Source: Octopus sinensis
Taxonomy: Eukaryota
Assembly (NCBI RefSeq): GCF_006345805.1
Contig: NC_043011.1
Coordinates: 41,242,464 to 41,306,463, forward strand
Length of the DNA: 64,000 nucleotides
Reading direction: 5' to 3'
In this document: positions 1-64,000 of the stretch, in pieces
How positions within the stretch are numbered: the stretch's first letter is position 1
Layout: every line of letters starts with the position of its first letter
Translations under genes and position numbers: made by a program
The notes under the pieces: generated by a model
Told to the model about the DNA's origin: nothing
The model's database searches: none
Seen by the model: only the letters and a program-made list of their open reading frames with translations

Positions 1-880
1 ACAACAAACAAATACCATGTTAGAATGTGTGAAGGTGCATGGCTTAGTGGTTAGAATGCTGGACTGATGATCATTAGGTTGAGGGTTCAATTCTCAATTG
101 CAAATCCAATATTTCAAATCTCAAATGCAATTCCTTCAAAGAATTATATGTTAATATGAACAGCAATAATGACATCACCATCATCGTTGATTTTACATCC
201 ATTATTCTATGCTTGCATGGGTCAAATGAAGTCTTATTGAGACAAATTTTGTATGGCTGAATGCTTTTGCTGTCACCAACCTTCACCAGTTTTCAAGCAA
301 GGTAATATTTCCCCACTCCCATGGCCAGACATGCTTCCACAGAAGATTGAAAATAAAAGATACCATTTGAATGATGGTGTCACTCAATTATAACTGTCAC
401 ATAATGTCAAAACAAGGAGACACACACACACTCAATTTCTATCTACCAAATCCACTCATAAGGCTTAAGTGGAAGTCACTTTCCCAAGATGCTGTAAGGT
501 GGGACTGAACCTGAAACCATGTGGCTGTGAAACAAACTTAACAACACAGCCATGCCTTCACTTTTAAACATCATAATTTGAAATCTGAGTGACCTGCATC
601 TGTAGCATGTCAGGAAAGCTATTTTAGTTGTTGCGTCATAGCGCAGTTGTGCTATGGCATTCTCCAGCTAATCAGGGCCGGGCACATATGAATACAAGAG
701 GCAGCTCTCTGCCCATGAAGAGCAGCAGGAGTTTTAACCAGTTAGCAGATAGATGGTAGAAGAGCAACATCTCTCAATATAGAACAGCCTCTCACTAAAT
801 TGGTAACATTATAAATGGACACCAACTAAAAATCTTAGAAACAAAAGTAGATAACAGATTTATAAAATAATAATACAAAC

Positions 881-934
881 CCCAAAATGTTTTGCAACAT
901 ACTCTATCCAAACTTCAGCACAGCTAATGTAGTC
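881..934 (-). CDS. VPS35L: VPS35L exon 15 (gene continues beyond window start)
   Basis: ttttag/gtttgt, 54 nt; DYISCAEVWIEYVAKHFG. Confidence 0.95.
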
Positions 935-3479
935 CTAAAATTTAAAAAAAAAATAAAATGTTAAATTAGGGTTATTATTTTAAAGCTGATAGTTTAACCC
1001 ATTTCTTATATTTCTGCTGACACAGTCTTTCTTTCAATTAATTCTGAAAATAAGGAATTTATCAAAATAACTGTCATTATCCAGCTAGTGTTTGGAACAT
1101 AAATTAGCATGACATGTTGATGGATGATTTTAATTGAGAGCACCTTAAAACAGGGTAGATTTCATATCACAGAACTTAGTTTCAGGAAGTGCAGAGGGAA
1201 GGGGTAAAAAAAGTTAACCCTCTTGTTATCATATCCTGTTGAAACACAATCTTAATTTAAATTATTTGAAAATTATGATGAATTTATTAAAGTAACTGTC
1301 ATTGACATTAAAATTTTATGAAAATCTTTAATTAAGATCATTATAAAAACAGAGACGAGTTTGTATCATAGAATTAAAAGTAGTTCTAAATGGATTGAAG
1401 CCAAAAGGGTTAAGAACAAGAATGGAACATTTACTTATAGGAGTAACTCAATACTGAACATAGAGTCTTTGCTGTAAAGTTTGCTGTTAGACAAAACTTG
1501 AAGACCCAATCATCATAAACTTTCCAATAAAAAAAAAATATACACAGATATAATGTATAAACAAAGACATTTATGATTTTTAAGTATATTTAATTAATTT
1601 TAGTTTTTTTAGTTTTAGACATGCAGTGCCAGCTTAAACCTATAGTTTTATTCTGAAATGTATTATAACATATAATGTATTATTGAATAAATCTAAGATC
1701 TCCACCAACACATAAGTTATACACACAATGCCAGCTGAAATTTTAGACTTATTCTATGGTGCAATATAGTGTCGTGAATCAGTAATTTATATGAACATAT
1801 ACACACATATATATATCGTTTGTTTTAAAGTTCACTTTTTCATACATGCACGAGTCAGACTAAATTTGTTGAGGCATAAATTCATCTAACTTATGCTAGC
1901 ATGGAAAAATGAACATAAAAATGAACAGGAGTGGCTGTGTGGTAAGTAGCTTGCTAACCAACCACATGGTTCCGGGTTCAGTCCCACTGTGTGGCACCTT
2001 GGACAAGTGTCTTCTGCTATAGCCCTGGGCCGACAAATGCCTTGTGAGTGGATTTGGTAGATGGAAACTGAAAGAAGCCTGTCGTATATATGTATGTGTG
2101 TGTGTGTGTCTGTGTTTGTCCCCCTAGTATTGCTTGACAACCGATGCTGGTATGCTTACGTCCCTATCACTTAGCGGTTCGGCAAAAGAGACCGATAGAA
2201 TAAGTACTGGGCTTACAAAGAATAAGTCCCGGGGTCGAGTTGCTCGACTAAAGGCGGTGCTCCAGCATGGCTGCAGTCAAATGACTGAAACAAGTAAAAG
2301 AGAGTAAAGAGAAATACAACCAAAAGAACTAGCTTTCATCATTTATATTTAGCACAACGGGCTCGGAGCTTCTGCACAGTTGCTGTCTATCAAATTCTGT
2401 TCACAATTTGTATGGATGCACAATTTGTATGGAGTTACCTTCTCTTAGATAAGTGGTTAAAGCGCTGAAAGCCCCCCCCCCACCACCACCACCACACACA
2501 CCACCATCCCTGAGTCAGTTATGGTATCTGGCAGCGACATTCTTCTGATGGCAATTCTGTGACATGTCAATTCTTTTCTACTCTAGGCACAGGGCCTGAA
2601 ATTTTGGTGGAGGTGGGGGTCAGTCGATTAGACTGACCCCAATACGCAACTGGTACTTAATTTATCAACCCCGAAAGGATGAAAGGCAAAGTCAACCTCG
2701 GCGAAATTTAAACTCAGAACGTAAAGACAGACGAAATACCTATTTCTTTACTACCTACAAGGGGCTAAACACAGAGAGGACAAACAAGGACAGACAAACG
2801 GATTAAGTCGATTATATCGACCCCAGTGCGTAACTGGTACTTATTTAATTGACCCCGAAAGGATGAAAGGCAAAGTCTACCTCGGCCTTTCATCCAGACA
2901 GACGAAATACCGCTAAGTATTTTACCCGGCATGCTAATGTTTCTGCCAGCTCGCCACCTTAATTCTTTTCTACTCTAGGCACAAGGCCCAAAATTTTGTG
3001 GGAGGGGGCCAATCAATTAGACTGACCCGAGTATACAACTGGTACTTAACTTATCAACCCCAAAAGGATGAAAGGTAAAGTCGACCTCGGCGAAATTTGA
3101 ACTCAGAATGTAAAGACAGATGGAACACTGCTAAGCATTTTGCCCAGTATGCTAACGTTTCTCCCATAACTGAGACCCTGACAGGTACTACTACTCCGAG
3201 CCTGAGGGGACCTAGAAACAACAGTGGCTAAAGAGATAGTTCCATACACATCAAAGCACTGGAAGACTTAAGCCAGAGCACCATGGCTTGATGCAGTTTA
3301 AGTTATAGCCAAGGTTACAAACTGCAGACTGCTCTCTTATCCACTGGTTGACTGAAAACTTATGACCTGCCCATCCATGTTCTGACCAAAGAGTGTGTGT
3401 GTCTTTTATACAATTTCAGGATTTCAGAAAGAAGGAGAAATAGATATAATCAAAGAGAAAAGAAAAACAATTTACATAC

Positions 3480-3596
3480 CCTAGGGTGTTTCAATTTCAT
3501 TATACTTTTCCACACATCGTTAAGTATTGATAAACGTTGGTTGGCAGGTGGATCAGCCAGAATGAGGCAGGCTCCAAGGGTACGGTATAACATGTG
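3480..3596 (-). CDS. VPS35L: VPS35L exon 14
   Basis: tttcag/gtatgt, 117 nt; HMLYRTLGACLILADPPANQRLSILNDVWKSIMKLKHPR. Confidence 0.96.
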
Positions 3597-5123
3597 CTGA
3601 AAAATAAGAAAGTCAATAAATAATTTTTTTTTTAAATGAAAAAAAATTTCATCAGTATCACCATATTGTTAGTCAACCCTTAAGATACAAAATCTTGAGG
3701 GCTTTATCCCCTGAACCTTTTTTTTTTTCTTATTCTTTCATCTTTTAGTCAGGACATGATTGTTTAGTAGGGAGGAAGGTTTCCTGAAAATCCCGGGCCC
3801 AAAAGTTTGCAACAGAGTGCATTAAAGGACACCGAAGGTGGCAAGTGTTGTTGTTAAACTGAGTGACAGATTAAATTTACCATGAATAGGTCATGGCAGG
3901 ATTTGAACTCTGAACACAAAAACCTGGAATATATACCACAATTTTCTTACAGTTCTGCCAGCACCTCTCCTTGGATTAGCACTTTTATTGATCCTGGAAG
4001 GATGAAAGGCAAAGTTGACTGTGGCAAGATTTGAACACTGAGCACAAAAAACTAGAAATACCACAAAGCATTCAGTCCAGTGGTCTAACAACTCTGCCAA
4101 TTTACTGTCTTGACCCTTTAGCATTTAAACTGACCGTATCTGGCCCAAATATTCTTCTTGTTTTATATTCAAACTGGTCTTGTCTGACCTCACATACACT
4201 TATTCTGTACCTGGCACTCCGTCGGTTACGATGACGAGGGTTCCAGTTGATCTGATCAACGGAACAGCCTGCTCATGAAATTAACATGCAAGTGGCCAAG
4301 CACTCCACAGACATGCATATCCTTAATGTGGTTCTCAGGGAGATTCAGCATGACACAGAATGTAACAAGACTGGTTATTAGAATTACAGGTACAACTCAT
4401 TTTTGCCAGCTGAGTGAACTGAAGCATAGTGAAAAAATGTCTTGCTCAAGGACATGACACACTGCTAAGAATTGAACTCACAGCTTTACAATTGTGAGCC
4501 GAATACCCTAATCACCAAGCCACGAGCCTTCACCTACCTTATAATGTCATTCTAAAAATAAACAATCTCATCCAGAATTTCAAAGTTATGAGATATCATC
4601 ATCATCCAGTGTTTTAAATCCAGGTTTTGTCCCCAATAACAGGGGTGGCTGGACCTACCTCGATGTCATAGCAACTGAGGTAGGCAGGTGCAGCACACCC
4701 CAACCTTTGCCCATCTCCTTTGCTATCATGAGGCTTTTTTGGAGTTGGATTTTCTATGGGTAGCATGCCCTTGCTTACCCCCAACCTCAGTTTCTAGACA
4801 TGAGTGGTCCCGAGATCAAGGCCTCTACCACGATTTTTAAGAAATGTGGTGGAAAACTAGCAAGGCAGGGACGCTACTCCCTGAGACCCCTTTCGGAGAC
4901 CCCTACAAGATAATGCATGATTAATTTAAAACAATGTGAATAAAAGACAATTGCATTTGACAGAGTAATCTGAATGTTAAAGGGTTAAAAGAAGCACAGG
5001 TTTTAAGAAAAGGGGTTGGGATTTGTGGGTTTCATGATGGTTGTAACCTGGACAACAGCAAATGACCAAAAGCACATTTGAGGATAACAAGCTATTTAGG
5101 GTCCAAGTATGTCACACACGCAC

Positions 5124-5235
5124 CTTTGGAAAGCCAGACTCTTCACAGTTCTTAATCATTTCCACAAACTGGGATGCTCTGTTCGCTATGTAGCTGGGTT
5201 GGAATGCAGAAATTATGGAATTCAGCAACAGAGCA
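5124..5235 (-). CDS. VPS35L: VPS35L exon 13
   Basis: ttgcag/gtgcgt, 112 nt; [38 protein letters not shown]. Confidence 0.96.
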
Positions 5236-5666
5236 CTGCAATGAAAAGATGAGAGAAAAATAAAAATTATTACACACACACATATCTCTTTTACTTGTTT
5301 CAGCCATTTGACTGTGGCCATGCTGGAGCACAGCCTTTTGTTGAGCAAATCGACCCCAGGTCTTATTCTTTGTAAGCCCAGTACTTATTCTATCGGTCTC
5401 TTTTGCCAAACCGCTAAGTGATGGGGACGTAAACACACCAGCATCAGTTGTCAAGCAATGCTAGGGAGACAAACACATACATACATATACACACACACAC
5501 ACACATATATACGACAGGCTTCTTTCAGTTTCCGTCAACCAAATCCACTCACAAGGCATTGGTCGGCCCGGCGCTATAGCAGAAGACACTTGCCCAAGAT
5601 GCCACGCAGTGGGACTGAACCTGGAACCATGTGGTTGGTTAGCAAGCTATTTACCACACAGCCACT

Positions 5667-5764
<98 letters not shown>

Positions 5765-6276
5765 ATATCTTATTATAAAAGGCAGATTTTATCTGCCTCC
5801 CTTTGGGAGTTATACAAATCTACAATATAGGATTTCTTCAATTACAATTTACCTTGCATTTTTAAGAGTACAATGCATCGCGTCATGCCAGGTCCAGTTT
5901 TTAAAATTTAAACTCCAGTTAAGCAAAATTTACAGAAAACTCACATTCTGGTGTGTGTGTCAAATGTTTTTCTTAGTCTGGTTTACAGCACACGCAAACG
6001 CACACACACAGTGGGCAACGAATAAAATGAAAGTAATTGACTTACTGTAGTGAGTGATTCTTTCACTCTGCCTCCCACTTCCTCTTTCCACACAGACACG
6101 CAAATATATAAATAAAATTGTAAGCTAACGTGCGTGTGTGTGAGTGAGTGTGTGTGGGTGTGCGCGTGTGTGTGTGTGTGAGGGTGCGTGTGTGTGTGTG
6201 TGTGTGTGTGTGCGTGAGTGTGTGACAGGAAAGTTTTTTTACGACGAATATAACACCTATATCCAAGTAGCAGAAA

Positions 6277-6650
6277 GATAAGACAGTAAGGTGTGATTTG
6301 AGGGAGATTTGGCTGCTATTTCTACCATGTCTAGCTGCCATGTAGGGGTCTCCCTCATAGGCTCATACATACATATATACATAGATAAGACAGTAAGGTG
6401 TGATTTGGGGGAAATTTGGCTGCTATTTCTACCAGGTCTAGCTGCCATGTAGGGGTCTCCCTCATAGGCTCATACATACATATATACATAGATAAGACAG
6501 TAAGGTGTGATTTGGGGGAAATTTGGCTGCTATTTCTACCAGGTCTAGCTACCATGTAGAGGTCCCCCTCATTGGCTCATATATATATACATACATAAGA
6601 CAGTAAGGTGTGATTTGAGGGAGATTTGGCTGCTGTTTCTACCAGGTCTG
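6277..6650. repeat. 107-bp minisatellite, about 3.5 copies
   Basis: ATAAGACAGTAAGGTGTGATTTG units starting near 6277, 6384, 6491 and 6594. Confidence 0.92.
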
Positions 6651-7010
6651 TTAGGCCTTCTCATGTAAACTCAAGCTTTCTCATGCCTTCAACATATGAC
6701 CAAAGCAGAGAATGTATTCTTTTATTCTTCTGCTTTTTCCAGCCATTGGTCTGTGGCCATGCTGGGGCAATGCCTTGAAGAATTGTAGTTTAATGAATCA
6801 ACTCCAGTTTTATTTTTGTAAGCATTGTACTTATTCTATCTGTTTCCTTTGTCAAACCACTAGGTGACAGGGATGTAAACAAACCAACATTCGTTGTCAA
6901 GCAGTGGTGGAGGACAATCACAAGCACAGACACGCACACACACACACATACATGCATACACATATACACACATACATACATACATATATATATATGTGTG
7001 TATATATATA

Positions 7011-7268
7011 TTGCAGCGTGGAAGGTGTTTGTAAGCCATTAAGAAACACACAAAAACCGTTACATTCACTTCAACATTTAAATTTAATTTGCCAAAATAT
7101 TTTCGTCGCTTTCAGACCGCGACCTGTTCACTGACAAAAATATCATGCTAACAGGTCGCGGTCTCAAAGCGACGAAAATATTTTCACAAATTAAATTTAA
7201 ATGTTGAAGTGAATCTAACGGTTTTTGTGTGTTTCTTAAATGGCTTATAAACACCTTCAACGCTGCAA
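7011..7268. repeat. Foldback palindrome, ~118-bp arms, 21-nt loop
   Basis: 7011-7128 is the reverse complement of 7150-7268 with few mismatches. Confidence 0.92.
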
Positions 7269-7438
7269 CTGCTTTCGTTCCAGCACACGATCTCAGATCA
7301 AGTCACTTGCTATGCAAGTACATCTCTGTAACTATATATATATATTTATATATATATATATATATATATGTATATTGGTAAAAACAGTAAGATAACAAAA
7401 GAAAGAAAGAGACCTCAATATTATGTAAATAGAGGAAA

Positions 7439-7824
7439 TCTTTATATATAAAAGTGAGGTTGTGTGTCTGTCTCCTACGATTTAGATTCCTAACTACTCC
7501 CACATTTTGCAGTGCAGTTTAACCAATCTTATAGTCGTGATTCATATCGAGACCGTCTGGGTATTAGCGCGCATCTATGATGAGTCTACGATTTAAAAAA
7601 AAATTTACCATCAATTTTTCCCATTTTTAATCCATTTTTGACATATATAAGGGAAGTAACTCTCTAAAATTTATTATTAAATCTCAGAATGTAAAAAGCT
7701 ACAGTAACACCCCTCCCCCTTTGTGGTTAGCCATATTGAGATGGCTATTATACTTTACATCTCTAAAAATGCTTATATAATTATTTCCCTTACAAACCCG
7801 AGCAACGCCGGGCGATACTGCTAG
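7439..7824 (+). mobile_element. Non-autonomous Helitron
   Basis: 5' TC, 3' CCCGAGCAACGCCGGGCGATACTGCTAG, inserted between A and T. Confidence 0.82.
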
Positions 7825-7835
7825 TATATTATATA

Positions 7836-7891
<56 letters not shown>

Positions 7892-9135
7892 TGGCACTGT
7901 CAGTTACAACAACAAGGGTTCCAGTTGATCCAAACAACAGAACTGCCTGCTCACGAAATTAACATGCAAGTGGTTGAGCACTCCACAGACACATGTACCC
8001 TTAACGTAGTTCTCAGGTGAGATTCAGCATGACACAGAGTGTGACAAGGCTGGCCCCCTTTGAAATACAGGTACAACAAAAACAGGAAGAAAGAGTAAGA
8101 GAAAGTTGTGGTGAAAGAGTAGAGCAGGGTTCACCACCACCTGCTGCCAGAGCCTTATGGAGCTTTGAGTGTTTTCACCTAATGAAGACAATGCCTGGTC
8201 TGGGAATTGAAACCACAATTCTACGACTTCAAGTCCACTGCTCTAACCATTGGGCCATTGTGCCTCCGTATATATACATATATATCACCACATAAAAAAC
8301 ATCCAGTCTACACTGTAAAGTGGTTGGCATTTCGAAGGGCATTCAGCTGTAAAAATCATGCCAAAACTAACCTCACCTGTGCAAGTGCCACATAAAAAGC
8401 ACCGAGTCCATTTCTGCAGAGTGGTTAATGTTAAGAAGGGCATCCAGCTGTAAAAACACTGTCAAAACAGACATAGTAGCATAGGGTAGTGTTTTTTTTC
8501 TACCTGGCCAGCTCCTCTGAACCATCCTACCCATGAATGCATGGAAGATGGATGTTAAACGATTATATATATATATCAGTGGAAGTGATCAATATCAGTG
8601 GAATTTGTAGCTGTGATACCAGTGCCGGTGGCACGTAGAGAACCATCCGGATGTGGCTGTAGCCAGCGCCGCCAGACGTTAAATGATGATGATGATGATA
8701 TATATATAATGGCAAAATGTCTGTCTGTGTGTGTCCTTTATACAAATCCACAATTTTTCAGTTAGAGGGCTCGCACTTTCTATGATCATTCAAAACCGTC
8801 CAAGGGTGGTCGTGCACATCTTTGCATTTCCCCAGTCACCCTGCAAAGCCATTAAAAATTCAATAGAAGTGACTTTTTTGTGAATTTTCTATCCAAAACC
8901 CAATCAAAATGCCCGAAACTTGATACGCCAATTGAATGCTGGCTAGCTGTATGTGATTGGTCGGAGATTTGGACAGTACTCGTGTGTATGTGTGCATGCA
9001 TGCAGCTGTATATGCATGCACATATGTATGTATGTATTTACTATCTGCATACATGCATGCATGCATACATACATACATACATACATACAAATTTCTTAAC
9101 CTCCCTGACAAAGTCGCACCTATATAAACAAGAAA

Positions 9136-9365
9136 AAGGCAGCGAGCTGGCAGAAACGTTAGCACGCCGGGTGAAATGCGTAGCCGTATTTCGTCTGCTG
9201 TTACATTCTGAGTTCAAATTCCGCCGAGGTCGACTTTGCCTTTCATCTTTTCGGGGTCAATAAATAAAGTACCAGTTACGCACTGGGGTCGATGTAACCG
9301 ACTTAATCCCTTTGTCTGTCCTTGTTTGTCCCCTCTGTGTTTAGCCCCTTGTGGGTAGTAAAGAA
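9136..9365 (+). mobile_element. tRNA-derived SINE family B (representative)
   Basis: GAGCTGGCAGAAACGTTAGC...GAGTTCAAATTCC...CTTTCATC; similar copies about 2570-3170(-), 10195-10385(-), 35005-35390(-), 47990-48200(+). Confidence 0.8.
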
Positions 9366-9481
9366 ATATATAAAAACTAGAAAAATTTTCAGGTAATTGC
9401 AACAATGATTAACTGAACATCTCTGATGTTTCTGCAAAGAAGAATAAAAAAATTTTAGAAATATAAATACAGATACCTCAC

Positions 9482-9651
9482 CTATTGCAATGATCACTTG
9501 TCTTTTTTAGAATTTGTTCCAAAGTCTCAGATGTCGCCTCATGAGCCAAACACTGCAGTAACCAGTCCAAAGCAGGAGAATATAGAGTTAAATATTTTGG
9601 TGTCTCCAGTTTCTGCCTGGCCAGTACATTCTGTACACCGTCCTCTTGAGT
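9482..9651 (-). CDS. VPS35L: VPS35L exon 12
   Basis: ctttag/gtgagg, 170 nt; TQEDGVQNVLARQKLETPKYLTLYSPALDWLLQCLAHEATSETLEQILKKTSDHCN. Confidence 0.93.
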
Positions 9652-11120
9652 CTAAAGTTCAGGGTTCAAAAATAAATGAGTGGAGTGAAACAGGGAATAG
9701 AAATAATGATAGGACTCAGTGAAAAGAATTCAAAGAAATGCATTAAAGGTGTCACACACTTCATTCCAGCTGTGCTTAGACATTATGAAAACGCATATAG
9801 GGTAGCTGGTAGGAGAGATCTCTCAAAGTATTATTATTCAAAAACACAACGTCTCACAACTTCTGTTGTCATCTACATTTGATGCTGATATAGATTGGAC
9901 AGTGAAGGTGCATGGCTTACAATTGTAAGAGCATGAGCTCAATTTCTGGTGGTGCACTTTATATTTCATTGCTCCAGTTCACTCAGCTGACAAAGATGAC
10001 TAGTAGCTGGAATTCAAAGGGAACCCAGGTTCGAAATTACCCCAAGGCACCTGATGAAGCCTGGAAAGTATATCAGCTGAAACAAGATGAGGACAAATAT
10101 CCGTCAAATGTAAATAATGTAAATAAAGTCACTACAGTGTTTCAAGGTTAGCCACCAACTGGTATTTTTATTGAGACTCCATCTCTAGTAAGATTCCTTT
10201 CTACTCTAGGCACGAGGCCTGAAATTAGATCGACTCCAGTACGCAACTGGTACTTAATTTATCAACCCCAAAAGGATGAAAGGTAAAGTCGACCTTGGTG
10301 GAATTTGAACTCAGAACGTAAAGACAGACAAAATACCACTAAGGATTTTCCCTGTGGTGCTAACGTTTCTGCCCGCTTGCCACCCTTGAGGGACATGAAT
10401 ATTGAGGGAGATGAATATTGCAGGAGGTGAATATAACGACAGGACATATTATGGATATGAAGGGCATCCAGCTGTAGAAACTCTGCCAGATCAAGATTGA
10501 AGCCTGGTGCAGCCATCTGGCTCGCCAGCCCTCAGTCATACGTCCAACCCATGCTAGCATGGAAAGCGGACATTAAACAATGATAATGATGATGATATAA
10601 AAGGGAGAAACAAAAAACACACTAACATATACATAACTTCAAACACACACACACACGTCTTTGACCAATATTACACATTTGTAATGATGTAAGTTCATAA
10701 ACACATCTAATACCAATATCATACACATACATATCAACATCATCCACACATCTACGTATACAAACACACACATCAAATGAAAAAAACATGCCCGTGTACA
10801 CTCACACTCGCATGTATGCATCAACATCATGCATATTGCTATGCATACAAACAAAAAATAGAGGTGAACACTAACTTTACAAACGAACACCTCCGGCTAA
10901 CATTGCACAATATAACTTCAAACATTCCACTTATGTTATACAACATAAACATCTATGTACACAGACACCCATGTCAAAAGAGGTGAGGTAAAAAAAAAAA
11001 AAAAATGGATACGTGCACACACATACACACACATAATTAACTTTACAGATGCACATATTTAGAATCAACATTTGACCAACACACAAACTTATGTAAAAAA
11101 AAAAAAATCTCCATAATTAC

Positions 11121-11198
11121 CTGATGGTAGGTAAAGAGAAAATCATCAAAGCACGGCAGTAAGTGTTCACGGTACCCGAAAGCTACTGTGGCTCCCAC
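11121..11198 (-). CDS. VPS35L: VPS35L exon 11
   Basis: ttccag/gtaatt, 78 nt; VGATVAFGYREHLLPCFDDFLFTYHQ. Confidence 0.9.
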
Positions 11199-12844
11199 CT
11201 GGAACATAACACAATGGAAGCATTTTAAGATGTGCTGGTCATAAAACAACACATGGATGCAGGGAAGAACAAGTTCTTCATTTATTTCATCTGTTCATTT
11301 CACCCTTTAGTACTCAAACCAACCATATTAGGCCCAAATATTCTGCCCATTTTATGGTCAAACTGACCAGATAAGGACTTTCACACCTACCCTAAAATGT
11401 TATTCTAAAAGTAAATCATTGACTTCTCAAAGCTAATTAGCTAATGTATGATAAATTTTTTTAAAAAAAGCGAATAAAGCGTAGGAGTGGCTGTGTGGTA
11501 AGTAGCTTGCTTACAAATCACATGGTTCCGGGTTCAGTCCTACTGTGTGGCACCTTGGGCAAGTGTCTTCTACTATAGCCTTGTGAGAGGATTTGGTAGA
11601 CGGAAACTGAAAGAAGCCCATCATTGTGTGTGTGTGTGTGTGTGTGTGTGTCTGTGTTTGTCCTCCCAACATCACTTAACAACCGATGCTGGTGTGTTTA
11701 CGTCCCTGTAACTTAGTGGTTCAGCAAAAGAGACCGATAGAGTAAGTACTAGGCTTACAAAGAATAAGTTCTGGGGTCGATTTGCTCGACTAAAGGCGGT
11801 GCTCCAACATGGCCGCAGTTAAATGACTGAAACAAGTAAAAGAGTAAAAAAAAAAAAGAGTAAGTAAACATCATATTTGAATGCTTACGGATTAATGTCC
11901 ACTTTTCTATGCCCATGTGGCTTGGGTGGGAATTCATTCTTTGAGGCAGGATTTTACCTGTGCCGGTGGCATGTAAAAAGCACCCACTACACTCTTGGAG
12001 TGGTTGACGTTATGAATGGCATCCAGCTGTAGAAACCTTGCCAAATCAGACTGGAACTTAGTGCAGCTCGCTGGTTTACCAGTTTTCAGTCAAACTGTCC
12101 AACCCATGCCAGCATGGAAAGCAGACATTAAACGATGATATGATCCTCTTTCTGTTCCCTCACAAATGTTTGAAAGCTGCAACCAGTTATAATGCCAAAA
12201 AAAGGAATTGTAGGCATCTCAACCATTTTGCTCAAACGGTAACAAGTGAAATATCAACATTCATGCTGAGGCATGGCAATGTGGTTAACAAGCTCACTCA
12301 GCAACCATGTGCAGAGATGTGGATTCTGTCTTTCAACCAGGACCTATCTTCATGTAAAGACAATTGAATTCTGATGTTATGGGCTGGTAGCTTCCTTCCA
12401 AGAGGTGAGTCTGATAATACAAACAGGGCTCTTCTTTGAAGAGAAACAAGCTGTGTTGTCTCAGGGAGAGACCCTCTTTCTAAGAAGGGACATGAATTCT
12501 GTCTTTGAATGAGGAGATATGAATTCTTATTTGGACTGGTATCTTCCTTCTAAGACAGAAATCCTAATATCACAAGCAGGGACCATCTTTGAATGAGGAT
12601 AGAAAGGCTCTGCTGTCTCAGACAGTGGGTTTTTGCTTTAGAGGGGAAGTGAATTTTGTCTTTCAATGAGGACCTATCAATGAATTAGGGGAGATGAGTC
12701 CTGACATTTCAGGCATGACACATTTTATTAATGAAGCAAGACGTGTTCTGACATTTTGGGTAGAGGTCCTTTTCAGGCCAGAGAGCCCCACTTTAAATGA
12801 GGAGTGAATTCCATTGTTTGAATAACTAAGATAGAAGTACTTCA

Positions 12845-13090
12845 AGCAAAAGTCAACTTGAAGCCTCAGGACTCATAGCACAAGAAGTTGTCTCAATTTA
12901 TTTTATTAACCGTTTCATTCTTTTGCTAGCATGAACCATGGCTATCCTTGGATCTAGAAGTCATTCAAAGGTCAACCTGAAACCTCAGGACTCACTTCTC
13001 ACAACACAATAATTTGTCTTATTTGATGTATTTTATTAACTGTTTCATTTTTTTGTTAGCATGAACCATGGCTATCCTTGGATCTAGAAT
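12845..13090. repeat. ~120-bp tandem duplication
   Basis: CCTCAGGACTCA...GCATGAACCATGGCTATCCTTGGATCTAGAA occurs twice. Confidence 0.85.
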
Positions 13091-13287
13091 TATTTTCTTT
13101 GTAAAATAACTCTAGTTTAAGATCAGAAGAGTATATCTCAAAGGAAAAGAAACCCTATTACACTTCAAAAAATGTTTATACCAGATGAACAATACTTTAG
13201 CTATGTTAACACGAGGTAAGGGGGGAATTTTAAGGAATTTTATTCGCAAATTTGGAGAGGGTTTGTTATAAAATTTATCAAACTTAC

Positions 13288-13381
13288 CCGACATAAATAA
13301 CAGCGAGCATATGCTGCAACTAACGGATCACCAATTCCTCTTATCATAGATGCCAGCCTCTTCAAAGAATTGCCATGTTCT
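13288..13381 (-). CDS. VPS35L: VPS35L exon 10
   Basis: ttatag/gtaagt, 94 nt; [31 protein letters not shown]. Confidence 0.96.
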
Positions 13382-13599
13382 CTATAAACAAATTAAAAGA
13401 CAGAGGTAAATGCAACCCTAAAATTATCACTCAATTTTAATGTCTGTTTCTTTGGGTTCATTCTTCCAAGGAATGAGATGATTGGGTATCACTGTTTGGA
13501 TACTGATGATTTGGCACTGCTGACTGGACATTTAGCATTTTTTGGGAAATGGTAGTTTTTGGTACTGGAGGCAAACATGCAGAAATATGCACATACAGA

Positions 13600-14010
13600 G
13601 AGAGAGAGAGAAGGGAGGGGAGGGAGACGAGGGAGGGAGGGAGAGACAAGGGAAGGAGGAAGAGAGAGACAAGGGAGAGAGGAAGAGAGAGACAAGGGAG
13701 AGAGGAAGAGAGAGACAAGGGAGAGAGGAAGAGAGAGACAAGGGAGAGAGGAAGAGAGAGACAAGGGAGAGAGGAAGAGAGAGACAAGGGAGAGAGGAAG
13801 AGAGAGACAAGGGAGAGAGGAAGAGAGAGACAAGGGAGGGAGGGAGAGAGAGACAAGGGAGGGAGAGAGAGACAAGGGAGGGAGAGAGAGAGACAAGGGA
13901 GGGAGGGAGGGAGAGAGTGACAAGGGAGGGAGGGAGGGAGAGAGTGGCAAGGGAGAGAGGGAGAGAGAGACAAGGGAGGGAAGGAGAGAGACAAGGGAGT
14001 GAGAGAGAGA
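13600..14010. repeat. Polypurine minisatellite, 23-bp unit GAGAGAGACAAGGGAGAGAGGAA
   Basis: About 410 bp almost purely A/G on + strand. Confidence 0.95.
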
Positions 14011-14755
14011 TTTTATCGAGTGACCAGCATGAAGTAAAAACCTTGTAGGTAACAATTTATATTAATTTATATAATACAGTTATATTAAAGGGTGCAGATA
14101 AACCCCCACCAACCTGCTAGAAATAGATACCATTTAGCATCTATTTCTAGTATGGATCACATGTAATATGTTGTAATATTATACAATCGTTAGCCTGCCA
14201 GGCAAAATGCTTAGCAGAATTTCATCCATCTTGACATTCTGAATTCAAATTCTGCTGAGGTCGACTTTGCCTGGAGCCCTGGGGCCAATGTAATCAGCTT
14301 ACTTCCTCCCCTGAAGTTGCTGGCCTGGTGCCAAAATTTGAAACCAATATCAAACAATTGTTCGTATTTATATTCATAATATATATGAACCGTATATTGT
14401 TGAAATGATTGTATTGAAGAAATGATTGTATTGAAGAAATAAATGTAAAACCATGACCTTCACTGTTGAAGAACTTTATGTATTTTGGACGTACAAACAG
14501 GAGAGAGTATTTACTTTGATGCCATTCCTAACTACAGATATTATATAGAATTTAGCCAGCACTGATTTTTGATATGTTTCATAAAGACACCAGATATAAA
14601 CAGACGTTTGTTTACATCTTACATCTCGATACGAAACGTCATAGCAAGAATCAGTGCTGGCTTTAAATTCTATAGAGAATCTGTAAAAATAACCTTAAAA
14701 TAATGTAAGAGCACTTTGCATAACAAAGTACCACATACCTACAAATCTTTGATGT

Positions 14756-14795
<40 letters not shown>

Positions 14796-14831
14796 GGGGG
14801 GAGAAAAAAAGATGCAAAAGGTAATACAAAC

Positions 14832-14976
14832 TTTGTGTCCAGGTAGTTGTAACACTTAAGAATGGCCACTTCAACATAAAACCGAGGAATAAGTTCCCGT
14901 ATGGATGCAATCTTGTAAAACCAGTTGTAGCATATTTCTTTGGCAGCATCAGGTACTTCAGAAGGTGAAAAGTTTT
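14832..14976 (-). CDS. VPS35L: VPS35L exon 9
   Basis: acatag/gtttgt, 145 nt; [48 protein letters not shown]. Confidence 0.96.
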
Positions 14977-15045
14977 CTATGTAAATAGAAACATTTGAGA
15001 TTTTTAATGTTACATTTACACATAATATATGTGTGTGTGTATACA

Positions 15046-15096
<51 letters not shown>

Positions 15097-15820
15097 GTGT
15101 GTGTATACATGTCTGTGTGTGTGTGTATATATATATATACATACATACAGGCATGTGTGGTGTGTGTATACACATGCATATGAACATGTGTGTATATACA
15201 CACTGTATGTGTATATATATACATGTGGACAGACAGACAGACATGCAAATGCACTGTGAAGAGCGATACATAACCAAAGCTGAGGTCCAGTCGTAGGGGC
15301 CTCACCCAACTCCTATATCTGGTGTGGTAAGATGCCTGGCATCAAATCTAAAGATAGGCAAGTGTGCAGAATGCAAACCATGTAATAATAATAATTTACA
15401 GAAAACATTTCTGGCATTTAATACTTTAGAAAACACATACAGGGTCCATCAAATTATTGTCAGGGTCACATAACTGCTTGGTGAAACATTATATAAACTT
15501 CTTTATGTGCCACTGGCATGGGGATCCAGTCAGGTGGTGCTGGCATCAGCCCCAACTACAATTTCCATTTGATTGTGGTTTGATTTGATTTTGATATTGT
15601 ATATTTTTTGATTTTGATACTGTATATTTTTTTTTACTCTTTCCATAATTTGTATGTATATATTTTATCATAAATGCAAAACACCACCACAGAGGAATCG
15701 GCATAATAAACCATGATAGGTGAACCATGATACGGGAAGGGATTACTGTATATGCCTACAAACAACCTCATATCCTGTTGAGGATATGAAGTTCATATCC
15801 ATTGAAGTTATATGAAGTTC

Positions 15821-15900
15821 TAGGCAGCGCGTGAGTCTCATAATCAAACTAAGCACGTTGAGGAATCTGAAGGTCGTGAGTTCGATCCTCACCTGGGGCA
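15821..15900 (+). pseudogene. 5'-truncated tRNA-Met(CAU)-like sequence with 22-nt insert at 37/38, followed by SINE-type tail
   Basis: TAGGCAGCGCGTGAGTCTCATA[22 nt]ATCTGAAGGTCGTGAGTTCGATCCTCACCTGGGGCA matches elongator tRNA-Met from the D loop onward; 5' acceptor strand missing. Confidence 0.75.
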
Positions 15901-16148
15901 CATTACTTTTATTTTTCAGTGGTGGTGCCCCAGCATGGCTGCGGCCTTCGAGCTAAAACATTTTAAAGGATTTTAAGGATATAGGCGATGAGCTTCATAT
16001 CCAATAGAGGCACAGAACAATGAAAGAAAATAATCTAAAAAAAAAAAATCTGTCATAGATAAATGATATGATATATGTAGAATTGAGGAAACAATGTGAT
16101 GAATGCAGATAAAGGCCAAAAAGTGAAAGTAAAATTATTTCCAAATAC

Positions 16149-16223
16149 CAGACAATGTAACTGGTTGGGTTCCGGGAGAAGTCACCATAGCTTTTTCTTT
16201 CAGACGATCATAGACTAGTTTTC
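16149..16223 (-). CDS. VPS35L: VPS35L exon 8
   Basis: ctttag/gtattt, 75 nt; GKLVYDRLKEKAMVTSPGTQPVTLS; phases 1/1 fit neighbours. Confidence 0.9.
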
Positions 16224-16499
16224 CTAAAGAAAAGATAAAAAATAAAACAGAAAATTATTCATACTGACATTGTTAATGTGTATTGTATCATCATTTAACA
16301 TCCATTGATCTGCTGTCATAGGTTGGACGGTGTTACCTGGATTGGTAAGCTAAGGGACTGCACCAGACTCTAGTCTGATTTGGCATGGTATCTACAGCTG
16401 GATGCCCTTCCATTCTGAGTATAATGGGTGCTTTAACATGCCACTGGCACAAGTGCCAGTTATGTGACACTGGTATTGGTCATATTGCCCCTGTGAGGT

Positions 16500-17215
16500 C
16501 CAGCACTCGAATGGTGCTTTTTACATTCCACCAGCATTGGCCACATTGCATTTCTTTATACAGCTGTCTTCGTCCATACACATCACATGACCATACCAGC
16601 ACAGCCATCTCTCTTGTACATAACACCTGATTCCTCTTATGCCAACTTTTCTCTCGAGATGCTTACACTGTCAAATATTCACACTGACATTGCACATCCA
16701 GCGAAGTATACTAGCTTTATTTCTTTCAAGCCTACACATGTTCTTGATGATCACAGGCCATGTTTCACTGTTGTATAGCATAGCTGTTCACACACAAGCA
16801 TCATACAGTCTGCCTTTCACTCTAAAGGAGAAGCCCTTTATTGCCAGCAGCAGAAGTAGGAGCTCTCTGAACTTTGCCCAGCCTACTTTTATTCTCGCAA
16901 CTACACTCTTGGAGCAACCACCTCCACTACTGACTTGATTGCCTAAATAATGGAAGCTAACAACCACCTCTAGCTTACCCCACTTGTAGTCGATGGAGTC
17001 TATTTTCTGTACATTTACAGTGTTTATTGTACCTGTGCATCTTCCACACACAAAAACTATTTTCCCAGTTAACCTTCCTCTGATATTGCTGCACCTCTTA
17101 TGTGTCCATATCTTGCACTGGTACATCTTATGGAGTTTCTACCTACACCTTTCCTACAGATTGAGCAGGCCATCTACCTGAAGGGATTTGTGGTTTGTCT
17201 GCTTTCCTACATACT
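16500..17215 (-). mobile_element. RTE-type LINE 3' fragment
   Basis: WTHKRCS...FVCGRC, EVVVSFHYLGNQVSSGGGCSKSVVARIKVGWAKFRELL, KGRLYDACV. Confidence 0.85.
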
Positions 17216-17681
17216 AAGACTCTGGTTTTTATTAGATTAACTCCAAGGCCCTTTGATTCCAGGCCTTGCTTCCACACCTGAAATCACTTCTCAAGTTCTG
17301 GTAATGATTCACATTATATGTATATGTATGCATGTAAGTACATGAGTATCTTTTACTTGTTTCAGTCATTGGACTGTGACCAACTGGAGCTAGTCCAGTG
17401 GTTTTCACCTCGAGTCCAAATGACCCTTGGGGGTCCATATACGATTTTGTAGTAATTTATGTGCAATAACCTGGTTATACTCCAACAATACACAAAATAT
17501 CTTAATTTTTTTTATACAATTCCGAATATTCATAAAAATTTATAATGGGATTTTTAAAACATCGAACGGTTATGAGGGCTCATCTGAATTAAGATAGGAA
17601 CTAAAGGGGTCCAAAGGTAAGCAACATAGTTGAGGACCATAGGTTTAGTCAAACAAATCAATTTTATGTTTCTTCACTTAC

Positions 17682-17766
17682 CAAATGTGTCGAGAATATC
17701 TGTAACCAAGACAAATTTGCTTGGGTAGAACTGAATAACCGATGTATCCGATAACAACTTGGAACA
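17682..17766 (-). CDS. VPS35L: VPS35L exon 7
   Basis: ttgtag/gtaagt, 85 nt; [29 protein letters not shown], near-identical to vertebrate VPS35L as recalled. Confidence 0.97.
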
Positions 17767-17991
17767 CTACAAAATATAAGGGAAAAGAAATATCATAGCA
17801 ATTTAAAGAATGAGAAAAAGCAAGCACAAATTCACAAGGGAACAGTGTTATCTTAATTACAAAGGAATTATTAAAATCATAATTTTCCATACTAGAATGT
17901 TTACTTGCATCTACATTGTGTTTCAAGCAATTTGATTTGTATGTGTAGCTATAGCCTAGAAGATAAAATCATTATTGCTAAGTCATCAAAA

Positions 17992-18240
17992 TTTTACATT
18001 ATTTACATTTGACAGATATAAGTCCTCATCTTGTTTGTTGTTAACACAATGTTTCGGCTGATATACCCTCCAGCTTTCATCAGGTGTCTTGGGGAAATTT
18101 CAAACCTGGGTTCTTATTTCTAAGGTATTTTTTGATGTTATAATATATTATATAATTATTATTATTATTATCACTGCCTGGAATCGAACTCGGAATCTTG
18201 GGGTTAGTAGCCCCTCTTAACCACTATGCCATATGCCCGC
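17992..18240 (-). mobile_element. Composite SINE: tRNA-like head, (TAA)n, hammerhead-bearing tail
   Basis: A box TGGCATAGTGG, B box GAGTTCGATTCC; hammerhead motif 18043-18088; second copy 43334-43572 (+). Confidence 0.7.
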
Positions 18241-19492
18241 AGGCATATAGAACTGTAAGTCTACAAAGTTTTCTGGTTCCAATCTAGTCTATGACCATAC
18301 AAACGATCATGAATAAATTACCTGATGAATGATTTGCGATACAAAACTTATTGAAATGGTGGAGATGTTAAATATGCATTTTAAGGCGATGTTGATGGTC
18401 TGGAAAACTAAAATCTTATTGAAAACAACTGGTCCTTAGTTCAAATCTAGTCTGGGACTGTGTGTGCATTTAGAAATAAGATTCCTTGATAACAATAGGA
18501 AATTAAGCCAATTGTAACTATGGTAAGATAAGATTTATGACTTGCAGTGTAAACATAAATATACATTCTGAAGATGAAGCTAAGTGTAATATAGAAACAT
18601 TGTGTGTGTGTATATGTGTGCAGATTATATCATCATTATCATCATCATCATCGTTTAGCGTCCGCTTTCCATGCTAGCATGGGTTGGACGGTTCAACTGG
18701 GGTCTGGGAAGCCAGAAGGCTGCACCAGGCCCAGTCTGATCTGGCAATGTTTCTACGGCTGGATGCCCTTCCTAATGCCAACCACTCCATGAGTGTAGTG
18801 GGTGCTTTTTACATGCCACCGGCACAGGTGCCAGACAAGGCTGGCAAACGGCCACGATCGGCTGGTGCTTTTTACGTGATATATATGGATTATAACCCCT
18901 TCTGTATACTACATATATACAGCGATGTGCTGTGCTTGAGAGGACTCGCCAAGCCAAGTGCACCTCTGCTGGTGGCATGTAAAGAACATGTTTCGAGTGC
19001 TGTGCCTCCTGTAGGCTAAGTGGCTGACTTCCTTTCAAGTGTTGGGCCTCACGGAGGCAATGACTGAGACCTTTGGCATTATGTTGGGCTTGAGAAGATC
19101 TATCAAGCCAAGCAAAGTCACAGTTGTGGCAAATACTGGTATCATGCAAATGGCACCTGTGCCAGTGGCACATAAACACACTTATTACACTCTCGGAGGG
19201 GGTAGACGTTAGGAAGGGCATCCATCCGTAGAAAACCTGGAGTCTGGTGCAGCTTTCCAGCGTGCCAGCCCAAACAGTCCAACCTATGCCAGCATGGACA
19301 ATGGACGTTAAATGATGATACACATACACACATACATACTGTAAAGATAAAGTTAACAATCTAAAGTTCTCAAGTGTAGATATAAATATACACTAACCAT
19401 GAGTGTATAGTTATATCTACACTTAGTAAATTATAGTAATCTTATTAACACCTCAATTCAGAAATTTAGATATCAAATAAATTATTGCTTAC

Positions 19493-19621
19493 CTGTATGG
19501 CTATTTTGAGGGATTTCACTCGTTGGTCTTGGTCCCAAGCATTAATAAGGGCCATATTGAGTTCATCGATTCTCTTCACATATTCTTGTTGACTCAAATC
19601 CAACATTTCTTGCACAGAACC
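19493..19621 (-). CDS. VPS35L: VPS35L exon 6
   Basis: ttgcag/gtaagc, 129 nt; GSVQEMLDLSQQEYVKRIDELNMALINAWDQDQRVKSLKIAIQ. Confidence 0.96.
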
Positions 19622-20394
19622 CTGCAATGAAGAAATCCAATTTTTCACAGAAATTTCAATTAAAAAAATTTTTTTAAAAAAACCCTCCTCCCAAAGAAAC
19701 CTCTACATACACACACCATGTGAGACCTTGTAGAGCATATGCGGAACAATCCAACTACAGTCAACAAATTCTTGTTAACTTTAAACCAGGGACCACACGT
19801 TTCAAGAGCTAAAATTAAAAAACACTGTCCCATCTATAAAGACCTGCAACTTTTGGGTCCTGATATTTGCTAGTGTCAATATCACTGAAGTGAAGAGCCC
19901 CGTCCTACTTCAAGGACCAAGCCTGAAATCTAATTTTGACACAACCTACTCCTCCACAAAGAGGTATAAATAAAAACCTACAGAAGATAAATGTCAGAAT
20001 GGAATGCTTTCATTTTGCAAATCACAGTGATCCATGGATTCAATGCTTCCCCTAAATATTCTTTTTTACTTGGTTCAGTCATTTGACAGAGGCCATGCTG
20101 GAGCATTGCCTTAAAGGGTTTTAGACAAAGAAATCCACCCCAGGAGTTATTTTTTGTAAGCCTAGTACTTATTCTAATCAGTCTCTTTTGCCGAACTGCT
20201 ACATTATGGGGACGTAAACACACCAACATCAGTTGTCAAGCAATGGTAGGGAGACATACCAACCACATGGTTCCAAGTTCAGTCCCACTGTATGGAACCT
20301 TGGGCAAGTGTCTTCTACTATAGCCTTGGGCTGACCAAAGCCTTGTGAGTGGATTTGGTAGACAGAAACTGAAAGAAGCCTGCCGTGTATGTGA

Positions 20395-20467
<73 letters not shown>

Positions 20468-21159
20468 TATGTATGTATGTATGTATGTGTGTGTGTGTAT
20501 ATATTTGTGTGTCTGTGTTTGTCCCCCAACATTGCTTGACAGCCGATGCTGGTGTGTTTACATCTCCCATAACTTAGCGGTTCGGCAAAATAGACCAATA
20601 GAATAAGTACTAGACTTACAAAGAATAAGTCCTGGGGTCGATATCTTTGACTAAAGGCGGTGCTCCAGCACGGCCGCAGTCAAATGACTGACACAAGTAA
20701 AAGAGTATACATACATACATATTATAGATATATAGGCTTCTTTCAGTTTCCATCTACCAAATCCATACAACAAGGATTTGGTTGGCCTGAGAGTATAGTA
20801 GAAGCCACTTGCCCAGGGTGCTACGCAGTGGGACTGAACTCAGAACCATGTGGTTGGGGAGCAAGCTTCATACTACACAGCCATGCCTGTACCTATTTAA
20901 GACATGTTTATTGCAGACAGCTCACTCTTTCGCACAACTGGTGGATAACTTATCAATTCCTTGGTGTCACCACTTAACACAGTGTGAACTGGGTGAATAG
21001 GGCCATTGAAAGTCAAGTGCCTGACAGGTTGTCTATGGCCAGATGCCTTTCCTATCACCAACCCTCACCTATTTCCAAGCAAGGTAATATCCCCCCCAGA
21101 GCCAGACATGTGACAGTGACACTCATGTGCAATTATCATGCAACGTCAAGACAAGGTGG

Positions 21160-21910
21160 TACATACATGCATATTCACACACCCACATATACATTCACGC
21201 ATAGACGCACACACACATACAAACCCTCATATACATTCATGCATACACACACACACCCTCATATACATTCATGTACACACACACACACACACACATCCTC
21301 ATATACATTCATGCACACACACATATCCTCATATACATTCATGCACACACACACACATCCTCATATATATTCACGCACACACACACACCCTTATATACAT
21401 TCATGCACACACACACACCCTCATATACATTCATGCACACACACACATCCTCATATACATTCATGCACACACACACATCCTCATATACATTCATGCACAC
21501 ACACACATCCTCATATACATTCATGCACACACACACATCCTCATATACATTCATGCACACACACACATCCTCATATACATTCATGCACACACACACACAC
21601 ATCCTCATATACATTCATGCACACACACACACACACACACACATCCTTATATACATTCATGCACACACACACATCCTCATATACATTCATGCACACACAC
21701 ATCCTCATATACATTCATGCACACACACCCTCATATACATTCATGCACACACATCCTCATATACATTCATGCACACACACACACCCTCATACACATTCAT
21801 GGACACACACACACACCCTCATATATGTTCATGGACACACACACACACATCTTCATATACGTTCATGGACACACACATATCCTCATATACATTCATGCAC
21901 ATACACACAA
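21160..21910. repeat. ~28-bp minisatellite (CA)nTCCTCATATACATTCATG
   Basis: Roughly 25 copies with variable CA length. Confidence 0.95.
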
Positions 21911-22193
21911 TGGGCTTTTTTTCAGTTTCCATCTACCAAATCCACTGACAAAAGTTAGGTCAGCTCTAAGGTTCCATGTCATGGGAATGAAACCCAAACC
22001 ATTTGGTTAAAAAGCAAGCTTCTTACCCACACAGGCATGCCTGCATATATGCCATTAAAATATACAATTGGGTTACCCAGACAAAAGTTATGGCACAATT
22101 TGCAAACTCAGCCTATCACTTCATAGTAAAGTTTGGTAATTCTAGAATTTATTTGGAGATTAAAAAAAAAAACATTTTTAATCTTTAATGTAC

Positions 22194-22267
22194 CTCTTCA
22201 AAATCGTCCAACTGTTCCAGTCTGTTCTTTACTTTATCTGTAACAGTGCTTTGAGTTTTAATAATAA
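22194..22267 (-). CDS. VPS35L: VPS35L exon 5
   Basis: ttgcag/gtacat, 74 nt; VIIKTQSTVTDKVKNRLEQLDDFEE (absent from ORF track, translated by hand). Confidence 0.93.
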
Positions 22268-24842
22268 CTGCAAGATTGGAAAGAAAAGCAGAGAATAAAA
22301 ATTATTAATAAATTTAAAAGCAATTTAGAAATTGTTAAAAGAAAGTGAATGCAAAATATTTGCCCTACATCATGGCTAACTGCACTCATCTCTCGGCCTT
22401 AAAGCTAATTGCATGAAACCTCTGCAAAGAAGTCTGTCATTCTGTTAAACCCACTGATCACACACACACACTCACTGTATATATTTGTAACAGAATAGTG
22501 TATTGAGTACTTTTACAATTTTCTCAGACAAATATCATCATCATTTAATATCCACCTTCCATGCTGGCATGAGTCGGACAGTTTGACCAGGACTGGTAAG
22601 TCAGAAGACTGTACCAAGCTCTGCTGTCTGCTTTGGCATGGTTTTTTTACGGCTGGATGTCCATCCTAATGCCATCCACTTGACCAAGTGGATGGGGTGC
22701 TTTTTACATGGCACCAGCACTGGCAAGGTCTGCTTTGGCATGATTTCTTATGGCTTGATGTCCTTCCTAATACCAACCACTTTCGAGAATGGACAGGGTG
22801 ATTTTTACACGAGACAAAACACCAGTGGGGTTACCAAGTAATTTGCAAGACAAAGATCCCTCAAGGTGGGGTGTTGGAGGAGAGAATCAGAAAATATACA
22901 TAGAAAAAAAAAAAAGAAGCTTATGGAAGAAGGAAACCCAAGAAGACATGGGCTGAAGTGGTAAAGAAGGACCTCAAGATGTTGAGTTTCTTGGAGATGA
23001 CAGCGGAACAAGATTAATGGTGAAAAGCTGCACAGGATGACTTGTCAATCTCACCTTTCCCAATAACTCGACATCTAATATCCATTCAGCAATGAAGGCC
23101 TGTGGCTTAACGTTTACAGGCTTTCAGCTCATGATTGTCAGGTTGTGAGTTTGATTACCAGCGGTACGTCATGTCCTTGAGCAAAACACTTTATATCACA
23201 TTGCTCCAGTCCACTCAGCTGACAAAAATGTGTAGCACCTGTAATTACAAAGGGGCCAGGCTTGTCCCATTTTGTGTCATGCTGAATCTCCCTCAGAACT
23301 ACATTAAGGATACATGTGTCTGTGGAGTGCTCAGCCACTTGCACATTAATTGCATGAGCAGGCTGTTCTGCTGATCGTATCAACTGGGACCCTCGTTGTC
23401 ATAGCCAACAGAGTGCCAGTGAAAAAGTTAACACTCATTCCAAGGTACCCTACTTCTTTCTAAGGTACCCTATTTCTTCCCAAGTACCCTATTTCTTTCT
23501 TTCACTTCTCGCCCACTGAACCGATATTCTCAGTGTCCAAATGATTCCTTATCTCTAATCATCTGCCACACTACTCTCACTCGAGCACAACTACCTACCC
23601 ATCCACCCTTTCTACTCCTATATCCTATTCTCTCTCTCATATTCATCTTGTAACTTAACCTCACACCCCTCTCTCTCTCCCCTCCCTCTAGACAGGTAAA
23701 CCATCGATTCACCTCTTCAGCAAAACACCTGCTCCTGTCCCTCCATCTTAGTTTCTTAACCCTCAGTATTATACCCGACTCAGTTGAGTCCCTTGGTGAC
23801 CACCCCACCACCAGTGCTAGTGCGACAGAAAAAGCACTCAGCACATTCTACAAAGTGGTTGGCACAAAAAAGAGCACATGGCTGTAGAAACTATGCAAAA
23901 GCAGAGATTAGGTCTTGGCAGTGTTCTGGTTTGCCTGTTCATGTCAAACCATATCCAACCCATGCCAACATGGAAAGAAGGGACATTAGATAATGATGGT
24001 GGTGGTGTGTGTGTGTACATACATGCATACATACTTATATCATTTTTAACAGCCATTTTCCATGCTTGCATATGTCAGAGAGAATTTATTAAGGCAGGTT
24101 TTCTTCAGCCAGAAGCCCTTCATAGTATATCAATACATGACATATACACTTTTACTCTTTTATTTGTTTCAGTCATTTGACTGCAGCCAAGCTGGAGCAA
24201 CGCCTATTAGTCGAGCAAATCAACCCCAGGACTTATTCTATCAGTCTCTTTTGCCGAACTGCTAAGTTACGTGGACGTAAACACACCAGCACCGGTTGTT
24301 AAGCGATGTTCGGGGGAGAAACACAAACACACATATATATATATATACATACATACGACGAGCAGCTTTCAGTTTCCGTCTATGAAATCAACTCACAAGG
24401 CTTTGGTCGGCCCGAGGCTATAGTAGAAGACACTTGCCCAAAGTGCCACGCAGTAGGACTGAACCCAGAACCATGTGGTTGGTAAGCAAGCTACTTACCA
24501 CACAACCATTCCTGCACCTATATCTTTAATCTTATTAACTCTTCTGATACAAATCCACTTTTTGCTCTTTCATACTGAACCATCTGTTCAAGAGTGTTCA
24601 TATTTAATAGTTTTCTATCATAATTTTACTGAAGAAGCTTCTTTTCATTAAACCTTGTGATACCAACCAGTCAGAGACTGCCCCATGTTCTAAGATAAAA
24701 AAAACTTCCTGTTTTAAAGTAACTTAAATTAAAAGCTTCCATCGACATTTCATTATTTATGTTCCAAATTCCAGCTTAATGACAAAATTATTTAAATAAA
24801 TTCTTCAATATTTTCAGAATTACTTGAAACCAAAGCAATGTC

Positions 24843-25523
24843 CAGGGTGGCCACAAAGTCAGCACAAAGTCATCATGGGAGAAATCAAGTATGCTTTATT
24901 AGTAGTGAAGTAGGTAATCCAATATGAAAGTTCAAAGTGTTGGCCATGTAGCTCTAAACGAGTGTTCATATGGAATTTGAAATTGCAATGAACCCTCTCA
25001 AATAGCTTTTCATTGCCGTTAACTTGTCCACCTGCTTCAACAGTCCTTCGAAGAAGATGTCTTTGGTCATGAATCTTTTTAGAATACACAAGGAATTCAA
25101 TGTAGCCCCAGAAGAAAAAGTACATGTAAGTTAAATCTGGTGACTGGGGTGCCCATTCGATTGGCCCGCAACGCCCGAGCCATCTCTCTGGAAAATGTTC
25201 GTTCAGAAAATCACGAACCTGTAATGCATAATGGGGAGAAGCCCCATACTTTTGAAACCAGACAGGATTTCCCCTTCCAAATGAGGCATCATCTTGTTGC
25301 CAAACGTCCAGATACGAATACCTGCCACAGAGCCCTCAAAATAAAATGGTCCAATTGTGCCAAATCCCACACCACACCATTAGCTTGCCCTTGGCTTGTT
25401 GATTATCTGCCTCCATCCAATGAGGATTGTTTGTGAGTAATATTGGCAGTTGGGAAAAGGGATAACGAGAATGTTAGCAATTTTACATATTGCAGGATGG
25501 TGCTTGACTTTATGGCCACCCTG
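24843..25523 (-). mobile_element. Internally deleted Tc1/mariner-superfamily element
   Basis: TIRs CAGGGTGGCCACAAAGTCA / TGACTTTATGGCCACCCTG; relic GASPHYALQVRDFLNEHFPERWLGRCGPIEWAPQSPDL...FFFWGY. Confidence 0.88.
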
Positions 25524-25725
25524 TATTTGAACTGAAGTATGATAACAAAAGGGGTTCATCTTCCAACAAACAGCTCAATAATCCACAAAGAAAAATTTAG
25601 CTTTTTATTAAATCCCTCAAATTCTTGTTTATTTTAAAGATTAATTAACCTTAAAACTTTGCATTTTTGTTAAAAATATGGTCACGAAGAAGGTTAACTA
25701 CCTTTATTTGAATTCCATGACTTAC

Positions 25726-25873
25726 CTTTTTCTTTGTCAGATGTTGACAGAAAACTGGTGGTGATTGACAGCTTTTCAGATGTGGTGTACTTTGAAAGAA
25801 TCCCAGCTTTTTTCAGACACCATGGCTCAAAGTTATCATCTTCAGTTCCAGAACGAATTGAAATACTTCTTTC
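25726..25873 (-). CDS. VPS35L: VPS35L exon 4
   Basis: tttcag/gtaagt, 148 nt; NFEPWCLKKAGILSKYTTSEKLSI. Confidence 0.95.
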
Positions 25874-27469
25874 CTGAAATAAAGGCACAAAACTATTCAT
25901 TACTGGGTTGATTTAACCCAGTAGCATTTAACCCATATCTGACCCCAAATATTCTACATTTTTTATGTTCAAACTGGCCAGATCTGACCTTTAATACCCC
26001 GTTGAGACCTTTGGCATCATGTTGTGCTTAAGAAGACGCATCAAGCCAAGCAAAATTGCAGTTATGGCAGATCCCGGTGTCACACAAACTGGCACCCTTG
26101 CCAGTGGCATGGAAAATCCCCCATTACACTCTCAGAATGGTTGGTGTTAGGAAGGGCATCCAGCCGTAGAAAACCATTCCAAATCATAATGGAGTCTGGT
26201 GCAGCCTTCCAGCTTACCAGCTCTGGTCAAACCGTCCAACCCATGCCATCATGGACAATGGACGTTAAATGATGAAATTACGAGATAATGCGAGATAGTG
26301 TGAATAAATAAGCATTACATTTGACAGAATAATCTGAAAGCGAAAGGGTTAAACCGGCCATATGTAATCCAAATACTTTTCTGGTTTTATGTTCAAGCTA
26401 GCTACATCAGGTCTCTCACACCTACCCTACAATGTCATTCTAAAACTAATCTGTCATATCATAATTGTCATTTCTTACCCACAACTTTATCATCATTGTT
26501 TTAACATGCACTTTCATCACTGGCATTTAATGTCCACTCCCTATGCTGGCATGGGCTGGACAGTTTAACTGAAGTTGACAAGCTGGAGAGCTGCACCAGG
26601 TTCCAGTCTGATTTGGCATGGTTTCTACAGCTGGATGCCCTTCTTAATGCCAAGATATTTCCCCATAGCCAGACATATTTTCATAGAGGATTGGAAATGA
26701 ATGACACTCCTTACATGACACTCATTCACAACTATCAAGAGAAGAAGACAAAAAGACACTTGTGCACACACAAACTCACACATTATGGGCTTCTTTCAGT
26801 TTCCAGTTACCAAATTCACTAACAAGGGTTCATTTGACCTGGGGCTGTAGTAGAAGACACTTGTCCAAGGTGCCATGCAGTGGGACTGAACCAAAACCAT
26901 GTGGTTATAGTTTTCCCAAAAGCTATAAGATGTTCCACAAGTGCTCAGTTCTGAGCGCACTGTTTCTTATAGTAGAAACAGCTGTAAGCTAATGAAGTTC
27001 ACTGCATAATTCCTGTTCCTTTGTCATTCAATAATTAATAATATGTTCTGTACTCATCTAATGGTTTATTCTAAAGCACATGCATACTGAGTTCTAACAT
27101 TAGTATCACTATGCCTAAGTGAAATCAATACACACACACAAAACAGGCTTCTTTCAGTTGCCATTTATCAAATCTACTCGCATGGCTTAGGTCATCCCAG
27201 GGCTGTGGCAGAAGGCACTTGCCCCAAAGTGCCACACAGTGGAACTGAACCCGAGACTGCAGGGTTAGGAAACCGACTGCTTTACCACACAGCCACAGAT
27301 GCACCAAGGCAGTGTGGTTATCTATACGTACAAAATTCTTTGTATCTCCGTCTCTTCCCTATGCATTCTCAAACAGCTCAACCAAATCAAATCAAATTTT
27401 ACAAGGTATCAGGCCCCGTGAGTGTCATCATGTAATTTTATTTTCATTTGCATTAAGACAATATGACAT

Positions 27470-27740
27470 TTTTTTTTTTACTTGACAGCATTCACCCAGG
27501 GTGGGTTGAGCTGGCTTCATTCATCCTCAATGCTGCATCTCTCACAAACGCCGACCAGGCCTGGCAATTTGAGGCTAACGACCGCGTGATCTCCAACCAC
27601 TCCTTATTCCAGCAGTGAACGCCGTAGATATGGGGGGCCTAGGCTAGGTTCCAGATCAGCCTTGACCGTCATCAGCCAGGTTTTTCATTGTCCCTATCTC
27701 CCCCCGTCTAGCCCGTATCCACCTCAGAGGTTCAGCTATC
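27470..27740 (-). mobile_element. RTE-type LINE 3' end with poly(A)
   Basis: KTWLMTVKADLE...WNKEWLEITRSLASNCQAWSAFVRDA followed by A-run. Confidence 0.65.
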
Positions 27741-27827
27741 AACATCAGTGTCATTGTTGTATACGCTCCCACTCAATATGACATTGGCATTGGTTTGATA
27801 TTACGTGTCAAAAGTGAAAGAATAAGA

Positions 27828-28843
27828 TCTATATTGTAACATGATCTAATATTGTTTCACTTTTAATTCTAATGTGATAACACTAACATCATCTTATTTC
27901 TATTATATTTATGAAGCTTTCCCAAGATCAGCAAAGGCATGCTGCAGCACAACAGTTGGAGTCTTAAGAGAGAAAGGAGATGAGACTTTCCCAACATCAA
28001 CAAAGGCGTGCTGCAGTACAATGCTGAATCATTGAAACAACGTTTTAATGATTAGACAGAGATCCGATAGAATGGCTCTCAGAAACAGACTACATACAAA
28101 TTCATTCTTCACAACTCCTGGAATTACTTTCAGATATGATCCATCCCATTCTTATAAAATGATAATTTTGTCCAAATTGGTGTAGTAAACTCAAATTGTC
28201 TTTTCTGCAAAGCTTTAAAATTTCCAAATGAAATTAATGACATGTGCTGCTCAGACAGTAAGGTAAGATTGCCAGTACTACCAGCTCCTTCTCAACCGCT
28301 TATGAATCTTCTAAAAGGCGCTTCCATCTAGTCAAAGGATTTTCTGAACAATATCAGACAATTCAGCATTTCAAATGACATTGTTTGGTGCATCTAAGGA
28401 GATAGTTGAACATGGATTTACGCCAACATTTAAAGTTCAATGGCAATTCTATCACCTCATTGGTTCCCTGTTACCCACAAATGAACAACTGTAGTTCCTC
28501 TAAACTTACTTTATGGGTGATGTAAGATAAGAAGCCCAAAGGAGGTGTCAAAACTCCAGATGATGGGTCATTTTAAACGCAGCGCTGACTGCTGCAAAGA
28601 GTATATCCCTGACAGCTTTATGGTGCATTCAAACATCGCACAGCTCCCACCCCCAATTAGGTTAGGGCCTAGAATACTCCAAACAGAGGCACAAAATTTC
28701 GCTTAGTCAAATTAGCCCATCCTTTACTCTACATGTTTTGTTGTCAATGCTGCACTTTCTCGTATCACCTGTTTCAACATAACTGTAATATATTTACAAA
28801 CTAAGCTGTTTTAATTCTGAGCAACGCCGGGTATCTCTGCTAG
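27828..28843 (+). mobile_element. Helitron relic with Rep/helicase N-terminal coding fragment
   Basis: CLFCKALKFPNEINDMCC..KVRLP, FLNNIR, AFQMTLFG, FTPTFKVQ..YHLIGSLLP (about 28150-28520, with stops); 3' end GAGCAACGCCGGGTATCTCTGCTAG; 5' end approximate. Confidence 0.8.
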
Positions 28844-28883
28844 TCTATGCATAAAAAAAATAAATATTTGAAAGCAATGTTAC

Positions 28884-29084
28884 CTTCAAACTTGATGGTT
28901 TCTGATTCTTATTTTCTGCCTCAGCTTCAGCAGCAAACATTGATAAAGGATCACGGCCATCAAACTCAGCATTAAGTGGGTCCAAAATAAGACTAAGGGG
29001 TTCAGAAAGGCCCTTCTGACCTGTTGCTATAGAGTTTGATCGGGAAGGCGTCCCTCTTTTGTCGCTACATTTTATTTCAGTGAC
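28884..29084 (-). CDS. VPS35L: VPS35L exon 3
   Basis: ttgcag/gtaaca, 201 nt; VTEIK...DPLNAEFDGRDPLSMFAA (family motif DG.DPLSMFAA). Confidence 0.92.
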
Positions 29085-29776
29085 CTGCAACAGAGATTAG
29101 AGTAAAAATAAATAACCAATACTAATAGCTTCATATTTTTAGTTAATAATTAGTTTAATAAAATAGTTAAATATTTCTGTACCCAACAATAGGTATGTCT
29201 GAAAAGAGGTAAAATTTATTTGAATTTCAAAAACAATAAACAAAAATTGTAAAGGAAGAACAGAGCCCCCCACCCACCCAAAAATGCCATAAAATGCTAT
29301 GACAAAAATATTTTTCCAAATAACATCGGGAAGAATGAAAATAAATGTGTGTGTGTGGGGGGGGGGCAAATGAATTTATCTGACAATTCAGTTCATCATC
29401 ATCATCCAGCATTTTAAATCTGGGTTCTGTCCCTGTTAACAGGGGTGGCCAGATTTACCTCAATGTCATAGCAACCAAAGTAGGCAGATGCAGCCCATCC
29501 CAACCTTTGGGCTGGCTGGTGCCCATTCTCTTTTGCTATCATGAGGCTTTTTGGAGCTGAGTTTTCTATGAGGAGCATGCCATTGCTTACCCGCCAACCT
29601 CAGTTTCTAGATAAGAGTGGTCCTGAGACCTAGGCCTCTACCACGATTTTTAAGAAATGTGGCGGAAAACTAGCTCAGGAAGGCAGGGACACTACTCCCT
29701 GAGACCCCTTTTGGAGCCCCCTTACCACACAGTAGTTTAATATTTCTAAATTAAATTATAATTCATGACACTTCAA

Positions 29777-31070
29777 TATGAGAGTTGCTCCAAAAGTAAT
29801 GTAAAAGTGACATAGGTTGTTCAATTTGTTCATGTTGGTAGAATGAATAACTCCTCCTGTCTGAAAAGGTAACACTCAACACTATCTCCATCAGAAGCGA
29901 TGTGTTTGAGCATCGAAGATAGTTCATGAAGACTGTCTTACCTTAGACTGAACAGATGGAAGTTGAAAGATGCCAGGTCTGGGTTCTACAGTTGATGGGG
30001 GAACCAATGACCAGCCCACTTTGCCAATTGGGTGATTTGCTTTCAAAAATGCATGTGGTCACTCATTGTCTTGGTGAATGTGGACCATTTAAAAATTTTT
30101 GTTTCATCTCAGTCCAGAAAAGTAAAGGAAATAACACTTGTCATTTGAAAAAACAGTTACCATGACATTCTGTGCTAATCCCTGGCTCTTGAGCTTCTTA
30201 ATCCTTGAAGGAGAAAGATAATGCCATTCCATGAATTGAGCCTTAATATCTGGATGACAAAGATATACTTATGTCTCACTGCCTGTTACCAGATCAGAAG
30301 ACAAAAATATCATCATGACATCAAAGCTTTCCAGTAGACCAGAGCAGACTTCCACCCTTCTTTCTTTTAACCCCTGGTTGCATTTTCACAATGCTTAACC
30401 TGTTCCTACTTGTTTGGCATCTGACCGAGCATACAAAATGTTCAGTAGATAGTCGACGCCTGTAGCTAATAGTTGCATTCTGTCCTTCTCTTCCAGATTG
30501 TGAAAGCTTACCATAACGTTTAATCTGAATACAGTGAAATTTTAAGACTTAATTTTTTTATGGGCAGATATGGGTTAAATCAGGTGTCCAGTGGTAAGGT
30601 ATCCACATAACACACACTCTTTCCAATGCTCCAAAATCCTCATCTATAATGCACTGTGACCACAGTCCAGTTGTGCAAACAAACTCATCAATCAAGATTC
30701 ATCTGTTCATGTGAATCAATCTGTCGATTTGGGTCAGTGACTTCATTTAATATTCTCCTACTGTGTGGTTTGTCTTCAGTGTTGGTTTCCTCTTCTTTAA
30801 ACTTCATCTGTTTGTGCTCATTACTCTTGCCAACAGTATCTCCATAAGCTTTGGTCTGTAGCCGGTGGATGTTGGACAGTCTCAATCTTGCTAAATTTTC
30901 TTCAACAAGACAGCATGTTGTTTCAGCTTGAAACCCATTATTTGTCCACAATAAAGAAGAACAGGGAGACGAGTTTCCGTAGAGGATGAATTTTCTACTC
31001 AATTGTGCAATTCAAACAACTTATGTCAGTTAATAAAAAGGGGAGGCCTACTTTTGCAAGAAAGTACACA
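29777..31070 (-). mobile_element. Decayed mariner transposon
   Basis: Frameshifted motifs KFKEEETNTEDKPHSRR (HTH), WIPYHWTPD, LVTGSET, HQDNE*PH, NPDLASFNFHLF; TIR-like TATGAGAGTTGCTCCAAAAGTAAT at 29777; right boundary approximate. Confidence 0.8.
30371..30574. mobile_element. 204-bp insertion with CCC..GGG ends and TTAA TSD (piggyBac-like non-autonomous)
   Basis: TTAA at 30367-30370 and 30575-30578; removing it restores the mariner frame PDLKERRVEVC. Confidence 0.8.
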
Positions 31071-31574
31071 TTTATAAAGAGAAACAAACACAACAGAATC
31101 TCTATAATTTTTGCATGGAAGCATTTGTTGCAAGTAGCTTATATGTAGATCATAATCTCTTGACGGAGTCTGTGACTTGGGTTCAATCCTTGATCATAGC
31201 TATTTCTCTTAATCTAATATTGCTGGCCACAGCTCCTATTTTGCCATCACACCTGAAGTGGATGAGCCAGATTACCTATTAATGATTTCTCACTGACTGC
31301 AAAAGTTTAATAAATTATTTATTATACTACTGTACAGGAAAAATATATTTATTTGTCGAAGTCCATGGCACAGAATTCTATACAGACTATGCGTATTCTA
31401 TAGAAATCTATAGGGAGTTATATATATATATAGAGAGAGAGATTTGTTAACTAAGGCTAGAACAATGTTTTTTTCTTTTTGTAGGTTATATCTTTTTGCA
31501 TTGTTCTGGCCTTTTACAACAAATCTCTTTAAAGTTATACCACACAATGCTTCACCAAAACTACATGATATATA

Positions 31575-31745
31575 TATATATTAAAAATGGGGAAGGCTGG
31601 TTTATGGGATTACCTTAGGTTTCCTGTTTAAGAAGTTATAGGCCAACAGGTTTTTTAGGCTCTGACAATATGCCATAAAGCTAAACCATTAGACAGAAAA
31701 CCTAAGATAATCCCATAGACCAGCCTTCCCCATTTTTAATATATA
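31575..31745. repeat. Foldback element, ~55-bp arms
   Basis: ATATTAAAAATGGGGAAGGCTGG... / ...CCAGCCTTCCCCATTTTTAATAT. Confidence 0.85.
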
Positions 31746-32024
31746 CTGTTCTACAGCTTAGAGTGTGCTGCTTCTTTCAGACTTATATTTTTTTACAAAA
31801 TATATATAAAATCCTTTACAGACAGTCTATGTTCCAAATTACTAAATAGAGAGAATCAGGAATTGAAACATTGCTCTGATCAGCCAATGTTAAATTCAAT
31901 GATAATTGGAGCAGATTGCTGGAGTATTGAAGTTTCAAAATTTCATACTGCTAATAACACTAGAACTCTAGGGACTGTGCCAAATTCTATGCTCTTTTAG
32001 AGGAAATTAAAAAGGTTGACTGAC

Positions 32025-32115
32025 CGTTATGGCTTTTAAGGGATGGTTACTTGTAGCTTCAAAAGAAAGCTGTCTTTTTTCTTTTTCCTTTGCATAGTCT
32101 TTAGATTGGTGATAC
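32025..32115 (-). CDS. VPS35L: VPS35L exon 2
   Basis: ttccag acceptor, gtcagt donor, 91 nt; YHQSKDYAKEKEKRQLSFEATSNHPLKAIT resembles the family motif HPLKPIT. Confidence 0.85.
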
Positions 32116-33156
32116 CTGGAAGAATATCAAACACAAATTGCAATAAATTCTGAACAGAGAATAGACAGACGTATTAGGGTTTAAGACAAAATGTTTTTCA
32201 GTGCACGTGTACTGGTTCTTTGCTTTCTGATTGTAACACTGGCAGCAACACAAGTGTTTAGTTGCATTAGCTTCTAAAAAAAATGCTTTTCATTTGGATA
32301 GGATTAGTGGCTTCAAGAGGGAAGACTTGCATGCGTGCACACTGGTCAGTCCTGGGTTGTCCAAGGTACCATGCAATAGGCTTGAACCTTGAAACCGTGG
32401 GGTTACAAAAGAAGCTGCTTAACCAGGAGTAAAAAGAAAAAAATAATAAAAAGACAGATTTGTTATGACTGAAATGCTTTTGATAATAGATTAGATCAAA
32501 CAGGGGCAAGTATCTTCTACTATAATCCCAGGCTGACCAAAGCCATGAAAGTAGATTTGGTAGACAGAAACTGAAAGAAGCCCGTTATATATGTTTTGTT
32601 TACATTTGGGGCCGCTCGCTAGTGTCATTTCTGTCAACAAATCAACTGTCACTTTACGCTATGAAAGACGTGAGAAGACAGATCCCTTACTTGAAAAAAA
32701 AAAAAAAAGCAAGGGTTAGCGACAGGAAGAGCATCCGGTTGTAAATCAAATTTCTCAATAATAAGCATCCGTCTAAACCATGCTAGCATGGAAAAATGGA
32801 CGTTGAGCAAAGGGAAAAGCGGCTGTCAGTATTTTACGTTTTTCAAATTTTGTCTGCATGATTTATTGCAGTCAAATATGAATGTCGTCGTTTTTAACTG
32901 GTACTACATTAGCAACAACTATACTTTCTAAATTACGCAGAACCTTACTTGACAATCCTTCGGTATTGATACACAACGTCATTTATCAACAAAACCTTCC
33001 CTCATAACATAAAGAAGCTAATCTGAAAGAGAGAGTGAATGACGTCGTCTCCTAAGGGTCGTCCCTTAAATGATCTCGGCGGAAATTGAACCCAGAACAA
33101 AGAGCTATAAGTAAACACTACGAGACACTAATTGGTTTTTCAAAGGTAAATTGTAT

Positions 33157-33940
33157 TAAAAAAAATATGCACGTAGAGAAAAACAATTCCATAAAAATGA
33201 TTTATAAGTTAAATTATATACATATGTGTGTGTGTGTTTGACGGCACAACAAATTTCAGATTTAAATAAAATGTTTAGCTGTTTCTTCATTGGGGCGTCG
33301 TCAATACATAACAGAATATTGTCATTGTGTTAGGAAAAGTGATAACTTGGGGATCTTTTCGGTTTGAACGGCAGTTTTTTCTAGCGGTGCCATATGAAAT
33401 TGTCACCCATAATTATGAACCAAGTATCGATCTATTGCATTTCAATCTGGATTAGGGTTAGGGATGGGGGGAAGGGTATCTTTTTTTCTTCACAAATGTA
33501 AATAAACCCAATCTGTTTCTTAAACGAGGGACATATTCATACGGCACAGAATGTTTTCATCTCAATAGACGTCATTGATTGGTTGAAATTGAAGAAAAAC
33601 AACAACGAATATCTTACAAACTATAGAATTTTCTCAATAAAGCCAAGAGAAAAAGATGTTTTATAAACACATTCTACCAGTATACGAAGTTTAAAAGTGT
33701 TTAGTTACGTGGAAATTATTTTTAAAAACTGCCGTTCAAACCGAAAAGATAAAAAAATATGCAAGTAGAGAAAAACAATTCCATAAAAATGATTTATTAG
33801 TTAAATTATATACATGTGTGTGTGTGTTTGACGGCACTACAAATTTCAGATTTAAATAAAATGTTTAGCTGTTTCTTCATTGGGACGTCGTCGATACATA
33901 ACAGAATATTGTCATTGTGTTAGGAAAAGTGATAACTTGG
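33157..33940. repeat. ~190-bp direct duplication flanking a MITE
   Basis: 33157-33350 vs 33750-33940, about 6 differences. Confidence 0.92.
33349..33750. mobile_element. MITE with GGGGATCTTTTCGGTTTGAACGGCAG TIR, right end 4 nt short
   Basis: Left TIR 33349-33380, right TIR 33723-33750; flanked by ~190-bp direct repeats. Confidence 0.8.
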
Positions 33941-34441
33941 AGAAAAGGACAAGTAAATTTCAAAAGTTCTGAAGTAAAATTAACTCCAGGAAACAAAGTA
34001 AGATATACATTTTAGCAAACCATGGCAGAGAGAAAGCAAAAGCAAAAAAAAAATGTTATCAGCAGTAAACGCCCACAAAAATAAAATACTGGTTAGCCAA
34101 TATCAATTCGATATAAAACTACATAAACAATTTATTCAAAGAACTTTTTGAAATATCAATTAATATATTAATGCAAATTAGATATTCCTAAACAGACAAA
34201 AATATCAAAATATCTTTAATTAAATAAACAAATATATTGTTTATATTACGAAAGAATATTTTTGTTATGAAAATGCACCTATAAGTTTTAAATATGTCGT
34301 AGACATTACTATTAATATTTCATAGAAGTACACGTATGATATGTCTGGTTTTAATTCTATTTCAACACACCAATGTTTTCATAACTAAACATTGTTATTA
34401 GTGAAACTAAAGTTTAACATAAAAAAGCAGACAACACTTAC

Positions 34442-34458
34442 CACCTGTGAGTCGCCAT
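34442..34458 (-). CDS. VPS35L: VPS35L exon 1 (MATHR, W split)
   Basis: aaaATGGCGACTCACAGGTG then gtaagt donor; 17 nt, phase 2, joins exon 2 in frame (TG+G = Trp, matching the MAVFPW start of vertebrate VPS35L as recalled). Confidence 0.75.
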
Positions 34459-34461
34459 TTT
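34453..34461 (-). promoter_or_regulatory. YY1-like motif overlapping the VPS35L start codon
   Basis: CGCCATTTT on + strand (AAAATGGCG on -); sequence match only. Confidence 0.35.
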
Positions 34462-34700
34462 AAAATCATGCGGTCAGAAATATGGAAGGACATTTAAAGC
34501 CGTTGTTTCGCATTTTATTAGTCTTCAACTAATATGTTGTTTCGTAGAACAAAAGACATGCTATTGGTGTATTTGCACATGTAGATAACACACACACACA
34601 CACACATGTGTGTGTGTGTGTATTGATAAAAACAGTAAGATAGCAAAAGAAAGAAAGGGACCTCGATATTATGTAAATAGAGGAATTTATCTGTAAATGT

Positions 34701-34870
34701 AAAATGTGACAATTATTCGGTAGCCAAGATAAAACTCCGAGTTTCGGATACCGAGGTGGAAATCCACGCCACCATCTCTTCAGTTATCTGAAGGGATGCA
34801 TGGATTTCCACCTCGGCATCCGAAACTCGGAGTTTTATCTTGGCTACCGAATAATTGTCACATATTACAT
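34701..34870. repeat. Palindrome made of two opposed hammerhead-like modules
   Basis: AATGTGACAATTATTCGGTAGCCAAG... / ...CTTGGCTACCGAATAATTGTCACAT. Confidence 0.9.
34728..34788 (-). ncRNA. Type I hammerhead ribozyme-like motif, near intact
   Basis: GAUAA-CUGAAGA-(helix II)-GAAAC-UCGGA-GU-U-UUAUC; helix I 5 bp perfect; helix II imperfect beyond closing G-C. Confidence 0.6.
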
Positions 34871-34875
34871 TTGTA

Positions 34876-34938
<63 letters not shown>

Positions 34939-35947
34939 CGTCGTTGGTTACGATGACGAGGGTTTTACTTGACCCAGTCAACAAAACAGGCTACTCATTA
35001 AAATCTTTTCTACTCTAGGCACAAGGCCCGAAATTTTGGGGGAGGGGGCCAGTCGATTAGATCGACCTCAGTACACATCTGGTACTTAATTTATCGACCC
35101 CGAAAGATGAAAGGAAAAGTCGACCTCGGCGGAATTTGAACTCAGAACATAAAGATAGACTAAATACCTATTTCTTTACTACCCACAGAGAGGACAAACA
35201 AGGACAGACAAACGGATTAAGTCGATTATATCGACTCCAGTGCGTAACTGGTACTTATTTAATCGACCCCGAAAGGATGAAAGGCAAAGTCGACCTCGGT
35301 GAAATTTAAACTCAGAACGTAGCGGCAGACGAAATACTGCTAAGCATTTCGCCCGGTGTGCTAACGTTTCTGCCAGTTCGCCGCCTTTAGTCTGCTCGTT
35401 AAATTAACGAGCAAGTGGCTGAGAACTCTACAGGGACGTATATCTTTAACGTAGTACTCAAGGAAATTCAGAGTGATACAGGGTATGACAAAACTGGCAC
35501 TTCGAAATACAGATACTACTCCGTTTTGCCATCAGGGGAGATAACTGTGCATACAACCCCCACCTCCTTAGACCGGGATCGGTCGAACAAAAGGAAGGTA
35601 GGCGAAGTATGCGTGCGATAGAAGGTCACAGAAGAGTGAAACATGGCAAAACAGTTGTGTGAACAATGCAAGAATACAACTTGGATGAAACATGCAGGAG
35701 AATGTCTGTTTTTGTAGAGAACGAAATGTGTGATACACAGAATCTGAACTATGGCAGAACAATTGAAAAATACAATGCAAATATGTACAAGGAAAGAACC
35801 GTTCAGCAAAGAAAGGTGTCCGATGAAACAGAACAAAGTATATATGTACAATGATGCAGAAAGAGAGGAAATATGAATGCGGTGTCTATAACAAACATAA
35901 GTCTATTCTCCGGATCAATCACTGGCGAGGCAAAGTTAAGAAATGTA

Positions 35948-36377
35948 GGCAATCTTTCGTCTCTAGTAGACCTTTCCGTCGATTTCCGTAAAAAAATTTT
36001 TTTTTTTACATATGGGCTTGCGGAAACTTTTGAAGTAATGAGAGCGAAAGAGACTAAGAGAAAGCGATTGTATGACGAGGGAAGTTCTTTTGAAGTTACC
36101 GTGCATGGCAAGCATTGATGTATATGTGTGTGTGTGTGTGTTTGTGTGTTTGATAGGGTGTGGGAGACAGACAGTATGTTGTGTAAGTGAAGTGCTTCTG
36201 TTAGTGTGTGTGAAGAGATAGAGTAATGTGTGAAAGAAAGAGATAACTGAAATTTTTTACTCGGTGTATGTGTATATGTATGTATATTACTTCAAAAGTT
36301 CCCGCAAGCCCATATGTAAAAAAAAAAAAAATTTTACGGAAATCGACGGAAAGGTCTACTAGAGATGAAAGATCGCC
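35948..36377. mobile_element. MITE with ~90-bp TIRs and 8-bp TSD GAAATGTA (Merlin-like), copy 1
   Basis: Ends GGCAATCTTTCG...TGAAAGATCGCC; identical GAAATGTA at 35940-35947 and 36378-36385. Confidence 0.9.
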
Positions 36378-36724
36378 GAAATGTAAATAGTCTGAGACAA
36401 TTTCTTCGGCCAATGAACCGATCTGCCATAACCTGTCCTATAGGGTGAAAAATGCGTTTGTGTAGTCGGTGTTTTGATGAGTTGAGGTGGTGCTTGTGGA
36501 GTTGGGGGTGGAAGTGTGTGCGGAATGATGGGTGTGTCAGCAAGTGGCATAACTGTTTCAGAACAGGTTTTTTTTTTATTCTGTCGATAGAGACTGTCTC
36601 ATTTTCCCGATATATGTCCACAGTGAACAGTTTCGGTGTGCTTCTAAGAACGCGATAGGGACCAGTGTAGAAAGGTGTGAGCGGTCCTTTGACGGCATCA
36701 TTTCTTTCAAACACGTGAGTAGAA

Positions 36725-36905
36725 ATATCTGGAGGTACTGTAGGGGAAATAGACGTTTCTACAAAATCCGAGGAGGGGAAGGGGAGGAGAGACTTTCTGG
36801 AAAAGTCCGAGGGGGGAGTTCCTGGGAAATTCTGGGGAGTGGGATGAGAGGAGGGTTACTTCCTGGAAAGTTCCGAGGTGATGGAGTTGATGGGGAGGAA
36901 GTTGA
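36725..36905 (-). repeat. Short inverted array of the same minisatellite, interrupting the integrase
   Basis: e.g. GGGTTACTTCCTGGAAAGTTCCGAGG is the reverse complement of units near 38015-38045. Confidence 0.85.
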
Positions 36906-37899
36906 TAGCAGGTCAGCAAAGAATGACCTGGGTCGTGTGACGTAAGATGTAGGATCCGCATTCGGTATGTCGACGGCGCCAACATTTGTCCAGGAAGTGC
37001 CAAAATGGTACCATACAGGAGATCATTGAAGGAGTAGCCTAAATCCTCCTTAACAGTTGAGCGGCACCCCAGCAGAACAATGGGGAGAAACTCAGACCAA
37101 CGATGAGGATCAAGAGCAGCACGGATAGCGGCTTTAAGCTGGCGATGGAACCGTTCTACTATCCTGTTCGCGTCGGAATGGTAACTTGTGGTGTGGATGT
37201 GCAGAACTCCGAGAAAGCTCGAAAGCTCACGGAACAGACAACCTTCAAATTAGCGTCCACGATCAGTGATAATCCTAGAGGGTACTCCGAAGCAAGATAT
37301 CCACTCTGAGATGAGTGCTCTGGCGACTTTCCGCGGAAATGTCTACAAGTGGGATGGCTTCAGGCCATCTGGAGAAGCGGTCGGCGCAGGTCAATATATA
37401 AGTAAATCCGCAACTGATTGGCCAAGGACCAACCAGGTCGATGTGTATGCGACGGAACCTTGTGTCCGGTGGCTGGAAGTGCCCAAGAGGGGCTCGCACG
37501 TGACGATGCACCTTGGAAAGCTGACATGGTACACAGGCACGTGACCAAGCAGTAATAGACTGACGTATATTCGGTCAGAAAAAGCTGGACGAGATAAGCT
37601 TTACTGAGGCCGCAATGCTGGGATGTGACAGTGAATGCTGTACTTCAAAGACAGCACGACGGTGATGTTCAGGAATGATGGGTCGGAGCAACCCGGTAGA
37701 AACATCGCAGAGAATGATTCCTTCACAAAAAGGCAGAGACAGGTGTTCAAACTTGCAGCAGGAAAACTGTGGTGAAGAGACGTCCAGAGAGTCCAAGGAG
37801 GGTTGGTCAGTAGCGATAGCAACCAAATCAATCGAAGCAGGAGACGACAATGAACCAACAGACAGGCTACAAAAAGCGTCGACCGAGATGGGGGCGATT

Positions 37900-38700
37900 G
37901 GAACTTTCCCAAGAAGTCCTTCCTCCCCCTCATCGAACTTTTCCAAGAAGTCATTCCTCACGCTCCTTCCCAAGAAGTCCCACCCCTTCTCCCCTTCATC
38001 TCCCCTCCTCGGAACTTTCCAGGAAGTAACCTCCCTCCTCCAACTCCCTGGAACTTCCCAGAAAATATTTTCTCTCCTTCCCCATCTCGGATTTTATAGG
38101 AAGTCCCTCCTCCCCTTCCTGGGACTTTTCCAGAATGTCCCATATCCCCTTCCTCCCATTCACCTCCCCCTCCTCGGAACTGTCCAGGAAGTCTCTCTGT
38201 TTCCCTCGTCTTCCTTCCCTTCATCTTCCCTCCTCAGAACTTTCCAGGAGGTCCCTCTCCTCTTCATTTCTCCTTCCTTGGAACTTCCCAGGAAGCCCCT
38301 TCACCCACATGCTCGGAAATTTCCAGGAAGTCCTCCTCCCGTCCCTTCGATTCATCTCACCTCCTCGGAACTTTTCAGAAAGTTCCCTTCCTCCCCATCA
38401 CCCCTCCATCCTCGGAACTTTCCAGGAAATTCTCCCGTTTCTCCCCTTTTTCTCCTCCGAACTTTCCAGGAAGTCCCCCTCCCCTTCCTCGCCCCTCTTC
38501 GGAACTTCCCAGGACGTCTCCTTCCTTCCCTCCTTGGAGCTTTCCAGGACATCCCCCTTTATCTCACCCTCCTCGTCGCTTTCCAGGAAGTCCCCTTCAT
38601 GCTGCTCCCTCCTCGGAATTTTCCAGAAAGCTCCCTCCTCCCTTTCACGGAACTTTCCAGGAAGTACCCCCCTCCTCGGACTTTTCCAGGAAATTTTTCT
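37900..38700 (+). repeat. Minisatellite: ~20 quasi-palindromic GGAACTTTCCAGGAAGTCC cores with C/T-rich spacers
   Basis: Read directly; unit length about 30-60 bp. Confidence 0.95.
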
Positions 38701-39426
38701 TAACCTAAGACGCCAGAGTGTAATTTGAAAGAGATTTAGTTGTTCTTTCATGTAGGTCGAGTGACTCATTCGTTCGCTTGTGTGTGTGCTTTTGGCTGTG
38801 GTGAGACGACTCGGAACATTCACGATGGGAATTTTCCGAATCCTCTCCCACACCCCCCGTTCGCCAGCGCGCATTTTTTTTCATATTCGTTTATAACATG
38901 TTCTTTTACACCTATTACACTATTTTTTCTGTTTTTTTTTTCTCGAGTCAAACCCGTTAGTTTGACCTAAGTTTGGATATAATCATAATCTATATACTCC
39001 GAAAGGGATCTGAAAAATTTCATTAAAAAAGACCCATTTTTCTAAATGTTATGAGGAAACAAAGTTGATGACTTGCGGTGTTGGTGCACTTATGTGTAGG
39101 TCTACCGGTTTCTGAACCAACGGCAGAACCTTCTTGCGAACATGTTAGAAATAACAGCCAAAATTCTTCATCTCCTGCACTACCGTCGTAAACAACGAAA
39201 AGTGCACATTGAATGGATAAAGCAGTTTTAAATATACAACTACAAAGACTGGATGGTTACGGTTAGAAGGCTTTTGATCATATGTTCCATCGCTCGATCA
39301 GATTTGACCTAGGGCTAAACAAAACAACAGTAGAGGCTGCAACTGCGGAATAAAATTTAGTCGGTTACTATTTCCTCAGTTATCTCCCTTGATATTGCTG
39401 TTTAATTAATTTGTTTAATTAAAAGC

Positions 39427-39510
39427 ATGGCGACAACAACGAGGGAAGTGATAACCCTTCAGCTTGGTCATTATGCTAATTACGTCGGAACACACTGGTG
39501 GAATATACAG
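39427..39510 (+). CDS. MSTO1: Misato homolog exon 1
   Basis: [28 protein letters not shown] then gtaagt; tubulin-like Misato N-terminal motif LQLG...G.HWWN.Q. Confidence 0.96.
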
Positions 39511-39715
39511 GTAAGTTTTATCGAATGATCAATCATTCCTTGATCGCTAAAAACCTACTTTGATGATACATCGTCACAAAACTATGCCATTTTAGCGTTT
39601 TATTCTAAGAAATTAAGAATTTCGGACATAACTACAGTTCGGTACCCCACGACTTTGGTGCCTCGTAACTGTCTCAAAAATGCATATTTTCTAATGGAAT
39701 TTTACAGACATACGT

Positions 39716-40110
39716 GGCGATCTTTCGTCTCTAGTAGACCTTTCCGTCGATTTCCGTAAAAAAATTTTTTTGTTACATATGGGCTTGCGGGAACTTTTGA
39801 AGTAATATACATACATATACACATACACCGAGTAAAAAATTTCAGTTATCTCTTTCTTTTACACATACTAACAGAAGCACTTCACTTACACAACATACTG
39901 TCTGTCTCCCACACCCCATCAAACACACACACATGTACATCAATACTTCCCATGCACGGTAACTTCAAAAGAATTTCCCTCGTCATACAATCGCTTTCTC
40001 TTAGTCTCTTTCGCTCTCATTACTTCAAAAGTTCCCGCAAGCCCATATGTAAAAAAAAAAATTTTTTTACGGAAATCGACGGAAAGGTCTACAAGAGACG
40101 AAAGATTGCC
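39716..40110. mobile_element. Same MITE family, copy 2, opposite orientation, TSD ACATACGT
   Basis: Same TIRs, internal sequence reverse-complemented relative to copy 1; ACATACGT at 39708-39715 and 40111-40118. Confidence 0.9.
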
Positions 40111-41052
40111 ACATACGTTTTGAGGGTGTAGATTACAATTATGCTGATAACATTAAGAAAGAGTTTTTAAAACATTTTTAATCAATCATTTCCTTGCCTC
40201 CCGACATTGTTTCCTGATAACTGTCTTTAAAATGTATATCTTGAAATAGCATTTTGCATAGATATATTTTCGAGAGTCAAGATTATAATCATACTGATAA
40301 AATTTAGAAAAATGACAAATAGTTTTCGAGGTGTTTCGGTTCTGTTCTACCTTTCTCTTGCACCCCCCATCGACTTGGTAACCATGAATTTCCTTTAACT
40401 TTTTTTTCCCCCTTCGGATTCGTATATTCGAAATATCAACCTTACATGGTCTAGATTCTTGCAGACATTTCTGCAAAATAATCATTTGCAAATTATTTAA
40501 ATTAGTTATCAAGAAACCATGTCTGCAGTGGGATGTATGGAGACTGTTCTAAAACTTATTGAAAAAGAAAAAAATAATACTCGTCAATGTAGTCGCCATA
40601 CATACATATAGCGAGAGATTCAAACATATCTCTGTAAGTTCTCGTTGCGAAAAATAAGCATTTCCAGAAAGTTCTGAAGAAACAGAATCAATAGAGGGGC
40701 ATGATTCTGTAGTTATATCTCATGTCGCCGCTCCAAGCGTACCTTCTATTAATTCCTTTCACATCTAGGGTGCTTTATCACAAATATTCTAGTGTTTTGT
40801 GTACCCCTTCTCGCTTCATTTGCCTCCCATGTACCTGGATGTCTGTGGAAGTGTTCGGTTAGCCATCGTGCAAAGATTTGTATGTTGATCGAACAGACCC
40901 TATTATCAAAGACATTCCAGCTGTGACCACCTCATCATTTCTTCAGTGTTTCTGTGGCTGTCTTGTATGTTCTTTCCGGTTGTTATTACAGGAATGAGAG
41001 CTGATGCGCTTGTTTGTTATTACTTGACATTTCAAAACGAGATGAACTACAT

Positions 41053-41125
41053 GCCTCCATAGCTCAGTGGTTAGAGCACTGGTCTTGTAAACCAGGGGTC
41101 GTGAGTTCGATCCTCACTGGGGGCT
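41053..41125 (+). tRNA. tRNA-Thr(UGU), intronic in MSTO1 intron 1
   Basis: 73 nt; acceptor GCCTCCA/TGGGGGC, D stem GCTC/GAGC, anticodon arm CTGGT-CT TGT AA-ACCAG, T arm GTGAG-TTCGATC-CTCAC. Confidence 0.95.
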
Positions 41126-41143
41126 TGTAACAGTATTGCATTC

Positions 41144-41150
41144 TTTTTTT
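41144..41150 (+). terminator. Pol III terminator of tRNA-Thr
   Basis: T7 run 18 nt after the tRNA 3' end. Confidence 0.7.
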
Positions 41151-42302
41151 GTTTTTGTTTACCTTTGATCTCAGAGCCGGCAGAATCGTCAGTATACAGG
41201 CAATATGCCAGGTGGCATTTCGTCTGTCTTTACGTTCTGAGTTCAAATTCCGTTCAAGTTGACTTTATCTTTCATCCTTTCAGGCTGATAAATTAAAAAC
41301 TAGTTGAGCAGTGGGATCAATGCAATCGATTTAACCCTCTCCCGAAATTGCTGGCCTTGTGCCAAAATTTGAAAACGGCTTTTCTTCTAGCTCTTTATGT
41401 TTTCAATTTAAATTCCTTGGTGAACCTTGCCTTTCCTCTCTTCAGAACTGTTGAAATAAAATGGCCTTCAAGTGCTAGGGGTGATATAATCAACTAGCCG
41501 CATACCCTGAAAGTTGTTGGCCTTGTGCCAAAATTGTTATTTTTATGTAAAATGTAACCAGTTGAGCATGTCCCTTAGTGGTTGACGATATGTACATCTC
41601 TGATCATGAGCAGAAGTAGTGGGGGGAGCATCATAGCCATGTGTTGGGAGGAATTCTTTGGGGGTTTGGATAATTCACCTCTGGAAACATGGGTGTTTTG
41701 TTCATCACCCTTAACCCTTTCATTACTGTATTTATTTTGAGGTGTTCTGTATTTCTTTCAATTACTTTAAATATAACAAAGAATTTAGTAAAATAACTTA
41801 GTTATCATTCAGCTAGTATTAAGAACATAAATTGTGACTAAGGTTTGGTGGAAGATTTTAATTCAAAATTTATGAAAACAAGACATTTGTACTCAGAGCC
41901 AGAGCCGGTTTCAGCCGGGTTGGTAACGAAAGAGTTAAATAAACCTTTCAGGGACCATTTGTGCAGGATGGGCTACTTAAATGTCTTAAATGTTTCAAAT
42001 TTTGACAGTCAAAACCATTGGCTCCAGTACATCACTGGTACCTTTTTTTTTTATCAACTCTGGAAGAATGAAATGCAAAACTGTAGTTTCAAATTTTAGC
42101 ACGGGGCTAGCAATGTTCAGGGGAAGGGTAAGGTGATAGCATCAACCCCTGTGCGCAACTGGTACTTAATTTATCCTGAAATGGCAAATTGGCAGAATTT
42201 GAACTATCGTAAAGACGGACAAAATGTCACTAAGCATCTTGCCCAGTGTGCTCACAGTTCTGCCAGCTCGTTGTCTTGGATACATGTGTATATATGTATA
42301 TA

Positions 42303-42380
<78 letters not shown>

Positions 42381-43333
42381 TCATGTGTGTGTGTTTTTAA
42401 TGCTAGCAGTAATAATGTTTAAATCCTTGAATCAATTTGATACATGCCCCATTCACTCTATCCCTTTACAGCCAGATTAATCCGACAGACAGTGGAATTA
42501 AATGGGATTATCTCACCTCATTTCATTCCACCTTATATTCGATTAAGAAACACCTAAAAAAAAGATAAAAGAGCACCCTCCCTTAATAACCAATGAAAAT
42601 GCTTTGCTTGTGTTTGTATTGATTTCAAAATTATGCTGTTAATTCATATGGTATTGACTTGTCTGAGCTCAACTCTGTATAGTTGCTCAATTTGCCAGAA
42701 ATAGCAGCCAAATATCTCAAAATCAACTCCCCCCCCCACCATCATCTTAACCTTTTGATAACAAACCACTTGAAATTGTCCCTCATTCTATGGTACAAAG
42801 ATCCTGTTTTACAGGGAACTTGATTAAAAACTCCCATCAAAATCTCATGTTAATTAATGTTCCAAACACCAGCTTAATAATAACAAAATGTGATTGATGC
42901 CAGGGCTGCCTGACTGGCTCCTGTTCCGGTGGCACATAAAAAGCATCATCTGAACGTGGTCGATGCCAGTGCTCCCTGACTGGCTCCCGTGCCAGTGACA
43001 CATAAAAAGCTCCCACTGCACTCTCATGATGGTTGACGTTCGGAAGGGCATCCAGTGGTAGAAATCTTGCCAGATCAGATTGGAGCCTGGTGCAGCCTCC
43101 TGGCTTGCCAGTTCCCAGTCGAACCGTCCAACCCATGCCAGCTTGGAAAATGGACATTGAACGATGATGATGATTTTAAGTAAATTCTTGATAATTTTCA
43201 AAATTAATTGAAACACAAGTTCTATATTTCAACAGAAATATGGCCACAAAAGGGTTAAAGTGATCTCAATTAAAATCTATCAAAATTTCATGTTAATTAA
43301 CGTTCCAAACACCAGATTAATAATGACCAATTT

Positions 43334-43572
43334 ATGGCGTAGTGGTTTAAGAGCATGGGCTACTAACCCCAAGATTCTAAGTTTGATTCCAGGCAGTGAT
43401 CAGAATAATTATAATAATAATAATGATAATAATAACATCAAAAAATACCTTAGGAATGAGAACCCAGGTTTGAAATTTCCCCAAGACACCCAATGAAGGC
43501 TGGAGGGTATATCAGCTGAAACGTTGTGTTAACAACAAGACGAGGACAAATATCCGTCAAATGTAAATAATG
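43334..43572 (+). mobile_element. Second copy of the composite tRNA/hammerhead SINE
   Basis: Same head, TAA tract and tail; core mutated to CCAATGA. Confidence 0.7.
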
Positions 43573-44421
43573 AAATTCTTTATTATTCTTAAAATTGTTT
43601 GAAACAAAAGCAGTGTATTTCAGATATGGTAACAAAACAGTCAAAGTGCACATCAGCTTAATAACGACAAAGTTATTTTATCAAATTATTCGTTACCAAA
43701 GCTTTGGTGGTTAGAAGTGTTGGAGTGAGTGAGGCAAGAAAATTTATAAATGATAGAAAAGCTTTGAGAGTATTTGTGGACAGATGAGTGAATTTGATGT
43801 TGCTGAAAGGGGTATGGAACCAGTATGATGCGGCGGGGGTAAACCAGCATATGCTGTCGGGCCCTACTACTGTTATTGGAGGTCGCGTTCTATGCCTTGA
43901 CCTGAGCATTAAACGGGGCTTGCCCTTTGAGCTGGGAAATGAATGGAATGCCTGGTGTATGTCTTGCTGAGGCTACCCCTTCCTAAAAACAAAATGGGGA
44001 ATAGGCCTGGGTATATATATAAAAAAAAATTCATTATTTTCAAAATTAACTGAAACAAAAGCTGCATATTTCAACAGAAAAAATTGGGAACAAGAGAACC
44101 AAGCAGATGAGATGGTCATGGTTGGGGTGCCTTGTGATAAGTGTGTAGGTTTGTTTGCTTAGTCTGGAAATCATTGAGAGTGGTGAAATGCCATTACCAC
44201 CACCATTATATATATATATATATATATGTATTTGGGTGTATGTGTGTATATATATATATATATACATACATCATCATCATTTAATGTCTGTTGTTAATGC
44301 TGGTATGGGTTGGACGGTTTGACTAGGCTGGCATGCTGGAAGACTGTACCAAACTCCAGTTTGGTTTGGCATGGCTGGATGCCCTTCCTAATTCCAACCA
44401 CTTCCAGAGTGTAATGGGTGC

Positions 44422-44479
<58 letters not shown>

Positions 44480-44856
44480 CTTATATAAAATCCATTCTGT
44501 CTGTCTGTCTATTTGTGGCTTCTAGCATCTTGGGCATCCTCCATCCGATTGCGCTCAAATTTGATATGTAGATACCGACGGTATCAGGGCGTGTATAAGT
44601 CTTGAAAAAATTACAAAAATCAATTCCAGGTGAGAATGCGATTGATAAAGCCATGGGAAATTGTTTTTCTTTGGAATAGGAAAAAAGTCTATCTTTATTT
44701 CTTCTTTTGCTAGTGTCTCAAATTTAGGTTAAATCAGTGTTCCTCAAAGGGAAGGTCTATGGGATGTTCGGACAAGCTGTTTTGAGAAAATTTGGTTTAA
44801 ATGTTTGGCAACTCAGCACCGTCCATTGGACGGGGGGGGGGGGGGCGTTTTGCTCG

Positions 44857-44918
<62 letters not shown>

Positions 44919-46084
44919 CATACACATAAACACAAACACACATTTCTATGTGAAATAATATTTCAAAATCTGCTTTGGGTTCAAATCCCACTGAAGTCAG
45001 CTGGTCCTTTTGTAAACATGTTAATTTATGTTCCAAACACTAGCTTAATAATAATAACAAAATTATTTTACTAAATTCTTGATAATTTTCAAAATTGATT
45101 GAAACACAGGTTCTATATTTCAACAGAAATATGGTAACAAAAGGGTTAAAGTGATCCTAAATTAAAATCTTCCATCAAAATTTCATGTTAATCTATGTTT
45201 GAAAGACCAGATGAATATGGATAAAGTTATTTTGCCAAATTCTTCATAATTTTAAAAGCTGTCAATTTAAACAGAAATATGCTAACAAAAAGCGCCAAAG
45301 TCAATAAAAGTTAAAACTTTTCATCAAAATTCCATGTTAATTTTTGTTCCCAACACCAGTTGAATAATGAGACATTCAGGTTAGTTTTCTGGTTTGCAGA
45401 TATCCTTCCACCCACCCATTTCAGGGGCTCTGTAAAAGCTCAAAGTCATTGCCTTGGTCCCTGATTAACCCTTCAACATTCAGATTACTCTGTCGAATGT
45501 GATGATTATTTATTCACATTGTTTCGAATTAATCATGCATTATCTCAGAGCTTTGAGATTTCGATGATGTGATTGTTTATTTTTACAATGACATTGTAGG
45601 GTAGGTGTGAGAAGCTAGATCTGGTCTGTTTGAACATAGAACAGGGAAAATATTTGGGCCAGATTTGGCCAGTTTAATTCACTAGCATTTAGACAGGCCA
45701 TATTTGGTCAAGATATTCTATTTGTTTTATGGTCAAACTGATCAGATCAGGCCTCTCACACCTACCCTACAATGTCATTCTAAAAATATACAATCACATC
45801 ATTGAGATCTTAAAGCAACAAGATCATCCATGATTAATACATAATAATCCTTTCTACTATAGGCACAAGGCCTGAAATTGCTGGGTAGGAGACCAGTCGA
45901 TTACATCAACCCCAGTTGTTTTACTGGTACTTATATTATCAACCCCGAGAGGATGAAAGGCAAAGACGACCTCGGTTGAATTTGAACTTAGAATGTTAAG
46001 ATGGGCGAAATGGTGTTAAGCATTTTGCCTGGCGTGCTAACAATTCTGTCAGGTTTGCCACCTTGATTAATTCAAAATAATGTG

Positions 46085-46480
46085 AATGGCTGTGTGGTAA
46101 GTAGCTTGCTAACCAACCACATGGTTCCGGGTTCAGTCCCACTGCGTGGCATCTTGGGCGAGTGTCTTCTGCTATAGCCCCGGGCCGACCAATGCCTTGT
46201 GAGTGGATTTGGTAGACGGAAACTGAAAGAAGCCTGTCGTATATATGTATATATATATATGTGTGTGTGTTTGTGTGTCTGTGTTTGTCCCCCTAGCATT
46301 GCTTGACAACCGATGCTGGTGTGTTTACGTTCCCGTTACTTAGCGGTTCGGCAAAAAAGAGACCGATAGAATAAGTACTGGGCTTACGAAGAATAAGTCC
46401 CGGAGTCGATTTGCTCGACTAAAGGCGGTGCTCCAGCATGGCTGCAGTCAAATGACTGAAACAAGTAAAAGAGTAAAGAG
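46085..46480 (+). mobile_element. tRNA-derived SINE family A (representative)
   Basis: GGCTGTGTGGTAAG...GGGTTCAGTCCC head, central microsatellite, AGTAAAAGAG tail; similar copies about 1925-2312(+), 5290-5665(-), 11480-11858(+), 20065-20890, 24150-24520(-). Confidence 0.85.
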
Positions 46481-46642
46481 TGAGAGTATATAAACATTAC
46501 ATTTGACAGGGTTATTTGAATACTGAAGGGTTAAAAAATAAAAGGAGAAAATAAGAAGCAGTTATGTTCACCCTACCCTCTCTCCAGCCCCACCTCTTAC
46601 TGTAGTCCTCTGGCTTGGTAGCTTCTCTTGAATCGTCAAACC

Positions 46643-46926
46643 CAGTGGTTCCCAAAGTGGGCAGTATTGCCCTCCTGGGGCGGTGGGAAATTCCAAAGAG
46701 GCGTTGAAGAAAAGTGGGGTGATAATAGGGTTGCCAAAAGGAGCGATTCATGTAAAAACAACAAAATAATGGGTTCTTTAGGTTAAGTTTTATTTGTGAA
46801 ATACACTTGCTTTGGATTTGCTTCAGAAAGAGGTTTATGTTTGTGAGGGTGGGGTGGGTGGGGGACACTAGGGATGTGGCCCGGGTGTCAAGGGGACGGC
46901 TGCCTGATAAAGTTTGGGAACTACTG
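46643..46926. mobile_element. hAT (Charlie-like) MITE
   Basis: TIR CAGTGGTTCCCAAA / TTTGGGAACTACTG; TSD GTCAAACC vs GTCTAACC. Confidence 0.85.
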
Positions 46927-47605
46927 GTCTAACCCATGCCGGCGTGGAAGACAGAAGTTAAACAACATCTGTAAGATGATGGTGATGATGATGATGATGG
47001 CAAAGTCTAGAACACACTAAAGGGTAAGACACGATTGTCTGGAGATGAGGTGGGTAGGGGGAAGGGGAGGCACAGGGGGATCTAAAAAAAAAAGATGTAA
47101 AGAAATGAAATTCAAAATTATTGTATCAATAGACATTCAGAGTGATAATGATTGGCAATATTGATCTTAGCCTAGACCTTCATCTCACTCGCTATTACTA
47201 ACGATAATTAATTAGACCTTCACTCACTCTCTGTTGACCTTAATAACATTTAATCCTTTAGTTCACTGGCAGATAACGAGGATTATCCAACAGAGATAAT
47301 GACAATCATTTATTTTAAACAGTTTAACGATAACGAGGATAATAAAATTATCCAACACTGGTTACATGTCAATTGAATGGACCTCAGTAAATAACTGGTA
47401 CTTTTTCATTGAGCCCCTGGAGGTTAGGATTTGAATTCCAGACACAATAGTTAAATATTGAGGTTAGCTTTGCCTTTTGTTCTTTTGGGGTTTGATAAAT
47501 ATACAGTACCAGTCAAGTACAGGGGTCAGTGTGAAACTGGCTTGCCCCTCCCCTCAAAATTGCTGGCCATGGGCCTAAATTTGAAAGGATTATTCATATT
47601 ATTTT

Positions 47606-47654
<49 letters not shown>

Positions 47655-47935
47655 CACTGCCTTTGCACAGCTTCTAACGCTGGAGATATATTACAGTGTC
47701 AGCTGTTCACTACCAGTGAACTAAGGTAATACCTCTTATTTTTCAAGCACCTTCCGGAGTATTCAAGCAGTTCCAAGCAGTGCTGTTTTCTGCAAGTGCT
47801 CTACCTTTATTGCAGCCCCTATTTGTTCCACATATTTCTTGAGATTTTTGCTCACTGTTCCCAGGGCTCCAACAATTATTGGTACTACTGCTACCTTTTT
47901 CATCGTCCACAACTGTTTAACTTCTCAAGCTAACC

Positions 47936-47937
<2 letters not shown>
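47655..47937 (-). mobile_element. 5'-truncated RLE-type non-LTR element (R4/Dong-like) in a (TAA)n array
   Basis: EVKQLWTMKKVAVVPIIVGALGTVSKNLKKYVEQIGAAIKVEHLQKTALLGTA*ILRKVLE; (TAA)n on both sides. Confidence 0.8.
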
Positions 47938-47977
<40 letters not shown>

Positions 47978-48863
47978 GAAGGTGGTGAGTTAAGGCAGCA
48001 ACCTGGCAGAATCGTTAGCACAGCAGGCAAAACGCTTAGCAGCATTTCATCCATCTTTATGTTCTGAGTTCAAATTCTGCTGAGGTCAACTTTGCTTTTC
48101 ATCCTTCTGGGGTCGATAATTTAAGTACCAGCTGAGCACTGGGGTCAGTGTAATTGACTAGTCCCCTACCCTACAATTTCAGGTCTTGTGCCTATAGTAG
48201 AAAGGATTATTATTATTATTATTACTATTAAGGTGTTGAGCTGGCAGAATCATTAGCATGCCGGGTGAAATACTTAGAGGTATTTCATCACATTCTGAGT
48301 TCAAATTCCACTGAGGTCAATTTTGCCTTTCATCCTTTCAGAGTTGATAAATTAAGTACCAGTTTAATCCTGGGGTCAATATAATCGACATATCTCCTCC
48401 CCCAAAATGTCTGCCCTTGTGGCAAAATTTGAAGCCATTATTATTATTTTCCTTTCAAGTGTTGGGCCTCATGGAGGCAATGACCAAGACTTTTGGCATT
48501 ACGTTGTGCTTGAGAATAAAAACCCATCAAGCTGAGCAAAATTGCAGTTGTGACAGATATTGGTGTCACACAAATTGGCACCCATGCTGATGGCAAGTAA
48601 ACGCATCCCAGTGTCATGCAAATGGCACCTGTGCCGGTGTCACACAAATGGCACCCGTGCTGGTGGCATGTTAAAGCACCCATTACACTCTTGGAGTGGT
48701 TGGCATTAGGAAGGGCATCCAGCCGGAGAAAAACATGCTAAACCAGGCTGGAGTCTGGTACAACCTTCCAGCTTACCAGCCCTGGTCAAACCGTCCAACC
48801 CATGCCAGCATGGACAACGGACGTTAAATGATGATGATGATAATAATTATTTATTATTGTTGC

Positions 48864-48896
<33 letters not shown>

Positions 48897-48951
48897 CATT
48901 ATTATTGTTGTTGTTGTTGTTAATATTATTATTATCATTACTATTTTACAG

Positions 48952-49041
48952 GAGTCCTCTTTTGAGTATGATCCCTCCAAAGTGAGTGGTCCTTCAGAAA
49001 TCAACCATGATGTTCTGTACCGCGAGGGAAAAAACTTGAAC
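48952..49041 (+). CDS. MSTO1: Misato homolog exon 2
   Basis: ttacag/gtaaga, 90 nt; ESSFEYDPSKVSGPSEINHDVLYREGKNLN. Confidence 0.92.
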
Positions 49042-49971
49042 GTAAGATATATTATAGAAATCATTTCATAACAAACCAGGACTATTACTGTTTATTTTTT
49101 TTCTTTTCTTGTTGTTTTCTTTTACTTTGTATATTTTATTTATTGTTTAACAAAAAAAAAAAAGGAGTGGGGTGCATAGTCAAGTGGTTTAAGAAGCAAG
49201 ATTTACAACCACATAGTTTCAGGTTCAGTCCCACTGCACAGCACCTTGAGCAAGTGTCCCACAATTATAGCCCTGTGCTGACCTATACCCTGTGAGTGAA
49301 TCTGGCTGATGGAAACTGTGTGGAAGCCAGTCATATGTATACACAATATCTAAATGTATATGTGTGTATGTATATATATATATATATATGTAAAAGTAAA
49401 AAAATATACAAACTGGGACAAGAACGTGAAACATTTAGAAGACGACACAAAAAACACGGACGGGACATTCGAAGTCCTCAATCATCAGTCAAGAACCGGA
49501 TCATCTTCGCAATTTCGGCTGATTAATCTTGTGTGTGTGTATCTCTATATGTGTCTGCTGTGTTTGTCACCTCAACCATGTTGGTTTGTTTACATTCCCA
49601 TAACTTAGTTAAGTAAAAAAAAGGCACCAAAAAAACAATAAAATAAGTATCGTGTTTAAAAAACTGGGTTAATTAGTTCAGTTAAAACCCTTTATCTTTC
49701 TCTTATTATGTGTATGTATTTCTTAAGATGTATCTTTGTATTATGATGTATATTTTACGATGTGTTTTTCTCCTATGTGTGTGCTGAGATGTGATGTATT
49801 TTTATGATGTGCCTTTGTGTTATGATATCTTACGATCTGTTTTTTCTCTTATGTGTGCGCTGTGAGATATGATGTGTCTTTGTGTTATGATGTGAATCTT
49901 ATGATGTGTCTTTGTCTTATATTGTGAAGTGTGGTGTATGATTAATCTCTGCTGGTTGATTCTAATTTCAG

Positions 49972-50087
49972 GGGCAGGTAACTTTTACTCCCCGCCTTAT
50001 TTTATGGGACTTGAAAGGAAGTTTACACTGTTTAAAGAAAGAGGGCACCCTTTATGATTTCAGGATAAAAAACAGGCCAACAGAATG
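49972..50087 (+). CDS. MSTO1: Misato homolog exon 3
   Basis: tttcag/gtaaga, 116 nt; GQVTFTPRLILWDLKGSLHCLKKEGTLYDFRIKNRPTE(W); family motif TPRL...DLKGSL. Confidence 0.96.
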
Positions 50088-51340
50088 GTAAGAATTTCAT
50101 TTTGTTTATTTATTTATTACTTTCATCTTTGTTTTATTTTATTGATTTATCTATTTTGTAAATATTTCTCTGTTGAGACGAGACAGTTTGAACACCATCA
50201 TCATCATCATCGTTATCATCAGTTAAAGTCCGTTTTCCATGCTGGCATGGGTTGGACAGCTTAACAGGAACTGGCAAAGCCAGGAGCTGGACCAGGTTCC
50301 ATAGCTTGTTTTGGTTTGGTTTCTATGACTGGATGCCCTTCCTAATGCCAAATATTCCACTGAGTGTACTGGGTACTTTTTACACAGCACCAGCAACCAC
50401 ACCAATGTTTTTTTTTTTTACATGGCACCTTGGTTTTAGGATTTCAATTCTGCTGTGGTGGCCAGGTCTTCTCAAGTACAGCAATGCACCACATATCTCA
50501 TCCCTCTGCCATCTCCTTAGATTGACCTTCAATAATCCATCTCATGTCTTCCTTGTTCTCCTTCGTCCACACCTTCCTTCCATTTCTCTATGCAACTGCA
50601 TCACATGACCAAACGCAGCACAGTCTCCTCTCTTGCACACTGCATATAATACCTCTTACACCTAACTTTTCTCTCATGCATTATCAACTTTGTGGTTAGG
50701 AATTTGAAATCTGCACTGGACATTTTTATCGTAGTTTCAATTCTCAGGCAGGGTGGTGCATTGTTTTCTTGAGTAAAACACTTCTTTTCATGTTGTTCCA
50801 GTTCCCTCACCTCTAAAAGAGTTCCAGCAATAGATGGGAAGTTAACCCTGCAATGGACTAGCTTCTTATTCAGGAGGAGGGAGTGTTGTAGTTTCAGTCA
50901 CTTCTGTGTCCAGGAGACTGGGTTAAGCCCTGGTCTTATGAGTCCTGGGGACACGTGACTGGCCAAAGTCTAAGTTACTGAGCAGGCATCAGTCTTTCAA
51001 TGCAGTGGCTCCCAATAGGAGATGATTCGGACTTTGATGACTCCTCCAACCCATGCCAGCATAGAAAGCAGATGTAAAAATGCTTGCAATCACTGCCGCC
51101 ACGCCACCAACAACCTGCATTTTATCAAAATCTCTACTTCCTACCAGAATTGGCAGATTTATATAAGGGAAAGCATGATAAGACTCTAAGATTCAGTGTT
51201 GCTCCAGTATGTCTTGCCATACATATTGCTCAAGTATGTCTTGCAACATATATTGTTCAGGTATGTATTGTTATACACATTGCTCAGGTGTGTTGTATGA
51301 CATTTGTAATTCTAGGTTTGTCTTCTTGTGTTCTTGCCAG

Positions 51341-51416
51341 GCATGGAAATGTGACTGTGAAAAAGAAACCAAAGATTGAAAAAAATGAATTTCTCAAAGA
51401 CATTGAGAAACAGGAG
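51341..51416 (+). CDS. MSTO1: Misato homolog exon 4
   Basis: tgccag/gttggt, 76 nt; (W)HGNVTVKKKPKIEKNEFLKDIEKQE; alternative donor 4 nt downstream possible. Confidence 0.85.
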
Positions 51417-52615
51417 GTTGGTATTGTTATTGGAAGTGTGATTTGAGTGAGATTTGACTGCTGTTTCTAGGCGTTTGAGCCACCACCTAGAGGCTTGTTT
51501 GTTGATTTAGTATTTATTATAGAAGTTGATTTTGTAAGTAGAATAGTTTCATTATCATCATCATTATTGTTTAACATCCACTTTCCATGCTGGCATGGAT
51601 TGGACGGTTTGAATGAGGACTGGCAAGCCTGAAAGGCTGCACCTGGTTCCAGTCTGACCTGGCAGAGTTTCTACAGCTGGATGCCCTTCCTAACGGCAAC
51701 CACTCCGATAGTGTAGAGGGTGCTTTAACGTGCCACCGACATGAGGGCCAGTCAGGCGGTACTGGCAACGGCCACACTCTAAAGGTGTTTTTTACGTGCC
51801 ACCTGCATGGGAGCCAGTCCGGTGGCACTGGCAATGACCATGCTCGAATGTTGTTTTTCATGTGCCACCAGCACGTGCTAGTAAGGTGACGCTGGCAACA
51901 ATCACGCTTGAATGATGCTTTTTACATTCCACTGGCATGGGAGCCAATCAGCAGCCCTGGCATCGATCACATTTGGATGTTCTATTAACGTTCCACTGGC
52001 ACAAGTGCTAATCAGGCGGTACTGTCTTCGGCCACGTCTGCGATTTTGATTTCACTTGCCTCAACAGGTTTTCGCAAGCGAAGTTTGAATGTAGAAAACT
52101 TTTCTAAAGTCTAGAACCTCACACTACCTACACTGTTATGGATTCATGAGGTAAGCTCTTTGTTGTTGCTAGATCTGCTAGAAAAAGCAGTCAATTCTCC
52201 TTCAATTGACACCTTAACTGGTTTATGTATGTATATATATATATATGGGTAAGCACCAATGAGGGAGACCTCTACTGTCTGATGGATAGATGGATTTTCC
52301 TTCTTCCCTCCCTCCCTACCTACCTCCCTTCCTCCCACCCTTCCTCCCGCCCTTTCTCCCTCCCTACCTCCCTTCTTTCTTTCTTAAATCACATCATTAC
52401 TATCTTTTAAAAGAAAGGGAAGGACCCATTATATATATCCTAAAGATCCTCTCTCAAGTTGGGATGGTCATGGTTTGGATTCTTTTGATCCTGTGCCTGC
52501 CTTGTCTGGGTTGACCTAGGGTTAAATGACAACAACTTTGGTGATGTAAGTCTTTGCCAGTGTCTTTATAAGATCCACTGACCACCTCTCTTTACCATTG
52601 TTTATATTCTGCCAG

Positions 52616-52697
52616 GAATGTTACCACGTCCCCAGTGAATATGAAGAAATGGAAACAGAATCTGCAGAGAATTCTAAAGAAATGGAAACATTGGAAG
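52616..52697 (+). CDS. MSTO1: Misato homolog exon 5 (acidic, poorly conserved)
   Basis: tgccag/gtaaaa, 82 nt; ECYHVPSEYEEMETESAENSKEMETLE; phase 0/1 bridges exons 4 and 6 exactly; no recognisable homology. Confidence 0.6.
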
Positions 52698-53399
52698 GTA
52701 AAACTAAAAAAATATTTTTTTTTTGTGTATGTACTATTGGCACCAAGTATGTGCATGTATGTATATATATATATAATAGACCAAAGTGTACGTACTCCGC
52801 TATATTTATATAAAAAGGAATACCAAAAATGAGACAAGAATGCAAAACATCCAGACAGATGATACAAAATAGGGACAACAAAACATCCAGGCAGACAATA
52901 CAAAAAAACAAGGATGGGTCATTCGGAGTTTTCTTTCTTCAGTCAAGTTCCAAATTATCTTTGCAATTCTGGCTGGTTATACTCGAGATTGCTCCAATCT
53001 GGCCAGCTTAATTTAATTCGTAGAGGACCAGGATATGTGGCATATTGGTGTACTTGAGAAGACCCACCCGCCACAACAGAATTGTGATCCTAAAACCAAG
53101 GTACCATGTTAAAAGCATTGGTGTGGGTGCTGATGTCACCTAAAAAGCACCCAGTACACTCTGTAGAGTGGCTGGCATTGGGAAGGGCATCTAGCTACAG
53201 AATCCAGGCCAAAACATTCTATAGACTCTGGTCTAGCTCCTGTCCTTGCCAATTCCTGTCAAGCAGTCCAACCCGTGACAACATGGAAAATGGATGTTAA
53301 ATGATGATGATGATACAAGAATATATTGTTGAGTTCATACATATACACTCATACATGCATACATGCACATGTATATACACATACATAGATACATGCATA

Positions 53400-53870
53400 C
53401 TGTCAGTATTCCAACACCTTTCTCCCACACGGAAATTGAAAACCCTCAATGCTACACTCAACTATTGTTATATCAACAGCCTTCTATGCCTGTGAAGCCT
53501 GGAAGAAGACAGTGAAGATCTCTCAATTGCTGGGTGTGTCCCATTGGCACTGTCTACGTTCAATCCTGAGTATGTCTTGCCAGGAGAGAGGGAGAAACAA
53601 AGAGGTGACGAGAAGAGCTTGCTTGGAATGTTTGCAGCACATGGGGACTATGAGGTGGATACGGTTTACTGGCCATGTGTTTCGACTACCGCAAGAGAGA
53701 TATGCTGCCAGTGTGATGGAGTGGATGCTGGGAGGAGGAGGAAACAGACGGAGGAGAAGACCAAGGAAGAGGTAGTACAGTATATTCCTGGACAGCATGA
53801 TAACGATAGGAGTCAGCCTGAGTGGAGCCATGAGGAAGATAAGCAACTGGGTTGTCTGGAAAAAGCTTGT
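53400..53870 (+). mobile_element. RTE-type LINE C-terminal fragment
   Basis: AFYACEAWK...HWHCLRSIL...RWIRFTGHVFRLPQERYA...RRRPRK. Confidence 0.75.
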
Positions 53871-54741
53871 ATAATACTGGAGGTTCTAAGAGCTAAGATA
53901 TATATATATATATGTGTATGTATGATATATGATATATACATGATATATGATAATACATATGTGTATGTCACCGTCACTGTGACCGACCAGGCTATCAGAT
54001 GTTGCTACACATCACTGGTCACAATGCGCTTCGCATTGTTTTAGCCTTCAAATGACGCCACCCCGCTGGCTAAGCGGGCAGGCCAACAGAAGAAAGAGTG
54101 AGAGAAAGTTGTGGCGAAAGAGTACAGCAGGGATCGCCACCACCCCCTGCCGGAGCCTCGTGGAGCTTTAGGTGTTTTCGCTCAATAAACACTCACAACG
54201 CCTGGTCTGGGAATCGAAACCACGATCCTACGACTACGAGTCCGCTGCCCTAACCACTGTGTATGTATGATATATAAATTCCCTACTGGGAAGGACCAAC
54301 TTTAAGAGAATCTTACATTGCTTATAAACTTTACATTTGGATGGACTCATATTAAACTGTTGGACTTTTGAATTTTACTCAAAGGATATTGGAATAATAC
54401 ACATATATACCATTATGCCTATAAAACGGATTTATGAACTCAATAACCATACATATCTTACATCTATTTTCTTTCCTCCACCTCACTCTCTATTTGTATC
54501 ACATCGAAACTATCTATAACTAAACTTTTCCTCTCACACCATCTCCGATAAAGGGATATTATTATTAATTAATATCCTAGAAACAGCTGTAAGACCTTCT
54601 ATCTATAAATGCTCTAATATATATATACAGCCTTGGTCTTTTTATCTCATTACACAAAAAATTCATATGTATGTATTTATATGTATATGTTGTTCCATTG
54701 TTGCTCTTTTCACCCCTGTTGTCATTATATCCTGGTTATAG

Positions 54742-54898
54742 AGATCAACAAGAGGGAAGAAACAGACGGAAACGAAGAATGCAATTCTGGCGACAAAATC
54801 TACAACTTGGATGATTCCACTGAAGTTTGGTCTGATTTCCTCAACATCCATCTCCATCCAAAAACGATCAACATTATTAATGATTACACCCACAAAAG
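54742..54898 (+). CDS. MSTO1: Misato homolog exon 6
   Basis: ttatag/gtacag, 157 nt; ...YNLDDSTEVWSDFLNIHLHPKTINIINDYTHK; motif VWSDFL..HLHP. Confidence 0.93.
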
Positions 54899-54950
54899 GT
54901 ACAGTCCTTTATTATTAGACATGGTTTCTTTTGTTCTCTTTGTATTTAAG

Positions 54951-56340
54951 ACTAGCAGCTAAGCCCAGTTTCACCCGGTCGATTTGGATGATGTGTCTGT
55001 AAAACCTGTTCTGTGTAAGCATTCGACTTGTTTGGGCACGCTTACATTTTAGAATGACTTTTTTCGATCAAAACACTAAAAATAACTAGCCAACAAAAAA
55101 AAAAGACAACCAAGATTCAACCAACTCAAAAAATAACCCAAATACTAAGCGAACAAAGATGAACCATCCCTCTTCCATTGCGCATGCACACACAAACACG
55201 CACACACACACACACATTCACATACTCCCCTCTTTTACATACATGCACATATTCACACAGAGTTGAAATGCTGTTTGATTTATTTTTTCAGTGTACAATT
55301 TCCATCATCCCACTACCAAGTATGACATCACCCTTTCCTTCCTTATTCATCTAGCACCCCTTCCTTTCTCATTCATAAACATTATGTATGTTTTATTATT
55401 GTAGATTATTATTATTATTATAGTATTATTATAGTAGATTAGCTCGGTAACCATGGGAGCTATGAAAAAATTCAAAGCCCAGCCACACCACCGGATCATT
55501 CTACACATTTTTCGTGCAATTCCACCCAGCCGTTTGACCGTGAACCTCAAGACAAGAAAGAATCGCCCATGTCAAATTTATATATACACAAGAATACAAC
55601 GACCACCCATGTCCAATTTATGTAACAGATGACTTTAGTCAGTGTAGAACAATAGTTGCATAAATATTTTTCATTATTTTTCCCATGTTCATTTTAGTCT
55701 ACAATTCCTATAAGCTCAAAAACGCATATGAGCTTGCTGGTATTCGAACCTCAGATCAAGCAGTTTCAACTTGTGCAGGCTAAGTGACTTAATAAGTATC
55801 CAAACATACATGTAACCTTGAGACAGAAATCAGTTGACACCTTTTGACATGAAGCAGCTTGCATACGTTGCCAACTTCTCGCGGCATGTGAATCATTAAA
55901 TCCTTCTGCGCTTTTAAGCTCAGCTTAGTGCAAAATAGAAAAAAAATTGAATCCTAATTTTTTCTTCCTTTGTACTGAAATTTTTGAAAAGCGAGCCTTC
56001 CCCATTATATGTAGAAAAAAATCGCTCTATTTCACAAAATTGGTTTGATCAAAATCACCCAATTCACAGCTGAATGGCAGGTGCAATCACCTTTGAATGG
56101 GGAATTCCATTAGAAAAAGTTTTAATCAATTTTCTCAGTAACTATGGGGGCTAGGAAAAAAATACAAAAGGCAGCACAATCTATGGACCCGTCTCCACCT
56201 GTGTGCCATTTTCCATGCAAATCCACCCAGCCGTTTGACTGTGAACCTCAAGACGAGAAAGAAAGAATACAAGAATACAACGATCGTCCATGTCCAGTTG
56301 ATATAATAGATTGAGTGTGTAGAGCTGTAACTAAATACAT
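54951..56340 (-). mobile_element. Helitron-like non-autonomous element with internal duplicated block
   Basis: Minus-strand 3' end CCGGGTGAAACTGGGCTTAGCTGCTAGT; block CCACCCAGCCGTTTGAC repeated near 55524 and 56223; distal boundary approximate. Confidence 0.55.
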
Positions 56341-56582
56341 TCCAGTCGTGACTATCTCATCTTATTTTCAGATACAGAGTATCTAGAGCCAGGTTTTTCT
56401 GTGTGTCTTTTATTTTTTTTTCTTAATTTATTTATACAATGATAAATAGTGATATATGTGTGTGAGTGTTGCCATGTTTGATCGCTAAATCCACAAGTTT
56501 CTTTTTTATTCTGTCTCTATTTATTTCCTCATACTCCTTTCTGTTGAAGAGCATAGGCTCGAAACATAAAAGACTTTCTCAC

Positions 56583-56829
56583 TAACTGGTGATGATGATG
56601 ATGGTGTTCAAACTGTCTCGTCTCAACAGAGAAATATTTACAAAATAGATAAATCAATAAAATAAAACAAAGATGAAAGTAATAAATAAATAAACAAAAT
56701 GAAATTCTTACCATTCCGTTGGCCTATTTTTCATCCTGAAATCATAAAGGGTGCTCTCTTTCTTTAAACAGTGTAAACTTCCTTTCAAGTCCCATAAAAT
56801 AAGGCGAGGAGTAAAAGTTACCTGCCCCT
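56583..56829 (-). pseudogene. Inverted duplicate of MSTO1 exon 3 plus first ~135 nt of intron 3, inside intron 6
   Basis: Reverse complement of 49970-50225; exon part 56712-56827 differs at 5 of 116 nt; AG acceptor and GTAAGA donor retained. Confidence 0.95.
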
Positions 56830-57435
56830 TGTTCATACACCTGTCTTCATCTTTTCTTTTTCTGTAAATTTCAACTATATATACATACACACTCACTTGG
56901 TCCCTAAACCCTCACCTATTTTTCTTTTTTCACACTCCTCCTTTATTTTCCTTCTGATGAATGACTAATATCCGAAACTCTTTCCCTTCCTTTTGTAAAT
57001 CAAATTAACACATTTGTTAAAATTCGTCCTTCCTATGATGACTTTTTCTTTCTATATTTCAAAATACTTGTAAATTACTTATTAATAATTTACTTATAAA
57101 ATTATATATTAATGAGTTACTTTTCAGCCACTCTGTATATGTATGTATGTATATATATATATATATATATATAAAAATATGTACTGTAAATTTAGGGTGA
57201 ATAGGGTATCTAACAATGCATGCAGCTGAAGAGAGCTTTAAACCATCTTTTATATCTATTATACACTGATGTAAGAACAGGTCGTTTATAAAGCTTGAAA
57301 CATGTGTACCGCGACATCCTTTGTGTTCTGTTTTTGATTTTATTTGATATATATATATATATATATATATATAGATGTCGGTACGTACATATATGTTTTT
57401 ATGTATGCATATATTTTATTTATTACACTATATAT

Positions 57436-57480
<45 letters not shown>

Positions 57481-57493
57481 AATTGTTTTCCAG

Positions 57494-57611
57494 TGAAGAA
57501 CAACCATTTGATGTGTTTGGCTCTGGTTATGAGACCATGTCTGGTACCGACATATGGGCTGAGATGGAGGACAGACTTCACTATTTTACTGAGGAATGTG
57601 ACATGTTACAA
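57494..57611 (+). CDS. MSTO1: Misato homolog exon 7
   Basis: ttccag/gtaagt, 118 nt; EEQPFDVFGSGYETMSGTDIWAEMEDRLHYFTEECDMLQ. Confidence 0.96.
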
Positions 57612-58193
57612 GTAAGTTTATGGCTTAGAGTCAATACTTATATGGACACTGATCAAATAATCTTTGTATCATTTTATCCTCACATTTGATATAAATTTAA
57701 GCGTTCACTTCTGGACTAACTAACTCACTCTGTGAGAGCCTCAGTTCAAATTGCACATGCCTCGAATGGGCCGGAGTATTTCTATTTTGGATGTATTTGG
57801 GGTACTTAGTTGTGCCCACGACTTAGTATTTGCTTCTTCTGTGGGTATGAGTAAGTATCTCATTTATTTCTCTTACCACATGTATCACTGACGAAGAGAG
57901 GGCTCTTAGTAGCTAACTTTGAAATCGGTCCGATATGGTAATAATGGAATTTTATAGAAATTTCTGTCGACCTTTTTTCAAGTAGCGTGCGTATTGTGAA
58001 AACATTATATGGTTAATGGACAATATGTCCAATTTTTCGGCATATTTGGCATTGGAAATTTTTTCCTTTGACCTCATTTATGAATTGTTTATAAATTTAA
58101 CCGTTAAAGGTATTTTTTAATATGCTGGCCATTGATAAAATTTTCTTTGAGAAAATATATTTTTTTTCGAAAAGAATTTTATCCTCACATTTG

Positions 58194-58242
<49 letters not shown>

Positions 58243-58390
58243 GCACGTAAGAAGCACCGTTTGAACTTTGGGCCTCACGGAGGCAGTGACAAATGTCCAA
58301 GACCTTTGGTGATATACTGTGCTTGAGAAGACCTCTCAAACCCTGTGAGATCATAGTCATGGCCGATGCTGGTATTACATAACTTCTATG

Positions 58391-58625
58391 TGTGCTGGTG
58401 ACACTTAAAAAAGTGCCATAACAATCTTGGAGTGGTTGGTGTTAGGAAGGGCATCCAGCTGTAGAAACATTGCCAAATCAGATTGGAACCTGGTGCAGCT
58501 GACCAGTTTTCAGTCAAACTGTCCAGGTTCCAATCTGATTTGGCAAGGTTTCTACAGCTGGATGCCCTTCCTAACACCAACCACTCCAAGAGTGTTATGG
58601 GTGCTTTTTAAGTGCCACCAGCACA
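58391..58625. repeat. Hairpin of two inverted SINE-C fragments
   Basis: About 100-bp arms, 29-nt loop 58494-58522. Confidence 0.9.
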
Positions 58626-59190
58626 GAAAATGGACGTTAAATGATGAGGATGATGATGATGTAAAACTCTGCATACATAGATCACTGTGTTACTGTATCA
58701 AGTAGACTATCGCTTGTTGTTATACACCACTGTTCACAATGTGTTTCCTTGCATCATTCTTGCTTTCCAAATGCTGCCACCTTGCTGGCTAGGCATGCAG
58801 GCCATCATTCCACTTGAATGGAATGGTCGTCCTTTGCAAGGTTGTCCATTTACAGCTGAGTGGACTGGAGCAACATGAAATGAAATGATTTTGTGCAAGA
58901 GTGCAACACGCTGCCAAATACGGGAATTGAAACCATGACCACAAGATTGTGAGGGCAACACATTAATCATTTAACTATGTGCCTTTATGCATACACACAT
59001 ATCTGTACCTGCGCACACACACACACACACACACATGTGCTCATATACATGCATACACACACACACATCTATAAATGCACACACACACACATGCACAAAA
59101 ACGCTTACACAAACTCATATACACATCTGTACATGCACACCCACACACACACATTCATACAAACACATGCTCACATACACACATATATAT

Positions 59191-59408
59191 CATCATCATT
59201 TAACGTCCGTTTTCCATGCTGGCATGGGTTGGACGGTTTGACTGGGGACTGACAAGCCAGGAAGTCGCACCAGGCTCCAATCTGACCCGGCAAGGCTTCT
59301 ACAGCTGGATGCCCTTCCTAACATCAACCACTCCAAGAGTGTTGTGGTTGCACTTTACATGCCACTGGCACAAGGAGCCAGTCAGATGGCACTGGCAACA
59401 ACCCACGC
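59191..59408. mobile_element. SINE family C with (GAT)n tail (representative)
   Basis: CCATGCTGGCATGGGTTGGACGG...GGATGCCCTTCCTAA; many copies, e.g. about 10460-10600, 18640-18880, 42890-43175, 48700-48840, 51555-52080, 60871-61090, 61995-62330. Confidence 0.8.
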
Positions 59409-59758
59409 ACATGTGCTCACATACATGCATATATGCACATCTCTACACAGATACATACACATATCTAAACATGCACACATACACACACAAACACGCATGC
59501 CCACCTCCACACACTCACACCTCTACACAGATACACACACATATCTAAACATGCACACATACACACACAAACACGCATGCCCACCTCCACACATCTACAC
59601 ACGCACACACACACGCACACACACACACACACACAACACACACACACACACACATGTGCCTGTGTGTGTAGCAGTCTTTCTAATCCCGTCAATCTGTCAT
59701 TTGTTAATTTTTAAATTTTTTCTTTCTTCACTGATTTTCTGTCCTTGTGTTTTTGCAG

Positions 59759-59890
59759 GGTTTCCAGATCCTGGTCGACGCACACAACGCCTTCACTGGG
59801 GCTGCTTCCTCAGTTCTGGAATATCTCCAGGATGAATTCTCCAGCAAATCTCTTCTCACCTTTGGCCTCTCTCCAACAAATTTTGCCAAT
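59759..59890 (+). CDS. MSTO1: Misato homolog exon 8
   Basis: ttgcag/gtaagc, 132 nt, phase 0/0; GFQILVDAHNAFTGAASSVLEYLQDEFSSKSLLTFGLSPTNFAN. Confidence 0.96.
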
Positions 59891-60658
59891 GTAAGCCTGA
59901 CCCCTTTTTTTTTTTATTTATTTAATCAATACACTGATACAGCTGTAGGGGCCTAGAGGGTGGCCCTTTTAGAAATAGCAGCCCATTTTTACTGCTGGTT
60001 ACATTTTATTGGTTTAACAAAGAAGCATATATTGGACAATACGAGCAGATGGGGTGGTCATGGCTGGAAGGCCTTTCATCATAAGTCTGCTTTTACAGAA
60101 TTGATCTGGAGCTAAATAACTCCAACAGAAGTCAGTAGCTTTGTGTTGTGGCTACTACACACACACACCACACACACACACACATAGGTACTGGTGTGGC
60201 TGTGTGGTTAAGGAGTTTGCTCCCCAACTGTGAGCTTCCAGGTTCAGTCCCACTGCATGGCACCTTGGGCAAACATCTTCCACTATAGCCCCAAGCCAAC
60301 CAAACCGTTGTGATGAGTGGATTTAGTAGCTGGAAACTGTGTGGAAGCCTGCCATACATGTGTGTGTGTCTGCATAGTCGTAAATGAGTGTCACTGTCAT
60401 ACAAGCAGTGTCATTCATATCCAATATTCTGTGTAAAAGATGTCTAACCACGATAAAAAGATATTACCTTGCTTGAAAACTGCTGAGTGTTGGCAACAGG
60501 AAGGGCATCCAGCTGTAGGAAATCAGCCTCAGTAAACTCTGTCCAACCTATACAAGCATGGCAAGATGGCTGTTAAATGATATGATGATGACGGGCTTCT
60601 CTCAGTTTCCATCTCCCAAATCCACTCACAGTATAAGAGGGAATCTGAATGTGTATGC

Positions 60659-61679
60659 CAGCATTTCTCAACCGGGTTTTGCCGGAACCCTAGGCTTCTG
60701 CAAAAGGTTCCTAGGGGTTCCGTGAGAAAGAGTGAGATAAGCTAATGTTAATTTTATGATTGTAATATTACTATACATGCACAACATATATTATTGTTTG
60801 TTGTAATATTGGCTAATTCCAGTCCTGCCTGACTGGCTCCCGTGCTGGTGCACACAATAAGCACCATGCATGCGTGGGTTGTTGCCAGTGCCATCTGACT
60901 GGCTCCCTGTGCCGGTGGCATGTAAAGTGCATCCGCAACACTCTTGGAGTGGTTGGCGTTAGGAAGGGCATCAAGCTGTAGAAGCCTTGCCAAACCAGAT
61001 TGGAGCCTGGTGCGACCTCCTGGCTTGTCAGTCCCCAGTCAAACCGTCCAACCCATGCCAGCATGGAAAACGGACATTAAACGATGATGATGATGAGGAT
61101 ATATATCATCATCATCATCATACATCCGCTTTCCATGCTGGCATGGGTTGGACGATTTGACTGAGGTCTGGCGAACCAGACACCAATCTGATCTGGCAGA
61201 GTTTCTGCAGCTGGATGCCCTTCCTAATGCCAACCACTCCAAGAGTGTAATATATATATATAAATAGGGGTTTGTATGATTGTGTATAGTGGGATATATA
61301 TTATTCAAAGGAATTCCAACTGTCTGTTTTTTTATGTTTTGTTTATATTCTTTATAATATTAATGTAGAATATAAATAGTATATATAGTAAAATGAAATA
61401 AAGTATTGATTGTCTTATTGAATAGATGAAATATTGAATATCAAATATTAAGGGACTAGTATACTTTCTTGCATTAAAGCAGTCTTCAAGGTCCCAGGTT
61501 GTGACAGGAGTGTTTCAACTGTGTATATATATATATATATATATGATATTTTTAACATAAACTGCAATGAAAAAATATGAGAAAGATATGGTATATATTT
61601 TTTTTTTTGTGCAGGGGTTCCTTGAGACATGTAATTTATTTTAAGGGTTACACAAGGGTAAAAAGGTTGAGCAACACTG
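60659..61679. mobile_element. hAT-like MITE with nested SINEs
   Basis: Ends CAGCATTTCTCAACC / GGTTGAGCAACACTG; TSD GTGTATGC vs GTGAACGC. Confidence 0.65.
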
Positions 61680-61773
61680 GTGAACGCTGTAAACTGAAGG
61701 TAAATCAAACCATTTTCACTGGGTTTATTTTCCTGTAACTAATATTTCCTCTTTCTGTCTATTCTTCCGCCAG

Positions 61774-61935
61774 ACTGACCGTAGTGGACATCACGTAATT
61801 AATGCAGCCCTATGTTATTACCAACTGCCCATGCAGAGTTCCCTGTTTGTTCCTCTGTCTCTATCCACATCTGGCTGGCCGTCCACAAGCCCTTCTAGTC
61901 CTGTCTACCGGAAGTTTCCACATGTCAATTATAAG
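61774..61935 (+). CDS. MSTO1: Misato homolog exon 9 (gene continues beyond window end)
   Basis: cgccag/gtaaga, 162 nt; TDRSGHHVINAALCYYQLPMQSSLFVPLSLSTSGW...FPHVNYK. Confidence 0.92.
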
Positions 61936-62469
61936 GTAAGAGACACAATTTATAGCTCACTTTTACATATTGTTTGTTTTATATATATATATATCATCAT
62001 CATCGTTTAACGTCCGTTTTCCATGCTAACAACATGGGTTGGACGGTTTGACTGGGGTCTGGGAAGCCAGGAGGCTGCACCAGGCTCCAGTCTGATCTGG
62101 CAGCGTTTCTACAGCTGGATGCCCTTCCTAACGCCAACCACTCCGTGAGTGTAGTGGGAGCTTTCTATGTGCCACTGGCACAGGTGCCAGGCGAGGCTGG
62201 CAATAGCCATGATTGGTTGGTGCTTTTTATGTGCCACCGGCATGGAAGCCAGTCGAGGCGGCACTGGCAACGGTCACGTTCAGATGGTGCTTTTTACGTG
62301 CCACCGGCACTGGTATCACAACTACAATTTACATTGATTTTTTGATCGATTTCGATTTCACTTGCCTTAACAGGTCTTTGCAAGCAGAGTTTTGTGTCCA
62401 AAGAAGGAAAGGTATGCATAAGTGGACCGGCTACATGCCAGGTAAAGGCCATGGGTTATGGTCTCACTT

Positions 62470-63800
62470 GTCCTGACGGGTCTTCTCATTCACAGCATAT
62501 TTCCAAAGGTCTTGGTCACTAGTCATTGCCTCGGTGAGACCTAATGTTCGAAGGTCGTGCTTCACTACCTCGTCCCAGGTTTTCCTGGGTCTATCTCTTC
62601 CACAGGTTCCCTCAATGGCTAGAGTGTGGCACTTTTTCACACACCTATCTTCATCCATTCTCGCCACATGACCATACCAGCACAATCGTCTCTCTTACAC
62701 ACCATAACTGATGTTTCTTAGATCCAACTTTTCTCTCAAGGTACTTACACTCTGTCGAGTATGAACACTGACATTACACATCCATCGGAGCATACTGGCT
62801 TCATTCCTTGTGAGCTTACGCATATCCTCAGCAGTCAGGGCCCATGTTTCACTGCCATGTAGCATGGCTGTTCATACACATGCATCATACTGTCTACCTT
62901 TTACTCTGAGTGAGAGGCCTTTTGTCACCAGCAGAGATAAGAGCTCTTTGAACTTTGCCCAGGCTATTCTTACTCTAGCAGTTACACTTTCAGCACACCC
63001 AGGTAACGGAAGCTATCAACTACTTCTAGTTTTTCTCCTTGGAATGTGGCGGAAGTTGTTCTCTGCACATTTTCTCAGTGTTTCCAAAGGTCTTGGTCAC
63101 TAGTCATTGCATCTACCATTGCATCACTTTTTCACACACCTATCTTCATCCATTCTCGCCACATGACCATACCAGCGCAATCGTCTCTCTTACACGCCAT
63201 AACTGATGCTTCTTAGATCCAACTTTTCTCTCAAGGTACTTACACTCTGTCGAGTATGAACACTGACATTACACATCCATCGGAGCATACTGGCTTCATT
63301 CCTTGTGAGCTTACGCATATCCTGAGCATCTACCACACACAAAAACTATCTTCCTAGTTAGCCTTCGTTTGACATTGCTGCACCTCTTATGTGTCCATAG
63401 TTTACACTGGGTACATCTTATAGAGTTTCTACCTATGCCTTTTCTACAGATCGAGCAGGGCCATCTACCTGAAGGCGTTTGTGGTTTGTCTACCTTCCTA
63501 CATATTAGGACTTTGGTTTTAGCTCGGTTGACTCTAAGGCCCTTCGATTCTAATCCTTGCTTCCACACCTGAAGCTTCTCCTCCAGTTCTGATAGTGACT
63601 CAGCAATTAGAGGAACTCCCAGGGGCATCCTGTCTTGAATTCCTCTGTTATTGCCTGGAGAACTATGATAAATAGGAGGGGGCTGAGTACTGAACCTTGG
63701 TGGACCCCTTCCTCTACCCGGAATTCTTCACTGTACTCATTGCCAACCCTCACCTTACTAACAGCGTCCCTGTACATGGCTCGCACAGCTCTCACTAACC
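62470..63800 (-). mobile_element. RTE-type LINE fragment, internally rearranged
   Basis: RT motifs GVHQGSVLSPLLFIIVL, ESKGLRVNRAKTK, WYGHVARMDEDRCVKKC; ~200-bp internal duplication. Confidence 0.9.
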
Positions 63801-63869
63801 ATGTATATAAGTGTATGTATATATGTATATATATATATATACATATATACATACACTTATATACATGGT

Positions 63870-63901
<32 letters not shown>

Positions 63902-64000
63902 TGCACTTATATATACACATGCTCGCATATACATCATCAATATGCACATCATTATATACACCCTCATCATAATCATTGCTGTTGCTGTTGTTATTATCAT

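Follow-up and report, generated by a model that had tools for sequence, protein, structure and literature searches.

An inverted copy of MSTO1 exon 3 within intron 6 of the same gene: a predicted exon–intron RNA duplex and its probable origin as a young DNA-level duplication

Introduction

In ADAR biochemistry, long uninterrupted double-stranded RNA belongs to the promiscuous hyper-editing class and does not serve as a site-selective guide, and the best context for ADAR is an adenosine opposite a cytosine. Complementary sequences in flanking introns are the established driver of exon circularisation, and Drosophila hpRNAs as well as young plant MIR genes arose from inverted duplicates of the genes they target, as separate loci whose products are processed by Dicer. 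To our knowledge, the birth of exon-pairing editing guides is essentially undocumented; the known editing-complementary sequences (ECSs) are old elements of obscured origin.

Among the classical ADAR targets, exon–intron ECS duplexes have been reviewed for the Q/R and R/G sites of GRIA2 and for insect Syt1 (PMC5705066). Moreover, hyper-editing and ADAR recruitment were described at long intronic duplexes, including the editing inducer element of Gabra-3 (PMC3479170; PMC4053975; PMC5654063), and in human 78% of the edited Alus have an inverted partner within 1 kb (PMC4053975). For coleoid recoding, a "harm-permitting" or restorative model is available (PMC6881472). Here, we compare with these systems a misato/MSTO1 gene which lies in a window of 64 kb (the whole stretch of DNA analysed, 64,000 nt) and which carries an inverted copy of its exon 3 in intron 6.

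Results

The exon peptides match misato proteins and the Pfam families PF10644 (Misato segment II) and PF14881 (Tubulin_3) with E-values down to 1e-82, and the homology to misato is colinear along the exons, in an alignment featuring 35 invariant columns. By homology, the gene, which is located on the + strand, is misato/MSTO1 and a member of this family. Its closest database relatives are bivalve and gastropod misato (45–47% identity) and one Logan transcript (61%). Exons 4, 5, 6 and 7 were located using a relative's transcript, every border being ag..gt:

MSTO1 exon 3, 49972–50087, + strand, 116 nt, encodes GQVTFTPRLILWDLKGSLHCLKKEGTLYDFRIKNRPTE(W); contains 38 adenosines, 27 of which are recoding if edited
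MSTO1 exon 4, 51341–51416, + strand, 76 nt
MSTO1 exon 5, 52616–52697, + strand, 82 nt
MSTO1 exon 6, 54742–54898, + strand, 157 nt
Intron 6, hosting the copy, 54899–57493, + strand
MSTO1 exon 7, 57494–57611, + strand

Together, exons 4–6, which are situated between the two repeat arms, amount to 315 nt, a multiple of 3. No octopus MSTO1 protein or transcript was found in a set of 5.8 billion proteins, none of three ORFs that extend across the copy or intron 3 had an exact record in an assembly index, and an exact 27-mer of exon 3 gave 0 matches among metagenome contigs. An Rfam scan revealed no RNA family in or near either arm.

A repeat search delineated two inverted arms (49970–50209 and 56590–56829) of 240 nt, which are 98% complementary (235 of 240 positions matching) and separated by a gap of 6,380 nt. 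In blastn, 56590–56829 was the sole second copy of the exon-3 region in the 64-kb window (E=1e-116), while megablast lengthened the match, with a gap, to 56583/50215. Past a 9-nt microsatellite gap, the homology of the arms continues to CAGTTA at 50225/56583, which are the limits given in the initial annotation. The searches confirm its description of 56583–56829 as the reverse complement of exon 3 and the start of intron 3, and the exon placement confirms that the copy resides in intron 6. The following elements can be distinguished:

Arm 1, 49970–50209, + strand; acceptor AG (49970–71), exon 3 (49972–50087) and 122 nt from the start of intron 3, with an (ATC)n run at the end
Arm 2, 56590–56829, − strand; inverted copy of arm 1 (235/240 identical) within intron 6; its pseudo-exon reads ...KKESTLYDFRMKNRPTEW
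Candidate extension of the copy, 56583–56589, − strand; CAGTTAC / TAACTGG, equal to the final bases of the SINE adjoining exon 3, given the 9-nt microsatellite gap
Old SINE copy, 50197–50520, − strand; more than 20 further copies in the window share 72–79% identity with it; the distal breakpoint of the duplication is formed by its (GAT)n tail

On both sides of the copy, the sequence (56312–56589 and 56830–57127) is unique in the window. Since the copy diverges at only 5 of 240 positions (~2%) versus 72–79% identity among the SINE copies, the duplication is far younger than the SINE.

For the duplex between the arms, folding predicted −398 kcal/mol versus −45 and −41 kcal/mol for the single arms, and in a global MFE fold of 7 kb (49900–56900) 238 in-register pairs were retained. 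Even an exon-only duplex after splicing is predicted to have a net value of −149 kcal/mol. The helix consists of uninterrupted runs of 22, 74, 5, 8 and 127 bp, with single mismatches as the only interruptions. The predicted duplex of 240 bp and 98% complementarity dominates the modelled fold and would cover exon 3 together with both of its splice sites, in line with the earlier suggestion that a single pre-mRNA could pair exon 3 and its donor.

Comparison of the arms recovered the same five transitions in the exon part that had been reported at the outset, and their alignment likewise places a C opposite the two exon adenosines 50067 and 50082. In sense orientation (+ strand, gene/copy), the differences and the opposing bases of the pre-mRNA are:

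49992, C/T, CCC>CCT; opposite A56807, a C:A mismatch with the adenosine on the intronic arm
50044, G/A, GGC>AGC; opposite U56755, a wobble
50067, A/G, ATA>ATG; Ile codon, 5' U, UAA context; faces C56732, an A:C mismatch; editing would convert Ile to Met
50073, C/T, AAC>AAT; opposite A56726, a C:A mismatch with the adenosine on the intronic arm
50082, A/G, ACA>ACG; Thr codon, synonymous, CAG context; faces C56717, an A:C mismatch

All five differences fall into the exon part and four of the five affect codon position 3 (Fisher 0.025; binomial 0.045), a clustering which is not predicted by simple neutral decay of the copy and might hint at selection or at substitutions on the gene side. At the site of 50082 the copy has a CpG, and the A of the gene may have arisen by CpG decay. 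The Gly>Ser change is the sole difference polarised by the misato alignment: the copy puts Ser at Gly83, a residue shared by all 9 misato sequences compared, and Ser is derived in the copy. Ile/Met at 50067, located in a variable column, was not polarised by this alignment. Because the copy is young and bears Ser at an invariant Gly, its sequence identifies it as a young, decaying pseudo-exon.

Discussion

The most probable explanation for this locus, which we favour with some reservation, is that an inverted, non-coding duplicate of about 247 nt was recently inserted at the DNA level into intron 6 of its own gene, with the A:C mismatches as by-products and without a role as an evolved guide. 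The source segment would span MSTO1 exon 3, ~122 nt from the start of intron 3 and the microsatellite that forms the tail of the neighbouring SINE. A templated insertion or inverted duplication, e.g., by template switching or break repair, would account for the lack of a poly(A) stretch in the copy, for the lack of a target-site duplication (the flanks share at most 5 nt), for the unique flanks and for the intron sequence inside the copy. Provided that the host is a coleoid whose nuclear ADAR activity is high and that the duplex forms prior to removal of intron 6, promiscuous clustered A-to-I editing would be expected on both arms, with 50067 and 50082 being somewhat favoured due to their A:C mismatches, and side effects on exon-3 splicing would be possible. 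The mismatches themselves would stem from ordinary transitions after the duplication and would be undesigned. Most likely, the element represents neutral or slightly deleterious raw material and not an evolved site-specific guide.

Several other routes to the copy were considered and rejected. A processed retrocopy or LINE-mediated insertion does not fit the 122 nt of intron 3, which are present without poly(A) or target-site duplication. For 3'-transduction or retroposition by the SINE, the tail alone is common and the homology of the SINE body is not significant (1280 of 2000 shuffles reach the score). A spliced exon2–exon3 RNA as source is at odds with the junction, which retains the genomic AG and four Gs and carries 3 extra nt.

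One breakpoint of the copy, however, lies 0–2 nt from the intron 2/exon 3 boundary, which is unusual for a random DNA break and might reflect an RNA template. The copy could then derive from partly processed or edited MSTO1 pre-mRNA via repair or reverse transcription, and the two A>G differences would be fossil editing events. Apart from the breakpoint, the 5 nt TGAAC in the flank of the copy, which equal the end of exon 2, and the sense-direction A>G in two of the five differences are consistent with this idea. We nevertheless judge it distinctly unlikely, as the junction differs from the exon2–exon3 splice junction, marks of retroposition are missing, the remaining differences are C>T, G>A and C>T, and the CpG of the copy at 50082 better fits decay on the gene side. 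Library or assembly errors can also yield small inverted duplications, and the segment might be a chimeric or mis-joined read product which is absent from the animal. This appears extremely improbable: artefactual palindromes are usually identical and adjacent, whereas copy and source differ here at 5 bases and by the 9-nt microsatellite indel, and the copy lies 6.4 kb away with unique sequence on either side.

With respect to function, the initial annotation had interpreted the copy as an editing guide which the gene made for itself by exon duplication. The exon–intron duplex within one transcript and the two A:C mismatches stand, but the purpose-built, site-directed guide does not. A functional ECS of this kind, maintained by selection and steering ADAR to Ile>Met recoding at 50067 along with clustered editing, could draw on the A:C mismatch at an adenosine with a 5' U, on the bias of the differences towards the exon part and codon position 3, and on the precedent of Gabra-3, where I/M recoding by an exon hairpin is aided by an intronic duplex (PMC3479170). 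Any transition between the arms, however, creates either an A:C mismatch or a G:U wobble, and since A/G transitions yield A:C automatically, two exon-side A:C mismatches among five differences correspond to chance level (P of about 0.37 for at least two of five). The runs of 127 and 74 bp moreover place the helix in the promiscuous class, so that up to 27 recodings would be possible at exposed adenosines, Ile>Met among them. Considering also that the copy, at ~2% divergence, gives no sign of conservation or selection, that the Ile resides in a variable part of misato, that the loop spans 6.4 kb and that a search of literature and supplements turned up no report of misato/MSTO1 editing, we regard such a guide as unlikely. 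A related scenario is an ECS at birth: an exon inverted into a downstream intron retains the ancestral base, so that a later G>A mutation in the exon faces a C and could be corrected in the RNA. The ATA/ATG difference at 50067 and the ACA/ACG difference at 50082 would then both be mutations of this type. If true, which we hold to be very unlikely, this would give the "harm-permitting"/restorative model of coleoid recoding a concrete mechanism in cis. The repeat could instead chiefly alter RNA processing, either by back-splicing of exons 4–6 into a circular RNA or by skipping of exon 3, whose 116 nt would cause a frameshift. Ahead of exon 4, intron 3 contributes 122 nt to arm 1, whereas arm 2 follows exon 6 within intron 6, and by analogy such flanking complementary intronic sequences might drive circularisation; at exon 3, the duplex would also bury the donor GUAAG as well as the acceptor AG. 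Yet transcription reaches arm 2 only 6.4 kb past exon 3, by which time splicing may have removed introns 2 and 3, and many nearer inverted SINE pairs compete, which makes a predominant effect of this sort rather improbable.

An inverted exon copy of ~2% divergence within its own gene would nonetheless represent a natural experiment on how ADAR acts on a newly double-stranded coding exon, on the tolerance of such events and on their effects on splicing and circularisation. Reads of the copy that are mis-mapped to exon 3 would simulate A>G changes precisely where editing is predicted and could lead to false editing calls. If nothing is edited, the locus would be a small intragenic inverted duplication without consequence, but still a mapping hazard.

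Comparison with known systems

With the ECSs of GRIA2 and Syt1, the MSTO1 copy shares the principle of an intronic element complementary to a coding exon of the same pre-mRNA, where editing must precede intron removal. Those elements are conserved and lie near the exon, and they are short and imperfect, with bulges and loops bounding short stems in a site-selective helix, whereas the MSTO1 arms form a predicted helix of 240 bp, 98% paired and with runs of up to 127 bp, between an exon and its young duplicate 6.4 kb away. They are, moreover, edited substrates, while the MSTO1 duplex is a putative one. The I/M site of Gabra-3 resembles the locus in combining an Ile>Met change, predicted in the case of MSTO1, with a long intronic duplex (PMC3479170; PMC4053975; PMC5654063). 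There, a short local hairpin of the exon contains the edited adenosine, and the long duplex acts separately, as a helper ~150 nt away; in MSTO1 the exon itself is one strand of the duplex.

As at hpRNA and proto-miRNA loci, an inverted duplicate of part of a gene could give rise to dsRNA perfectly matched to that gene, but the MSTO1 duplicate is located inside an intron of its parent gene and its expected reader is ADAR, not Dicer. As in the flanks that drive circRNA formation, the intron-3 part of arm 1 and the reverse-complementary arm in intron 6 bracket exons 4–6; here, one arm covers an exon too, and circularisation is a candidate outcome only. The closest match to the helix geometry of MSTO1 is provided by IRAlu-type substrates, in which two inverted copies in one transcript form a long, near-perfect dsRNA that undergoes promiscuous editing in clusters. 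Such substrates typically have a partner within 1–2 kb or less, and edited Alus mostly within 1 kb, in contrast to the 6.4 kb (6,380 nt) between the MSTO1 arms, and the duplicated unit in MSTO1 is a single-copy coding exon instead of a transposon.

The inverted copy of exon 3 in MSTO1

In a protein database search, the exon peptides of the host gene matched proteins named misato/MSTO1, with domains PF10644/PF14881; no cephalopod entry for misato was among the matches, the best named relatives being bivalve and gastropod misato (45–47% identity). A relative's transcript (Logan SRR27666079, 61% identity) was used for exon placement, and all exons of the 4–7 set have ag..gt borders and consistent phases.

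MSTO1 exons (window positions)
39427-39510, +, exon 1, part of the translated misato N-terminus
about 48952-49041, +, exon 2, part of the translated misato N-terminus
49972-50087, +, exon 3, part of the translated misato N-terminus
51341-51416, +, exon 4, placed by the relative's transcript
52616-52697, +, exon 5, placed by the relative's transcript
54742-54898, +, exon 6, placed by the relative's transcript
57494-57611, +, exon 7, ag..gt borders

The relative's transcript has a 1-nt frameshift at about 240–255, within its exon-3 homologue, which breaks the ORF into P0002 and P0020 and could be an A-run assembly error or a genuine variant. Intron 1 contains a tRNA-Thr gene (anticodon TGT; 41053-41125, +; Rfam 71 bits).

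A repeat search of the window yielded two inverted arms of 240 nt (49970-50209 and 56590-56829; 98% complementary, spacing 6,380 nt; blastn arm vs arm, E = 1e-116), the exon-3 region having a single second copy in the 64 kb. Gapped megablast extends the match to 56583/50215, and across an (ATC)n run that is 9 nt shorter homology resumes up to CAGTTA at 50225/56583. The repeat coordinates of the initial annotation are thus correct to the base, including these end points, and so is its placement of the copy in intron 6 (54899-57493), 1.7 kb downstream of exon 6 and 0.66 kb upstream of exon 7. Its five exon transitions and their codon changes were likewise reproduced.

Differences between the arms (position; gene/copy; codon change; facing base in the sense pre-mRNA)
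49992; C/T; CCC>CCT; A
50044; G/A; GGC>AGC; U
50067; A/G; ATA>ATG; C
50073; C/T; AAC>AAT; A
50082; A/G; ACA>ACG; C

The exon part (116 nt) contains all five, and the other 124 nt, made up of intron and tail, have none (Fisher 0.025; 0.09 when weighted for G+C sites, 47 vs 29). Codon position 3 holds 4/5 (P = 0.045), and third positions compared with intron positions (4/39 vs 0/124) give Fisher 0.003, in a test picked post hoc. With n = 5 and no outgroup, this clustering may reflect chance, gene-side synonymous substitutions or selection.

Origin of the copy

The copy is real and represents an unusual event, a small inverted duplication of an exon within its own gene. An assembly artefact is highly improbable, since the copy carries five substitutions and an indel and sits 6.4 kb from its source between unique flanks. 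A processed retrocopy is ruled out by the 122 nt of intron 3 that it carries. The copy has no poly(A), and since the longest string common to its flanks, both unique in a window-wide search, measures 5 nt, there is no target-site duplication. Its distal end falls inside a (GAT)n run, the tail of an old SINE on the minus strand (50197-520; 72–79% identity to >20 other copies). Homology into the SINE body was not significant (equal score in 1280/2000 shuffles), and SINE or LINE 3′-transduction was therefore rejected. The opposite end matches the intron 2/exon 3 boundary within 0–2 nt. At this junction the copy still has the genomic AG as well as four Gs, and an exon2-exon3 splice junction as source is not reproduced; the flank reads TGAAC, same as the end of exon 2, by happenstance. 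That the copy was RNA-templated, with its A>G differences as fossil edits, is quite unlikely, and the most economical origin is a DNA-level templated inverted insertion, in which template switching or break repair would have been primed in the microsatellite.

Judged by a divergence from its source of only 5/240, the copy arose much later than the SINE. In the pseudo-exon, i.e., the exon-3 part inside the copy, Ser replaces Gly83, a residue invariant in nine aligned misato proteins (molluscs, an annelid, an insect and a fish), so that the copy is free of coding constraint.

Further repeats occur in the window. A direct 204-nt repeat downstream of exon 9 (62630-62833/63125-63328; 98% identity, 495 nt apart, not called tandem by Tandem Repeats Finder) is another very young local duplication, and a direct repeat just 5′ of the copy (55443-55630/56134-56311; 68% overall, 57-nt cores 91%) suggests an earlier one in intron 6. 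A ~400-nt family (1929-2311, 5286-5667, 46084-46480; about 91% identity, both orientations) is younger than the common SINE. Exon 1 (39427-39510) and the promoter region of MSTO1 lie between the arms of an inverted ~435-nt repeat (35943-36377/39716-40114, 88.7%).

Predicted duplex and expected editing

As initially proposed, the two arms within a single transcript pair in folding predictions as a long dominant helix, co-folding at -398 kcal/mol vs -45 and -41 for the single arms. The MFE fold of 49900-56900 retains 238 in-register pairs, 112 of them within exon 3, and an exon-only duplex, with introns 2 and 3 removed, still nets -149 kcal/mol. The predicted duplex covers the exon 3 acceptor AG and the donor GUAAG, with uninterrupted runs of 22, 74, 5, 8 and 127 bp (G:U counted as paired) separated by single mismatches. 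Because the facing bases are C, A50067 (UAA context) and A50082 (CAG context) form A:C mismatches, in line with the initial annotation.

ADAR deaminates helices longer than ~100 bp promiscuously, selectivity being conferred by bulges and loops. If formed in an ADAR-rich nucleus, the duplex would thus undergo clustered editing of both arms, with A50067 and A50082 somewhat favoured owing to their A:C context; 27 of the 38 exon 3 adenosines would recode if edited. Hyper-editing and recruitment of ADAR have been described for long intronic duplexes (PMC3479170, PMC4053975, PMC5654063). Duplex formation is nevertheless uncertain, since transcription reaches the partner arm only after another 6.4 kb, nearer inverted SINE pairs compete, and 78% of human edited Alus have an inverted partner within 1 kb (PMC4053975). 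An inverted SINE pair flanking exon 8 (end 59926; 59189-59417/60860-61091, 92.7% identity) has its arms closer together and could just as plausibly promote dsRNA or circRNA formation in MSTO1.

The initial proposal of a purpose-built guide for Ile>Met recoding is not accepted, and a functional site-directed editing-site complementary sequence (ECS) is unlikely. Transitions between inverted arms always give either a mismatch (A:C/C:A) or a wobble (G:U/U:G), and two exon-side A:C pairs among five are expected by chance (P about 0.37). Moreover, the misato alignment is variable around the Ile position, ACA/ACG at 50082 looks like gene-side CpG decay, and there is no indication of conservation. 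The literature search found no paper on misato/MSTO1 editing in cephalopods, and the supplements searched held no entry. An effect of the repeat on RNA processing rather than coding is also rather improbable, although the arms flank exons 4–6 (315 nt, a multiple of three) in a circRNA-promoting geometry and a duplex over the exon-3 splice sites could lead to a frameshifting exon-3 skip.

If reads of the intronic copy were misplaced on exon 3, they would mimic A>G changes at precisely positions 50067 and 50082. The three other differences would come with them (C>T at 49992, G>A at 50044, C>T at 50073), and in stranded libraries such reads would be antisense.

Comparison with known systems

As it stands, the copy is latent dsRNA-forming raw material rather than an established or evidently selected editing guide, and the inverted exon duplication yields a clear prediction that is cheap to test. 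Its mode of action would be that of inverted-repeat hyper-editing substrates, except that the repeat unit is a coding exon. The topology resembles exon-intron ECS duplexes, whose imperfect, selective helix the MSTO1 duplex however lacks. Hairpin-RNA and young miRNA loci arise via inverted duplication of target genes, an origin which parallels that of the MSTO1 copy.
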